Positions 1-64,000 are shown, counted from the first letter of the stretch. The stretch: 64,000 nucleotides of DNA from Candidatus Marinacidobacterales bacterium (GCA_965224085.1 CBDCYI010000011.1:1536001-1600000); one strand, 5' to 3'. A program made the numbers and translations. The notes: a model not told the origin generated them from the sequence alone.

Positions 1-727
1 CGCGGCCGGGAACGTAGGAGATGAGCTTGGACGTGCCGGCGAGCGAGAAGACGCTCTGCTCGACGCGCGGAGCCGTCTCTGCCGTCGATTCCTTCGAACC
101 GTCCGGCAAAACGAGCCGTCCGTCCACGATCTGGGCGCCTTCCGGGATATCAACGATGTAGGCCCCCGCGTGATGAAGAATGCCCTGGCTGCTCGGCCGG
201 AACTCCAGTATCTCAACGAACCGATCCTCCTCGAACGGGACCTTCGAGTAGAAGTTGACGACGTCGAGCTCGCCCTCCGCCGGTATCTGGAACTCGATGG
301 GTAGCTCGAAGACGTAATCCGGTTCGCCGTGCGTCCACCTCGGATCGGAAGCGAATGCCGGAAGCTCCGGCGTGTTCGCATCGTTTCCCTTGGGCGCTCC
401 GGCCTCGACCCAGGCGACGATCGTGTCGATGTCCTCCTGAGAGAGGCTCGGATTCGTGGCGAACTCCAAGCTCGAGGCGGGATCGGCGCGCCACGGCGGC
501 ATGTCGCGCGAGACGACCGACCGCTCGATGGCCGCCGCCCATGGACGCACTTCGCCGTAGCTCACCAGCGACATGGGGGCGATCTGCCCCGGCCGGTGAC
601 AAGTGACGCAATTGTCATAGAGAATCGGCGCCACGTTCTTGCTGAACGTGGGTGCGGTCTCGGCGCCGATGAGGGAGGCCGTCGCGAAGAAAACGACCAG
701 AAAAAAGAGCGAGAGCCGGCTGACCAT
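1..727 (-). CDS. Secreted CxxCH cytochrome c / copper type II monooxygenase-like protein (often labelled 'thiol-disulfide isomerase'); runs off the window edge
   Basis: Not in ORF track (no stop inside window). Manual translation from ATG 727: MVSRLSLFFLVVFFATASLIGAETAPTFSKNVAPILYDNCVTCHRPGQIAPMSL...RPWA...MPPW...LHHA; signal peptide, CVTCH heme motif. Confidence 0.75.
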   Translation of the reverse strand, partial: MVSRLSLFFLVVFFATASLIGAETAPTFSKNVAPILYDNCVTCHRPGQIAPMSLVSYGEVRPWAAAIERSVVSRDMPPWRADPASSLEFATNPSLSQEDIDTIVAWVEAGAPKGNDANTPELPAFASDPRWTHGEPDYVFELPIEFQIPAEGELDVVNFYSKVPFEEDRFVEILEFRPSSQGILHHAGAYIVDIPEGAQIVDGRLVLPDGSKESTAETAPRVEQSVFSLAGTSKLISYVPGR

Positions 728-781
728 AGCGAGTCTCCTTTACCTGGATTCGGTTACGCTAACCCCCAACGTGGAGCTTCG

Positions 782-1141
782 TCAAGTGCCTGCGCACTCG
801 GCCGCCATGTGGCGAACCGACGTGATATTCACCCGGCTGTCCGGGCGTGCCTCGATGAGGAGCCCCTTGACTTGTACTTTGTGCCCCTCGTGTTTAGGCA
901 GGTCGAACGCTTCCACACCGATGAGGTGGAATCGGTTTTCCCCTAGTTTCTCGATGGCGTCTGCAGCCGCCTCTTCTTCCGGAGTCAGAGGGGAGATTTC
1001 CGTCGCCACCGGCTCTGGGGCATGCGTCAGGATCCACGTGCCCCCCTCCCGGCTCAAGCAGCCTATGGTGTGGACGGCGCCTACGGGCTCGTAGTGGCTA
1101 GTTGCAGCGAGAGCACAAAACACGGCGAGCATACGGACCAT
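782..1141 (-). CDS. Small secreted hypothetical protein
   Basis: MVRMLAVFCALAA signal-like start; GCL...W-L...HKVQVKGLL...C pattern seen in Acidobacteria hypotheticals; gaagggagg RBS. Confidence 0.6.
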   Translation of the reverse strand: MVRMLAVFCALAATSHYEPVGAVHTIGCLSREGGTWILTHAPEPVATEISPLTPEEEAAADAIEKLGENRFHLIGVEAFDLPKHEGHKVQVKGLLIEARPDSRVNITSVRHMAAECAGT

Positions 1142-1229
1142 GGGATCCTCCCTTCGTCGCGTGGCAGAGTAGCACAGCGTGCACCGTCGTGGGATAGTGC
1201 TGCTTGCGTATCGCGGAGCTCGCGGTCCG

Positions 1230-2516
1230 CTAGTCGACGACCAGGGTCGTCGACCACGCGATGGGAACATCGCCCAAAGCATATTCTTGGTGATCGTTGG
1301 TATTGAGTGAGACGCGAAGCTCATGCTCACCGCGAGGCAGCCACGGGATGTGTCCCCACGAGCCATACCAGCGAGCGATCTTGACACCGTCGATCTCGAG
1401 ATGCACGTGCCCCTCTCCCATCACGTGCGAAGCTCCTGTCCGCTCGGGGGTAAATCGAAACTTTTGGATGTGAAGTTCCGCGTTCCAACCCGATTCCGAA
1501 TCGGGTAGGAGCGCGACATCGATCGCGGGGTGGTTCTCTTCCGAGGAAACGTCCAGCTTCAAGTGACCGTGGGGCATCGACCCTTCGGAGCTTTCGTAGA
1601 GCTCCCGCGCCACGACCGTATAAGGGAAGATGAGGATGCCGAGGAGCAGCGCGAAGTTGATCGCTCCAAAAGCGACGCGTAGAGGCAGTCGACGATTAAA
1701 CGCGATCGGTGGTCGGTACACCTCTCCCGTGCCTCGTATGACGAAGACGATGAGCGCGCCGTGCAACAGCGTATGTCCGATCACTTCCGTTTTCCCGAGA
1801 ACGAGCGTCGTGAGCAAAAAGACGATCGTGATGGTCAGCGCGAGCGGTCGTCCCAAGACGCCGAGGATCAACAGATAGCCCAACGAAAATTCTACAAAGG
1901 CCGTCCCGAGGAGAAAGAACTCTAAGGGAACCCCAAAGCCAGCTGCGGATGCTCGTCGAGCAGCACGAGGCCCCACTGCGGGAAGATGATCTTTTCAAGC
2001 GCCACCCAGCAGAGCGAAAAGCCGATGGAAGCGTACAGCACGGGAAGGCCGGCCGCTCTAGAACGTTCACGAGCCATACTCACCGCAAGAAAAACGCCGA
2101 TACCGGGATAGTGCATGTAGTCGAGCATGTGGAAGAGACCGAAGCGCTGGATGGCGTAGAGATAGAGAACGATCATCCCCACCCCAGCGCTCGGAGTCGT
2201 TTTCTGAAATAGAAGGAGCGACGCGAGCGCGAACTGTAGCCAGCCGACCCAGGCCGAGCCGATTGGGAACTCGGGAACGAGCATCGCATCGCCCATCGTG
2301 CTGCATTCGGGTATCGAGCAACACGAGAGCCCCGATGGTGACCATACTCAGCAAAGTGAGTGCAAAGAAGGTCGGTGTCAACGCTTCATCAAGAGACAAG
2401 GGCATCGCATCGAACCTCGTCTCGACGAACCACTTCACGTGTCCAAGCGCTCGCTCCGCCGTTACAGCAAGCACGGCAGGTAGGACAAGGCAAAGCCACA
2501 ATCCGCGTCTGGTCAT
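1230..2516 (-). pseudogene. DoxX-like multi-pass membrane protein with C-terminal His-containing soluble domain; split over three frames
   Basis: Segments HVKWF (2067-2516 ORF), LEKIIFPQW (1922-2296 ORF), VEFSLGYLL...EVIGH...GEGHVHL...NDH (1230-1976 ORF); breaks near 2300 and 1927; may be sequence error. Confidence 0.65.
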
Positions 2517-2705
2517 CGTGGCGAATTATAAAGCGGCGCGTTCTTAATCGAGAAGCGAAGATTTACTTTTCGGTTTCCGCGCTCCCGAGTTCTACCCAAG
2601 GCGCTTCGCCGACCGTGGGTGCACTCACGATCTACGGCACGGCTCCCCGAGATCGTTGAACATATTCCGCCTTCACAACGTATCATGTCGATCGAGGGGC
2701 AAGCT

Positions 2706-3680
2706 ATGCTCGGTCTTCTTCAAGATATCCGGTTCGGGCTCCGGCAACTCGTTCACAGGCCCGGGTGGGCGCTGGTTATCATCTTCGTTCTCGCGATTGG
2801 GATCGGGGCCAATACCTCGATGTTCTCCGGGTTCGACGCGTGGGTGCTGCGCCCACTGGACTTCGAAGACCCCGAGCGCCTCGTCGCTCTTCACGAGAGT
2901 CAGCCCAAGCTCGACCGGCACCGCGGCAGCCTGTCGCCACGAAATCTGGGCGACTGGGCGGACGCCCAACAGTCCTTCGTATCGATCGAGCCGTTTCGCC
3001 GGCACCGATACAACTTGAGCGACGACGACGAGGTCCGGCTCGAGGGCGCGCGCATCTCGGCCAGTCTGTTTCCCCTTCTGGGGAAGCACCCGATCCTGGG
3101 ACGCACGTTCACCCGGAGTGAAGACGGGCCGGGCCAGCCGGGCGCAGTGGCTCTGATCGCGCATCGGATCTGGCGCGAGCGCTACGGCGCCGACCCGAAC
3201 GTCATCGGCCGCGTCGTACGGCTCGATGGCCGTCTCCACGAGGTTGTGGGCGTGATGGAGCCGGGCTTCGAGTTTCCCGAATGGGCGGAAGTCTGGACAC
3301 CGTTCGGCCTCGATGTTCACAGCGACGAGCGTGGCTACCGTTTTGTGAGCGCCTTCGCCCGCCTCAAAGACGGTGTGAGCCTTGAGGCCGCGCGCTCCGA
3401 TTTGCAAGCCATCGCGGCGCGTCTGGAAGACAAATATCCGGAAGAGAACGCCGGATACAGCGCGAACGTTTTGTCACTCCGCGAAGAGTTCGTTCCTCCG
3501 GTGATCCGGATCGCGATCACCGCCTCTCTCGCCTCGAGTCTCTTCGTCCTCCTTATCATATGCGCCAACGTGGCGAGCCTCATGCTCGCAAGGGCCTCGG
3601 CTCGCGGGCGCGAAAGCGCCCTCAGGACCGCGCTCGGAGCCAGCCGGTGGCATCTGATCCGGCACAACCTCGTCGAGGGG
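2706..3680 (+). pseudogene. ADOP/MacB-family ABC transporter permease, N-terminal part, truncated
   Basis: LLQDIRFGLRQL, LAIGIGANTSMFS, LLIICANVASLMLARASARGRESALRTALGA; similarity stops at NLVEG (~3680). Confidence 0.8.
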
Positions 3681-5688
3681 ACAAGAGTCCTTCAATGCTC
3701 TGGCGGCGGACCGCCTGGCGGTAGCCGCTCGTGAATAGCGGCAAGGACAAGTCGACCCCGAGCGCCCAATTGGTGTCGTTGGGAGGCGTGAAGTCGAAAT
3801 CGGGGAAGATCTCTCCGAGGGATTGAAAGGCGCCGAGGCCGCCGGCGCCGCCGCGGAACTGCTGCTCGACATTGGCACGGAAGACGATATCGGGGAGGTA
3901 GAAAGCGCGATCGGCCCCGGCCACGCTTCGCTGCTCTGCGCGGATCGCCGCATCGATCGCCATGAGCGCGGGCGACTGCGCGAGTGCTATCGCGGACATT
4001 GCGTCGCGCGTGTCTCGGAAATATTGCCGACTCGAGATGTAAGGATAAAACTGCGCGCGCACATACATGAAGGTGGGATCGTCGACGCCGACTTCTTCGG
4101 GCGCGAACGGCTCTTCGAGCGGCCGATGCAAAAAGCGGTTGAGCGCGATCTCGGCGACGTTGCGGTTGGCCGACGCGCGGATGACACCGGCTTGATCCGC
4201 CGCGAGCTGCGCTTCCCAGCGATAGACCTCGGCGCGGCCGGAAGCGCCAATCGCTTCTCGGACTTTCGAAAGCTCGAGGTTCGACCGGGTCAGCCCGAGA
4301 TTGTCTCTCTGGATTCGTTCGCTCGTGAGCGCGCGCATGACATCGAGATAGGTCGTCGTGGCCCGCTGCACGATGTCGAGCCGAAGACCGTCGCGGTCGT
4401 GCTCTAGAGCTTGTTGGACGTCTTCTTGGATCGTCTTGTTCGCCCAGGCCGGGTCCGAGTAGATGAGCTGCGTCAACGTCAAACCCGGCGCGAGAAGATA
4501 CTGAGCTTGCCCGCTGGCGACGGCGCGGTCCGCGTCGATGGCTTGACCGGCGACACCGAGGCTGAGCTGGGGCAAGAGATTCGATTTCGCGATAGGGATG
4601 TTCTGAGCACCCGCGGCAACTTCACGGTCGGCCGCCGTCAAGTCACGGTTCAACGCCTCGGCCTCCTCCGCGACTTGCGAAACACTCAGCCGGCGGCCTC
4701 GTTCCTCGCGCTCCTCTTGAATGAGCTCGGCCACGGTCTCGAGCGCGAAGCTAGGAAAAACGTTGATTCTGCGGGCCGTCGCCATGTTGATGACGAGCTC
4801 TTCCCGCATGACGAAGTCCACGCCGAACGTCGCCGGGTCTTCGCCGAGAAGCGCGCGCTGCACGTTCAAAGCGACGCGGCGTGCGCGGCGCTCGAACACG
4901 TCCTCGGTGAGGCTCATCAAAAGACCGCGCTCGACTTCACTCCGGCCGAGGCGAGAAAAACTCGGGAGGCGCCTTTCGACGAGACCTTCCGCAAGCTTCT
5001 CGAGCTCGCCATCGATAAGCTGCAACAAAGCGTTGACATAGACGGCCTCGGCATCTTCGGGGATGCGGGACAGGGCTTCGTCCGCGCGCCAGCGAATCTC
5101 GATGAGGGTCAGCTCGACATCGATCTCAGAGACCACTTCTTCGAGCCGTCGTCTGACGCCGGGAATTTCGTTGAGCGCGGGTCCGTGAAGAAGCACGAGC
5201 CTCTCGAAGGGCCTCAGGTTCTGAAAGACTTGAAGCTCCCGCCGGAGCGTGATGGACGAGGACAAGTAATTCAGGTTCCGAACGCCGCTGCCGCGCCCCT
5301 CGCGCGGCGTCCCTTGGATCTCGGCATCGATGATGACGGGTGCTATGAGAGGCTTCGGAATGTCGCGAAGCCGCACGGCGCGATCGGAAGCGATGATCCC
5401 CATCGCGAGCACGACGTCGACCTCCGGATCGCCGAGGAGGCGCCCGAGGGACGTCTCGACGGTGTCGACGCTCCAATCCCCCACGATGCGTATCTCGTCC
5501 GGGAAGCGTAGGTCGAACTCGCCTCGCATGAGCTCGATGAGCTCGCGCTGAAAGATACGCTCGATCTCGGCGTTTCTTTCCCACGGCCCGTCAATAACGA
5601 CCCCGATGCGGATGACCGGGGCTTGCGCAGCCGATACCGGCGACGCCGCAAAGGCGACCCAGGCTAAAAAGTAAAGAAGGCGCTTCAT
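3681..5688 (-). CDS. TolC/OEP-family outer membrane protein with N-terminal ABC substrate-binding-like domain; C-terminus truncated at a junction
   Basis: Signal peptide, LVINMATARRI (substrate-binding type end), AKSNLLPQLSL, LSLPLFTSG; ORF 3622..5688 but sequence beyond ~3681 belongs to the opposing permease. Confidence 0.75.
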
Positions 5689-6000
5689 CGGCTCTCCGCA
5701 GATTCGCGCTCAATGCGTCGGAAAATAGACGACTCCGGATTCTCCCGCTCGATACCGGCGATCGGGTAGCGGGAGTCGCCCCTCCGGAGATAGACGGTAG
5801 CGGTTCGGCTCAAGTGAGGGCGCTCATCGTTGAGTGTTTCGATGTCGGCGCGGAGAAACTCACCCCGACTCTGCCGCTGCTCGCGTGGCTTCATACGGAG
5901 CTCGAGGGCCTCCCCTTTCTCGCATCTTAGCTGTTGCCGAATCTCTTGGCGATTCGTCGGCGGGGGCCTCCCCTGGCTCTCTTCTTGCACCGAGGCGGGA
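5685..6000 (-). pseudogene. C-terminal fragment of an unknown gene upstream of the TolC gene
   Basis: Open frame ending in TGA overlapping the TolC ATG (ATGA); 5' part replaced by permease sequence at ~6000. Confidence 0.35.
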
Positions 6001-6003
6001 TCC

Positions 6004-6274
6004 GGGATCCGCCTGGCGCTGGGCGGCCAAACCCGAGACATCTTGGGGGATGGTCCTACGTCGCGGACTGACGCTCGCTCTGGCCGGAGCCGGTATAGGG
6101 CTAATCGGATCCGTCGCCCTGACCCGTCTGCTGCAGGGGATGCTCTTCGACGTCGATCCCTTTGATCCTCTCACGTTCGCAGCGCTTTCGGTGTTGGTCA
6201 TCGGCGTGGCCGTTCTAGCGGCGTTCCTGCCAGCGACACGGGTGGATCCGATGCGGGCGTTACGGATGGAGTAA
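6004..6274 (+). pseudogene. ADOP/MacB-family permease C-terminal fragment
   Basis: GIRLALG...(frameshift in G run ~6045)...MVLRRGLTLALAG...DPLTF...RVDPMRALRME*. Confidence 0.75.
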
Positions 6275-6362
6275 GCGCGAACCCAAGTGTTCCAGAGTTC
6301 GAGCTTGTGAAGCGCGTCCGTCATCACGCCGGGCGGCCGTAACTCGTGATAGCCGACGGAGA

Positions 6363-7796
6363 TCATGGGCGCCCGTACTGGAAGAGGTTGCGCTCTTTGA
6401 TCAGCGCGGCGACTCTATCCGGAACGAGGCGTTCCCACCCGGCCTCGTTTGCCTGAATCATCGCGAACACATCCTTCGGGAAGACCGAAGTGCGCTCACT
6501 TTCGACAACATCGAGGCCTTCGATAAAATGGTTTTCTACGAGGTAGGCGTATAAATGGTGCAAGTTTGGCTCGACGTGCATGTTTTCTGCCGTCACAAGC
6601 TCACCGGAGACCGGATCCATGATGGGATAGACGTAGAGCCGCAAATCGTTCTTGAACAAGCGACCGAATGCTTCGAGGATACCTCCCTCCAGGTCGGTGT
6701 AGAACCCCTCCTTGAAAAGCTCTTGAAGTGTCGGAAGGCCCATCACCTCGCCGATCTTTCGCTTCGTATGCTGGAACAGGTAGGAGGCTAAACGAAAGTC
6801 GCGAAAAGCATTCGTAATGAGCACGTTCAGCCCGAGTGTCGCTAACGTGTCCACACGATCGAGGAAATCTTCGTGACTGATTTCCTCACCCACGCTCAAG
6901 CCGTGGAGCGTCATCTCCGCCATGATTACGAGGTCATCTTCGTCGACGTCGTGCTCCGCGAGAAATCGAGTCCGCGCGCTTTGCATGAGCTCCATCATCG
7001 TATTCGTGACCGGACGGAAGCTGCCGCGGACGATGAGGAGCGGTCTTCGATAAATGAGCTCTCCGGCGTCGACGACTTCACCGTCGGAGCGAAACATCGT
7101 CGCTGCCGTCACGCCCCGTGCGACGAGCTCCAGAGCCAGAAGGCGGTGGTCCACGCCGTCGAACGCGGGACCCGTGCAACGCATCAGATTCACTTCGATA
7201 CGTTCCATCGACAGGCCATCGAGGAGCGAGTCGATCAGCGCCTCACGGTCGGCCGAACGATGGAACCCTCCGTGGATCAAGTTCACACCGAGGATACCGA
7301 TCGCCTCCTGCTGCTGGACGTTTTCGGCATCCAACATGCGCACGTGAATAATGATGTCCGACGGCGCGGCGCCCGGCGCGTGCTGAAATCGGAGACCCAT
7401 CCAGCCATGCGTCTCGTCGCTGCGCCGCATGTAGCTCCGCGCGGCCACGGTGTTCGCGAACACGAAGAACTGCGCAGCCGAGCCGCGTTGCTCGGCCAGG
7501 CGCTCCTCGAGTAGACCGTACTCATAGCCAAGCATCGTCAGCACGCGCTCCCGGCTGACGTAGCGTGTCGAGGCGCCATAGATGGCGTCGCTCACCGCCA
7601 TGTCGTAGGCAGACATGGACTTCGCGATCGTTCCCGCAGCACCCCCCACGCGAAAAAACCAGCGCGCTACCTCCTGTCCTGCGCCGATCTCGGCGATCGT
7701 GCCGTATCTGTTCGGTTCCATGTTCAGGCTGAACGCCTTCTGATGGGTATCCAGCTTGTCTTTTCTTGTGGGTCGTCCAGATGCTCCAGGCTCCAT
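6363..7796 (-). CDS. Conserved protein with nucleotidyltransferase-like C-terminal domain (family variously annotated nicotinate-nucleotide adenylyltransferase or 'TonB-dependent receptor')
   Basis: YGTIAEIGAGQEVARWFFRVGGAAGTIAKSMSAYDM, RGSFRPVT, GGILEAFGRLFK, WERLVP...IKERNLF. Confidence 0.7.
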   Translation of the reverse strand: MEPGASGRPTRKDKLDTHQKAFSLNMEPNRYGTIAEIGAGQEVARWFFRVGGAAGTIAKSMSAYDMAVSDAIYGASTRYVSRERVLTMLGYEYGLLEERLAEQRGSAAQFFVFANTVAARSYMRRSDETHGWMGLRFQHAPGAAPSDIIIHVRMLDAENVQQQEAIGILGVNLIHGGFHRSADREALIDSLLDGLSMERIEVNLMRCTGPAFDGVDHRLLALELVARGVTAATMFRSDGEVVDAGELIYRRPLLIVRGSFRPVTNTMMELMQSARTRFLAEHDVDEDDLVIMAEMTLHGLSVGEEISHEDFLDRVDTLATLGLNVLITNAFRDFRLASYLFQHTKRKIGEVMGLPTLQELFKEGFYTDLEGGILEAFGRLFKNDLRLYVYPIMDPVSGELVTAENMHVEPNLHHLYAYLVENHFIEGLDVVESERTSVFPKDVFAMIQANEAGWERLVPDRVAALIKERNLFQYGRP

Positions 7797-7943
7797 GACG
7801 CGAAACTTATCATGCCAGGCGGCATCTGCTGGAACGCCGGGCGCTGGCTGGTGGCCCGAAATAGAGCTCAGCAGGCTAACCGTCGTGGACGCTCCGATTG
7901 CCGCGTTGTAGCCCTTGCGTAGAGACGACCGGAGCAAGGCACT

Positions 7944-9653
7944 TCACGGCTCTGGATACACGTTCTTCCAGTCCTCCTTCATGTCAACCACCGTCCAGCC
8001 GCGGTCCGACGCCTCATCCAGTCCCTTGTCCAGTTGTCCGACGGGGGACGTGCGATCGTAGGCCCACTCACGCTCCGCGTCTGTGTGGTGGACGTAGAGC
8101 ACGAGCCTGGCACCGTGGCCGGCCGCGGTCCACTGCAGCATCTGCAGGTCGCCGTCGGAGTTGCCGAAGGCGGCGATCGGCCGGCGCCCGATGTGTGAGT
8201 TGATGCCGACCGGCTTTCCTTCCTTGTCGTCGACGAAGTTCAGCTCCGGCAGCCTCACGAGAACCGGCCGGCCGTCGCGAATCTCGAATTTCGTCTTGAT
8301 GCTCGACCCCACCACCTGCTCGGGAGGAATCCCGTAGACGCGCTCGGTCCAAGGTCGCATGAACTCGATACCGCCACCGGAGACGATGTACGTTTTGAAG
8401 CCGTTGGCGCGAAGGTAGTCGAGCAACTCGAGCATCGGCTGAAAGATCATCTCGGAGAAGAGCCGTCTCGTTGTCGGATGCCTCGCTGTCGAGATCCAGT
8501 CCGTGACGATTGTCTTGAACTCTTCAGTCGTCATCCCGGCATGGGTGGTCATGACGAGCTCGGCTAGCCCATGCCTGCCGAGCTCCGCCAGAGCCTCCAT
8601 GTCTCCTTCGAGCACCGTCCTGTAGGGCTGTTCCGTCTTCCACTCCGGTGGCCCGCGGGGACTTTCGCCGCTCACAGCTGCTTTTTCAGGCTCAGCGGGC
8701 TCTAGAGCTCCATCCTCGGAGCTCGCCACCGCGTCGGCATCGCCCTTCGTTTTCCTGGTCAATTTTTCTAGAGCTTCGACGAGCTCGGCACCAGACCCAA
8801 AGCGCTTGTCGCGTTCTTTCTCGAGCGCGTGGTGGAGAATCGGCTTGAGCTCCATCGGCAGCCCGAGGCTCTGCCAGTTCAGGGGGAAAACGGGCTCGTC
8901 GTTGATGATGCTCAACAAGATGCCTGTGAGGCTCGGACTGCGGAACGGTTTTTCGCCGGCGACGAGCTCGAAGAGAATGCAACCGAGGGAAAACAGGTCG
9001 GATCGAGCGTCCACATCCTCGCCTTTGGCCTGCTCCGGCGACATATAGTCGGGAGCCCCGAGAACGCCGCCGGCCATCGTCAAGTTCGTCGAGAGCTCCG
9101 ATTTTGCAATCCCGAAATCGGCGACCCATACATTCAAGGAGGAGGACACCAAGATGTTCGACGGTTTGACGTCACGATGTACGACGTTGCGCTCGTGCGC
9201 ATAATCCAGAGCGCTCCCGAGCTGCGTCATGATCTGGATAGCGGTTGAAAGCGGAACCCGACCTTCCGATTCACTGAGCGACTCGAGTGTGCGTCCTTCG
9301 ATGAACTCCATGATGATGAAGCCGCGATCTGGAGTGGCGACAATATCGTGGATGGTGACGATGTTGGGGTGCTGGAGCCGAGCGACGATGCGCGCCTCTC
9401 GCACGAATCGCTCGCGGACCTCGTCCGGGGTCCGGTCTGCACCGGGCGTGTCGAGCCGAACGCATTTGATCGCGACCGGGCGTTCGAGAATCGTATCGAG
9501 CGCTTTGTAGACGGCGCCAATGGTGCCCGTCGAAAGACGCTCCACGATGTGATAGCGACCTCCAGGAATCTGGTCCTTGGCGTCCACACCATTCACGTCC
9601 GATGACGACGCCTGGCCTTTCGGCGCATGGGGGGTATCTGATGGATCGGCCAT
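7944..9653 (-). CDS. Ser/Thr protein kinase domain joined in frame to the C-terminal part of a HAD-family hydrolase (probable chimera)
   Basis: VAIK, HRDVKPSN, DFG, YMSPEQ; after ~8650 PEWKT...IVSGGG...AFGNSDGDLQML; HAD motif I (DxDGT) absent. Confidence 0.7.
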   Translation of the reverse strand: MADPSDTPHAPKGQASSSDVNGVDAKDQIPGGRYHIVERLSTGTIGAVYKALDTILERPVAIKCVRLDTPGADRTPDEVRERFVREARIVARLQHPNIVTIHDIVATPDRGFIIMEFIEGRTLESLSESEGRVPLSTAIQIMTQLGSALDYAHERNVVHRDVKPSNILVSSSLNVWVADFGIAKSELSTNLTMAGGVLGAPDYMSPEQAKGEDVDARSDLFSLGCILFELVAGEKPFRSPSLTGILLSIINDEPVFPLNWQSLGLPMELKPILHHALEKERDKRFGSGAELVEALEKLTRKTKGDADAVASSEDGALEPAEPEKAAVSGESPRGPPEWKTEQPYRTVLEGDMEALAELGRHGLAELVMTTHAGMTTEEFKTIVTDWISTARHPTTRRLFSEMIFQPMLELLDYLRANGFKTYIVSGGGIEFMRPWTERVYGIPPEQVVGSSIKTKFEIRDGRPVLVRLPELNFVDDKEGKPVGINSHIGRRPIAAFGNSDGDLQMLQWTAAGHGARLVLYVHHTDAEREWAYDRTSPVGQLDKGLDEASDRGWTVVDMKEDWKNVYPEP

Positions 9654-9666
9654 GCCCAATGCACAG

Positions 9667-9681
9667 GCAAGAACTGTGCCG
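9667..9681 (-). promoter_or_regulatory. Putative sigma-54 (-24/-12) promoter upstream of the kinase
   Basis: CGGCAC-AGTTC-TTGC with exact GG-N10-GC spacing. Confidence 0.45.
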
Positions 9682-9834
9682 AACTGCACAGCAAAGCTCA
9701 TCGACAGAGGGCTTTTGGATTCAGCTGGTTGCGCGAGCTAGAGCAAAGAAAGCGCGCAAAATCGATGGGAAAAACGTCTTACAGGATGGTGAAATCCCTA
9801 CGTCCGGTGTTGACTGGCAACCGACTTACCAACA

Positions 9835-9874
9835 GGATGCATCGACGTACCAGACGGGATGCATCGACGCACCA
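9835..9874. repeat. Direct repeat GGATGCATCGACGyACCA x2, 22-bp period
   Basis: Copies start at 9835 and 9857, intergenic. Confidence 0.7.
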
Positions 9875-9910
9875 AAATGTGAAGTTGTTCTCGCGCGCGC
9901 CCTTATTTGG

Positions 9911-10966
9911 CTAGTTTTCGAGCTCCGAGTCGATAATGCTCTGGAAGGCCTCGAAGGGCTGAGCACCCGACAAAAATCGGCCGTTGATGAAGAATGCCGG
10001 CGTTGCGTCCACACCAAGAGCACCACCCTGCTCATAGTCGGCCAGAACGGTCTCGCGAAACTCTCCAGAGTCGAAGCACTGGTTGAACGCCTGTTCGTCG
10101 AGCCCGAGTTCGGACGCAAATTGCTTCAGGTTGTCCTTTCCGAGTGCTCGTTGATTCTCGAAAATCTTGTCGTGGTACTCCCAGAACTGCCCTTGTGCGT
10201 GCGCGCAAAGAGCAGCTTCCGCGGCGGGCTGCGCCTGCGGATGATTGGGAAGGGGGAAATCACGATAGACGAGACGAACCTTGTCGCCGTACGTGCTTTC
10301 AATCTGCTTAAGGGCCGGACCGACCCGCGCGCAGTACGGTCATTGAAAGTCGGAATATTCGACGATCGTCACCTCCGCGTCCACCGAGCCCCTGATGCGT
10401 TCGTTCGATGCCACCGTGACGGGCACGCGAGGCGGCGACAACGTGACACGCACGCTCGCCTCATCGCGAAGCGTATCGATGTAGCTCTCTCGGACGATGC
10501 CCTCATTCCGATTCTCCATGAATTCACGAATCTGCGGGCCGACCTGCGCGAGCGTCTGACCCCGGAGGCGTGACTCGTTCTGCTCGTAAAAGGCCTCGAT
10601 GTCCTCGTCGGTCACCGGAGTCACCTGCGACGTGATTTCCTGCTCGACGAGCTCATCCACTGTGATACTGCGCGCTTCGGCTTCACGGGCCAAGAGCGCG
10701 TCCGCAAGGAGTTCTCCGAGCGCGGCACGACGGGCATCGTATAGGTCCTGGAAAATCTTGAGGTTCGTTGCCAGGACCTTTTGATCCAGCTCGAACATCG
10801 TGATCTCGCGATCGCCGATCTGAGCGACTATGCTGTCGACGCTCCCACCCGAGGCTTTAACGACTTCGGCGTGGGTCTGCGACTGCGACGCCGTGCCGCA
10901 GGCGACGGATAGAAGCAAAGCGCCGGCCAGGACCATTGTACTCAGACGGCAGAGTTTGACTCGCAT
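9911..10966 (-). CDS. DsbA/thioredoxin-fold lipoprotein, selenoprotein (UPYC active site), 351 aa
   Basis: EYSDFQ-TGA(10340-10342)-PYCARV continues in frame through RDFPL, AAEAA, GVDATPAFFING to TAG at 9911; lipobox-like LSVAC. Confidence 0.88.
10304..10334 (-). promoter_or_regulatory. Putative bacterial SECIS element
   Basis: After UGA: CUGC-GCGC-GGGUCG-GUC-CGGCCC-UUAA-GCAG; G-starting apical loop about 19 nt 3' of UGA. Confidence 0.65.
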
Positions 10967-11017
10967 AAACGGGACTCTCCTTTTGATCCACCCAGGTTAG
11001 CACAATGTAAACGTCGC

Positions 11018-11051
11018 CGCCCAGCCGCCCCCGCCCAGCCGCCCCCGCCCA
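11018..11051. repeat. 14-bp tandem repeat CGCCCAGCCGCCCC x2.4 in a divergent promoter region
   Basis: Direct reading; minus strand has five G3+ runs. Confidence 0.75.
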
Positions 11052-11079
11052 CAAACTTGCTACAATCACACTAAGCGTT

Positions 11080-11492
11080 ATGTCGAGTGCAAGAATTATC
11101 GTCGCGCTCATCCTCGCGGCGTTGCCGGTCGCGGCTAGCCCGGCTGTCTTCGGAGAAAAACCCAAGCTCGTGCTCAAAGCGCCGAGGCTCCAGATGCTCA
11201 AACCCGGGCTGGCAGCGCAAGGGTTCGGCAAACGCGTCGACGTCCGAGCTCGTCTCGAAGGTGATCCTGACGATCCCGAGACCTACTATTGTCTTGACGA
11301 GATTTGGGATTGGGGTGACGGCACGGAGTCCGTGAGCGAGCCCGATTGCGACCCCTTTGAAGAGGGCACGGACCTCAAAATGAACTTCATGGATACCCAT
11401 TATTTCGGCCCGGCCGGTGGGTCATCACTCTGGCGCTCATGGAGGACGACGATGTCGTCCTCGAGGGACGTCTCGAGATCCGCATCTTTTAG
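11080..11492 (+). CDS. Secreted PKD-like small protein, frameshifted near 11412
   Basis: Signal peptide, WDWGDGT; alternative frame continues RWVITLALMEDDDVVLEGRLEIRIF*. Confidence 0.55.
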
Positions 11493-11558
11493 CTCCAGGT
11501 GCTGCTGGTGACAAGCACGTCGGTACGGCGTTCGCTTCAGGCCTGGCCGAGCCGGTTT

Positions 11559-11586
11559 TAAACCTTTCCCGGAAAAGCCTCGTCAT
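11559..11586 (+). promoter_or_regulatory. Putative ECF-sigma autoregulatory promoter
   Basis: TAAACC-N16-CGTCAT, AAC/CGT ECF pattern, about 60 nt upstream of the sigma gene. Confidence 0.5.
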
Positions 11587-11643
11587 ATCCGAATCAAGAG
11601 CGTGGCGGATGGGCCGCCATGTGGATGGCCGTCGGGAGGCTAA

Positions 11644-12257
11644 TTGAGTAATCTGAGCTCGGTGGCCAGCTTCGACAAGAGCAAACCGGCCCCGTTGGCG
11701 CGGCTGGACGCCCAGGAGAGGCGCGCCGAAGACGAGCGCCTCGTGGCGCGACTGCGGGCGGGAGATGGCGAGGCCTCGAGGCGCTCTATCGGCGTCACAG
11801 CTCGGGTGTCTTTGGCCTGGCGCTCAGAATGCTTCAAAACCGCGCCGATGCCGAGGATCTGCTGCAGGAGATCTTTTTGCAGGCCTACGACAAAATCGAC
11901 AAGTTCGAAGGCCGCTCCGCCTTCGGCACTTGGCTCTATCGACTCGGCGTCAATCGCTGCCTCGACCATCTCCGGAGCCGTAGCGCCAAAGAACAGTCTC
12001 GAACGGAGCCCTTGGGCCCGACACTCCCCGGCCGAGCCGGAAGCGGCACCCGGAAGCTAGAGCTCGAACGCGCGATCGGGGAGCTTCCTCCCTCGAGCCG
12101 CGCCGCTTTCCTGCTCCACGACGTCGAGGGCTATGAACACAAAGAAGTGGGCGAGATCCTCGGAATCGCTGTGGGAACGTCGAAGTCCCTCGTCCATCGC
12201 GCGCGTATGAAACTACGGACACGTTTGTATCCAAGCGCCGCGGGAGAAACATCATGA
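11644..12257 (+). CDS. ECF RNA polymerase sigma factor, single-base frameshift near 11777
   Basis: DERLVARLRAGD / EALYRRH...AEDLLQEIF, FEGRSAFGTWLYRL, GTSKSLVHRAR. Confidence 0.85.
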
Positions 12258-13210
12258 CAGAAGATGCATTCACCGAGCAGCTGAGCGATTACATCGACAG
12301 AGAGCACGGGCTGGGAGAGCGGGAAGCTCTCGAAAGTCATCTCGAGCAGTGCACGGATTGTCGGACTGTGCTCGGGCAGCTACGTGCCGTACGCCGAGAC
12401 GCGAAGACGCTCACGCGCCATGCCCCCGCCGAGCAGGTGTGGGTCGCCATTGCAGAATCTATCCGTACCGGCGAGCGCACCCGGTCGCGAAGGTCTTATT
12501 TTCACACCGGGCTCGCCGCGGCCGCCGCCGTCGTTGTCGGCGTGAGCCTCTTGGTCGCGCTTCGTCCGTCGAACGAGATTCGGATGGCCGACTTAGCGAA
12601 CGACGATCCGGCTGCGCTCGCGAACTTGGTGACGGACGAGCTCCGAGCCGCGGAGATTCATTATGAAAACGCGATCAAGGGGCTCGAACAAATCATCGAG
12701 CACAACGAAGGCACGCTCCCGAACGAGCTGAACGGAACGATGAACGAGAGTCTCGACGTCATCGAGCAGGCCATCACGGAGAGCCGTGAAGCCATGGCGA
12801 CGGAGCCGGGGAGCTCGGCCGCCCAAGAAAGCCTTCTCGAAGCTTTCCGGCGTAAAGTCGATCTTCTTCAGAATACCATTCTGCTCATCAACGAAGTTCG
12901 CAAGGGCGAGGGTCAAAACGCCCTCGACTTGATAGACGAAATCTGTGGATCGGACGACCCATCGGATGAAACGAGTGCCAGACAAGAAAGACATGCCAGA
13001 CAAGAAAGACATGAAAAAGATACGATTCACAACCACGTTACTGATTGGCGCCGTTCTGACGGCAGGCATGAGCGTCGCGCAGGACCGCGAAGAGCGGATC
13101 TCGCAGACGTTCGATATCGGCCCCAATGGAGAGTTTTCTCTTTCCAACATCTCCGGAGACATCCGTGTTTCTGGAACTTCCGGGAATCAAGTGACGATCG
13201 AGGCGGTTAA
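12254..13210 (+). CDS. zf-HC2 (ZAS) transmembrane anti-sigma factor; real end probably near 12970
   Basis: HLEQCTDC motif, one TM segment, ATGA overlap with sigma; tail after ~12960 overlaps the next gene and includes an 18-bp duplication. Confidence 0.75.
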   Translation: MTEDAFTEQLSDYIDREHGLGEREALESHLEQCTDCRTVLGQLRAVRRDAKTLTRHAPAEQVWVAIAESIRTGERTRSRRSYFHTGLAAAAAVVVGVSLLVALRPSNEIRMADLANDDPAALANLVTDELRAAEIHYENAIKGLEQIIEHNEGTLPNELNGTMNESLDVIEQAITESREAMATEPGSSAAQESLLEAFRRKVDLLQNTILLINEVRKGEGQNALDLIDEICGSDDPSDETSARQERHARQERHEKDTIHNHVTDWRRSDGRHERRAGPRRADLADVRYRPQWRVFSFQHLRRHPCFWNFRESSDDRGG

Positions 13211-13682
13211 ACGTCTTCATGGGCGCGGCGATCGTGATCTTCTCAACAGCGTCGAGGTAGACATTTCCCACCAAGGCGATCGCATACGTGTCGAGACGCG
13301 TTACCCGCGCAATGAACGGCGCGGTGACGACGACCACCGGCATGGCCATGGCGGTGTCTCCGTCGACTATCGCGTCACCTTGCCCGTTGGGACAGAAGTC
13401 GAGATAGGCTCAGTCTCGGGCGATGTGATGCTCGAGGGAGTCGATGGCGAGACGAGCGTGACCTCCGTGAGCGGTGAGGTCGAAGTGAGCGACGTCGCGA
13501 ACCTCGTGCAAGCGAAGTCGGTCTCCGGAGAAGTGGACGTTCGTAACGCTCGTTCCGACGACGATGTCGATATCGCGAGCGTCAGCGGAGACGTCACGAT
13601 CAACTCTATCGAGGCCGAAGAGCTCTCGATCTCGAGTGTCAGCGGTGACGTCCGCATCCACCTGGGCCACGTCCGAACGTGA
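13011..13682 (+). CDS. DUF4097 / adhesin-like beta-repeat protein, C-terminally truncated
   Basis: Signal peptide, repeated SVSGDV motifs; breaks at ~13660 into antisense phosphatase sequence. Confidence 0.75.
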   Translation: MKKIRFTTTLLIGAVLTAGMSVAQDREERISQTFDIGPNGEFSLSNISGDIRVSGTSGNQVTIEAVKRLHGRGDRDLLNSVEVDISHQGDRIRVETRYPRNERRGDDDHRHGHGGVSVDYRVTLPVGTEVEIGSVSGDVMLEGVDGETSVTSVSGEVEVSDVANLVQAKSVSGEVDVRNARSDDDVDIASVSGDVTINSIEAEELSISSVSGDVRIHLGHVRT

Positions 13683-15153
13683 GCACGGGCTCCATCGTGT
13701 GTCCTCCGGTCGCCCAAACGACGAATGTGTGCGGAGAAAGGCGACGGCCAAGAAGACAGGCCGGGTTGCTGTCTTGGTCACCATAGAAGTGACGGAAATC
13801 CTCGAATGTGTGCGGAGAAAGGCGACGGCCAAGAAGACAGGCCGGGTTGCTGTCTTGGTCACCATAGAAGTGACGGAAATCCTCGATCCAAGCGTTTCCG
13901 TCGGCGTCGCGGACGAGAGCTTCTTTCGCTTCCTGGATCGTCATCTCGAATCCGGTGTGGGTTCGTACCGCCTCGACGAGGCTCTCGGGAGAGCCCTTCG
14001 CCTTGTCGAGAATGTAGTTGTAGGATGCGGATTGACGGCCGAGCGCCACCAGTTGCTCCCAAGCGGGATATCGATGGTGGGGCGCATAGCCGAGACCGCT
14101 CGGAAGCTCCCATCCCGAAGGGCGGCCGCCGAAGTCGCCATAGCTGAACGAGAACCCACCGGTGCCGTGATCCGCCGTCACCATGACGAGCGTGTCCGGA
14201 TGCCGCGCCTGGAAATCGAGCACGGCCCCGAGCGCTTCATCGAAGTCGATAATCTCGTGGAGCATCGTCCCGGCGTCGTTGTCGTGCCCGCCATAGTCGA
14301 TGCGACCTCCTTCCACCATCAGAAAAAAGCCACCCTCCGCGCGTGAAAGCACGTCGAGCGCGGCCGACGCCATTTCCTTCAAGCTCGGCACCGACTCGAG
14401 CCCCATCGCTCGCGTATCCACCACGTAGGGCAGATGCGACGCGGCAAAAAGGCCGAGCAGCTTATCCGCTTTTGGCGACGCTTCCGCGAGCCCCATGCGA
14501 TCCGAGACGACGACATAACCCTTCGTCTTCGCTTCGGCGATGCGGTTCACGTCGTCCTGTCGATTCGAGCCACCGTCTACTTCTTCGACGATACCCGGCA
14601 GAAAATCCGAAACGGGCCGACCCGAGGGCACGAGCGCCCGAGCACCTCCTCCCAATAACACGTCGACGTCGTACCCGGTCAGCACGTCGTCCAGAATCGC
14701 GGGTTCGGGGTTGTAGCGCGACACTTGGTGTGCCGCGAAGGCCGCGGGGGTCGCGTGGGAGAGACGCATGTTAGAGACGAGCCCCGTCGCAAGACTACGT
14801 TTCTTGGACGCCTCCAGAATCGTCTCGACGACGTAGCCATCGGAGCTCAAGCTTAACGTCTCGTTTCGGGCCTTCCGCCCCGTGGCCAGCTGCGAAGCCG
14901 CGGCGGCTGAATCGGTGACCGTGCTGCGATAAGGGGTTGGCATCGAATAGCCGGTGTTGCCGTCATTCATCACAACCTCGAGGTACAGTTTTCGGCCCTC
15001 CACCATGTTGGCGTATTGGAGGCCGAACGCGGTTTGAGCCGCACCGAGTCCGTCGCCGATGAGCAGGACCACGTTCTTTGCGCGAGGGGCCTCTCGCGCG
15101 CCCATCGGGACACTCGAGAGCAATATCGTCAGAACGAGCAAGAGCGAGCGCAT
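13639..15153 (-). CDS. Alkaline phosphatase, C-terminus truncated, internal 27-aa duplication
   Basis: KNVVLLIGDGLG, VTDSAAAASQLATG, HATPAAF, FFLMVEGGRIDYGGH, VTADHGTGG, GGHT. Confidence 0.88.
   Translation of the reverse strand: MRSLLLVLTILLSSVPMGAREAPRAKNVVLLIGDGLGAAQTAFGLQYANMVEGRKLYLEVVMNDGNTGYSMPTPYRSTVTDSAAAASQLATGRKARNETLSLSSDGYVVETILEASKKRSLATGLVSNMRLSHATPAAFAAHQVSRYNPEPAILDDVLTGYDVDVLLGGGARALVPSGRPVSDFLPGIVEEVDGGSNRQDDVNRIAEAKTKGYVVVSDRMGLAEASPKADKLLGLFAASHLPYVVDTRAMGLESVPSLKEMASAALDVLSRAEGGFFLMVEGGRIDYGGHDNDAGTMLHEIIDFDEALGAVLDFQARHPDTLVMVTADHGTGGFSFSYGDFGGRPSGWELPSGLGYAPHHRYPAWEQLVALGRQSASYNYILDKAKGSPESLVEAVRTHTGFEMTIQEAKEALVRDADGNAWIEDFRHFYGDQDSNPACLLGRRLSPHTFEDFRHFYGDQDSNPACLLGRRLSPHTFVVWATGGHTMEPVLTFGRGPGGCGRHR
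13722..13883. repeat. Perfect 81-bp tandem duplication
   Basis: 13722-13802 identical to 13803-13883. Confidence 0.9.
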
Positions 15154-15233
15154 GATCGGTAAAAGCTCCTTCCCAAAAAGGGCCAGGTGACATCCATGGC
15201 GCGAGACATTCTATACAAGGCGCTGTTGAGCCA

Positions 15234-15914
15234 ATGCGACGTTTCGATATTTTCGAGCCCCTTCCCGGAATCTGGTGCGTCCAGCATCGCCCGAGCAAGA
15301 GCACCGCCTACATTATCAAAACGTTCCCTGGCGCCGTTCTCATCGATACCGGGCCCGACGCATCCGCCGCCTCAGTGATGATGGAGCTTCAGGGCGCCCG
15401 CGTCGGGCTATCCTCCGTCCGGCTCTTAGCACTCACCCACTGGCATTTCGACCAATCCGCAGGGGCGGCCGCGCTAAACAAGCGCTCGGGAACACGCGTG
15501 CGCTACGCGGAGGCGGAGGCTCTTTTTCTGACCGGTCAGCGCGAGGCGAGGTTCTGGGCACGCCAAAGGCACCCGAAGGTCTCGCCGATCACAGCCGACG
15601 GCTTCGTTATAGACGGTGAGACGCTCGAAGGCGGCCTCGAAGCCATCGCCACTCCCGGACATACCGACGGACACGTTGCCTACTACTTGGAGACACGAGG
15701 CATTCTCTTCGCGGGCGACGCCTTCACCGTGACGCACAAGGGCGAAGTAGAGGTCGACGACGAAGCGCGCGCGTCCGCGGCCCGCTGCCTCGAGCGACCT
15801 ATCGAAGTTCTCTTGCCCCCCTATGGCCGCCCCGTCACTAACCGTCGTGCCATCAACGCTCTGCGAGAACGACTGAGAAAGTTAAGTTCGGGCCCTACGC
15901 ATCGAACGCGTTGA
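15234..15914 (+). CDS. MBL-fold metallo-hydrolase
   Basis: LIDTG, THWHFDQ (variant HxHxDH), TPGHTDGH, LFAGDA. Confidence 0.8.
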   Translation: MRRFDIFEPLPGIWCVQHRPSKSTAYIIKTFPGAVLIDTGPDASAASVMMELQGARVGLSSVRLLALTHWHFDQSAGAAALNKRSGTRVRYAEAEALFLTGQREARFWARQRHPKVSPITADGFVIDGETLEGGLEAIATPGHTDGHVAYYLETRGILFAGDAFTVTHKGEVEVDDEARASAARCLERPIEVLLPPYGRPVTNRRAINALRERLRKLSSGPTHRTR

Positions 15915-16932
15915 TTCTGTCGATGAACTGTCGCAGGCGGCCGAAATCGTGCCGGTTGAAATCGAGCTCGAGGCGTGCGAGCCCGTGGAGATGAGTCCCG
16001 AGCTCTTGGCGAAGAGGCTGACTTCGCGTGATCTCGCCTGAACGGAGCACATCCTGAAAGCCGTCATTCAGGGTCGTGATCTCGTCGTCCGTGAGGTCGC
16101 GCTCGAGCCGAAACACGAGCTTGTCGCCGACATAGCGGGACGAGTGGTAGACGCGATAAAAGAGCATGACCTCGTCGACCGCTTCCTTTGGGTTTTTCAC
16201 GATACGAAAAAGAGACAGGTCTTGCTGAGAGATGAGACCGTGACCCAGCATACGCTGCTCGATGAACCGGCCCAGGTCTCTGAAATAGCCGGTCTCCGGG
16301 CTTTCGACCATCACGACCGGCAAAGGCGTCTGCTTGCCGGTCTGGAGCAGAGTCAGGACCTCGAAGCACTCGTCGAGGGTCCCGAACCCACCCGGAAACA
16401 GGACGACGGCACGGGATTCTTTTAACAAAAAGAGCTTCCGGGTGAAGAAGTAGCGGAAGCTCATGAGCTTCTTTTGGTCGCCGCGAATGGTCTCGTTCGC
16501 AGACTGTTCGAACGGGAGCTTGATATTGACACCGATGCTCAAACTTCGCCCGGCGCCTTCGTGAGCGGCGCCCATGATGCCGCTTCCCGCGCCGGTGACG
16601 ACCATCCAGCCCGCCTCGGCCATGAGTCTGCCGAACTCGACCGCCCGCTCGTGATCGCCGTGCTCCGGCAGTGTGCGCGCCGACCCGAATACCGTCACTT
16701 TGCGGGCCCGGCGAAACGGCGTGAACATTTTGAAGGCCCGGCGCATCTCCTTGAGCGCCGCGTTCGCAATCTTCAGGTCAACGTACTTCGCGCAGTCGAT
16801 GCCGAGCCGAAGAGCGGTCGTTGCCATTTCATAAACGGAACGCCGTTCCGCATCCGTGCAGCATTGGTTGACGAGTGCCCTGAGCTTGCCGTCGAGCTCA
16901 GGGTCCCCCGTGGAGTATCGTGATTCGCGCAT
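15895..16932 (-). CDS. LOG family (TIGR00730-like) nucleotide phosphoribohydrolase
   Basis: KVTVFGSART, TGAGSGIMGAA, FRYFFTRK, PGGFGTLDE. Confidence 0.85.
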   Translation of the reverse strand: MRESRYSTGDPELDGKLRALVNQCCTDAERRSVYEMATTALRLGIDCAKYVDLKIANAALKEMRRAFKMFTPFRRARKVTVFGSARTLPEHGDHERAVEFGRLMAEAGWMVVTGAGSGIMGAAHEGAGRSLSIGVNIKLPFEQSANETIRGDQKKLMSFRYFFTRKLFLLKESRAVVLFPGGFGTLDECFEVLTLLQTGKQTPLPVVMVESPETGYFRDLGRFIEQRMLGHGLISQQDLSLFRIVKNPKEAVDEVMLFYRVYHSSRYVGDKLVFRLERDLTDDEITTLNDGFQDVLRSGEITRSQPLRQELGTHLHGLARLELDFNRHDFGRLRQFIDRINAFDA

Positions 16933-17038
16933 TGGTCCGCTTTCTACTTTCGACGATCTGCTGGAACGTTCTATACCTAACTTAGCAAATCGCGGTGGTC
17001 TCGGTCCTGTATCATGTCCATAGGGAAAGATCGTCAAC

Positions 17039-17866
17039 GTGGCAGAGAAGTGGGCGAGGAGTAAAAAGGACGTCGGCATAAGTGGTTCTTCCGTTCGTGC
17101 CTCGCTCCGCGGCGCGTATCTGACCATTGCGGGCACTCTCGCGAGAGAGCCCAAAGGAGACTTTCTCCACTGCCTCTATCTGCACGGCGTTTACGACGAT
17201 CAAGTCGAGAACTTCAGGTCCGTGCTCGACGCGCTACTCGATATCGGCCGCTTCATCGGGACTAGCGAAGTCTTCGACATCCTCGAAGATCGCGCCAAGC
17301 TGAACGGTCGCCTATTCCACTTGTCTTTCGACGATGGATTCGACAACAACTATCGCAACGCTTTCCCGTCATTGTCGGAACGCGGCATTCATGCCGCGTT
17401 CTTCGTTCCCTCGACTCTCGTCGGCGCATCCAACGCTTTCGTCTTGGAACATTGGTGGGCGCCCGAGCAATCGCCGACCCGCTTCATGACGTGGAGTCAA
17501 GTTCGGGAGCTCTCGGATTGCGGTCACGAGATCGGAAGCCACACGCGCACGCATAAAAGACTGCGCTCCGAAGAACAACGTCCAGACCAGCTCCGCGATC
17601 AGATACGCGGATCGAAGCAGGAAATCGAAGACCAACTCGGCTCCGCGTGTCGATACATCGCATGGCCGTTCGGAACCGCGCGGGATATCGACGACGCGGC
17701 GCATAGAGAGATCATAGCGGCGGGCTATGACGGCAGCTTCAGCGCCGTTCGCGGATCGGCGTCACCGGAAACGTCCCGCTACTCGGTCCCGAGGCACCAT
17801 TTTGAGGCCGATTGGAGCTGGCCGCACGTGCGTTATTTCGCGCTCGGAAATGGCGCCACAAGCTGA
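17039..17866 (+). CDS. Polysaccharide deacetylase family protein
   Basis: LSFDDG, EIGSHTRTH, AWPFG. Confidence 0.85.
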   Translation: MAEKWARSKKDVGISGSSVRASLRGAYLTIAGTLAREPKGDFLHCLYLHGVYDDQVENFRSVLDALLDIGRFIGTSEVFDILEDRAKLNGRLFHLSFDDGFDNNYRNAFPSLSERGIHAAFFVPSTLVGASNAFVLEHWWAPEQSPTRFMTWSQVRELSDCGHEIGSHTRTHKRLRSEEQRPDQLRDQIRGSKQEIEDQLGSACRYIAWPFGTARDIDDAAHREIIAAGYDGSFSAVRGSASPETSRYSVPRHHFEADWSWPHVRYFALGNGATS

Positions 17867-18633
17867 TGCGCATCGTCATCATCACCGCATTGCGCCACGG
17901 CACGGCCAGTCGTTGCCTTCCTTCGCTCGCAGCGCATCGCGAGATCGATGTCGCGCTGGTTATTCGTACCGAGCGGCAATACCGCACGCGGGGACGAAAG
18001 CTGCGGCGCGACGTCAAGAAGATCCTGCGCATCGGCCCCATCGGCGCTCTCATGGGACGCCACTTGCGTTCGTGGTACGAGGGTCCGAAAACGGAGGATC
18101 TCGAGGCTTTGGCGCGCCGTGAAGGCGTGCGTTACGAGCAAACGCCACTTGCGAACGGAGATGAAACGGTCGAGCTCATGCGATCGGCCGACGCCGATCT
18201 CGGGCTATCCCTCGGAAACGGGTATTTGTTCCCAAAGGTCTTTCGCGTCCCGAAGCTCGGCACGGTCAACGTCCACGGGGAGGTTCTACCGGAATTTCGC
18301 GGAGGCTCGAGCGTCATCTGGCCGATCTACGAAGGCGTCCGGGAAACAGGGCTTACCGTCCATCGCATGGACGAGAGGATCGACACAGGCGAGATTCTCC
18401 ATCGGGAGCGCTTCCCCATCGCTTTCAAGGACAGTCTGCGCGAAACGGTGGAGCACAACGCGGCCGAGATCTCGCGACGTATTCCGGGAGCGCTCGTCCA
18501 CGTGATCACGCACTTCGACGAGCTCGTCGCGAAACAAGTACCCCAAGGCATCGGACGCAACTATACTACCCCCACATTCCGCCAATATCGCCGCATGGTA
18601 CGCCAACACGACCGACTTTCCTCTGGCCTCTAA
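17866..18633 (+). CDS. Formyltransferase family protein
   Basis: VNVHGEVLPEFRG, GLTVHRMDERIDTG; TGATG overlap with the deacetylase. Confidence 0.82.
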   Translation: MRIVIITALRHGTASRCLPSLAAHREIDVALVIRTERQYRTRGRKLRRDVKKILRIGPIGALMGRHLRSWYEGPKTEDLEALARREGVRYEQTPLANGDETVELMRSADADLGLSLGNGYLFPKVFRVPKLGTVNVHGEVLPEFRGGSSVIWPIYEGVRETGLTVHRMDERIDTGEILHRERFPIAFKDSLRETVEHNAAEISRRIPGALVHVITHFDELVAKQVPQGIGRNYTTPTFRQYRRMVRQHDRLSSGL

Positions 18634-18636
18634 CTA

Positions 18637-20437
18637 GTTCCTGTCCAGAAACACCATAACTTGTGGTGTACGAGAGGCCTATCGAAGATGTGGGTATTAT
18701 ACGTTTTCAGTCGGCACCTCGTAGGCTCGGAAGCGAATGAAAATCTTGGACGAAACGAGAGGCGAATCGTCAGCAATCCATGGCTATAAACGCAGTAAGA
18801 GCAATCATTATTATCGTAATAGGTGCCTTGCCATTACCAACAGGTTGCAGGTGATGATGGAACTCCATACGTAGGATTTGAAAGAAGGCAATGAGCGCCA
18901 TGTGCATCGGTCGAGACCAAAGACTCGTTTCAAGAACGAAATGACGCCTTCGATTCCGCAGCGAAATCGCCGTAGGCGTTGATAGACCCAGGAACTCTTG
19001 ACCATATCGGTCACCGCGAAGTGAGCCTTGGTAAAGGCAACATCTTCAACTCCCTTGCCTTTGATGGCTTCCAAGTTTGCCTTTGAAGAAAACGCGCCAT
19101 CGTAGGCAACCTGGCGCGGGGCCCGTTCGTAGAGTTCGACTTGACGGTCGATCATGGTTTCCGCGAGAGTTGAATCGGACGGATTCCCATCCAAGATCAC
19201 GCAATCCAAAATCATCGAGGACGAGCCACCAGTCAAACACACCTTGTGACCGTAGAGAGTCTCGCGCCGGTCTTTGCGAATAATGTCGGTGTGTTCTTCG
19301 AAGATCGAAACGACCTTTTCCTCCGCAGGCACACGCTCTTCATCAATCACTCTACGCCGAGTTTGGTTGATGACTTTTTCGGTGAGGACGAGAAAGTGCT
19401 TAAAATCCGCGGCGATCTTCTCCGCACTCGCTCGCTTCACCGGCTCGGTCAAGCCGGACTCGTCCAACTGGTCTGCAACGCGTTGAGCGGAGCGATAGGT
19501 TTCTTCCGACACCTTCAGTAGATCTCGATAGACGCGACGCCTTTGTTCCTTATCCTTCGCGTTTAGAACTCCCAGTCGACGTCTCTTCGCTCGACGCGTT
19601 CGATTGCCGAAGACCACTACTGTACCCAGCAGTTCGCGAGTTCGGCACATGAGGCGAGTGAGAACTCGGACGCAGTCATAAAGAAGCTCGGAGTCCGTAG
19701 GAGAATGAATATTCGACTCCACTACCGTGCAGTCCACTCGTACTTTTCTTCCTTTTTCGATCGCGGTCTTCTCGGCAACACTCACCAACTCTCGGTTGAT
19801 TTTCTCCAGCGTTTCGAACTTCACGGCTTTGATGTTTGCTGCTAGGGTCGACTTCGACGGGCTCGGCTCTATGATGCCGAGCTGGCAAAACGTCCGATAG
19901 CTTCGAGAGTCTGCCATCGATTTTCTCCAGCGTTTCGAACTTCACGGCTTTGATGTTTGCTGCTAGGGTCGTGACGGGCTCGGCTCTATGATGCCGAGCT
20001 GGCAAAACGTCCGATAGCTTCGAGAGTCTGCCAAGTGAAACGCCAGCTCCCGATAGGTGAACTGATTCAGCTGCTTGACCAACAACGCCCGGAGAACCTG
20101 CTCCGCGCTCATTCCCCCACGACCAACATCGCTCCCTGCCGATGGGGTGACCGACCTCAGGTCTTGCAGTACCAGCTCATTGAGCTTAGGATGGGCATCG
20201 AGCAGCGATGATATCGTTTCGAGCTCGCGTGCGTGCTCCAGCTCCAGCCAGGGCTCGCGAAGGCTTGGTTGTGGGTTGATCGTTTTTCGCATTTAGGGCT
20301 GGTCTCCTTTGGAGTTAAGTCGTTTAGAATCTGCGTTTTTGTCGACTCGATACTAAACGACACTCCCTCAGAAGGCTAGCCCTAAATTTGCGATTACCCC
20401 TTTTTTCTCAACCTCTTACACCTGTCAGGACGGGTAC
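18637..20437 (-). mobile_element. Insertion sequence, ISNCY (ISDol1-like)/IS5-related, with 6-bp target duplication TAACTA
   Basis: Imperfect terminal IRs GTTCCTGTCCAGAAA / GTACCCGTCCTGACA; TAACTA at 18631-18636 and 20438-20443; lower GC. Confidence 0.85.
18811..20292 (-). pseudogene. DDE transposase disrupted by a ~117-bp imperfect internal duplication
   Basis: RVDCTVVESNIH, YGHKV, YDGAF, FRCGIEGVISFLKR; deleting 19917-20033 restores a 454-aa ORF. Confidence 0.85.
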
Positions 20438-20499
20438 TAACTAACCAGCCAGAATCGTGGATTCCGTTCATGTTCTAGAGATCTATCTGAAGCGCCGCT

Positions 20500-21861
20500 T
20501 CAAAACCAGATAAAGCGCGCGAGGAACAAAGCGGCGATCAAATGCGCCGCCCAGTGGAGCTCGCGAGCGCGCCCGCTCATCAGATAGAGCACGGATGTCG
20601 AGATGAATCCGAAGGCGATCCCCTCCGTGATGCTCGTCGTGAGGGGCATCATGATTACCGTCAAAAAGGCCGGAATGGCTTGGTGAGGCTCGCTCCACGC
20701 GATGTCGCCGACGGAGGCCATCATGAAGACGCCGACGAGAATCAATGCAGGTGCAAGCGTGGGGTACAGAGTGACACCGTCCCCCGCATCGACGCCTCCA
20801 CCCACCACGCGCAGCAAGGGATAGAGGAACACCGAAATCGTAAGAAGAAATGCCGTCGCCACCGAAGCGAGCCCAGTGCGGCCGCCGGCGTGAACGCCCG
20901 CGGCGCTTTCGACGTAGCTCGTCACGGTGGAAGTCCCGGCGAGACCGCCGACGACCGAGCCTGCCGCGTCCGCAAGAAAAGCTTCACGAGCTCGAGGAAG
21001 CTGGCCGGCTACGCTCAGCCGGGCGCGCTCGCTCACACCAATGAGCGTGCCCACGGTGTCGAACAGATCGACGAAAAAGATTACGAAGACGACCGCGAAA
21101 ACATCCTGTTGCTGGAAGAGGCCCTTGAAGTCCGCTGCGAAGAGTCCAGCCGTGAGCGAATCCGGAAGCCCCAAAACCCCTTGAAAATCGGCGAGCCCGG
21201 TGATCATGGCCACGATCGTCGACGCCAAGACACTGATGACGATCGCCGCATTGATGCGAAGCACCGTCAAAATAGAAGTCACGGTGACACCGAAAAGGGT
21301 GAGGAGCGCCGCTGGACTTCCGAGATCGCCGAGGCCGATATGGATGACGGGCGCCGCGGTTACGATCCCGCCCCATCTCAGGCCAACGATCGCTATCAAG
21401 AGACCAATCCCCACCGCCATGCTCTTTTTTAAGTGGTCCGGAATGCTCTCGATGAGTCGCGCACGAAGTTTCCAGAAGGAAGCAAGCACAAACAGACCGC
21501 CGGCGAAGACGACTGCCGCGAGGGCCTGTTCCCACCCGTAGCCGTACCCGCCTGCTGCCACGGGCCCGCATATCGTGAAGGCAAAAAAGAAGTTCTGCCC
21601 CATCCCTGGTGCGAGAGCCACGGGATAGTTGGCGTGGACGGCCATCCAGAGAGTCGCAAAAGCCGAAGCAAAGCAAGTCGCGGCGAGTACGGCCCCTTGA
21701 TCCATGCCCGTGAGGCTCAAGATGGCCGGGTTGACGAGCAGGATGTAGCTCATGGCCATGTACGTGGTAAGGCCGGCCAAAAGCTCGGTGCGCACCGAGC
21801 TTCCGCGCTCCTGAATCTCGAAGGTCCTTTGCAGCCAAGGGATTAGGGTTGTTTCCGTCAT
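20500..21861 (-). CDS. NCS2/AzgA-family purine permease
   Basis: ELLAGLTTYMAMSYI, APGMGQNFFF, DLFDTVGTL, YVESAAGV...GGRTGL. Confidence 0.9.
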   Translation of the reverse strand: MTETTLIPWLQRTFEIQERGSSVRTELLAGLTTYMAMSYILLVNPAILSLTGMDQGAVLAATCFASAFATLWMAVHANYPVALAPGMGQNFFFAFTICGPVAAGGYGYGWEQALAAVVFAGGLFVLASFWKLRARLIESIPDHLKKSMAVGIGLLIAIVGLRWGGIVTAAPVIHIGLGDLGSPAALLTLFGVTVTSILTVLRINAAIVISVLASTIVAMITGLADFQGVLGLPDSLTAGLFAADFKGLFQQQDVFAVVFVIFFVDLFDTVGTLIGVSERARLSVAGQLPRAREAFLADAAGSVVGGLAGTSTVTSYVESAAGVHAGGRTGLASVATAFLLTISVFLYPLLRVVGGGVDAGDGVTLYPTLAPALILVGVFMMASVGDIAWSEPHQAIPAFLTVIMMPLTTSITEGIAFGFISTSVLYLMSGRARELHWAAHLIAALFLARFIWF

Positions 21862-21916
21862 TGTGCTAAAATGTTTGCTTCGGCAACGGGGCGACATACC
21901 CTGAGGAGGAACGGCA

Positions 21917-22186
21917 TTGGCTCAAAGTCTTTCGGCGATCAAGCGAGTGCGGCAAAACGAGAAAAGCCGCGTCCGCAACCGCTCTCACCGTACCCGTCTA
22001 CGCACACAAATCAAGAAACTGCGGGAAGCCATCGAGGCCAAGCAGGCAGACGAGGCAAAGAAGTTACTGCCCGGCACGATGTCTCTCGTGGATGTCATGA
22101 TCAAAAAAGGCGTCATTCACGAAAACGCAGGCAACCGCTACAAATCCCGTCTCACCCGCCAGTTCTCAGCCCTCGCTCGGAGCTGA
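21917..22186 (+). CDS. rpsT: 30S ribosomal protein S20
   Basis: SAIKRVRQ...KGVIHENAGNRYKSRL; gaggagg RBS, TGCTAAAAT extended -10 at 21864. Confidence 0.95.
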   Translation: MAQSLSAIKRVRQNEKSRVRNRSHRTRLRTQIKKLREAIEAKQADEAKKLLPGTMSLVDVMIKKGVIHENAGNRYKSRLTRQFSALARS

Positions 22187-23195
22187 CCCTCCGCCCGCCT
22201 CCCGCGCAAAGCGAGATCGCAAGACTCTCCAGAAAGAGCCGCGCCGGAAGGCCACTCGACTTGAGCACCCGATCCGCGTCAGCGAGCGATCGCAACGCTC
22301 TTTCGAGCATCGTGCGGTCGAAGCGCCGCGCCGCCTCCGCGATTCCTTTTGCGGCGAAAGGTGGCACTCCGAGAACTTTCGCGAGGCTGTCCCCACGACG
22401 TGGCGAGCTTTGAAACTCCTTGGCCATCCGGAGCTGCCCCACTAGACGGTCCACGAGCGCCAAGATCCTGAGCGGCGGCTCCCCTTCTTCGAGCAACCGA
22501 CCCAGCTGCCGAAGCGCGTTTTTGGAATCCCCCGCCGCCAGTGCGTCAAGAAAGCGAAAGATGCTTTGCGCTTTGCCGCGCCCGAGCACGGTCGCGATCG
22601 TCTCCAGATCGAGCTTTTCCTCTCCGGCATAGAGCGAGAGCTTTTCGAGCTCGTTCAAAAGGTGTCTCAAATCTCCACCGGACTCGGAGACGAGGTAGCT
22701 CACGGCGTCGTGTCCTAGGCGAAGCTTGCGCTCTCTCGCCTGCTCGCTCACCCAGTCTAAAAGTTCTGCGGTCTTCGGCGTGGCGCAGGCGATGATCGAC
22801 GCTTTCTGTTCGACCTCTTTCCACGCCTTACGTCGTTTATCCGGGGATTTCGAAAGCTCGAGCAGCAGAATCGTCTGGGGGGACGGGTCGTCGAGATAAG
22901 CGCGCAGCTCTTCCGATTTCTCGAGGAGCTTCTGCGCGCGCTTGACGATCACAAGCCGCTGGCCGCCGAGCATGGGCAGCAAGTTAGCCGACATCACCAC
23001 ATGGGCACCGTCGGTCGCCTCACCGTCGAAACGGTCGAGGTTGAATGGCGTCTCCGCCTCCCCGAGAACGTGACGCTTTATCTCGGCAACAGCAAGCTCG
23101 CGAAGGAGGTCTTGCTCGCCCACGACGACGTAGACGGGCAGAAGCTTCCCTTGATCGAGGTGCTCGGCTAGCCGGTAGTATGAGAGCTTCATCAT
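22152..23195 (-). CDS. holA: DNA polymerase III delta subunit
   Basis: PVYVVVGE, NELEKLSLY; position after leuS-lptE. Confidence 0.9.
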   Translation of the reverse strand: MMKLSYYRLAEHLDQGKLLPVYVVVGEQDLLRELAVAEIKRHVLGEAETPFNLDRFDGEATDGAHVVMSANLLPMLGGQRLVIVKRAQKLLEKSEELRAYLDDPSPQTILLLELSKSPDKRRKAWKEVEQKASIIACATPKTAELLDWVSEQARERKLRLGHDAVSYLVSESGGDLRHLLNELEKLSLYAGEEKLDLETIATVLGRGKAQSIFRFLDALAAGDSKNALRQLGRLLEEGEPPLRILALVDRLVGQLRMAKEFQSSPRRGDSLAKVLGVPPFAAKGIAEAARRFDRTMLERALRSLADADRVLKSSGLPARLFLESLAISLCAGGGRRVSSERGLRTGG

Positions 23196-23207
23196 CTCTT
23201 GCTCAGT

Positions 23208-23341
23208 GCGCGCTCTCTCTTTCCCTCGCCCAGAGCGCGCTTGTCGCCTCGCTCTTCGCTCGGCTTACTGCTGTCGGCCCATTCGGGCCGGGCTCGCTCC
23301 GCTCGCAGCAGTGTGAAGATGACTTTTCAGCATCCTGCTAG
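23208..23341. repeat. Palindromic REP/MITE-like element remnant
   Basis: Hairpins GCGCGCTCT/AGAGCGCGC and ACTGCTG-TCGGCCC/GGGCCGG-CAGCAGT; ends in TTTTCAGCATCCTGCTAG. Confidence 0.45.
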
Positions 23342-23348
23342 ACTGCGC

Positions 23349-23885
23349 TCAGAACGCCTCGAGAATGCTGCTCACGAGCGATTTCGCGAACTCCTCGGAC
23401 AGGCGCTGCATCGTCAAGCCTTCTTGGTCGAAGAAGTCTTCTTCGTCCTCTCCGATTTCATAGTCATCCCGAAACTGGAAGCCGCTGCTCTGCCAGATAA
23501 CATTGTCGGCAACGAGATCCTTGAACTCGACTTGGGCGCGGATGACGACCGTATAAGTCGCCGCCTGGCTCGAAGAAATATCCTCGTTTCCGCCTTCGAG
23601 CACCGAGGGCGCCGAGTTGAAGGACACGATGATACCGTTCATCACTGCATCCGCTCCGGCGACCTCCGGTTGGATTTTGTAGCGTCCACGAGCGTTGAAC
23701 TCTTCGACGACCTTCAACGTGACGATCTCTTCGATGGAGATTTGATCGCTCCGGTTCTCGAATGTGGGGATCGCCACCAAGGCGATATAGTCGGGAAGGA
23801 AATTCCCCTTTCCCGCCAGGCTATAGCCGCAACCGCTCATCGTGATCAAAAGAGCGTTCAATATCGCCATCCGAAACGCTCTCAT
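23349..23885 (-). CDS. lptE: LPS assembly lipoprotein LptE family
   Basis: Lipobox MSGCGY, IPTFEN; leuS-lptE-holA order. Confidence 0.82.
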   Translation of the reverse strand: MRAFRMAILNALLITMSGCGYSLAGKGNFLPDYIALVAIPTFENRSDQISIEEIVTLKVVEEFNARGRYKIQPEVAGADAVMNGIIVSFNSAPSVLEGGNEDISSSQAATYTVVIRAQVEFKDLVADNVIWQSSGFQFRDDYEIGEDEEDFFDQEGLTMQRLSEEFAKSLVSSILEAF

Positions 23886-23889
23886 ATCA

Positions 23890-26409
23890 TCACTCCTGTG
23901 TTAACTCGGCGGCACGAGGCACGACGACAACGTTAACGAGACGATTCGGCACGATGACCACTCGTTTGACTTCCATCCCGTTCACAAGCCCTTGGATCTT
24001 TTCGTCCTCGAGAGCGAGCCGCCTGACCTCGTCTTCTTCATGATTGGCGGAAAGCGTCAGCCGGCTGCGCACTTTGCCGTTGACTTGGACGACGAGCGTG
24101 ATGGTCTCCTCGGCGGCGACGTCTCGATCATAGACCGGCCAGGTCGCCGACATGAGGCCTTTTCGGTTTCCGAGGATCTGCCATATCTCTTCCGCCACAT
24201 GGGGCGCAAAGGGGTTCAAGAGAAGAATCACGGTCTCTGTCGCTTCGCGGATCACTTTCCAGCTGTCCGAGCGATGGGGGTGCGGCTCGATCGACTTGTA
24301 GAGCTGGTTCACGAGCTCCATGATCGCCGCAATGGCGGTATTCAAGTGAAGCCGCTCTTCGATGTCGCGCGTCACCCGCATGATGGTCTGGTGCGTTTTG
24401 CGGCGAAGAGCCATCTCGCGCTCGTTCCACTCTTCGTTTCCTTCTATCGGCGACGCCGAGCTCAGCGCGTCTTTCTCGTTCTCGACGAAACGCCACACCC
24501 TTTGGAGAAATCGTGAGGGTCCCTCCAGGCGCTGATCGGTCCAGTTGACTTCTTTTTCCGGAGGCGCCTCGAAGAGCATATAGAGCCTCACCGCGTCGGC
24601 CCCGTATTTGTCGATGAACGTGTTCGGGTCGACGACGTTGCCTTTGTTCTTCGACATCTTCGCGCCGTCTTTGATAACCATGCCTTGTGAGAGTTGGGTC
24701 ACGACCGGCTCGTCGATCTCGACCAGGTCGAGGTCGCGCATCATCTTCGTCCAGAAACGGCAATAAATTAGGTGCAGGATCGCGTGCTCGATGCCTCCGA
24801 TATAGAGATCGATGGGAAACCAATAGGCCACGGCTTCGGGGTGGAACGGCATGTCTTCGTTCTTCGGATCGACATAGCGATAAAAGTACCACGACGAGTC
24901 CACGAAAGTATCCATCGTGTCAGTCTCACGCCGCGCTACACCGCCACATTCGGGACAGCTCGTGTTCACGAAATCTTCGTTCTCGGCGAGGGCCGATCCC
25001 CCCTTGCCCGTGATCTTGACGTCGCGCGGGAGCACAATCGGGAGATCGGCTTCCGGAACCGGCACCACGCCGCAATGACTGCAATAGATCATTGGAATCG
25101 GAGTCCCCCAGTAGCGTTGGCGGGAGATACCCCAATCACGAATTTTGTACCTGATGGCCGCTTTGCCGAAGCCGGTTTTTTCCGCATGCGTCGTCATCGC
25201 CGTGATGGCTTCTTCGGAAGGCAGTCCGGTGAACTCGCCCGAGTCCACGACGGTTCCGTAATCTGAGAAGGCCGTCTCGAAAGCGTCGGTGTCGACCTCG
25301 TCACCTGCACGGGGCTCACGTGGCGCCGATTGGATTACGGGACGGATCATCAGCCCGTACTTCTTCGCAAAAGCGAAATCGCGTTCATCATGTGCTGGCA
25401 CCGCCATGACCGCACCGGTGCCGTAGTCCATTAGCACGTAATCCGCGACCCAGATTGGGACTGCCTCGCCGTTGAACGGATTGACGGCGTCGTGCCCGGT
25501 GGCCACGCCAGTCTTCTCTCGGTCTTCGGCCAAGCGGGTTTCTTTATCCTCGGACTTGGCTTTCTCGACGTAACTCGAGACTTCTGGATTCGTGGCGGCG
25601 AATCGCCCCGCTAGAGGATGCTCGGGTGCCAGCACGACGAAGGTCGCGCCATAGATGGTGTCCACGCGTGTCGTAAAGACCCGGATAGGCTCCGAGCCAT
25701 CCGGAGGCGCGAAGTTGATCTCGGCCCCTTCGGAGCGACCGATCCAGTTTTTCTGGAGTGCGAGCACCTTGCCCGGCCAGCGATCCATGGACTCCATCGC
25801 GGTCAGAAGCTCGTCGGCGTAGACGGTGATCTTCAAGAACCACTGCTCGAGCTCTTTTTGTACGACTTCAGCGTCGCAGCGCCAGCATCGCCCATCGATG
25901 ACCTGCTCGTTCGCGAGAACGGTCTTATCGACTGGACACCAGTTCACCGACGCCATCTTCCGATAGGCCAAGCCCTTCTTCCACATCTGGATGAAGAACC
26001 ACTGATTGAAGCGGTAGTACTGAGGATCACAGGTTGCAAACTCACGCGACCAAGCGTATGAAAAACCCATCCGCTTCAGCTGGGTCGTCATGAGCTCGAT
26101 ATTTCTGAGCGTCCACTCCTCGGGATGTTTCTCGTTTTTGAGAGCCGCGTTCTCCGCGGGGAGCCCGAGCGCGTCCCAACCGATGGGGTGCAGCACATTG
26201 AACCCGCGCATCCGCTTGAACCGCGCGACCGCATCTCCAATCGAATAGTTGCGCACATGCCCCATGTGGATGTTCCCCGAAGGATAGGGGAGCATCTCCA
26301 AAACATAATACTTGGGGCGCTTCGGGTCCTCGCTAACCTCGAAAACCTTACTATCGAGCCACTTTGTCTGCCATTTCCGCTCGATACCCTCGAAATCGTA
26401 AGTCGTCAT
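23890..26409 (-). CDS. leuS: Leucine--tRNA ligase
   Basis: MLPYPSG-HMGH, DWGISRQRYWG, KMSKNK. Confidence 0.98.
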   Translation of the reverse strand: MTTYDFEGIERKWQTKWLDSKVFEVSEDPKRPKYYVLEMLPYPSGNIHMGHVRNYSIGDAVARFKRMRGFNVLHPIGWDALGLPAENAALKNEKHPEEWTLRNIELMTTQLKRMGFSYAWSREFATCDPQYYRFNQWFFIQMWKKGLAYRKMASVNWCPVDKTVLANEQVIDGRCWRCDAEVVQKELEQWFLKITVYADELLTAMESMDRWPGKVLALQKNWIGRSEGAEINFAPPDGSEPIRVFTTRVDTIYGATFVVLAPEHPLAGRFAATNPEVSSYVEKAKSEDKETRLAEDREKTGVATGHDAVNPFNGEAVPIWVADYVLMDYGTGAVMAVPAHDERDFAFAKKYGLMIRPVIQSAPREPRAGDEVDTDAFETAFSDYGTVVDSGEFTGLPSEEAITAMTTHAEKTGFGKAAIRYKIRDWGISRQRYWGTPIPMIYCSHCGVVPVPEADLPIVLPRDVKITGKGGSALAENEDFVNTSCPECGGVARRETDTMDTFVDSSWYFYRYVDPKNEDMPFHPEAVAYWFPIDLYIGGIEHAILHLIYCRFWTKMMRDLDLVEIDEPVVTQLSQGMVIKDGAKMSKNKGNVVDPNTFIDKYGADAVRLYMLFEAPPEKEVNWTDQRLEGPSRFLQRVWRFVENEKDALSSASPIEGNEEWNEREMALRRKTHQTIMRVTRDIEERLHLNTAIAAIMELVNQLYKSIEPHPHRSDSWKVIREATETVILLLNPFAPHVAEEIWQILGNRKGLMSATWPVYDRDVAAEETITLVVQVNGKVRSRLTLSANHEEDEVRRLALEDEKIQGLVNGMEVKRVVIVPNRLVNVVVVPRAAELTQE

Positions 26410-26790
26410 CCTCTCCTCAAGAGCGATCTCAAACCCTGAATGTACAAACGACGCTCATGTTAGCACAGCGTCAACCTGCCTCTCTAAGCCGCGCCAAAAG
26501 CGTGGCGCAATCAGGCGAGCCTGCCCGCCGAAGCGCTGGCGATGGCAGGTGTCCTCCCTGAAGGACTCATTCCGCCGTGAAACGTCTCAGTTGGGAGACA
26601 TCCGAGAACGCCCGCTCGACGCATCCCAACCTTATCTCCCAATAATGCTTACCCTTATACGCACCCAAAAGATTGGCATCCGTCCTGCTAGAACAAGTCG
26701 TAGATCGAGGCTCGGGCCCAGACTTCATCGCTGGCGCATTCTTACCGGGGTCCGGGTCCTCGGTGAAGTCATCAAAGCGGACGGAGGTAC

Positions 26791-27109
26791 TCGTGGGTTC
26801 TAGGACGATCGGCGAACAGCGTCCATCTCTAGCACCATCGAGTGAAAACCAAAGTCTCCTCCGAGCTGAGAACGAGCTTTCAGTGAAGGTCGCGCTCGGA
26901 GTTTCCGACACACTTGCCTGCATCACGCCGAGAACGATTCTCTGGCAAGATTCGGCAGGCGTGAGGAAACGCCGGCCCGACGAGGATGGGGCGATAGAAT
27001 CATCGATGGCATCGGAGTCGGGCTTTCTAGCTTTGGCTTAGGCGGCGGCGAGTGTAGCCAAGGTGTTGGAACGCTTGCCCGATGGCACCGAGAGATCTCT
27101 GGCCCACGA
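26791..27109 (+). ncRNA. Candidate large structured RNA of unknown class
   Basis: Nine mutually compatible nested helices including 5'/3' closure; G-U wobbles favour + strand; terminator immediately downstream. Confidence 0.55.
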
Positions 27110-27113
27110 AGGG

Positions 27114-27145
27114 AAGGGCGGTGGCCTTCGGGCCATCGCCTTTCT
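27114..27145 (+). terminator. Intrinsic terminator with UUCG loop (may also serve the convergent TPR gene)
   Basis: AAGGGCGGTGGCC-TTCG-GGCCATCGCCTTTCT. Confidence 0.75.
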
Positions 27146-27154
27146 ACTTCGTCA

Positions 27155-28306
27155 TCACGCTCCCTCCAAGCTCTCGATCGCATCGCGGATCACTTGAGCC
27201 TGCTGGTCGTCCATTGGAAGCTCTAGCGTTTGCTTGAGTACCGCGACCGCTTCATCCGGCCGCTCGAGCCGCTCGAGAAGCGCTGCAAGGTTCAAGAAAG
27301 CAGGAAGAGAGCTGGGGCTATTGCGGATGGCCGCCCGATAGGCGCTCTCGGCACCCGCATCGTCCTCGAGAGCTTCCGAGACCACCGCGAGCGAGAACGA
27401 CGCGCCTTCGAAATCCGGGTCGCGCTCGAGAAGCTCCAGGAGAGCCCCGCGCGCTCCGCTGTGATCCTCCGAGCTATGAAGAGCAATCGCGAGGTTGAAG
27501 GCCGCACCGTCATGCGGCTCGTCCCGTTCGACGAGCGGACGCAGAAGCGTAATCGCCTCGACAACGCGCCGTTCGGCCAACCTCACGGCCCCCAAATTGA
27601 ATGCGGCGTCCTCGTCCGACGGCCGCTGTTCGTAGGCCTGCTCGAACGCCGTAGCGGCCTCTGCTAGGTCGCCGAGACGGTACGAAAGGCCACCGAGTGC
27701 TAGCAGAATCTCGAAATTGTCGTGCGTGCCATGCGACGCGTGGCGCAAGTTCTCCCGCGCGAGCTCCGCCTCGCCGATTTTCTCGAGCCACTCCGCAAGC
27801 GCCAGGTTGGCTGCCAGGTGATCGCGATCGATCTCGAGAACGGTCCCGAAATGCTTCGCGGCCGCTTCCTCGTCACCCTCCTCCTTGACGATCAAGCCCA
27901 TCACATAGTGCGCATCCACGAGCGCTTCGTCGCGCTCGAGCGCATTTTCGATACGCAGGCGGGCGGTCTCGAAGTTCCCCATCCGGAGGTAGGCGACGGC
28001 GGCCTGAACGAGCACTGTTGGCTCCTTGACGCGCGTCTCTCGCCGCAAACCCATCATACCGAGAGTCGATTCGAGCTCGCGCGCCGCTTCCTTCGGGCGC
28101 TCGACTTTGAGGTAAGCAAGCGCAAGGTGATAGCGATAGTCGGGAACGTCGCGGTCGAGCGCGGCGGCCTGGGAAAGAAGCTCGACCGCCTGGTCGTAAT
28201 CGCCGGCGTTGTAACGTTCGACGCCCTCCGCGTAGAGCTCACCCGCACGATCTTCTTGTACGCCGCTCAGCGCGAGAGCGAACAAGAGGAAGAGGCTCAA
28301 GGACAT
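27155..28306 (-). CDS. Secreted tetratricopeptide repeat protein
   Basis: Signal peptide; repeated YHLALAY, AAFNLG, AFLNLA TPR patterns. Confidence 0.85.
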   Translation of the reverse strand: MSLSLFLLFALALSGVQEDRAGELYAEGVERYNAGDYDQAVELLSQAAALDRDVPDYRYHLALAYLKVERPKEAARELESTLGMMGLRRETRVKEPTVLVQAAVAYLRMGNFETARLRIENALERDEALVDAHYVMGLIVKEEGDEEAAAKHFGTVLEIDRDHLAANLALAEWLEKIGEAELARENLRHASHGTHDNFEILLALGGLSYRLGDLAEAATAFEQAYEQRPSDEDAAFNLGAVRLAERRVVEAITLLRPLVERDEPHDGAAFNLAIALHSSEDHSGARGALLELLERDPDFEGASFSLAVVSEALEDDAGAESAYRAAIRNSPSSLPAFLNLAALLERLERPDEAVAVLKQTLELPMDDQQAQVIRDAIESLEGA

Positions 28307-28366
28307 GTTTTCAATATAGCGTGAACCAGCATTCAGGATTCAGGTTCCAGGATGACATCGCGCCGT

Positions 28367-29455
28367 TCACGGTCTCCTTTGGGGTTTATGGGGTTTGATG
28401 GGGTCTAATTTGGTTAGGACTTTGCGAACCATTGACGAAGCAGGTAGGTTGAGAAGTTGTTTGGGGGTTACCCACCTTTTCTTGCGGCACCCTGTTCGGG
28501 GACGGTTCGCGAGCTTGGCGGCATAGGCACGGAGGTCGATGCGGCGGTTCATGATGCTGTGCTTCACTTTGGCGAGCTCTTGACCCGGTGTCAGGTCCAG
28601 TCCATATTTTTCCTGAGCCTCACGGGCGAGGGCGGCGCGCGGGTCTTCTCCGTCGCGGCATTCCGCTTCCGGGAGCTCCCACATGTTTTTCATGAGCTCC
28701 ACGCCCTCTCGTCGATAGACCAGTAACTTTCCTTTCTCCTCGATAACGGCGGCGGCGAGCGTCACGCGGACGCTTTTTGGGAGGGGCGGAAGCTCGGGTA
28801 GCGTTTGCTCGAGTCCCAGACGCTTTGCGGCGCACGCGTCGCGCAATGGACAGGTGAGACAGCGTGGATTTCTCGGCGTGCAAACAAGAGCGCCGAGCTC
28901 CATCAGAGCTTGATTGAATTCCGAGATCGAGTGCTCGGGTAGGATCTCCGTCGCGAGCTCCCACAAGTTCCGCTTGCTCTCCCCTTTTCTCGGATTCCCT
29001 CGCACTTCGAACACACGCGACAAAACGCGCGCCGCGTTCCCGTCCAGAATCGGCGCCCGCACACCGAAAGCGATAGAAACGATGGCGCCCGCCGTATAGC
29101 GACCCACACCTGGCAGCCGCAGCCAGCCGGCCACGTCTTCCGGAAAGCGACCGTCGAGCTCGAAGGCGATCGTCTTCGCGGCGGCGTGGAACGCGCGCGC
29201 TCTTCGGTAATAGCCCAGTCCCGACCACAGGGCGAGAACTTCCTGCTCGGTTGCGTTCGCGACCGCGTCGACGTCGGGCAAATGCTCGATGAAACGTTCA
29301 AAATAGGGGATCACCGTTTGTACCTGGGTCTGCTGGAGCATCGACTCCGAGAGCCAAACCCGGTACGGATCCAGATGGTCACGCCACGGAAGCCTCCGCT
29401 GGTGGCGTCCATACCAGCGCAAGAGTCCCAAAAAACGCGCCCGAACCGCTTTCAC
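28367..29455 (-). CDS. mutY: A/G-specific adenine glycosylase
   Basis: WLSESMLQQTQV, LPGVGRYTA, C-x6-C-x2-C-x5-C cluster, NUDIX-like tail. Confidence 0.95.
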   Translation of the reverse strand: MKAVRARFLGLLRWYGRHQRRLPWRDHLDPYRVWLSESMLQQTQVQTVIPYFERFIEHLPDVDAVANATEQEVLALWSGLGYYRRARAFHAAAKTIAFELDGRFPEDVAGWLRLPGVGRYTAGAIVSIAFGVRAPILDGNAARVLSRVFEVRGNPRKGESKRNLWELATEILPEHSISEFNQALMELGALVCTPRNPRCLTCPLRDACAAKRLGLEQTLPELPPLPKSVRVTLAAAVIEEKGKLLVYRREGVELMKNMWELPEAECRDGEDPRAALAREAQEKYGLDLTPGQELAKVKHSIMNRRIDLRAYAAKLANRPRTGCRKKRWVTPKQLLNLPASSMVRKVLTKLDPIKPHKPQRRP

Positions 29456-29521
29456 GGGCGCATGGTATCAGGATCAGCGTTTGCATTCGGTTCCGGGCCG
29501 GAGCTATTCTGGGGCACGATC

Positions 29522-30451
29522 ATGAGTCAGATGCAGCTGGGCGAGCGCTATGTGGACCTTGGAGTCAAGGCCATCGACCAGGATGATCTCAAAAAGGCGC
29601 TCCGCCACCTGAATCGCGCGCTATCCCTGAACCCTCAATCCTACCTCGCGTACTACAACCGGGGCGTCGTCTACGATCTGCTGGGGCGCCTGGAAGACGC
29701 TTTAGCCGACTATGAGCGGGCTCTGGGGGTCCAACCGAACCATCTAGCATCGCTCCATAATCGGGCAGTGATCCTTCGCGAATTGGGCCAGCCCGACGCC
29801 GCCATCAAGGGCTTCGACGAGGTCCTGCGCTTCGAGCCGGACGGCAGCGACGTGCTCTACAATCGCGGGGCCGCCCTCGCGGATTTGAAGCGCTGGCCGG
29901 AGGCCGTGCGCGATTTCGACCGCGCCATCGCCGCGGCTCCCGACAAGATCGATGCCCGTATCGCCAAAGGCAATGCCTGTCTGGAGCTTAGCAAGATTGA
30001 TGAAGCGATCGCCGTCGGCGACGACTTGATCGCGATGGAATCGGGCTCGGTCGAAGGGCACGTGCTCAAAGGTCTCGCGCGTTTCGACGCGGGGGAACAA
30101 GAGCTTGCGATCGGCGAGTTCACCGAAGCGCTCGAGACGACGCCCGATGACCACGGCGCTCTTCTTCAACGCGGCATCGTCTTTCTCCACCTCGGCCGCA
30201 ACGAAAAAGCTATCGAGGACCTCAAACACGCGCTGAAGAATCATCCGGATTGCGACGAAGCTTTCTACCACCTCGCGATTGCTTACGCGCAGCTCGGCCA
30301 GCCGGATGCCGCGATTGATGCCCTGCAAACGGCCATCGATATCGACCCGCCGCGGCGCGCCGAAGCTCAAAAAGCTGCGGAGTTCGAGCCGCTACGGGCG
30401 GAGCCCCGGTTCAAAGCGGTGGTCGCGGGCAAGCGTGGGCGACGCAGTTGA
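29522..30451 (+). CDS. Tetratricopeptide repeat protein
   Basis: AYYNRG, LHNRA, LYNRG repeats. Confidence 0.85.
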   Translation: MSQMQLGERYVDLGVKAIDQDDLKKALRHLNRALSLNPQSYLAYYNRGVVYDLLGRLEDALADYERALGVQPNHLASLHNRAVILRELGQPDAAIKGFDEVLRFEPDGSDVLYNRGAALADLKRWPEAVRDFDRAIAAAPDKIDARIAKGNACLELSKIDEAIAVGDDLIAMESGSVEGHVLKGLARFDAGEQELAIGEFTEALETTPDDHGALLQRGIVFLHLGRNEKAIEDLKHALKNHPDCDEAFYHLAIAYAQLGQPDAAIDALQTAIDIDPPRRAEAQKAAEFEPLRAEPRFKAVVAGKRGRRS

Positions 30452-30468
30452 GCTCACAACGGACCGAA

Positions 30469-31476
30469 CTACCCCGCTAGTAGTTGTTTGGCTAGGCGCT
30501 GGTAGTATTTTATGGCGTTTTGAGCTTCCTTCTTGCCTATTTTCTCGGCGTTGGTGTGGGCGTCGTGGATCGAGCCTGGGCCTAGCAGAAGTGGTTTTCC
30601 TAGGTTGGTTAGGGCGGGGATGTCGGTTCCGAATGACACGGGGGCGAGCTCGAAGCCCTCAACGGTTTTGCACGTTACGGCGTCGGAGCTTGCGATCACC
30701 TTGTAGGTTAGCTTGGGGTGTTTCGTCAGGATCTTGTCTAGTTTTTCCTTGACGTCGTTCACGTTGCCTACGACTCGGATGAATACTTCGGATTCGGCCT
30801 CGGGGGCGAATACGTTGGCGGCCAGGCCGCCTTTGATCGTACCGATGTTGGTCGTGGCTGCGCCCATCAGGTCGCTCTTGCCCCAGTCTTCGGCGCGTAT
30901 GTCGGTAAGCGCGTCGAGCAAATAGGCGATGGCGGATTCTCCCAGCTGCGGGTAGGCGGAGTGGGCGGCTTTGCCACTCGCCGTAAGAAGGAACTTGAAG
31001 CCACCCTTATGGCCGCTCGCCATACGGTTCTCGGTGGGCTCGCCGACCACGACGTGCTCGCTCGTCCAATCGCCCTCGTTGGCGGCCAAGGCGCCGGCGC
31101 TATCGACTTCTTCGCCGACGACGAAAAGCATTCCAATCTCCCGGTGGCCCTCGTCGCGGAGAGCCACCGTGGCGAGCACCATGCAAGCAAGGATCCCCTT
31201 GGCGTCGCAGGAACCACGGCCATAGATGTACTCGTCGTCCTCGGAGCTCTCGTAGAACGGGGGTACGGTATCGATGTGCGTGTTGAAGATGAGCCGCGGG
31301 ACCGCGCCATCGTTGACCGCATAGACGTTGAAGCGGTCCGCACCGACCTCATGTAGACGCACCGAGAAGCTGCGACTCGTTAGATCCTTTTCCAGAAAAC
31401 GTGCGACGTCGCCTTCATCGCCCGAGACAGACGGTATGTCGACGAGACGCCTGATATATGCATTGAGCTCGCTCAT
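30469..31476 (-). CDS. M20/ArgE-like metallo-hydrolase
   Basis: HIDTVP, GRGSCDAKG, GEE, GEPT, GKAAHS, GPGSIHDAH. Confidence 0.9.
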   Translation of the reverse strand: MSELNAYIRRLVDIPSVSGDEGDVARFLEKDLTSRSFSVRLHEVGADRFNVYAVNDGAVPRLIFNTHIDTVPPFYESSEDDEYIYGRGSCDAKGILACMVLATVALRDEGHREIGMLFVVGEEVDSAGALAANEGDWTSEHVVVGEPTENRMASGHKGGFKFLLTASGKAAHSAYPQLGESAIAYLLDALTDIRAEDWGKSDLMGAATTNIGTIKGGLAANVFAPEAESEVFIRVVGNVNDVKEKLDKILTKHPKLTYKVIASSDAVTCKTVEGFELAPVSFGTDIPALTNLGKPLLLGPGSIHDAHTNAEKIGKKEAQNAIKYYQRLAKQLLAG

Positions 31477-31998
31477 TTTCGCTTCTTTTTGGCCTTTGAT
31501 GCGAGCATGATGCTCCGTCCCTCCGGATCGGTAGTTGTGACGACGCGGTCACCCCACGGCATTTCCACGGGCGGCCCGGCAAATGCCGCGCCTTTCGCGA
31601 TGAGCTGAGCATAGGCGTAGTCGACATCCTTGACCTCGAAATACAAAGTCGGCTCGCGAGGCTGCGGTGGCTCACCCAGCATATCTGGATGCGGGGGCAT
31701 GAAACCCATCGTGGAGTGGGGTGACGTCCTCACGAGAAGATAGTTCAAGCCTTCTTCATCACTCGTCTCCGTCGAAAGCTCCAGAATCCCGTCGTAAAAC
31801 TTCCGGAGCTGGTCGACTTTATAGGTCATGAAATCGATATGCTGCGACGCGATCGCAAGTCCACTGGCTCGCGGTCGTTTCGTTGTTTTCTTGGCCGTTG
31901 TTTTTTGCAGCTTTTTTCAGCGCCGGCTTGGCTTTTTTCTTCGTCTTCTTGGCCACGGTCTTTTTGGCGGCCGTCTTCTTTTGGGCCTTTTTAACCAT
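31473..31998 (-). CDS. VOC/glyoxalase-family protein with Lys/Ala-rich N-terminal tail; +1 break in A6 run at 31901-31906
   Basis: MVKKAQKKTAAKKTVAKKTKKKAKPALKKAAK / TTAKKTTKRPR...HIDFMT...LYFEVKDVD...MPWG...DPEG; ORF track shows only 31473..31829. Confidence 0.75.
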
Positions 31999-32008
31999 GG
32001 TTCACTTC

Positions 32009-33046
32009 CTAGCTCTCACGGAGACTCGACCAATAGGCTCCGTGCGCCTGGCGCACCTCACTAACGAGCTCCTGGGCCGCCTTTCCGAAATCCGCAGCCT
32101 CCGGCGTCTGCTCGCCGGTCATGACCGCGAGCGTAGAGACGATAGACTTCTCGAGCGCGTGTAGGTCATAACCACCTTCGAGCGCGAACACGACCTTCCC
32201 CTCACAGGTGCTCCTCGCGAGCCGTAGAATCTCTTGCGTGATGCCGGCATAGCCATCGCGTGTGAGATTCATGCCGCCGAGCGGGTCGTCTCGATGTGCG
32301 TCGAAGCCCGCCGAGACGAGGACGAGCTCGGGCGCAAACTCGAGTCCGACGGGAACCACGACATCGCGAAAGACTCGCAGAAATTCCGGATCTCCCATCC
32401 CGGGTGGCATCGGTACGTTGAGCGTGAATCCCTCGCCTTCCTCTTTGCCGATCTCGGTCAAGTCGCCCGTGCCGGGATAGTGCCCCGACTGGTGGGTCGA
32501 CACAAAGAGGACTTCGGGTGATGTATAAAACACTTTTTGCGTCCCGTTTCCGTGGTGGACGTCGAAATCCAGGATCAAGATCCTCTTGACCTGATATCGT
32601 TTCTGCGCGTATTGGGCTGCGATGGCAACGTTGTTGAAAACGCAAAAGCCCATGGATTTGTCCGGCTTCGCGTGATGTCCGGGCGGCCGAGGAAAGGCGA
32701 AAGCGTTCGTGACCTTCCCGTCCATGACCGCCTCGGTCGCCGTCAATACAGAGCCCGCAGCGAGGTGTGCCACATCTGCCGTGTCCGGAGATGTGACCGT
32801 ATCCGAGTCCAAATGGGTCCGTTTCTGTCCCGCGGATTCGAGGACCTCTTCATATAAGCGGTCCCAATGCACGAGCAGTATTTCTTCCCGCTCCGCGATA
32901 CGCAGCGGGAGTGCTTTGATTTTCTCTGCCAGCGAGGGATCGCGAAGAGCACGGGCGACCGCATCGACACGAGCTACCGAGTCGGGGTGGCCTCTTCCAC
33001 TATCGTGCTTCTTGAAATCTTCGGTGAAAATGACGCCTGTCCTCAT
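32009..33046 (-). CDS. Histone deacetylase family (Zn-dependent, class II-like) protein
   Basis: RPPGHHA, GFCVFNN, DFDVHHGNGTQ, SAGFDAH, LEGGY. Confidence 0.93.
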   Translation of the reverse strand: MRTGVIFTEDFKKHDSGRGHPDSVARVDAVARALRDPSLAEKIKALPLRIAEREEILLVHWDRLYEEVLESAGQKRTHLDSDTVTSPDTADVAHLAAGSVLTATEAVMDGKVTNAFAFPRPPGHHAKPDKSMGFCVFNNVAIAAQYAQKRYQVKRILILDFDVHHGNGTQKVFYTSPEVLFVSTHQSGHYPGTGDLTEIGKEEGEGFTLNVPMPPGMGDPEFLRVFRDVVVPVGLEFAPELVLVSAGFDAHRDDPLGGMNLTRDGYAGITQEILRLARSTCEGKVVFALEGGYDLHALEKSIVSTLAVMTGEQTPEAADFGKAAQELVSEVRQAHGAYWSSLRES

Positions 33047-33139
33047 CCTCTCACCTCTTGACGGTCTTTGCAGCCTTTACGCGCGCATTTGACCGCATGC
33101 GTGTTCCGAGCTCGATAGTGGTGACGACAGTGCTTCAAT

Positions 33140-34381
33140 TTATGCTAGGTGGTGCTTGAGCAACAGTGCTCCGTTGGTTCCCCCGAATCCGAACGAGTTC
33201 GAAAGAGCGTATTCGAACGAAAGTTTCCGAGCCTCGTTCGGAACGTAATCCAAGCTGCATTCGGGGTCCGGATTCTCATAGTTCGTCGTCGGGGGCACTA
33301 TTTGTTTTTTCAAAGCGAGGGCGGTAATCCCGGCTTCGAGCCCCCCGGCACCTCCGAGGAGATGGCCCGTCATGGACTTCGTGGAGCTTATAGCTAACTG
33401 CTTCGCGTGGTCGCCGAACACGGCGCGGATCGCCAGGGTCTCTGTACGGTCGTTATAGACGGTGGACGTGCCATGCGCGTTGACATATCCGACATCGGTC
33501 AGCGCGATTCCCGCATCGGCGATCGCGTTCCGCATGACGCGCTGCGCGCCATCCCCGCTTTCCGACGGTGTGGTCATGTGATAAGCGTCGGAGCTCATGC
33601 CATAACCCACGAGCTCCGCATGGATGTCCGCGCCACGCGCCTTCGCACCTTCGAGCTCCTCGAGTACGAGGACGCCGGCACCTTCACCGACAACAAAGCC
33701 GTCGCGATCTTTGTCGAACGGGCGTGAAGCTCGCTCGGGATCGTCGTTGCGGACCGAGAGCGCTTTCATGGCCGCAAAGCCCCCGATACCCATCGGCGTA
33801 ATCGCAGCCTCGGACCCGCCAGCGATCATCGCATCCGCGTCGCCACGCTGAATGATCTTCATCGCGTCGCCGATAGCGTGGGCGCTGGCCGAGCAGGCGG
33901 TCGCGGTAGCCGAGTTGGGCCCTTTGGCCCCGAAGCGGATCGAGACTTGGCCCGCCGCGAGATTGATGATGGTTGCCGGGATGAAGAAAGGTGAAATGCG
34001 ACGGGGGCCTCCATTCAAGAGGGCGGTGTGCTCTCGCTCGATGGTACCGAAGCCGCCAATACCGGACGCGATGAAAACACCCACGCGCGCGGCATTATCT
34101 TCCTCTATCAAGAAGCCCGAATCTTCCACGGCGATCTCGGATGCCGCCAACGCATATTGGATGAAGGCGTCCATCTTCTTGACGTCTTTTTTCGGGATGA
34201 AACGAAGAGGATCGAAATCCTTGAGCTCACCCGCAATGCGCACGCTGAAATCGGACGCGTCGAAATGCGTAACCGGCCCGATACCCGACCTGCCGGCCAA
34301 CAAACCTTCCCACGTCTCCTTCGTGCCGAGCCCAAGCGCCGAAACGAGCCCGATACCCGTAATGGCTACTCTACGATTCAA
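33140..34381 (-). CDS. fabF: Beta-ketoacyl-ACP synthase II
   Basis: TACSAS, NAHGTST, KSMTGHLLG, SNSFGFGG. Confidence 0.97.
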   Translation of the reverse strand: MNRRVAITGIGLVSALGLGTKETWEGLLAGRSGIGPVTHFDASDFSVRIAGELKDFDPLRFIPKKDVKKMDAFIQYALAASEIAVEDSGFLIEEDNAARVGVFIASGIGGFGTIEREHTALLNGGPRRISPFFIPATIINLAAGQVSIRFGAKGPNSATATACSASAHAIGDAMKIIQRGDADAMIAGGSEAAITPMGIGGFAAMKALSVRNDDPERASRPFDKDRDGFVVGEGAGVLVLEELEGAKARGADIHAELVGYGMSSDAYHMTTPSESGDGAQRVMRNAIADAGIALTDVGYVNAHGTSTVYNDRTETLAIRAVFGDHAKQLAISSTKSMTGHLLGGAGGLEAGITALALKKQIVPPTTNYENPDPECSLDYVPNEARKLSFEYALSNSFGFGGTNGALLLKHHLA

Positions 34382-34441
34382 AAGCCCTCCGCCGCCCAGC
34401 GACTACTAAGTGCTGACCACTAACACCGAAGCCAAGCAAAA

Positions 34442-34678
34442 TCACTTACCGTGCTCGGTAATATAAGAGATCGCCTCCCTGACACGGGTGATCTTCTCCG
34501 CATCTTCATCGGGAATCTCGACGCCAAACTCTTCCTCGAGCGCCATGACGAGCTCCATTTGGTCGAGAGAATCAGCGCCGAGGTCATCGACGAACGAAGC
34601 GTCTTCCGTAACCTGATCCTCGCTGACGCCGAGCTGCTCGATGATAATGCCTTTTACTTTATCTGGAATCTTACTCAT
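34442..34678 (-). CDS. acpP: Acyl carrier protein
   Basis: DLGADSLD motif. Confidence 0.97.
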
Positions 34679-34689
34679 GGAATCCCTCC

Positions 34690-35424
34690 TCACATGTATA
34701 AACCGCCATTGACTTGCAAAACTTGTCCTGTAACGTAACTCGCGCCTTCGGACGCAAGGTACAACACCGCGGCCGCCACATCCGACGGTTGGCCGATGCG
34801 CTTCATCGGGATCGCCTCGTGGAGCGCCTCAGTCGCCCCTTGCGCAAGCTCCCGCGTCATATCGGTCTCGATATAACCAGGGGCAATCGCATTCACCGTA
34901 ACGTTACGAGAAGCGACTTCACGGGCGAGCGCTTTGGTAAAACCCAAAATCGCGGCCTTAGACGCCGCATAATTGACCTGTCCCGCATTCCCCATCAGGC
35001 CGACAACAGAGCTCATGTTGATGACGCGCCCGGAGCGCTGGCGAATCATAGGCCGGAGAACTGCCTGGCTGCAATAGTAGAGCGCGTTGACGTTCGTCGC
35101 CATAACCGTGTTCCACTCTTCCGGCTTCATCCGCATGAGCAAGTTGTCTCGCGTGATACCGGCATTGTTGACGAGAATGTCGATACGTTCATGCTTGTCG
35201 AGAACCGATTTGATCACACGGTCGACGGCCTCCCGGTCGGAGACGTCCATCGCGAGACCTTGGGAGCCGGAGCCAAGCTGTTCGGCAGTCTTCCGCGCGC
35301 GATCTTCGCTACGCCCGGTGAGGACAACCCGCACACCCCGCTTTGCTAAAGCAGCGGCAATCGCGCGTCCGATGCCGCGGGAGCCTCCGGTGACGAGAGC
35401 GAGCTTTGCATCCCATTCAGACAA
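34690..35424 (-). CDS. fabG: 3-oxoacyl-ACP reductase
   Basis: [21 protein letters not shown]. Confidence 0.96.
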
Positions 35425-36361
35425 CGCTCGCCTCCGTCAAACGTTTCACGCCGTCGGACGAGCTCACCGTGAGCGTCTCTACATTCTTGACGATCTTCCT
35501 CACGAGCCCGGAAAGAACTTTAGAAGGCCCGACTTCCACAAATCGCTCAACACCTGCGGTGGCCATGGCCCCGACGATGGCCTCCCAGCGAACGGGTGAG
35601 GCCACTTGTCGCTCGAGTGCGTCACGCGCCGCCGCCCCAGAGGTGATGGCCTCTGCATCGACATTCGTGAAAAGGGGCACATCGAAATCTCGGAACGCTG
35701 TGCTCCCTAAATCCTTGGCGAGCTCGACCGCGGCAGGCTTCATGAGCGTGCAATGAAACGGCGCGCTCACCGCAAGCCGCAGAGCCCTGCGCGCGCCGCG
35801 CTCTTTGGCGAGCGCGCAAGCACGATCGACGGCCTCTCGGTGTCCCGCAATGACGACTTGCCGCCCGCCATTCAAATTGGCGGGCTCGAGCACTTGCCCC
35901 TCACGGGCGTCGCGGCAAAGAGCTTCGACGTCATCGACAGAAAGTCCCAGAATGGCCGCCATCGCACCGACGCCGACGGGCACTGCGTCTTGCATATATC
36001 GCCCACGCTTTCTCACGAGCGTGACCGCGTCCGAGAAGCTCAACCCGCCCGCGGCCACAAGGGCCGAATATTCACCGACACTGTGTCCTGCCACATAATC
36101 CGGCTTGATACCGGCGCCGCGCAGAACTTCCCAAAGGGCGATACTCGTAGTCAAGATCGCGGGCTGCGTATTTTCGGTAAGTTTGAGCTCCTCGTCCGGG
36201 CCTTCGAAACAGAGCTTCTTGATCGAAAACCCGAGCGCTTTGTCGGCTGTCTCGAAAACCCGACGGGCGCGGTCGTAGCTCTCGAACGCGTCTTTCCCCA
36301 TTCCCGTCTCTTGCGAGCCCTGTCCGGGAAAGAGGAGCGCAATCTTACCTTCTCCACTCAT
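35417..36361 (-). CDS. fabD: Malonyl-CoA-ACP transacylase
   Basis: FPGQGSQ, GHSVGEY, VSAPFH. Confidence 0.96.
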   Translation of the reverse strand: MSGEGKIALLFPGQGSQETGMGKDAFESYDRARRVFETADKALGFSIKKLCFEGPDEELKLTENTQPAILTTSIALWEVLRGAGIKPDYVAGHSVGEYSALVAAGGLSFSDAVTLVRKRGRYMQDAVPVGVGAMAAILGLSVDDVEALCRDAREGQVLEPANLNGGRQVVIAGHREAVDRACALAKERGARRALRLAVSAPFHCTLMKPAAVELAKDLGSTAFRDFDVPLFTNVDAEAITSGAAARDALERQVASPVRWEAIVGAMATAGVERFVEVGPSKVLSGLVRKIVKNVETLTVSSSDGVKRLTEASVV

Positions 36362-36554
36362 CGAAGCATGCCTTCCCTTGTTCCATCGCCCGCTCGGGTC
36401 ACGTGGATTCGACCGAGAGAAACACGCAGGATGTGCCCCCGCGCTAGCAGCCGAACCCGCTAATGCTACCGTGAATTCCTGGCCTTGGCCTTGTGCAGCG
36501 AGCGAAGTCGAACGTAGCCTTCGGCGCCGGCGGACACGCTCTGCGGTTCGAGCA

Positions 36555-36737
36555 CTAGCGCTCTTTGACTTCCATCACTTGGGCACCCTTGTAGTACCCA
36601 CAATTTGGACACACTCGGTGTGGATGTTTGGCTTGGTGGCAATGCGGACACTCGGAGAGCGGCTTGTGAACGAGCGCATTATGTGCCCGGCGTTTACCTC
36701 GCCGGCTCTTCGAATGTCTACTCTTGGGATTGGCCAT
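36555..36737 (-). CDS. rpmF: 50S ribosomal protein L32 (Zn-binding form)
   Basis: MANPK...CPHC...HRVCPNCGYY. Confidence 0.96.
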   Translation of the reverse strand: MANPKSRHSKSRRGKRRAHNALVHKPLSECPHCHQAKHPHRVCPNCGYYKGAQVMEVKER

Positions 36738-36785
36738 TTTCGAATAATCTCCTTTGCCGGCCTTGGCGTCCTTGTCGGGCCGAGC

Positions 36786-37322
36786 TCACGGGTCGATCAG
36801 GCCGTTCAACGCCTGCCGTCTCGGGTCGGTATCGTCTTGAACGCAACTGCAGCTAGCCGCGTTGCGATTGACCCCGCAGTCGGGACACAAGCCCTCGCAA
36901 TCAATCTTGCAGAGTGGCTTCATCGGAAGTGCGAGAACGATCTGCTCCCAAGCCATATGCGACAGATCGAGCTGGTCGTCACGATAGAAGGCCACTAAAA
37001 GCTCGTCTTCGCCCAAACCTCGGTCGTCCTCTCCTGCCCGAGCGACGTTTTTGGATTGAGGCAAATAGTGAAGGTCCAAATTCTCGCGAAGCTCTGTTTC
37101 GAACGGTATGAGACACCGACCACAAGCGAGCTCGACATCCGCAGCAAGGCGACCCGTCAGTCGAAACGCTCGCTTGTCATCATCCGTGCTCGAGATGCGA
37201 CCGATGACCCGAGCGGGCTCCGCGAGCCGAAACTCAAGCCTTCGCGTGCCCTCGTCCGCGAGACTTACCGCGTGATCGATGGCCTGACCCTCCACGGGCA
37301 CCTTTCGCAAATCGACTAACAC
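36786..37322 (-). CDS. yceD: YceD/DUF177 family protein
   Basis: CGRCL, LPMKPLCKIDCEGLCPDCG, DPR. Confidence 0.9.
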   Translation of the reverse strand: MLVDLRKVPVEGQAIDHAVSLADEGTRRLEFRLAEPARVIGRISSTDDDKRAFRLTGRLAADVELACGRCLIPFETELRENLDLHYLPQSKNVARAGEDDRGLGEDELLVAFYRDDQLDLSHMAWEQIVLALPMKPLCKIDCEGLCPDCGVNRNAASCSCVQDDTDPRRQALNGLIDP

Positions 37323-37348
37323 GTTGAGTCTCTTACGTTAAGCGGTGA

Positions 37349-37376
37349 ATTATAGCACGCGAGCTTACCTCGTCAA
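37349..37376 (-). promoter_or_regulatory. Sigma-70 promoter of the yceD-rpmF-fab operon
   Basis: TTGACG-N16-(TGc)TATAAT. Confidence 0.7.
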
Positions 37377-37424
37377 TAAAGGTGAATAAAAAGCAAATAA
37401 AAACAACCATTGTGACGAAGAGAT

Positions 37425-37688
37425 TTACTCTTTTTGCTCGGTTTGCTCGGCAACGCGTTCGAGATTCATGTAGTTGCCGAATTGGCGGTTTCCACTGATC
37501 GTGGAGATGGCATGCTTGAAAAGCATCTGGTCGACGCCGCCACTTTCCAAAATGATGGCAAAGCGGTCGAAGTTCTTGATTCGCCCCGTCAGCTTGGCCC
37601 CGTTTACCAGATAAATGGTCAGGTTGATCCGCTCTCTTCGTACGTGGTTCAGGAAGCTGTCTTGAACGTTAGGGGCCTGTTTCTGCAT
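37425..37688 (-). CDS. hfq: RNA chaperone Hfq
   Basis: NVQDSFLN, YLVNG, FKHAISTI. Confidence 0.95.
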   Translation of the reverse strand: MQKQAPNVQDSFLNHVRRERINLTIYLVNGAKLTGRIKNFDRFAIILESGGVDQMLFKHAISTISGNRQFGNYMNLERVAEQTEQKE

Positions 37689-38643
37689 GAACTGTCTCCA
37701 CATTCCGGCCGGGCCGGCCGAGGCCGAGCTCCTGCCCAAGATATTGCAGCACCGCATCCTGAACGGGAGCATCGTCGCCGCTGCCGCGAAACCATTCGAC
37801 GCCCTGTTCTCGACGGAACCACGTCATCTGCCGTTTCGCATATTGCATCGTCGCAAGAGTAATGGCCGCAAGCATTCGATCCTCGTCGAGCCTGCCCGCG
37901 AGATAGTCGATCGTCTCGCGATAGCCGATGGCTTTGAACGCCGGAAGGTTCTCGCCATGCTCACGACAGAGTCCACGCACTTCATCGACGAAACCCCTTG
38001 CAAACATTTTTTTGACTCGCCTTCCGATTCTTTTTTCGAGCTCCTCGCGGCTCAGCGTCAGGCCGACTAGTATAACTTGGAAGTCCGATAACGGGCTTCG
38101 GCGCGCTCCCATCAACTCGCTCATCGGCTGACCACTTTCTATTTGCACCTCGAGGGCTCGGATGATCCGAACGCGATCGTTCGGATGGATCCGCTTAGCA
38201 GAGGCACGATCCCATTGCCCTAGAATACGATGCAATCGTTTCGAACCTCGACGCTCGGCGATCCTGGTGAGACGCTCACGAATCTCCGGCGAGCGCCCGG
38301 GGCCTTCGAAAAGCCCCCGACGTAGCGCGCGCAGATAAAGTCCCGATCCGCCAACCACAACCGGCAGTTTCTTTCTTCTTGCGATGTCTTCGATGACCGG
38401 CACCGCTAGAGTGATGTAATCCGCCGCCGAGAATTCTTGGTCGGGCGGCATCTGGTCGACAAGATGATGAGCGATACCTCCTCGCTCATCCGGCGGAACC
38501 TTTGCGGTACCGATGTGAAGCTGTTCGTATATCTGAAGCGCGTCGCAACCGACGATTTCACCTTCGAGCTCACGAGCAACTCGGATCCCGAGATCGCTCT
38601 TACCCGACCCGGTCGGCCCGACAACAGCTACCAAGCGCTTCAT
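37669..38643 (-). CDS. miaA: tRNA dimethylallyltransferase
   Basis: GPTGSGKS, IGTAK, GGSGLY, YAKRQMTWF. Confidence 0.96.
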   Translation of the reverse strand: MKRLVAVVGPTGSGKSDLGIRVARELEGEIVGCDALQIYEQLHIGTAKVPPDERGGIAHHLVDQMPPDQEFSAADYITLAVPVIEDIARRKKLPVVVGGSGLYLRALRRGLFEGPGRSPEIRERLTRIAERRGSKRLHRILGQWDRASAKRIHPNDRVRIIRALEVQIESGQPMSELMGARRSPLSDFQVILVGLTLSREELEKRIGRRVKKMFARGFVDEVRGLCREHGENLPAFKAIGYRETIDYLAGRLDEDRMLAAITLATMQYAKRQMTWFRREQGVEWFRGSGDDAPVQDAVLQYLGQELGLGRPGRNVETVHAETGP

Positions 38644-38729
38644 TGAAAACGCCAACGTACGAACAGCGTTACCAGGATGAAACTGCCCAGCACCACCGCT
38701 CCCACAAGCTGTGCGCGCGTGAGCCCCAT
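38640..38729 (-). CDS. Putative 29-aa single-TM small protein
   Basis: MGLTRAQLVGAVVLGSFILVTLFVRWRFQ*; fills the gap and its TGA overlaps the miaA ATG. Confidence 0.5.
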   Translation of the reverse strand: MGLTRAQLVGAVVLGSFILVTLFVRWRFQ

Positions 38730-38739
38730 GAAAGAGGAT

Positions 38740-39876
38740 CTATCCGGCAGCCTCGTTCTGCATCTCACGAAACAGCTGGATGAGCTGGCTCTCGTGGGAT
38801 GCGCCGAGCGTTCGCTTCACCGCAAGCAGCTCCGAGTAAAGCAGCTCGTTCAACGCCGAGATCAAGCGGTCGTGGCGTTCTCCCTCCGGAAGACGCTCGA
38901 GGTTTTGCTCGAGCTGTGCGGGATCGAGGGCTCCGCCCTGCCGCAAGCGAACCCGGTCGAAAAGAGAGCCCGGACGCTCTTTGAGCTCTTTCAAGTATTT
39001 CTCGAGGATGATCTCGGCAATCGGGCCGACCTCCTCCGACATATGTCGGAAAAGCCGACGAAACATTTCGTTGTAGAGCTCGACGACGGACGTGTAATCC
39101 TGACTGTCATCGAGTGTTTTCTGCAAAGTTGCTTGCGTCGGTCCATGCGATTTCAATACTCCGATGGCGAGAAAAGAATGAAGAACCTTTCGTGTCTCGG
39201 CCTCACCAATCTCGCTTTCTTGACAGATGTCGGAGATCGCACGCTCGCCGTCGGCAAGCTCGATGACGTGACGCTCGTGCGGGTCGAGTTCGACAGGTGG
39301 CTCCTTGTTCTCTCGATGGAGCACCGAATCCATGGACAGAAAGTGCTCTCGAATGGCACCGGTGCCGTCGGAGCGCCGGATGCCTTCCACGACGAGCTTT
39401 TCGACGTCGAGGTCGAAGGTGATTTTTTCCTTTCGGGGTTGTTCGTCTTCATCGAAATGAAAATAGCCATCTTCCCAGTTGAAGATGCTCCAGACGATCT
39501 CCTTCACTTGCTGCTCGATCGCCCACCAGAGATCTTTTGGCGACAAGACGCCGCTTTCTACGAGAGCTTTCCCGAGACGCTGCCCGCCTCGGATCATCTG
39601 CGAGAGGCGCAGATACTCATCCGCAGAAATCTTTCCGCCCCGCAGCAAAACTTCGCCCAGCCTGTCTTGGGTGAGGCTCGAAGCAGCAAAGACGAGCTTG
39701 CCGTCGAGGAAGTAGATGGATTTCCGCACGCCGGCATTCACGAGGGAGACGACCCCGGTGCGCTTCGCGTCCTTCAGAATAGAGAGCACCGTTGGGAGCC
39801 CGACATCGGAAAGTCGGCCCCGTAGCGTGCCACGCTCCGCGGTACTGTCGGCACTCCTTGCGTTGGACGAGCTCAT
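38740..39876 (-). CDS. DUF4388 (PATAN-like) domain protein
   Basis: LRGRLSDVGLPTVL, RLGEVL, IFNWEDGYFHF. Confidence 0.85.
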   Translation of the reverse strand: MSSSNARSADSTAERGTLRGRLSDVGLPTVLSILKDAKRTGVVSLVNAGVRKSIYFLDGKLVFAASSLTQDRLGEVLLRGGKISADEYLRLSQMIRGGQRLGKALVESGVLSPKDLWWAIEQQVKEIVWSIFNWEDGYFHFDEDEQPRKEKITFDLDVEKLVVEGIRRSDGTGAIREHFLSMDSVLHRENKEPPVELDPHERHVIELADGERAISDICQESEIGEAETRKVLHSFLAIGVLKSHGPTQATLQKTLDDSQDYTSVVELYNEMFRRLFRHMSEEVGPIAEIILEKYLKELKERPGSLFDRVRLRQGGALDPAQLEQNLERLPEGERHDRLISALNELLYSELLAVKRTLGASHESQLIQLFREMQNEAAG

Positions 39877-39906
39877 AAGCGTCAGGAAGACTGGGTAGAA
39901 CACATG

Positions 39907-42228
39907 CTAAGGGGTGCTTTGACCCTTGTCAACATCAGCGGAAGGCGAATTCTCGCCAGTGCGCGCGATGCGTGTGCCGGGATAGTAATGGCTCAGGATC
40001 TGCCGGTAGCTGTAGCCGGCCGATGCCATGCCGTAAGCCCCAACTTGGCACATCCCGACCCCATGCCCCCACCCGCGGCCGGTGAAGACCCAGCTCTCGG
40101 CGCCGCTTTCTTTCGAACGCTGGGCGTCGAGAAAAAACAAGTTCTCGCGAATGCCCAGGGTTCGCCGAACCGCAAGCCCCTCGACAACCGCCGAGCCTGC
40201 AGTCCCGATAATCTCGAGCTCGACGATACGGCCCGAGCGCCCATAGCGCTTCGGGCGCAGCTCCTGAACCGTTCCGACTCGGTGGCGCATATTCACGTCG
40301 CGCGATAGGTCTTCCTTGGTTTTGCGAACCACCCAGTGAGAAAAGCGCGAGCTCCGGTCGAAGCTCGCCCCGCCCGACAGCACAACGAGCACGTCGATAC
40401 CAGAATCGTCCAAGTGAAACAAGACTTGGTCACCGGCGAGCAGCGAGACACGCTCCATGTAGTACACGGTCTCGCCCGATTGACGGTACAAATAGCGCTG
40501 GCGTGCGAGAGCGGTCGCAACAACGTTGTCCTCTTCGCCGAGCCCGTCATCAGTTAAACGAATGCGGGCGCCGTCGACGCTCTCTATCGTTCCTCGGCGA
40601 AGGGGCGTCTCTCCGATCTGACTGACGAGCCGATAGAGCGTTCCCAATATCGTGGCATGTGAGAGCGGGGTCCCACGTGCGATACCCTGTGCGCCCGGAC
40701 GGATGAGGTCGCGCTGTATTGCGTAAGCCAAATGTCGACGTTCGGGATTCGAGAGGCCCGCATCCATGGCGAGTCTCGAGGCGTCTAGCTCCGAGATCAA
40801 GAACGGTAGGCGCCGCTCCCAACATAACCCGCCGGCGAGAAGCTCCGAAAGCGCGACCACGTCGAAAGGACCTGCTTCGCGGGCTCCGAAGCACGGCGAC
40901 TGCCCGATATGAGAGATGGCGCGCTCGACCCATAGACGCACGCTTGCCGCCGTCGCCGGTCCCTCGTTCTTTGCCGGGGCGATACCTAAACGCTCGAGCA
41001 TGGCGGCTTCGAGCGATAGCGGTCTTGGATTGGACGAGCTCATGACAGCGAGGCGCGATTCGAGAAAACAGGCGCGACTCACCAGATAGGGCTCGGGGTT
41101 TACGAATACGTTCTCAGCGTTCTCCGTCCGGCCACCACAGGTCGACGTGTAGAGCGCATCGACGAGCGCCCCGTTATACGTCAATACCTCTCCCGAAGTC
41201 TCGAGGACAGCCTCGCTCGCCATCGGTTGTTCTGCCGCAACACCTTGATAGACCTGGCAGGCGGGCGTCGCGCAGATGTCGTAACCTTCGGCGGCGAATT
41301 GCCCGCGCCGTTTCTGAACGTAGGTACGAGCGGCAAGGGCCTGAGCCTTGATGGCTTCTTTTTCCGGAAACACCGCGGGCGAGAGCTCGGCGGGTACAAC
41401 CCCTTTGAGATAGTCCTCGAGGTTCACGACGTTCACGACCGTGAAGAGATTCGAGGCATTTACGAAAACTTCCAAGTAGCCGCGATACGGACGGCCGTCG
41501 ACTTCGACGAAAGCGTTCGTGGATGCCGGCACGGCGTAAAGCGTGAGCCCGCTCGTCTCGATCGCGGGCTGTCCCGAAGTCCGCAGCACGACTGCTCGAG
41601 GACGCGCGACCCGCGACGGCTCACGCGTGACAGCGACCCCTTCGAAGCCGAGCGCCGTGAGCTCAGCCGCGCGGGCGCGCGCAGCACTCTCGGTGGTGAA
41701 CCCACCAACCCGCACCGCGAAACGCCCACTTCCCGGCTCGCGCCGCAAGACGATCTCGTCATCCAGCTCTTCACGCGTGCTCGCCTGTAGCGCCAACGCA
41801 ACCTCCTGGGTCGGGAACGAACCGAGCTGCAGCCGAAACACCGCTCCTTCGAGGACGCTCGAGCGCGCGGGCTCGATGAGAACGTCTTGCGTCTCGATGA
41901 GCCGTCTCGAGCCGCTGACACGGAAAGGACGAGAAGACGTGAGCCTCAAAGCCTCGGTGCGGGCCGAAAGACCGACGCGGATTCTCGGAGCGGGCGCGAG
42001 CCGGTCCATCTCCGAGGGTGTGAGCGGTGCCGCGGTCGGGGGGGGCGGCAACGTGCGCACGGAGTCCGGAGCCCCCCGCGCCGGTGATGGCGGGGGCGGG
42101 GGGAACGCCTTTGAAGGCTGCCCCGCCAGTGGAGGAGACGGCGGAACATTCGGAGGGTGTGGGGGGACGTCCTTTCCCCCACAGGCCAAAGCCAGCGCGA
42201 TCAGGAAAAAAGGTATGCTCTTAGCCAA
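39907..42228 (-). CDS. SpoIID/LytB domain lipoprotein with SPOR domain
   Basis: LALAC lipobox, LQLGSF, LEDYLKGVVPAE, AQALAARTY, GWGHGVGMCQ. Confidence 0.9.
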   Translation of the reverse strand: MAKSIPFFLIALALACGGKDVPPHPPNVPPSPPLAGQPSKAFPPPPPSPARGAPDSVRTLPPPPTAAPLTPSEMDRLAPAPRIRVGLSARTEALRLTSSRPFRVSGSRRLIETQDVLIEPARSSVLEGAVFRLQLGSFPTQEVALALQASTREELDDEIVLRREPGSGRFAVRVGGFTTESAARARAAELTALGFEGVAVTREPSRVARPRAVVLRTSGQPAIETSGLTLYAVPASTNAFVEVDGRPYRGYLEVFVNASNLFTVVNVVNLEDYLKGVVPAELSPAVFPEKEAIKAQALAARTYVQKRRGQFAAEGYDICATPACQVYQGVAAEQPMASEAVLETSGEVLTYNGALVDALYTSTCGGRTENAENVFVNPEPYLVSRACFLESRLAVMSSSNPRPLSLEAAMLERLGIAPAKNEGPATAASVRLWVERAISHIGQSPCFGAREAGPFDVVALSELLAGGLCWERRLPFLISELDASRLAMDAGLSNPERRHLAYAIQRDLIRPGAQGIARGTPLSHATILGTLYRLVSQIGETPLRRGTIESVDGARIRLTDDGLGEEDNVVATALARQRYLYRQSGETVYYMERVSLLAGDQVLFHLDDSGIDVLVVLSGGASFDRSSRFSHWVVRKTKEDLSRDVNMRHRVGTVQELRPKRYGRSGRIVELEIIGTAGSAVVEGLAVRRTLGIRENLFFLDAQRSKESGAESWVFTGRGWGHGVGMCQVGAYGMASAGYSYRQILSHYYPGTRIARTGENSPSADVDKGQSTP

Positions 42229-43510
42229 AGATGTCGTAAGGGCGCTCGTTGTACCAGAAAACGATTACGATATCGAAGGTCTCGTCGGGGTAGTCCGCGG
42301 GTAGCGGCATCAAATCAGCGCCTCGAATTGCGCCAACAGCGATATTGTCGAAACCAACCACTCCAGACGGAACGAGCGTCTGGTAAGAGAGGACCGCCCC
42401 GTCCCGGGCGACCTTGAAGCCCACCGCGACATGCCCCGCGTAGATGTTCGCCGCCCAGGGCATACCGGCCCGCCAAATTCTGCCGACTTCGCTCAACATA
42501 CGGCGGATCCAAGGCACGAAATTCGCGCCTTTGTCGTTGTAGTACATCGTGTTGTTGGTGTTGACAACGAGTCCGCCTTCCGGGTTGTGAAACTGGGCGC
42601 CCGCGAGAAAACGGCGGATGTCCGTGAAGTCACCGTTCTCGCCACCTTCACCGACTGGATTTCGCGTCGGCGCGGGCTGCGGCGGGCGCATCTGCCGCCG
42701 CCTGCGGGCTTCTGCTTCCGCTTGCTTCCGAGCTTGCTCTTCGAGATCCGGTGGATAGAAAAGGAAGTCGCCGGGCAATTCCGGATCGACGCCGCCGTCG
42801 GCGACCTCGGATCCCAACTCTTCCTCCAGGAGTCCGTCACCGTCTAGCTCGTCCTCGCCGGATTCGGCGAGCTCCGCCACTTCGGGAGGCGCCTCCTCTT
42901 CGGGAGTGCCTTCCGTTCCAGGATCCTCGACCTCCTCTTTTGTGTAGAACTCTTCCGTATTGCCGGACGAGAACGGCAAGTCGTTCATGATCTCGGGGCG
43001 CGTTTCCGGCGCCAGCATCGCTTTCGGGATCAAAAGGCGATTATCCGCCACTTGCGGCGGCGGCTCTGGCGGGGGCTGCGCCTCCGGGACAACCGGAACT
43101 GGAACGGCAGCGACAGGAGGTGCAACTTGTTCAGGCTGGGGCTCTTCCATGAAGAGCACGAGAGGCTCCTTTTTGTCGATCTCAGCGACCCTTTCTTTCT
43201 GGTCGATCGGCAAGTCGAAGAACTCGTTCAAATTGGGCTCGAGCAACATGAACACGAGCAGCACAACGTGCAAGACCGCAGAGACGCCGAAACCGGATCG
43301 CGGATCGCTCGCGAGCGGATCGCGGTCCTCGCCGCCGCGCTCGAGAAACTCGGCGGCGTCGTCAGGGTTGTCTAGCCATTGCGAGAAGAAGAAGTCCTCG
43401 GAGCCATCCTGGGAAATGAGGTTCTCGAAGCCGCTCGCGGTTTGGCGGAATGGATGGGGCTCGTGCGGCGCGGGCTGCTTAGGAAGGAAGGGCTGGCCCC
43501 GGCGGGTCAT
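42221..43510 (-). CDS. TonB/TolA C-terminal domain protein
   Basis: SAVLH TM anchor, Pro/Glu-rich linker, PSGVVGFD...PLPADYP; start uncertain. Confidence 0.75.
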   Translation of the reverse strand: MTRRGQPFLPKQPAPHEPHPFRQTASGFENLISQDGSEDFFFSQWLDNPDDAAEFLERGGEDRDPLASDPRSGFGVSAVLHVVLLVFMLLEPNLNEFFDLPIDQKERVAEIDKKEPLVLFMEEPQPEQVAPPVAAVPVPVVPEAQPPPEPPPQVADNRLLIPKAMLAPETRPEIMNDLPFSSGNTEEFYTKEEVEDPGTEGTPEEEAPPEVAELAESGEDELDGDGLLEEELGSEVADGGVDPELPGDFLFYPPDLEEQARKQAEAEARRRRQMRPPQPAPTRNPVGEGGENGDFTDIRRFLAGAQFHNPEGGLVVNTNNTMYYNDKGANFVPWIRRMLSEVGRIWRAGMPWAANIYAGHVAVGFKVARDGAVLSYQTLVPSGVVGFDNIAVGAIRGADLMPLPADYPDETFDIVIVFWYNERPYDIFG

Positions 43511-43592
43511 TCCCCGCCTCATTCCAGAACCTCGTTGCACGCGCACTCCCAATCGCCAACTGCCAACTGATTGAAGGGAAACGACCTACCGG

Positions 43593-43621
43593 ATTATAAC
43601 CATCGCCGATCGGCTGAGCAA
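43593..43621 (-). promoter_or_regulatory. Sigma-70 promoter
   Basis: TTGCTC-N17-TATAAT. Confidence 0.55.
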
Positions 43622-43646
43622 GAAGACCGACACAATCTTTACATCC

Positions 43647-44624
43647 TTAACGATTGGAGTCCTTTATCGCCCCGAGCGACTCCATCGACTCCATCGACTC
43701 CATCGACTCAATGATGCGTAGGGCAAGCTCCAACGCGCGTGTGCCATCCGCGCCGGTCACTCGGGGACTTCGACCCTCGGTCACCGATTCGAGAAAGTCT
43801 TCAAGTTCTCGTTTGAGCGGCTCTTCGTTGACGAGGGTCAGCTCTTTTCTCTCGATGTCGGGCTGCTCGCCAACGCCTTGGAAGATTCGGTAGCGGATAG
43901 CCTCTTGACTTTGGTAGTCGAGCGAAACGTAGCAATCGCGCTCGAAAACCCGAAGCTTTCGCACCTTTTCCTGCGAGACCCGGCTTGCAGTGATGTTGGC
44001 GACCGCCCCCCCTTGGAAGCGAAGACGTGCGTTGGCGATATCTACGCGCGGTGTCAGCACTGGGACACCGACGGCTTCGAGAGATACGACTTCCCTCCCC
44101 ACGAGCGACATGACGACGTCGAGATCATGGATCATCAAGTCCAGCACGACGTCGATGTCGAGACTGCGCGGGCTGAAGGAGGCGAGACGGTGAACCTCGA
44201 TGAAGCGCGGATCCTTCCGCTGGCTCAACAAGGCCTCGACCGCCGGGTTGTGACGCTCGGTGTGCCCCACAGCGAGGCACAGACCTCTATCCGCAGCCGC
44301 TTTCGTCATGCGCTCGGCCTGTGCTCGGGACGAGGCAATCGGTTTTTCTACGAGCACGTGGATCCCGGCTTCGAGAAGCTCGAGCGTCACCGCCTCGTGA
44401 TCGACCGTCGGGACCGCCACGCTCGCGGCGGAAACGTCCTTCACGAACTCCCGGAAATGGGTGACACCGCGAACCCCGTAGCTTGCCGCGACCCTCTGAG
44501 CGCGCTCGAGATCAGAATCGGCAACACCCACGAGCTCGGCACCGTCGAGCTCGGAGAAGACACGCGCGTGACGCGAGCCGAGCTGCCCGACCCCCACTAC
44601 GGCCACTTTGAGCCGCTCGGTCAA
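43647..44624 (-). CDS. Gfo/Idh/MocA oxidoreductase, GnnA-like
   Basis: GVGQLG, VEKPI, DLMIHD; directly downstream of lpxA-lpxI. Confidence 0.85.
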   Translation of the reverse strand: MTERLKVAVVGVGQLGSRHARVFSELDGAELVGVADSDLERAQRVAASYGVRGVTHFREFVKDVSAASVAVPTVDHEAVTLELLEAGIHVLVEKPIASSRAQAERMTKAAADRGLCLAVGHTERHNPAVEALLSQRKDPRFIEVHRLASFSPRSLDIDVVLDLMIHDLDVVMSLVGREVVSLEAVGVPVLTPRVDIANARLRFQGGAVANITASRVSQEKVRKLRVFERDCYVSLDYQSQEAIRYRIFQGVGEQPDIERKELTLVNEEPLKRELEDFLESVTEGRSPRVTGADGTRALELALRIIESMESMESMESLGAIKDSNR

Positions 44625-45449
44625 CTAGATCCCCACCACGGTGATCGCGCGCTCGTCCGCGTTTCTCAGAAGCGCTTCGCGCTCGAGAAGAAGCACGCGC
44701 CCGGTCTCGAGCCCGAGTGCAGTCGCTCCCGACGCCGTCATCGAGTCGATCGTCGTTGGTCCGATGACGGGGACGTCGAAGCGCATATCCTGTTGGGGCC
44801 GAGCCACTTTGACGACCGTGAGCGGTCCTTCGACAACATCACCCGCACGGAGGACGGCGGCATCGGTACCTTCCATGGCCTCCGCCGCCACCACGGTCTT
44901 GTTTTTGACAATGACTGTCTGCCCGATATCGAGCTCCGCGAGGCCGCGAGCCATCTCGACCCCGAAAACAAAATCCAAGCGCTCGCGCTTGTTCGGACCC
45001 CGCTTGGTCATCGGCCCCTTCGTCATCAGATGCGAGCGCAGCAGCAGCGTCGAATCGACAAGCTCAACCCCTTCCTCTCCGAGCACCTCCGCAAGGGTCT
45101 TCAACATCTCGTCGGTACTTCGTGACGAGAGCCTCGAGAGGACTTTGAGCGTGAGGCGATCCGGTCGCAGGATGTGAAAGGCGCTGACATGGCGGACGCG
45201 GCCCGCCATGATCGCTCGCGATACACCCGCATCGCCAAAAATCCGCACGCATTTCGAGAGCTGTCCGATACCGATCGTATGAAATGGCCCTGCGGCTTTT
45301 TTGGCGAGCTCGGGATCCGCCTCGCCTTCGATCGCGAGCGTCACGACTTCGATCCCGTGGCGCGCGGCTTCATCGAGCACTATGAAGGGAAACGCCCCTT
45401 CCCCGGCAATCAAGCCAATGGTCGAGGGAAGTGAGCTCGGCTCGGACAC
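44625..45449 (-). CDS. lpxI: UDP-2,3-diacylglucosamine diphosphatase LpxI
   Basis: GLIAG, DIGQ, EAMEGTD, QDMRFDVPVIG. Confidence 0.92.
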   Translation of the reverse strand: MSEPSSLPSTIGLIAGEGAFPFIVLDEAARHGIEVVTLAIEGEADPELAKKAAGPFHTIGIGQLSKCVRIFGDAGVSRAIMAGRVRHVSAFHILRPDRLTLKVLSRLSSRSTDEMLKTLAEVLGEEGVELVDSTLLLRSHLMTKGPMTKRGPNKRERLDFVFGVEMARGLAELDIGQTVIVKNKTVVAAEAMEGTDAAVLRAGDVVEGPLTVVKVARPQQDMRFDVPVIGPTTIDSMTASGATALGLETGRVLLLEREALLRNADERAITVVGI

Positions 45450-45465
45450 GCGTTTAGAGAAATCC

Positions 45466-46317
45466 TCAGTCCGCGTCCGAGTCCTCACGGCCGCGCTTGA
45501 CGATAACGCCTCGCTCGGAGCCACGCACGAAATCGATGATCGCGCGCACATCGGGGCTCACGTCGCACGCATCGGGATCATCACGCCCGTCAATATCATC
45601 AGGCCCATCAAGCTTGTCGAGCGCCTGAGAGACGTTGAGGCTCGATTGCTGGAGCGTGCGGAAAGCGGAGCGGATCTTTTCGATGCGGTCGCGGCCGAAT
45701 TCCCGTCGCTCGAGACCGACTGTGTTGGCCCCATAGAGTCGCGCACGATTGCCGACGGTTTTCGAAAACGGCAAGACATCTTTGGTGACGACCGAATAGC
45801 CTCCTACGAAAGCGTAGGTGCCCACGCGGCAGAACTGATGGACGCCGGAAAAAGCGCTCACCGTCGCGTGATCCTCCACGGTCACATGGCCGCCCAGGGT
45901 AGCCGCATTGCCGAAGATGGTGCCGCTGCCGATCTGGCAATCATGCGCCACATGGGTGTAGGCCATGAATAGATTTTTGTCGCCGATGACCGTGCGACTG
46001 CCACCGAGAGCGGTACCGCGATGAATCGTGACGAACTCGCGAAAAACGTTCTCGTTGCCGATCTCGAGAGTCGAGACCTCGCCTTCGAACTTCAGGTCCT
46101 GGGGCTCGAGACCAATCGAGGCAAACGGGAAAACGCGACACCGCTCGCCAATCTTCGTATAACCGTCGATGACGACATTCGAGTCGATGACGGTGTCCCG
46201 TTCGATCTCGACGTGCTCACCAATGACGGTATAGGGCCCGACGCGAACGCCCTCGGCGAGCCGCGCTCTATCGTGCACGACAGCCGTCGGGTGACACTCC
46301 ACAGCAGCGGTGCTCAT
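45466..46317 (-). CDS. lpxA: UDP-GlcNAc acyltransferase
   Basis: Hexapeptide repeats, PQDLK, REFVTIHRGT, HVAHDC, HQFCRVG. Confidence 0.95.
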   Translation of the reverse strand: MSTAAVECHPTAVVHDRARLAEGVRVGPYTVIGEHVEIERDTVIDSNVVIDGYTKIGERCRVFPFASIGLEPQDLKFEGEVSTLEIGNENVFREFVTIHRGTALGGSRTVIGDKNLFMAYTHVAHDCQIGSGTIFGNAATLGGHVTVEDHATVSAFSGVHQFCRVGTYAFVGGYSVVTKDVLPFSKTVGNRARLYGANTVGLERREFGRDRIEKIRSAFRTLQQSSLNVSQALDKLDGPDDIDGRDDPDACDVSPDVRAIIDFVRGSERGVIVKRGREDSDAD

Positions 46318-46754
46318 CCCGCGTCCACACCCGTCAGCACCAGCTCGGCTTCGGCCGCTAGCTGTTGTTCGACCTCGACGCGAGCCGCGAGCTTACGGAA
46401 ATTGCCGCGCGCTTTCGCGACCGTCACATGGATCTCGAGCCGATCCCCCGGAACGACCGGCCGTCGGAACTTGGCGTGATCGATGCTCACAAGATAAAAC
46501 GCTTTTCCTCGAGCGCTTCCGTCTGCCGGCAACACCATCAGCCCCCCCGCCTGCGCCATAGCCTCGAGGATCAAAACCCCGGGCATGACGGGCAAGTTGG
46601 GAAAGTGCCCCGCAAAGAATTCTTCGTTGATGGTGACGTTCTTTCGGGCGTGGATACGCTCGTCGGGTACGAGCTCGACGATCCTATCTAGCATCAGGAG
46701 CGGATAGCGATGCGGCAGCCGCTCCATGATCCACTGGATGTCCATCTCGGGCAT
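46314..46754 (-). CDS. fabZ: 3-hydroxyacyl-ACP dehydratase
   Basis: LPHRYP, GHFP, PGVLILEAMAQ. Confidence 0.95.
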   Translation of the reverse strand: MPEMDIQWIMERLPHRYPLLMLDRIVELVPDERIHARKNVTINEEFFAGHFPNLPVMPGVLILEAMAQAGGLMVLPADGSARGKAFYLVSIDHAKFRRPVVPGDRLEIHVTVAKARGNFRKLAARVEVEQQLAAEAELVLTGVDAG

Positions 46755-46777
46755 CAGGGATTCGTTGTCCGGCGGTC

Positions 46778-47377
46778 TTACTGTGGATTTGCCGGCGGGA
46801 CGCCTTGTTCGCCGGGCGGGGCCATCATCTCGTCGAGCTTCTTCACGATCAACGGGCTGATGTCGAGCGTCGGATCCAAGACGAAGGTCAGACCCGGCGT
46901 AACACGGAAGATGAGACCGATCCCATTTTCTTGTGCAACTTGCTCGACGACCGGCGCAACCTTTTCCTGGAACTTTGCTTCGCCATCCTGCCGCTTTGCT
47001 TCGAAATCTGCTTGAGCATCCTCGACCCACCGCTGGGCGTCGGTGCGCTTGCGCTCGATGTCCCGCTGGAGCCGCACTTTGGCGTCCTGCGACAAAATTT
47101 CGGAGTTCAGCTTGGTCTGCAAGTCAACGATCTCCTGCTGCAGCCGCTGGGTCTCGGTCGCGATCTTTTCGTTCTCGCCTCGGAGCGAGTCGAAAAGCGC
47201 TCTGCCTGCGGTGGATTCCGCCGCGATCCGGTCGATGTCGATGACTGCGATCTTGGTCGCGCCCGAGAGACCCTGAATCGGCGCCCCAGAAGCCTCCTGC
47301 GCAAGGGCGCCCGCATGCGCCACCGCAACGAACGCCATCGCCAAAGTGGCGATGCTAGCTACTCTCGATAAATTCAT
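46778..47377 (-). CDS. skp: OmpH/Skp periplasmic chaperone
   Basis: KIAVID, coiled coil, DIS; between bamA and fabZ. Confidence 0.85.
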   Translation of the reverse strand: MNLSRVASIATLAMAFVAVAHAGALAQEASGAPIQGLSGATKIAVIDIDRIAAESTAGRALFDSLRGENEKIATETQRLQQEIVDLQTKLNSEILSQDAKVRLQRDIERKRTDAQRWVEDAQADFEAKRQDGEAKFQEKVAPVVEQVAQENGIGLIFRVTPGLTFVLDPTLDISPLIVKKLDEMMAPPGEQGVPPANPQ

Positions 47378-47430
47378 GATTGCAGTTACTCCTATAAGTT
47401 CTTGTTGGGATCCGAGCTCCTCTTGACGTT

Positions 47431-49848
47431 CTAGAACGTCGTTCCTATACCGAACCGAAAAGCGGTGGCCGGCTGGAAAGCATCGCGATGGGGATTATAA
47501 GCCCAAATCAGGCGGAACGGAACGTTCAGGACCGGCACGAAGAACCGCATTTCCGCCCCCGTCGACGTCCTCAAGTCTTCGAACATGGAAAAACTCCACG
47601 ACGTGTTCTCGGCATAGGCCTGCCCGGCATCGAAGAACAGAACCAAACGCAGCGGACCAGCGAGTGGGATGTAATATTCCGCGTTCAACAAGATCATCTT
47701 GTTTCCGCCGATGAAGCGACCGAGAGGGTCGCGGGGGCCGACCGTGCGAATGTCGTAGCCGCGAATTTGATTCTCACCACCGAGGAAGAAGCGCTCGAAG
47801 AACGGAATGCCCGTTTGCTGGACGTCGAGAATGAGGTCTCCGGCCTCTTCGTCGAGCTCTCCTTCGACGACGCGCCCTTCGGCGGTCCCTTTGAGCCAGG
47901 AGACCATCGCGCGAAATCCGAGATTGGTCGTACGAGTCAGAGGGAGGTACCAGATGCCTTCGAAAGTCGGTTTGTAGTAGTTGACCGTGCCCCCGAGAAC
48001 GCCACCGGCAACTCCGAAGCTAGCAGTGTAGCGCTTGCCCCGGAACGGAAAGAGCGGGTTGTCAGTCGTATTGTGGATGAAAGATGGCGTCACCTTGCTC
48101 GAGATAAAGTTGCCTTGGATGCCGAGAAAACGCGGATCGAGGAAGGCGGAGTTTATGAACAAATCGTTGATGGTCAGGACTAGATCCGGATCGGGCTCCG
48201 CGGTCTTGATCACCGAGTAGTTGTAGTTCAAGAAAAGGCGCGAGAAGCGTTTGATCGGGATACCCCAAACGAGCCCGGCGCCCGTGTCGTGACGCGTGAA
48301 CTGCGGAAGACGTAGCGTCCGCTTGAAGACGTCGAAGCCGAGTGTTATCGGCTTGTCCATGAAGTAGGGGTCGGTGATCGCGATCTGAAAGTTTCGAGTA
48401 CGGCTTCCCGTTTGGAGCGAGAACGAGGCCGTTTCTCCACGGCCGAGAAAGTTCGTCGTCGAAAAAGCGAGGTTGATGAACGCACCTTCGAGCCCGGATA
48501 CTCCACCGCCGAAAGTAAACTGGTTGCGATTCTGCTCGGCGAGCCTGAGGGTGATATCGAGCTTGTTATCCTCGCCTTCCACCGGCAAGATCTCGGGCTC
48601 TTCGATGGGCTGAAAGTAGCCGAGCTGGTTGATGCGCTGAATCGACATCTTGAGCAGCTCCATATTCATGACGTCTTGCTCGTTCAGCCACATCTCGCGA
48701 CGGATGACTTTGTCGCGCGTCGTCGTATTGCCTTTGAAGTCGATCTGATTGACGAAATATTGCTTGTCTTCGTTGAGATTGATCGTCACGTCGACGAGGT
48801 CCGTCTCCGGAACAGGCTGCTTTATGGGGAAGCCGGTAAACTGGATGTAGCCGCGAGCGCCGTAGAGCTCACGCAGCTTCTCGAGCCCCTTGGTAATCTT
48901 GGATTCGTCGTAAACCTCTCCTGGCAAAAGCTTGAAGTAGCTCTTGATGAACTCCTCGGGCATGAGCTCCGAGCCCTCGACGGACACGTTCCCGACCCGA
49001 TATTGCTTGCCTTCGACAACGGGAACTTTGAGACTCAGCCAGCGGCGCGGTTTCTTCCAAAAGAGAAAGCGAGAGCTCCCGTCTTCGTACTCCATCTCGG
49101 GAGGCCCAAAGGACACGTCCACGAAGCCGCTATTGAGATAGATTTCCCGCACGAGCTCGATATCGGCCGCGTATTGCTCTTCCGTATACGTACTGCCACC
49201 CATGAGAGCGCCCAGCGCGTGGCTCTCTTTGGTCTTCTTCATCCCCCAGCGAAGCCGCCAGTCGTCGAAATACTCGGCACCGTCGAACTGGATTTGCTTG
49301 ATCCGAATCTTCTGCTCGTCTTTGATGTCGAAAACGATTTTGACACCGCCTGACTCGAGCGCATCGACACGGGTCGACACCGAGCCGTCGGTCCGACCTT
49401 TATCGATGAGCATCGCCCGGATGATGTTCTCCGCTTTGACGACTTTGGCCGGATCGTAGAACGACTCGATCGGGATCTCGACGCCTTCTTCTTCGAGCTG
49501 CTCTGTAATGTCGCTGGCGTCGATCTCTTTCGAGCCAACAAAGTCGAGAGCTTGGACCCTAGGACGCTCGGCGACGACATAAGTGACGACTTTGCCGCGC
49601 TCGCCATCGGTCACTTCGAGAGTCAAGTCGTCGAGAAAGCCCGTACCCCACAAACGGCGGAAATCGTCGAGAGCGTGCCCACGGTCATAGGGGTCGCCGA
49701 TTTTCTGGGTCAAGTGAAACAAATAGGTCTCTGAGTCGACAATGCCATTACCCTGAATCTCTATCCGCTCGATATTGTTCTCCTGAGCGAGGACTAGGGA
49801 AGGGAGCAATATCGACAAGAGAACGCTGATGAAACGCCGGTTGGGCAT
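47431..49848 (-). CDS. bamA: Outer membrane protein assembly factor BamA
   Basis: POTRA repeats, GNTTTRDKVIRRE, IRGY, terminal F. Confidence 0.95.
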   Translation of the reverse strand: MPNRRFISVLLSILLPSLVLAQENNIERIEIQGNGIVDSETYLFHLTQKIGDPYDRGHALDDFRRLWGTGFLDDLTLEVTDGERGKVVTYVVAERPRVQALDFVGSKEIDASDITEQLEEEGVEIPIESFYDPAKVVKAENIIRAMLIDKGRTDGSVSTRVDALESGGVKIVFDIKDEQKIRIKQIQFDGAEYFDDWRLRWGMKKTKESHALGALMGGSTYTEEQYAADIELVREIYLNSGFVDVSFGPPEMEYEDGSSRFLFWKKPRRWLSLKVPVVEGKQYRVGNVSVEGSELMPEEFIKSYFKLLPGEVYDESKITKGLEKLRELYGARGYIQFTGFPIKQPVPETDLVDVTINLNEDKQYFVNQIDFKGNTTTRDKVIRREMWLNEQDVMNMELLKMSIQRINQLGYFQPIEEPEILPVEGEDNKLDITLRLAEQNRNQFTFGGGVSGLEGAFINLAFSTTNFLGRGETASFSLQTGSRTRNFQIAITDPYFMDKPITLGFDVFKRTLRLPQFTRHDTGAGLVWGIPIKRFSRLFLNYNYSVIKTAEPDPDLVLTINDLFINSAFLDPRFLGIQGNFISSKVTPSFIHNTTDNPLFPFRGKRYTASFGVAGGVLGGTVNYYKPTFEGIWYLPLTRTTNLGFRAMVSWLKGTAEGRVVEGELDEEAGDLILDVQQTGIPFFERFFLGGENQIRGYDIRTVGPRDPLGRFIGGNKMILLNAEYYIPLAGPLRLVLFFDAGQAYAENTSWSFSMFEDLRTSTGAEMRFFVPVLNVPFRLIWAYNPHRDAFQPATAFRFGIGTTF

Positions 49849-49872
49849 CGCTGATTCCCTTATTCCAAATTT

Positions 49873-52305
<2,433 letters not shown>

Positions 52306-52448
52306 TTCCTCCACCCAACGTGGTGTTTCGTCATTATATCACACGCGTATAAATCGTTGCGACAGTTGAGGTTCAAGCTTTTGGATGCATGCGGCATCCC
52401 TTGGAGCATAGCACTTTCGATGCCTCGTAACCAGTGAACGACAGCTGT

Positions 52449-53117
52449 TCACATCCGCAACGTGCCATTTTCCATAAAGAACGTTCGATCGCACACGAAA
52501 GCCACGGCTTCGGAGTGAGTCACGATAACCGAGGTTAGATCGCGTTTTTCATGAAGATGGCGAAATAGGGACACGAGCCCTTCGCTGTTGCCTGTGTCGA
52601 GGTTCCCTGTGGGCTCGTCGGCAAGCACGAGGCTCGGCTCGGTGACGAGTGCCCGCGCCACGGCCACCCTTTGCTGCTCCCCGCCGGAGAGCTGAGACGG
52701 CCGGTGCGAGCCACGCTCCGAGAGGCCTAGCTCCGCGAGGAGCCTCTCGGCTCGCCGCAAGGCCTCGGCCCGCTCCATCCGGCCGATCATGAGCGGCATC
52801 GCAACGTTTTCCGCGGCCGTGAATTCTGGCAACAAGTGATGGAACTGAAAGACGAAGCCGATCGTCTCGTTGCGGAGCCGCGTACGCGCGTCCTCGTTGA
52901 GTTCGAAGAGCGACTTATCGCCGATATGTACCGTTCCCGAGTCGGGAACGTCGAGGCTGCCGAGAACGTGCATGAGCGTGCTCTTCCCGACCCCGGAGGC
53001 CCCGACAATCGCAACCATCTCCCCCTTCTCGATAGAGAGATCCACACCGCGCAGCACGTCCACACGCCTACCATTCGAAGCAAAAGCCTTGGTGAGGTTA
53101 TGTGCTTCTAAAAACAT
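52449..53117 (-). CDS. lolD: Lipoprotein-releasing ABC ATP-binding protein
   Basis: GASGVGKST, FVFQFHHLL, LSGGEQQR. Confidence 0.88.
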   Translation of the reverse strand: MFLEAHNLTKAFASNGRRVDVLRGVDLSIEKGEMVAIVGASGVGKSTLMHVLGSLDVPDSGTVHIGDKSLFELNEDARTRLRNETIGFVFQFHHLLPEFTAAENVAMPLMIGRMERAEALRRAERLLAELGLSERGSHRPSQLSGGEQQRVAVARALVTEPSLVLADEPTGNLDTGNSEGLVSLFRHLHEKRDLTSVIVTHSEAVAFVCDRTFFMENGTLRM

Positions 53118-53189
53118 GCGTCAGCTTCCGGTAGCAGCGCTGAACTCACAGTGGTAGCAGGCAGCAAAAACAACGATTCACAGAAAAAA

Positions 53190-54455
53190 TCATTCGAATC
53201 TCAAAGCTTCCGTAATAACCAATTGAGCGGCCCTTCGCGCGGGGTAGAGTGTCGCAGCGAAACACATCAGAGGGGCCGCGATGACCACCAGCATGAAATC
53301 CGCGGGGAGCAGCTTGAACGGCACCCACGCCACCTGGTAGACGTCCTCGGGGATCGAGATCACGCGATAGTGATCGAGCACCCAGGAGATCGTAACGCCC
53401 AGCGCCGCTCCCACGGCGGTTCCCGCCACACCGATGATGGCGCCCTGCAACATGAAGATGCGCATGATGCTCTTGGCGCTCGCCCCCATCGATCGAAGAA
53501 TGGCGATGTCCCGTGTCTTGTTCATGACGATCATGATCTGGCTCGCGATGATATTGAGAGCGGCCACACCCACGATGAAGCCGATGAAGATCGTCGTCAC
53601 CACCTTCTCGACCCAGAAGGCGGAAAAAAGACTACGGTTCGTTTCCTTCCAGTTCATCGAGCCGTACTCGCCACCAATCGCTCTCATAACGTCCAACTCG
53701 ACGCGCCCGACGTCGAAGATATCCAAAACTTTCGTCTCGACATACATCGCCTCATCCCCGACACCGAGAAGCCGCTGCGCGTCGGGAAGATGCAGAAGCG
53801 CCCACGAGTTGTCGAAGTTATAGAGCCCGAGCTGGAAAATACCCACGACGCGAAAGCTTCGCGTGCGCGGCAGCATGCCGAACGGGCTTAGATGGCCTTC
53901 GGGCGACGTGACTTTCATGATATCCCCGATGAAGACGCCGAGCGTCATCGCAAGCTCTTCCCCGACGATGATAGGCGGCGGCTCGTTCGCAAGCTCCTCA
54001 CCCGAAACATTTCCCTCAGACTTTTCGGGCTCGGACAGGCGCATCAGCTCTCCGACCAACATTTTCTGCCCGAACTCGGTGACGGTGGCTTCGAGCTCCG
54101 GCTCGATGCCCTTGAGCGTCACGAGCCCGGAGCCGGTCGCGCTCGAGACGAGCGCTTTGCCGTACAACACGGGGGCAGCCCCCACGACGGCATCGATACC
54201 GCCGAGCTTCGCCATAACGTCCCGATAATCCGCGAAGGCTTCCCCTCCACCTTTGTAGATGCTCAGATGGGAGGCGGCTCCGAGGATGCGTGAGCGCAGC
54301 TCGCCTTGCATCCCCGTCAAGATCGCGAGTGCGATGAGCAGGATCATGACACCCACAACGACGCCTAGAGTGGAGATGGTCGAGATCACTGCAATGAAGA
54401 GCTGACGTCGTTGCGCGAAGAGGTAGCGCAGCGCGATCCTCAGCTCGAAAGGCAT
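53190..54455 (-). CDS. Lipoprotein-releasing ABC permease LolC/E family
   Basis: FELRIALRYL, DIAILRSMGA, YPARRAA. Confidence 0.9.
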   Translation of the reverse strand: MPFELRIALRYLFAQRRQLFIAVISTISTLGVVVGVMILLIALAILTGMQGELRSRILGAASHLSIYKGGGEAFADYRDVMAKLGGIDAVVGAAPVLYGKALVSSATGSGLVTLKGIEPELEATVTEFGQKMLVGELMRLSEPEKSEGNVSGEELANEPPPIIVGEELAMTLGVFIGDIMKVTSPEGHLSPFGMLPRTRSFRVVGIFQLGLYNFDNSWALLHLPDAQRLLGVGDEAMYVETKVLDIFDVGRVELDVMRAIGGEYGSMNWKETNRSLFSAFWVEKVVTTIFIGFIVGVAALNIIASQIMIVMNKTRDIAILRSMGASAKSIMRIFMLQGAIIGVAGTAVGAALGVTISWVLDHYRVISIPEDVYQVAWVPFKLLPADFMLVVIAAPLMCFAATLYPARRAAQLVITEALRFE

Positions 54456-54456
54456 G

Positions 54457-55992
54457 TTATTCCTCGCCCTCGCGCGCATCCGCTGCAGCGGAGCGCCCGC
54501 TCTCAGGCCTCAGGTGCGGGAACAAGATGACGTCGCGGATGGAGTGCGAGTCCGTGAACAGCATGACGAGCCGATCGATACCGAGTCCCTCGCCTCCGGT
54601 GGGCGGGAGGCCGTGCATCAAAGCCCGCACATAATCCTCGTCCATATCGTGCGCTTCCGCGTCACCGCGGGCGCGCTCTTCGAGCTGCGCCTCGAAGCGG
54701 GCTCTCTGATCGTCGGGATCGTTGAGCTCGCTGAAGCCGTTCGCAACCTCCATTCCAGCGATGAACAGCTCGAACCGCTCGACGAACACCGGATCGTCGC
54801 GCTTCTTCTTGGAGAAAGGAGAGACATCTACCGGATAGTCTGTTACGAAAGTCGGCTGTACGAGTGACGCCTCGATGAGATGATCAAAGAGCACGCTCAG
54901 GAGCTTTCCCCACGGGGCGCCCTCGTCTAGGCCGAGCTCGAGCTTGCGGCCAAGCTCGACGAGCACTTCGCGCTCCCGCAACTCCTCCGGCCCGATTTCG
55001 AGGTCGTGTATGCGGAGCGCTTCGACGACGCCGTCGAGCATCGCGAGGCGCCGGTACGGCGGTGTCAGATCGATCTCGACCTCTCCGTAGCGAAGCGGCT
55101 TTCCGTCGTGGACGTTTTTCTGGAGCTCGGCCAGAAGCTCTTCTGTGAGCGCCATCATACTCTCGACATCACTATAGGCTTCATAGAACTCGAGCATGGT
55201 GAATTCGGGGTTGTGGCGCGTCGAGATTCCCTCATTGCGGAAATTGCGATTGATCTCGTAGACCTTTTCGAGCCCGCCCACGGTCAGTCGCTTGAGATAG
55301 AGCTCGGGGGCGATGCGCATATAGAGCTCGATCCCGAGAGTGTTGTGAAACGTTTTGAACGGCCGCGCGGTGGCACCACCGGCGATGGGCTGAAGCATCG
55401 GAGTCTCGACTTCAATATATCCGTGTGCGTCGAAGAAATCTCGGATCCGGGCGACAACGCGGCTGCGGGTGACAAAAATGGCGCGGGAATCTTCGTTCGC
55501 AATGAGGTCCAGATAGCGTTGGCGGTAGCGGATCTCCACATCGGCCAGGCCATGCCATTTTTCGGGGAGCGGCTTGAGAGCTTTGGCGAGAAATGTGAGT
55601 TTTTCGACTCTGAGCGTGAGCTCGCCTGTTTTAGTCCGAAACAAAGGTCCCTGGACACCGATGAAATCTCCAATGTCGAGCTTCTTGTAAATGGCGAAAC
55701 CCGGATCCTCGACCGTGTCCTTGCGTACGTAGATTTGGAGCTTGCCTGCACCGTCGCTCAATCGCAGAAATCCTGCTTTCCCGAATTTGTTCAGGGCCAC
55801 GATGCGCCCGGCCGTTCGGACCTGAACCGGATCTTTATCGAGCTCCTCCTCGCTCTTCGTATCGAACGTGGTGAACGCCTCCGAAACAGTATGCGTCCGG
55901 TCGAAGCGAGTCGGATAGACGTTCACTCCGAGCTCTCCGAGCTCCTGTCTCTTCGTGCGCCTTTCCTTTTCGATACGGTCTTCGACACCCAC
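54457..55992 (-). CDS. lysS: Lysine--tRNA ligase (class II)
   Basis: RYRQRYLDL, RIAPELYLKRL, FRNEG, GIDRL; real start about 55992, not 56361. Confidence 0.97.
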   Translation of the reverse strand: MGVEDRIEKERRTKRQELGELGVNVYPTRFDRTHTVSEAFTTFDTKSEEELDKDPVQVRTAGRIVALNKFGKAGFLRLSDGAGKLQIYVRKDTVEDPGFAIYKKLDIGDFIGVQGPLFRTKTGELTLRVEKLTFLAKALKPLPEKWHGLADVEIRYRQRYLDLIANEDSRAIFVTRSRVVARIRDFFDAHGYIEVETPMLQPIAGGATARPFKTFHNTLGIELYMRIAPELYLKRLTVGGLEKVYEINRNFRNEGISTRHNPEFTMLEFYEAYSDVESMMALTEELLAELQKNVHDGKPLRYGEVEIDLTPPYRRLAMLDGVVEALRIHDLEIGPEELREREVLVELGRKLELGLDEGAPWGKLLSVLFDHLIEASLVQPTFVTDYPVDVSPFSKKKRDDPVFVERFELFIAGMEVANGFSELNDPDDQRARFEAQLEERARGDAEAHDMDEDYVRALMHGLPPTGGEGLGIDRLVMLFTDSHSIRDVILFPHLRPESGRSAAADAREGEE

Positions 55993-56411
55993 TATCTGCT
56001 CTCCGATGTCGCTTCGATATTGGCACAAACGGCGTCGAGCACGCCGTTCACGAAACTGACCGCGTCGGGCGCGGAGAAGCGCTTCGTGATCTCGAGCGCC
56101 TCGTTGATGACGACCCTTTTGGGGGTCTCGGTATCGAGAAACTCGTAGACCGCAATTCTCAGAATGTTGCGATCGACGGCCGCCATCCGAGAAAGCCTCC
56201 AGCGGTCGGACTGCGCGGTGATGAGCGCATCGATCTCTTCTACGCGGCGGATCGTTTCTTCCGCGAGCGAGCGACCGAAATCCCGCGCCTCTTGGCTCGG
56301 ATTTCGGATCTCGTCCATCGACCAAACGACCTCTCCGACGGACGCACGGGTGACATCCCATTGGTAAAGCATTTGAACTGCGAACTCACGCCCTTTCCTG
56401 CGCACCCCCAT
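55992..56411 (-). CDS. nusB: Transcription antitermination factor NusB
   Basis: RRKGRE...LYQ, DRNILR, FVNGVLD. Confidence 0.95.
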   Translation of the reverse strand: MGVRRKGREFAVQMLYQWDVTRASVGEVVWSMDEIRNPSQEARDFGRSLAEETIRRVEEIDALITAQSDRWRLSRMAAVDRNILRIAVYEFLDTETPKRVVINEALEITKRFSAPDAVSFVNGVLDAVCANIEATSESR

Positions 56412-56436
56412 GCTCAGCCTCTGACTTTCGACACTT

Positions 56437-56919
56437 TCATTCGTCTTCCAACTTCTCGAACAAAAAAGCCATCTCGACTGCGGCGAGCGCGGCGTCGTAG
56501 CCCCTGTTGTTCTTGTTTTCGCTTCCTTGGCGAGCGCGCTCGACCGCCTGCTCCATCGTGTCTGTGGTCAAGACGGCGTTCGTCATCGGAACGTTCGTAG
56601 CAAGCGACGCTTGGCAAATCCCGGAAGTCGCCGTCTTGCTGAGGTAATGCCAATGCGGGGTGTCGCCCTTGACGATCGCACCGAGACAGATGACCGCGGC
56701 GAAACGGCCGGTCTCCGCGAGGCGTTTCGCCGCGAGCGGGATCTCGAACGCTCCCGGGACGCGCACCACTTCTACGTCGGCCTCGCCGACGCGGGCGCGA
56801 CGGAGCGCTTCGAGCGCACCTTCAAGGAGCTTGTCTGTCACCATATTGTTGAACCGACCGAGGACGATTCCGAATCGCAGCCCAACACCTACCGGCTTGC
56901 CTTCCCAGATCTTCGTCAC
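56437..56919 (-). CDS. ribH: Lumazine synthase
   Basis: RFN, VPGAFEIP, KGDTPH. Confidence 0.95.
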   Translation of the reverse strand: MTKIWEGKPVGVGLRFGIVLGRFNNMVTDKLLEGALEALRRARVGEADVEVVRVPGAFEIPLAAKRLAETGRFAAVICLGAIVKGDTPHWHYLSKTATSGICQASLATNVPMTNAVLTTDTMEQAVERARQGSENKNNRGYDAALAAVEMAFLFEKLEDE

Positions 56920-56935
56920 GTCGTGTCGTTCTCGC

Positions 56936-57718
56936 TCACCTACCGGTGAATTTCGGGGGACGCTTCTCGACAAACGCCTTCATACCTTCGCGCCAGTCAT
57001 CGCTTCCGGCGAGTACACCGAAGAGCGTCGCTTCGAGCTCGAGCCCTGTCTCGAGATCGGCGTCGAGTCCTCGGTTCACCGCGAGAATGACGCTCCGCAG
57101 AGCGCCCGGCGCATTCTTGATGATTTTCCGCGCAAGGTCGTCGGCAGCCGTCGCGAGCTCGTTGTTCGGTACCACACGGTTCACGAGGCCGATGCGATAG
57201 GCCTCCGCGGCGTCGACAGGCTGGGCGCTCAAGATCATCTCGAGCGCCCGTCCGCTCCCCACGAGGCGTGCGAGGCGTTGGGTCCCGCCATAACCCGGAA
57301 TCGCGCCGAGGCCGACCTCGGGCAAGCCGAGCTTGGCGGTGTCCGATGCCAGGCGTATGTGGCAAGCGAGCGCGAGCTCGAGTCCACCCCCGAGCGCGAA
57401 CCCGTTCACCGCGGCAAGGACCGGCTTTCCGAGCGTCTCCAGCTTGCGAAAGATTGCCTGATCGCGTCGTGCGGCAAGGTGGCCTCCCTCGGCCGATAGC
57501 TCTCGAAGCTCCTTGATGTCCGCACCTGCAACGAAAGCTTTCTCGCCGGCGCCGGTGACGATAAGAGCGCGTATGTCCGTGGCGGCGTCCACGCTCTCGA
57601 GCGCGGTCTCGAGCTCAGAAAGCGTCGCCTCATTGAGCGCGTTGAGCTTGTCGGGCCGCTTCACGGTGAGCGTCGCGATGCCGTCGCGATCCGTCAGCAT
57701 GAGATTTTCGAAATTCAT
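56936..57718 (-). CDS. Enoyl-CoA hydratase (crotonase)
   Basis: AFVAGADI, GFALGGGLELA, PGYGGTQRL. Confidence 0.92.
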   Translation of the reverse strand: MNFENLMLTDRDGIATLTVKRPDKLNALNEATLSELETALESVDAATDIRALIVTGAGEKAFVAGADIKELRELSAEGGHLAARRDQAIFRKLETLGKPVLAAVNGFALGGGLELALACHIRLASDTAKLGLPEVGLGAIPGYGGTQRLARLVGSGRALEMILSAQPVDAAEAYRIGLVNRVVPNNELATAADDLARKIIKNAPGALRSVILAVNRGLDADLETGLELEATLFGVLAGSDDWREGMKAFVEKRPPKFTGR

Positions 57719-58161
57719 TGCGACTTCTCAGTGATCCTGGTCGAGCGTTTCTCGTGAGATTCCTCGTATATGATATTCCCTCGAGACTCTATTTGGCGCA
57801 CTCGCACGCTCCAAAACGTCGAGAGCGTCCGTCCTGCCAAGAACGCTCCCAGCGCATCAAACGAGACATCATAGGCATCCCCGACGCGCGCCGGTACGAA
57901 CGATTGATGCCACTCGTCACACGCACCATATAGCACTGCGACCGCCACGCCGCCCCAAAGCTTCGCGCCCGAAACAGGCTCGGCAAGGCCGTGCCCGAAC
58001 GCGCGTATCGCAAGGATCGCCATCACGAAATACGCGCCGCCATGGAGGACAACATCCGGAACCGCCGAGACACCTTCGGGCCTCGGCCGGGAGGAGACCC
58101 AAAACACAAGTCCCATGTACAGAAGTAGCGGAGCCCAGCAGCGCGCGAAAGAAGCAATCAC
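57715..58161 (-). CDS. VanZ-like family membrane protein
   Basis: LHGGAY, DEWHQSFVPAR, D..G. Confidence 0.8.
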   Translation of the reverse strand: MIASFARCWAPLLLYMGLVFWVSSRPRPEGVSAVPDVVLHGGAYFVMAILAIRAFGHGLAEPVSGAKLWGGVAVAVLYGACDEWHQSFVPARVGDAYDVSFDALGAFLAGRTLSTFWSVRVRQIESRGNIIYEESHEKRSTRITEKSQ

Positions 58162-58331
58162 GAAGGAAAAGGGTACATCAACCAGCCTATGATGAAGGCT
58201 GAGCCAACGAAACAAGCAAACGCGAACAAGCCAAATTTGACTTGCTCTTTCGGTTCTTCGCGCATGAGGAGAGCAAATCCTGTCGAGACGAGAACGGCGA
58301 AGATGCTCAAAATCAGGAAGTGGCTCGTCAT
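58158..58331 (-). CDS. 57-aa two-TM hypothetical protein
   Basis: MTSHFLILSIFAVLVSTGFALL...IGWLMYPFPS*; below ORF cutoff, GTGA overlap with the VanZ-like gene. Confidence 0.7.
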   Translation of the reverse strand: MTSHFLILSIFAVLVSTGFALLMREEPKEQVKFGLFAFACFVGSAFIIGWLMYPFPS

Positions 58332-58339
58332 TCGGTTAG

Positions 58340-58735
58340 TCAGTCCTTCCTCCCGACCAAGATGTCATAGACGTCGAGCACGATGAGCATGTTCAAAAGC
58401 CCCGCCACGATGCAAAAAGTGTAGCCGTACTCGTAAGTGACGGAGGTCACGGCCCCCGCCCCGAATCCCATCATTTTGATAATAAAATACGGAAGCCCAA
58501 CACCCATCTCCGCGAGACCGGCAAGCAGTGTGAGCAATGCCCCCGTATCGAGCTCGAAGAGCTCGCCTTGGAGCTGAATGCCAAGGGCAAACAAAGCGAC
58601 AACGACGACAAAGAAAATAATGCCGCGGTTGCGCTTGCCGATCATGAAATGCCCGAGCCCAGGCACGAGCCACCCAGAAAGGCACGCAGGGATGGCCGCA
58701 AACGAAAACTCTGCTGAAACGTCCTTAGCCGGCAT
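58340..58735 (-). CDS. DUF6677-like membrane protein
   Basis: WLVPGLGH, EYG...AGLLNMLIVLD. Confidence 0.7.
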   Translation of the reverse strand: MPAKDVSAEFSFAAIPACLSGWLVPGLGHFMIGKRNRGIIFFVVVVALFALGIQLQGELFELDTGALLTLLAGLAEMGVGLPYFIIKMMGFGAGAVTSVTYEYGYTFCIVAGLLNMLIVLDVYDILVGRKD

Positions 58736-58846
58736 GAACGTTCATTTTAGTACAAACGCTCACTCCAAAGGGAGAGCTTCAAGAGATCGATATCAAAAAA
58801 GCGTAACAGTAGACCGATCCTTGAAGCTTAGGCCCCTAAAAGGTTC

Positions 58847-59467
58847 TTACGGGGTCCCGTAGAGCCGGTCTCCGAAGTCACCCAGCCCAGGGACGATATA
58901 TTTGCGCTCGTCGAGGCCGCGGTCGACCGCCGCGGTGTAGATATCGACCTCGGGGCAGTCCTGGGACAGCCGGTCGATCCCTTCGGGAGCGGCAACGATA
59001 CACAAAAGACGAACGTTCGTCGCAGCGTGCTCCTTCAACAAAGACACCGCGGCGCTGGCCGAGCCACCGGTGGCCAACATGGGGTCGAGCAGAAAAACGA
59101 AACGGCCAGAAAGATCCGGAAGCTTTCGATAATATTGACGCGCAACCGCCGTCGATTCGTCTCTCTCGAGCCCGACATAGCCGACCGATGCGGAGGGAAA
59201 GACCAACAGCATGACTTCGAGCATGCCCATTCCCGCACGCAAAACGGGCACGAGCACGACGCTTGCATCCAGCTTTTGGACATCGGTCTCCTCGAGCGGC
59301 GTGCGGACACGCTCCGTACGACCCCGTAGATCGCGCGACGCGTCATAGGCGAGAAGCGTCGTCACCCGACTCGCGAGCGGGCGAAAACGCTCCGGCGGTG
59401 TCGAGGCATCTCGAAGTTCCGAGCGCACGTCATCGATCAAGGGATGCTTCACATGATGAAGCGCCAC
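58847..59467 (-). CDS. upp: Uracil phosphoribosyltransferase
   Basis: PVLRAG, DPMLATGGS, YIVPGLGDFGDRLYGT. Confidence 0.96.
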   Translation of the reverse strand: MALHHVKHPLIDDVRSELRDASTPPERFRPLASRVTTLLAYDASRDLRGRTERVRTPLEETDVQKLDASVVLVPVLRAGMGMLEVMLLVFPSASVGYVGLERDESTAVARQYYRKLPDLSGRFVFLLDPMLATGGSASAAVSLLKEHAATNVRLLCIVAAPEGIDRLSQDCPEVDIYTAAVDRGLDERKYIVPGLGDFGDRLYGTP

Positions 59468-59515
59468 TTCGGACTCCTTTCAACAGAAAGCTGTTATTAT
59501 CCTATCCTTTCGGCG

Positions 59516-60835
59516 ATGAGAGCGGTTGATCTACTCCACAAAAAAAGACACGGGCTCGCACTCGAGCCCGAGGAGATTCGCTTTCTCGTCGATGGCTTCA
59601 TCGCAGATGCGATCCCGAGCTACCAAATCTCTGCTTTTCTCATGGCGGTGAGCATCCAAGGGATGAACGAGCGCGAGACGCGCGCGCTCACGGAAACGAT
59701 GCTCGCGAGCGGCGCCGTGCTCGATCTCTCGGACATTCCGGGACCCAAAATCGACAAACACAGCACCGGCGGCGTCGGGGACAAGACGTCGCTCATAGTC
59801 GCCCCGCTCGCCGCAGCGGCGGGGCTGCGCGTGCCGATGATCTCCGGCCGCGGCCTCGGGCATTCGGGCGGAACGCTGGACAAGCTCGAGGCCATTCCGG
59901 GCTTCGAGATCCGAATCGACGAGAAGCGTTTTCGCGAGCTCGTCGCCTCTGTCGGATGCGCGCTCATTGGTCAGACCGATGGCATCGCTCCCGCCGACCG
60001 CAAGCTCTACGCGTTGCGGGACGTGACCGCCACGATCGACAGTTTGCCGCTGATTACCGGCAGCATCCTCTCGAAAAAGCTCGCCGAAGGGATTTCCGGG
60101 CTCGTTCTCGACGTGAAGTTCGGAAGCGGCGCGTTCATGAAAACTGTCGAAGAAGCGAACGCCCTCGCGAAACTTCTGCTCAAAACCGCAGCTCACATGG
60201 GCAAGAGAGCCGTCGCCCTCCTCACCGACATGAGCCAACCGCTCGGGAATTATGTCGGCAACGCACTCGAGGTAGAGGAGTCGATCGCCGTGCTCAAAGG
60301 CCACGGCGCCCGCGACTTGGCCGAGCTTTCGTTGACGCTCACAGCGCACATGCTGGTGCTCGGCGACTTGGCGCGGACGGTCGAAGACGGAGAGAAAAAA
60401 GCGTCGCAGGAGCTTCAGTCCGGGCGAGGCCTCGAGAAGCTTCGGCAGATCGTCCGAGCACAAGGGGGCGACGCTGCCGTGATCGACGAGCCCCGCCTCC
60501 TTCCACAAGCGAGCGCGAGACGCGTCCTACAGGTGGCAGCCGGGGGCCACGTTTCCGCGATCGAGACGGAAGCGCTCGGGCACGCGGCGATGCTCATTGG
60601 CGCTGGACGACGGACGGTGGACGATGTGATCGATCCGGCTGCGGGTCTCGTCATTCACAAGAAGCTCGGGGATAAAGTCACGAAAGGCGAGCCGCTCCTC
60701 ACATTTCACTACAACGATGACACGAACCTCGAAGAGGCTGCCGAGCTGGTGGCGAACGCCTATCAAATCACCGATGCTCGAAACGCTCCGCGCGAGCTCG
60801 TGCACTCGGTTCTCACGACGGAAAGGAAGACTTGA
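59516..60835 (+). CDS. pdp: Pyrimidine-nucleoside (thymidine) phosphorylase
   Basis: DKHSTGGVGDK, SGRGLGHSGGTLDKLE. Confidence 0.93.
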   Translation: MRAVDLLHKKRHGLALEPEEIRFLVDGFIADAIPSYQISAFLMAVSIQGMNERETRALTETMLASGAVLDLSDIPGPKIDKHSTGGVGDKTSLIVAPLAAAAGLRVPMISGRGLGHSGGTLDKLEAIPGFEIRIDEKRFRELVASVGCALIGQTDGIAPADRKLYALRDVTATIDSLPLITGSILSKKLAEGISGLVLDVKFGSGAFMKTVEEANALAKLLLKTAAHMGKRAVALLTDMSQPLGNYVGNALEVEESIAVLKGHGARDLAELSLTLTAHMLVLGDLARTVEDGEKKASQELQSGRGLEKLRQIVRAQGGDAAVIDEPRLLPQASARRVLQVAAGGHVSAIETEALGHAAMLIGAGRRTVDDVIDPAAGLVIHKKLGDKVTKGEPLLTFHYNDDTNLEEAAELVANAYQITDARNAPRELVHSVLTTERKT

Positions 60836-62037
60836 TGGAGCAATATATCGGCATCGTCGGGCTCGTCGTCCTTTTGGGGATAGCCTATCTCGCGTCACAG
60901 AATCGGAAAGCCATCGGCGGGCGCGTCATCGTCTGGGGCCTCGTTCTCCAATTTGCTTTCGCTTTGTTCGTGATAAAGGTTCCGGTCGGCGTGTCGATCC
61001 TTGCATGGGTGAGCGGCGTCGTGACTGAACTCATGAACAAAGCTTCGGCCGGTGCGGCATTCGTGTTCGGAGAGGAGCTCGCTAAGAATCAAAGCCTCGG
61101 CTTCATCTTCGCGGTCAAAGCCCTCCCTATCATCATCTTTCTTTCTTCCCTATTCGCGGTCATGTATTACATCGGGCTGTTGCAGATCATCGTTCTGGCG
61201 ATGGCCAAAGTGATGGCGCGCACGATGGGGACGAGCGGCGCGGAGTCGCTTGCGACCGCGGCCAACGTTTTCATGGGTCAGACCGAGGCCCCTCTCGTCA
61301 TCGCGCCCTACATCGACAAGATGACCAATTCGGAGGTCGCCATGTTGATGGTCGGCGGGATGGCGACGATCTCGGGCGCCGTTTTGGGCGCGTATATCAG
61401 TTTCGGGGCCGAAGCACAATTCTTGTTGGCCGCGAGCATCATGAACGCGCCCGCTGCCATCGTGATGGCGAAGATGCTCGTTCCGGAAATGGGTGAGCCC
61501 CTCACACGCGGCGAAGTCAAGCTCGAGCTCGAGCGAAAAGAAGTCAACATTATCGACGCCGCCGCGCGGGGCGCGAGCGCCGGAATGACGCTGTCTCTCA
61601 ACATCGCAGCCATGTTGATAGCCTTCGTGTCGCTCATAGCACTCGTTAATTGGCCACTCCAATATTTCGATCTCTCGCTCGAGCAGATCTTTGCCAGGTT
61701 GTTCGCGCCTCTCGCTTACTTGATGGGCGTCCCTTGGGCGGAGTCGGGCACGGTCGGGAACCTGATCGGGCAGAAAGTGATCATCAACGAGTTCGTCGCC
61801 TATCAATCGCTGGGCGCGCTCAAGACCGCCGGTGCTATCGGCGCGCGCGCAGAGCTCATCTCCACCTACGCTCTGTGCGGTTTCGCCAATATCGGCTCTA
61901 TCGCGATCCAAATAGGCGGGATTGGCGGCCTTGCACCAGCACGCAAGCAAGACCTCGCCCGCCTCGGGCTTCGTGCGCTGCTCGGCGGGTCGCTCGCCAC
62001 GTTCATGACCGCGACGATTGCTGGACTATTGAGTTGA
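60835..62037 (+). CDS. nupC: NupC-family (CNT) nucleoside transporter
   Basis: GQTEAPL, NEFVAY, LCGFAN. Confidence 0.92.
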   Translation: MEQYIGIVGLVVLLGIAYLASQNRKAIGGRVIVWGLVLQFAFALFVIKVPVGVSILAWVSGVVTELMNKASAGAAFVFGEELAKNQSLGFIFAVKALPIIIFLSSLFAVMYYIGLLQIIVLAMAKVMARTMGTSGAESLATAANVFMGQTEAPLVIAPYIDKMTNSEVAMLMVGGMATISGAVLGAYISFGAEAQFLLAASIMNAPAAIVMAKMLVPEMGEPLTRGEVKLELERKEVNIIDAAARGASAGMTLSLNIAAMLIAFVSLIALVNWPLQYFDLSLEQIFARLFAPLAYLMGVPWAESGTVGNLIGQKVIINEFVAYQSLGALKTAGAIGARAELISTYALCGFANIGSIAIQIGGIGGLAPARKQDLARLGLRALLGGSLATFMTATIAGLLS

Positions 62038-62074
62038 GTGTCGTTTTCCCCGTTTTCTATTGTCAGGAAGTCCT

Positions 62075-62899
62075 GTGAATCTCGTTGAGAAAATTCAAGA
62101 GGCAGCCACCTATATCGGGTCGAAGACGAGGATTCGGGCCAAGGTTGGTATCGTGCTCGGGTCGGGGCTCGGCGCATTCGCCGATTCCTTGACGGAGGCG
62201 ACCGAATTTCCCTACGAGGCTATCCCTCATTTCCCGAGCTCGAGCGTCGAAGGGCACAAAGGCAAGTTGATCGCGGGAAAGTTCGCGCACGTTCCGGTGC
62301 TCGTCATGGCCGGCCGCGTACATGCCTACGAAGGCTATAGCGCTGCGGACGTCGTGTTCCCGGCTCGCGTCATGGTGACGAGCGGCGCACAGAACCTCGT
62401 CCTCACCAATGCCGCTGGCGCTGTCAATGCCGCTTTCAAGCCGGGCGATCTGATGGTCATCACCGATCAATTGAACTTGACCGGCTTGAACCCTCTCGTC
62501 GGCCCAGAGCTGCCCGAGCTCGGACATCGCTTCACCGACGTTTCTTCCGCCTATCATCCCGCTCATATCGAGACGTGCAACAAAGCCGCGCGCCGAATCG
62601 GATTGACCTTGAGAAAAGGCGTCTATGCGGGGCTTCTCGGGCCGAGCTTCGAGACGCCAGCCGAGATTCGTATGCTCCGCACGATGGGAGCCGACGCCGT
62701 CGGGATGTCCACCGTGCTCGAGACGATCGCCGCGCATCAGATGCGTGCCCGCGTGCTCGGGATCTCCTGTATCACCAACATGGCAGCTGGAATCCTCCAG
62801 CAAAAGATCAACCATCAAGAGGTCAGGGAGGTAGGCGCTCGCGTTAGCTCCGTATTCCTCGAGCTCATCAGCTCACTCTTACCGGACCTAATGAAATGA
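62075..62899 (+). CDS. punA: Purine-nucleoside phosphorylase (trimeric type)
   Basis: GSGLG, GRVHAYEG, TNAAG, GPSFETPAE, VGMST. Confidence 0.92.
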   Translation: MNLVEKIQEAATYIGSKTRIRAKVGIVLGSGLGAFADSLTEATEFPYEAIPHFPSSSVEGHKGKLIAGKFAHVPVLVMAGRVHAYEGYSAADVVFPARVMVTSGAQNLVLTNAAGAVNAAFKPGDLMVITDQLNLTGLNPLVGPELPELGHRFTDVSSAYHPAHIETCNKAARRIGLTLRKGVYAGLLGPSFETPAEIRMLRTMGADAVGMSTVLETIAAHQMRARVLGISCITNMAAGILQQKINHQEVREVGARVSSVFLELISSLLPDLMK

Positions 62900-63291
62900 T
62901 TGACATTCCAAAAGACCTCGTCGAGCACGCCACGCGCGTCCGCGAGAATGCAGTGGCGGATTTCTCCAAGTTCAAAGTCGGCGCAGCACTTCGCAGCAAC
63001 GGAGGCGACATCTTTACTGGCTGCAACGTCGAGAACGCTACCCTCGGACTGACCATATGCGCCGAGCGCGTGGCGCTCTTCAAAGCGCTCTCAGAAGGCG
63101 CCCGGGCCTTCACCGAGATCGTCGTCGTCACCGCCGCCGACAAACCGACGCCACCCTGCGGCGCCTGCCGGCAAATGCTGTGGGAGTTTTGTGGCGACAT
63201 CCCCGTCTACATGGTGAGCACCAACGGAACGAACGACACGATGAAGATGAGCGAGCTGTTTCCGAGAGCGTTCGATAAATCGGGCCTGTGA
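62896..63291 (+). CDS. cdd: Cytidine deaminase (tetrameric type)
   Basis: GCNVEN, CAER, PCGACRQ. Confidence 0.93.
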   Translation: MIDIPKDLVEHATRVRENAVADFSKFKVGAALRSNGGDIFTGCNVENATLGLTICAERVALFKALSEGARAFTEIVVVTAADKPTPPCGACRQMLWEFCGDIPVYMVSTNGTNDTMKMSELFPRAFDKSGL

Positions 63292-63356
63292 GGCTGTGAC
63301 GGAAGTTGACGTCCGTGCTGCCGGCTACCCGTGCGTTTCGCCACGTCCCAGCTGAC

Positions 63357-63862
63357 TCAATCTCGTACGGCGACAAACGGTAGTTGACGGTAGCGTTGGT
63401 TGTCGTCTAGGCCGTAGCCGACGACGAGGCGATCGGGGACTTCGAAGCCGACATAATCGACAGCAACGTCGAACTCGCGCCGGGACGGCTTCGATAGAAA
63501 CGCGGCCACCTTTAATGTAGCCGGCTCGCGCGAACGGAGCATGTTGAGAAGATAGTTGAGCGTGAGCCCTGTATCCGCAATGTCCTCGACGACGATCACG
63601 TCGCGGCCCGCGAGCGACAAGTCCAGGTCCTTCGTCAGCTGAACCTCTCCGCTCGAAGTTTTGCCCTTCCCATAGGATGACACCGCGAGGAAGTCGAGCG
63701 TCACCGGCACTTCCATCGCTCGCGCGAGATCGGCGAGAAAAGTATAGCGCCTTTCAGCACGCAGATGAGATGGACCGTCTTCCCTTGATAGTCCGCGCTG
63801 ATTTCTTTAGCCAGCTCGCGGACGCGCCTCGCGATTTGTTCTTCGCTGATCAGGACTTCCAT
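63357..63862 (-). CDS. hpt: Hypoxanthine phosphoribosyltransferase, single-base frameshift near 63740
   Basis: MEVLISEEQI...VLKGAILF / LADLARA...VEDIADTGLTL, VVGYGLD. Confidence 0.9.
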
Positions 63863-64000
63863 TCTCTCTCTAGTGTCTAACTCGCTCACCGAGCGCGGGC
63901 GGCAGCTCGCGCGAAGTGTAAGGCGATTAGGGAAGTGTAAGGCAGGGACGTGTAGGGACAGGAGGGGATAAGGGGATCTCCGCCTCTCCACACATCCCCA

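Follow-up and report, generated by a model that had tools for sequence, protein, structure and literature searches.

Several small RNAs (sRNAs) of the Proteobacteria are transcribed from sigma-54-dependent promoters, among them CrcZ and CrcY under CbrB, the Qrr RNAs under LuxO, GlmY under GlrR, and NrsZ under NtrC. Transcription from a sigma-54 promoter is expected to start about 12 nt after the -12 element, and the upstream activator sites typically lie about 80-150 bp from the promoter. Dual-function sRNAs, such as SgrS/SgrT, RNAIII/hld and SR1/SR1P, additionally code for a small protein. Large ornate bacterial RNAs are represented in Rfam by families such as OLE, GOLLD, HEARO, ROOL and raiA. 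To our knowledge, the regulatory RNAs of the Acidobacteriota, especially those of uncultivated sponge-associated lineages, are almost unknown, and full-text literature searches turned up no paper on a sigma-54-dependent sRNA from this phylum. For CbrAB, the system behind the CrcZ/CrcY comparison, we refer to PMC8871633.

The locus described here lies on a stretch of 64,000 nt (the window) from Candidatus Marinacidobacterales bacterium (GCA_965224085.1, CBDCYI010000011.1:1536001-1600000). Like CrcZ/CrcY, Qrr, GlmY and NrsZ, it appears to be a free-standing gene with a -24/-12 promoter, candidate upstream activator sites and an intrinsic terminator, and it has conserved single-stranded motifs in its hairpin loops. 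Unlike these proteobacterial RNAs, it belongs to a different phylum (Acidobacteria), has no sequence or structure match in Rfam 15, and carries the loop motif GGCGGCGG rather than the motifs of CrcZ/CrcY, Qrr, GlmY and NrsZ. With SgrS/SgrT, RNAIII/hld and SR1/SR1P, it shares a structured RNA that contains a short open reading frame (ORF) behind a ribosome-binding site, of 13-82 codons within the genus and 47-220 codons elsewhere, which may be translated; in contrast to theirs, the ORF varies in length and frame from genus to genus, and two genera have none. Like OLE, GOLLD, HEARO, ROOL and raiA, it spans several hundred nucleotides and forms many helices in a single-sequence fold. However, it matches none of the Rfam families, and the multi-helix part is unconserved, with only two hairpins and the terminator being kept.

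On balance, we lean towards a new, family-restricted, sigma-54-dependent sRNA that carries an orphan insert of 192 nt in a variable linker. Should this be correct, the locus would define a new sRNA family whose regulatory input is clear, namely an enhancer-binding protein that acts at the two palindromes, and which has an equally clear candidate for the working part in its invariant G-rich hairpin loop. It is the combination of the two that makes the reading testable.

Genomic context and strand

The leuS gene (23890-26409, minus strand), in which Pfam recognises tRNA-synt_1 and the editing domain of LeuRS, is separated from a TPR-repeat gene (27155-28306, minus strand) by a gap of 745 nt (26410-27154), of which the TPR-repeat gene is the right-hand neighbour. 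Further out lie lptE and a mutY-like gene. The gap is present as a single copy in its own genome. N-terminal leuS matches were found in 17 of 19 genomes of the family, and 14 of these 17 loci have a TPR homologue next to leuS. The gene downstream of the gap varies by genus, being the TPR gene on the minus strand in most and mutY on the plus strand in g8.

A first-pass annotation of the sequence had proposed a free-standing plus-strand RNA with its own terminator, antisense to both neighbours, and this view is supported by the orientation of leuS and the TPR gene, both on the minus strand. The 355 nt from 26791 to 27145 fold at -162.4 kcal/mol on the plus strand (z -4.64) and at -152.0 kcal/mol on the minus strand (z -5.91), and none of 100 dinucleotide shuffles folds as well on either. 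The comparison with shuffled controls thus came out in favour of the annotation, and since it did so for both strands, the fold of the single sequence leaves the strand undecided. Comparative folding favours the plus strand, as the annotation did: the consensus fold of eight same-genus relatives reaches -140.9 kcal/mol on the plus strand versus -84.5 kcal/mol on the minus strand.

Conserved RNA core

Homologues were collected by pattern scans of genome and metagenome sets with a 21-nt piece of the conserved hairpin. Matches were obtained on eight genome contigs, four of which belong to unrelated organisms, and on 13 metagenome contigs, of which L038-L040 have no other similarity; after deduplication, eight distinct same-genus homologues were available. 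The gaps of the family genomes and those of a second clade, taken from metagenomes, share one arrangement on the plus strand.

The 5'-terminal hairpin of the RNA would be H1 (26703-26764, plus strand), which is 62 nt long and follows a start predicted near 26700. Across 15 sequences from five genera, H1 begins 13-15 nt after the -12 TGC and measures 61-65 nt (alignment A8, with L041, L034 and G009 left out and g5 dropped after misalignment; g9 has no H1). Its consensus fold has changes on both sides in five of 14 pairs, and 90.2% of its cells are paired on the plus strand versus 72.1% when it is read on the minus strand. The linker that follows varies widely in length. Genera g7 and g3 have just a few nucleotides, the congeners about 35 nt, G000, the genome analysed here, 192 nt more than the congeners, and g6 about 550 nt.

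The second hairpin, H2 (27002-27092, plus strand), is about 90 nt long here and 88-95 nt in 17 sequences from five genera. Its apical stem (27035-27038/27056-27059) closes a loop (27039-27055) that contains GGCGGCGG at 27041-27048, and this motif is invariant in the H2 loop across seven genera. Alignment A6 holds 17 of the 18 long forms (L041 was left out, its H2 being identical to that of L032, as were five short forms, four from g7 and one from g3). With the H2 partners, 94.3% of the cells in these 17 sequences are paired, versus 31-53% with slid partners, and changes on both sides affect nine pairs and 34 cells, versus 2-7 pairs and 2-21 cells. The covariation score, which is based on these 17 related sequences from five genera and on a structure derived from the same alignment, is 0.339 versus 0.08-0.15 for slid partners, and none of 500 shuffles scores as high. 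The G-U pairs of H2 (68 cells) fit the plus strand only (94.3% paired versus 79.2% on the minus strand); as the plus strand also served to derive the structure, this comparison is biased.

Genera g7 and g3 have a shorter form of H2, of 50-54 nt, with the same loop and a U-tract directly after it, so that this hairpin is the terminator itself. The other genera have a separate terminator after H2. Here, it is an intrinsic terminator on the plus strand (27112-27154) made of a 15-bp stem with a UUCG loop (27112-27145) and a U-rich tail. At two positions, three to four of eight relatives have wobble pairs (U-G, G-U) that fit the plus strand, and a plus-strand hairpin with a U-rich tail is found at this place in every genus.

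Sequence identity to G000 amounts to 88-93% in 26700-26808 and to 83-90% in 27001-27150, compared with 28-49% in 26471-26544; over the initial 450 nt of leuS, third codon positions are 80-85% identical. Judging by these values, the region outside the insert is under constraint. The region also has scattered indels of 1, 2 and 10 nt, which are not divisible by three and argue against a long conserved reading frame. As far as the alignments tell, the conserved core is made up of two hairpins and a terminator, amounting to about 130 nt in the smallest forms, which is an ordinary size for an sRNA.

Promoter motif and candidate activator sites

The motif TGGCAT-N5-CTGC (26674-26688, plus strand) has its -24 GG at 26675-26676 and its -12 GC at 26687-26688, and it matches the arrangement of TGGCAC-N5-TTGC, the sigma-54 promoter consensus. 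Within the family, the motif reads TGGCA(C/T), five variable bases, (T/C/G)TGC. It is found at the same place, with a variable spacer, in 21 of 23 homologous gaps from seven genera, one of the 21 having TGGTA; as for the two misses, one has a spacer shorter by 1 nt, and the other is a genome without the region. The motif is the sole match in the 64-kb window on both strands, where 0.6 matches are expected by chance, so that the argument rests on its position and conservation. It counts against the promoter that a small hairpin can likewise be drawn with part of the motif.

The genome encodes RpoN (one Sigma54_DBD match) and enhancer-binding proteins (30 Sigma54_activat matches, of which 20 score at least 150 bits and none lies next to the locus). 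A consensus scan of 26300-27300 for sigma-70 promoters and terminators returned no site; the consensus rule missed the terminator because its tail is too poor in T. Most likely, transcription begins near 26700, which places the 5' end about 90 nt before P1, the outermost helix in the fold drawn by the annotation. The motif suggests that the transcription unit depends on sigma-54, and the position of H1, 13-15 nt after the -12 TGC, lends this indirect support. As expected of an sRNA gene, the unit thus has a predicted promoter and an intrinsic terminator of its own, independent of the flanking genes.

Upstream of the motif lie two 16-bp palindromes of the 6-4-6 type, a distal one (26551-26566; -123 from the motif) and a proximal one (26584-26599; -90), neither assigned to a strand, which are candidate enhancer sites for a sigma-54 activator. 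Palindromes homologous to the distal one are present in genera g1 and g9. The half-sites of the proximal one are kept, by eye and without covarying, in g1, g9, g6, g3 and g8. Half-sites that are kept in this way match the expectation for activator binding sites, and the palindromes may well be such sites. An RNAalifold drawing shows them as RNA hairpins; it was discarded, as they lie upstream of the predicted transcription start. Similar pairs of palindrome and motif occur at four other places in the genome versus about 1.1 expected by our own estimate. Loci with the same palindrome and a sigma-54 motif are C4 near 942718 and C5 near 1201578.

Distribution and known RNA families

The annotation had considered the RNA to be undescribed, and this is corroborated by Rfam 15. 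Searches at gathering thresholds gave no match in the 64-kb window, only far sub-threshold ones in 26350-27250 (the best with 25.2 bits versus a threshold of 60), and no relevant match in six homologous loci. Sub-threshold matches to STnc380 and asX1 (over the terminator, minus strand) and to BjrC68 in a g6 locus are taken as chance. Readings as 6S RNA or RNase P RNA were rejected, since both RNAs are found above threshold elsewhere in the genome, on other contigs.

Among 55 genomes of the order, a covariance model of the long H2 (R1) detects exactly one copy in each of 11, which all belong to family f1. This tally is an undercount for the family because the model misses the short forms of H2. 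Outside the family, it gave one borderline match (E 0.009) among 133 genomes of the class.

The 192-nt insert

The linker between H1 and H2 contains a lineage-specific insert of 192 nt (26809-27000, plus strand), which is absent from all eight distinct same-genus homologues and also from G013, a member of another genus. Four same-genus genomes match the gap at 80-91% identity, with positions 1-399 and 592-745 of the query lying back to back, and the alignment shows a clean 192-nt gap opposite 26809-27000. Contigs of relatives in the RNA-library run X12 join 26808 to 27002. The insert contains an imperfect hairpin of 94 nt (26888-26981). Folded alone, it reaches z -1.86 on the plus strand (7 of 200 shuffles as good) and z -2.43 on the minus strand (2 of 200); much of the folding signal of the 355 nt is supplied by H2 and the terminator. 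The insert lies in the linker, where other genera also carry insertions, and brings the predicted RNA to about 450 nt here, compared with roughly 260 nt in the congeners and 130 nt in its smallest forms.

Expression is weakly hinted at by two RNA libraries of one study, in runs that were found with this stretch; their contigs are available without strand or ends, and the libraries may hold DNA. One contig covers 26766-26991 (226 nt, three differences) and spans the left insert junction, and another covers 27012-27162 (151 nt, no differences). Both lie inside the predicted transcript. No other library contig falls on the stretch in 26300-27300, its absence from 26300-26765 and 27163-27300 not being evidential, and run X9 has no cover over the insert.

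Taken together as an sRNA, the locus would work as follows. An enhancer-dependent sigma-54 promoter (26674-26688) would direct transcription from near 26700, with the two palindromes as the likely activator sites. The RNA would open with the 62 nt of H1, whose probable role is protection of the 5' end, and continue through the variable linker into the roughly 90 nt of H2, which would display the invariant G-rich loop GGCGGCGG before transcription stops at the terminator (27112-27145). The G-rich loop may be the working part, either as a seed for C-rich stretches in target mRNAs or as a protein-binding site, and we infer that the RNA acts on its targets in a non-coding mode. The insert would then be a tolerated expansion that stands outside the conserved machine.

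Coding capacity of the linker

An ORF of 82 codons runs on the plus strand from a GTG at 26793 to a TAG at 27041, with a Shine-Dalgarno-like GGAGGT (26786-26791) 5 nt before the GTG. It raises the alternative, unlikely but to be taken seriously, that the transcript is the mRNA of a small protein of 82 residues. H1 would then be a hairpin of the 5' UTR, H2 and the terminator would form the 3' end, and the insert would be an expansion of a mini-ORF by 64 codons. Besides the placement of GGAGGT, this alternative is supported by the GTG, which is kept in nine of nine same-genus sequences (GGAGGT being weakened in two), and by the insert, which amounts to exactly 64 codons, is in frame and is free of stop codons. 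Only 8% of shuffled inserts stay open, a fraction to be multiplied by one third for a length divisible by three. An identical protein of 82 residues is on record, which implies that the ORF has been called by a gene caller.

Further support comes from other genera, in which ORFs running from the linker through H2 comprise 47 codons in three of four g9 sequences, 74-75 codons in g8 and 220 codons in g6. The g8 ORFs of 74 and 75 residues are distinguished by an in-frame 3-nt indel. The g6 ORF has a strong ribosome-binding site and a hydrophobic N-terminal segment; between two genomes, its differences are distributed as 4/9/16 by codon position, with 13 synonymous versus 13 non-synonymous ones, and it has a relative of 221 residues with 83% identity. 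On these features, the g6 ORF looks like a real gene.

The ORF of the present genome differs from such a gene in several respects that count against the mRNA alternative. Its 82 codons compare with 13-45 codons in the same genus, where a 2-nt insertion truncates the ORF in one sequence and loss of the stop codon extends it in two (by eye). Among the same-genus ORFs, residue-changing differences, counted by reading, outnumber silent ones. The G+C content by codon position (0.60/0.53/0.57) is unlike that of leuS and the TPR gene (0.60-0.75/0.40-0.41/0.73-0.74). A search of a protein collection gave no homologue of the 82 residues, the sole match being the protein itself, and no Pfam family was found. 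The start codon, moreover, lies inside helix P1. Conservation of frame and length, a codon signature and homologues, by which a protein gene is recognised, are thus missing for 26793-27041. The annotation had seen no convincing protein gene in the gap, a judgement that has to be qualified in view of the ORF and its Shine-Dalgarno-like sequence.

The frame itself also varies. In g7 and g3, the unit lacks any ORF that has a start codon and lies in the frame of the conserved loop (by eye). The frame over this loop is not the same in all genera, and g5 and most congeners read the blocks of DNA-level conservation in different frames. On this evidence, the shared constraint would act on the RNA, with coding as a variable extra. 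The annotation had named homologues that conserve a reading frame rather than the pairings as evidence against a structured RNA; frames are broken here by 1- and 2-nt indels, yet the genus retains a mini-ORF behind a ribosome-binding site.

The linker ORFs form a series from none in g7 and g3 over 13-45 codons in the genus, 47 in g9, 74-75 in g8 and 82 here to 220 in g6, the last with signs of purifying selection. This variation among genera provides a small natural series for the interconversion of sRNAs and small-protein genes. More speculatively, and with a rather low likelihood in our view, the scaffold of H1, linker and H2 might serve as a cradle for new coding sequences, so that the locus would capture steps from a non-coding RNA to a protein gene or the reverse.

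A possible remnant of a protein gene

The locus might also be what is left of an ancestral protein gene of the kind seen in g6, with the conserved DNA signals serving the neighbours and an RNA that has no function. The long ORF at the homologous place in g6 agrees with such a decay, as do the terminator hairpin, which abuts the stop codon of the TPR gene, and the palindromes and promoter motif, which are signals in DNA. However, the pairing of H1 and H2 is kept through two-sided changes and through G-U pairs that form on the plus strand only. Decay would not keep a hairpin of near-constant length (88-95 nt) in five genera, and the adjacent neutral stretch has diverged beyond alignment. We therefore regard this origin as distinctly improbable. 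The DNA signals that it would invoke are, for example, sites acting as promoter or enhancer, or a terminator that works in both directions and serves the TPR gene.

The nested fold of the first-pass annotation

The annotation had drawn 26791-27109 as one large nested RNA of about 320 nt, in which helices P1 to P6 and a four-way junction would represent a new ornate class. All of its helices are present in the sequence (checked by script, the third hairpin by eye), as is the terminator with its UUCG loop after P1. On the plus strand, P1 (26791-26799/27101-27109) has nine of nine pairs, two of them G-U, and its 5' strand covers the GTG start codon. P2 (26803-26824) has five of five pairs, P3 (26825-26830/27091-27096) six of six, P4 (26835-26845/27075-27085) ten of 11 with two G-U and one A-C, P5 (26859-26901) eight of eight, and P6 (26903-26911/27063-27071) nine of nine with one G-U. 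The first two junction hairpins (26916-26960 and 26975-27023) have six of six and seven of seven pairs, respectively. The third (27031-27038/27056-27063) has eight of eight by eye, with one G-U, and shares G27063 with P6.

Beyond the presence of every helix, the nested model can point to the better-than-shuffled folding of the region and to relatives in which P1 and the apical hairpin are also predicted. The 6-bp core of P1, GTGGGT/ACCCAC, is predicted in eight same-genus sequences, with one-sided changes only, and the third, apical hairpin corresponds to the tip of H2. Against the model, the insert makes up 192 of the 319 nt spanned by the helices, or 60% of the length; no homologue of it could be found, and it is weakly structured by itself (z -1.86). 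It carries P2, P5 and two of the three hairpins and contributes one strand to each of P3, P4 and P6. Because the insert is missing from all eight same-genus homologues and from other genera, P2 to P6 and these two hairpins have no homologues in which they could covary. The comparison with homologues that the annotation had called for revealed two-sided changes in the pairs of H1 and H2, and no counterpart of P2 to P6.

The nested fold also competes with the conserved core. In P3, P4 and P6, the insert is paired with the 3' strand of H2, and in the 26975/27017 hairpin it takes up the 5' strand, so that either would break the covariation-supported H2. Enforcing the pairs of the nested model gives -143.5 kcal/mol versus -162.4 kcal/mol for the minimum free energy, about 19 kcal/mol worse, a value that is approximate because the third hairpin was out of register in the run. 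The minimum free energy fold of the whole transcript retains H2, not the nested fold. Between G+C-rich stretches of 192 nt and 90 nt, about two to three helices of 9-11 pairs are expected by chance (a rough estimate, with G-U allowed), and by this estimate the complementarity behind the nested helices is at chance level for such size and composition. The large nested RNA is consequently regarded here as very improbable, although the insert may give this lineage an alternative fold. For scans of single sequences, the case carries a caution, as one lineage-specific insert can make an ordinary sRNA resemble a large ornate RNA.

Origin of the insert

A small MITE-like mobile element, or a fragment acquired from a phage or plasmid, is a hardly credible origin for the insert despite its clean alignment boundaries and internal 94-nt imperfect palindrome. 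Such elements have several copies, terminal inverted repeats and target-site duplications; for the insert, blastn (word size 7) and nhmmer detect a single copy in the genome of 6.87 Mb, and neither terminal repeats nor a duplication were seen at the junctions. It also has no homologue in 55 genomes of the order, plasmids or phages and only two matches of 31-33 nt, taken as chance, in 400 genomes of the phylum. Comparison with the homologous gaps of 12 family genomes (blastn and tblastx) revealed no source either.

Two local similarities of the insert may also be mentioned. Compared with both flanks in both orientations, the insert gives its best score in a direct match to 27070-27103 (24 versus 15.9 +/- 2.2 for shuffles); 2 of 300 shuffles score as high, which is marginal after five tests. 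The last 27 nt of the insert resemble the sequence just upstream of H2 in G013, with about 22 of 28 identities by eye in a BLAST extension, and the same stretch of G013 aligns about equally well to 26755-26778.

Genomic neighbourhood and a putative leuS promoter

The sRNA unit does not keep both of its flanking genes throughout the family. In g8, another genus with a homologous unit (L065, L066), the locus lacks the TPR gene. Visual inspection of the N-terminal translation places a mutY-like gene 3' of the sRNA terminator there, in the same orientation as the sRNA. This leaves leuS as the sole constant neighbour of the unit.

On the leuS strand (-), a stretch at 26452-26470 of the window is kept in all same-genus gaps and reads TG, one further base and TAACAT, approximately 45 nt upstream of the leuS start. 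By its sequence, this putative leuS promoter looks like one of the extended -10 type. If it is real, the long gap does not serve as the leader of leuS.

Only some of the relatives carry extra stretches in this region, downstream of the sRNA terminator in L057 (G010) and between leuS and the palindromes in L036/L034. These are A+T-rich or G-rich, measure about 100-150 nt, contain inverted repeats of GGGGATAAG-like words, and may be small repeat elements.

Candidate regulon members

Two further loci of the source genome (C4 near 942718, L085:253-636; C5 near 1201578, L086:332-856) combine a palindrome of the kind seen upstream of the sRNA with a sigma-54-type motif located 80-95 nt downstream of it. 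Each pair sits ahead of a gene for a small protein with a signal-peptide-like N-terminus, and for one of the two proteins a glycine-zipper match falls below threshold, scoring 21.9 bits where the cut-off is 25. Both loci may belong to the same regulon.

Reading frames through hairpin H2

The homologous unit of another genus, g6, contains a 220-codon ORF (L062:2240-2899, + strand; L063:547-1206, - strand) that has a strong ribosome-binding site. Its predicted product has a hydrophobic segment at the N-terminus and is rich in glycine at the C-terminus, which passes through hairpin H2. Between the two g6 genomes compared, third codon positions hold most of the differences. The product matches no Pfam family, and its known relatives are close ones only.

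In one congener, G016, GGCTTT (6 nt) is duplicated in tandem within the 5' strand of H2 (L005:1403-1497, - strand), which extends the hairpin to 95 nt and preserves the frame of the mini-ORF, the short linker ORF.
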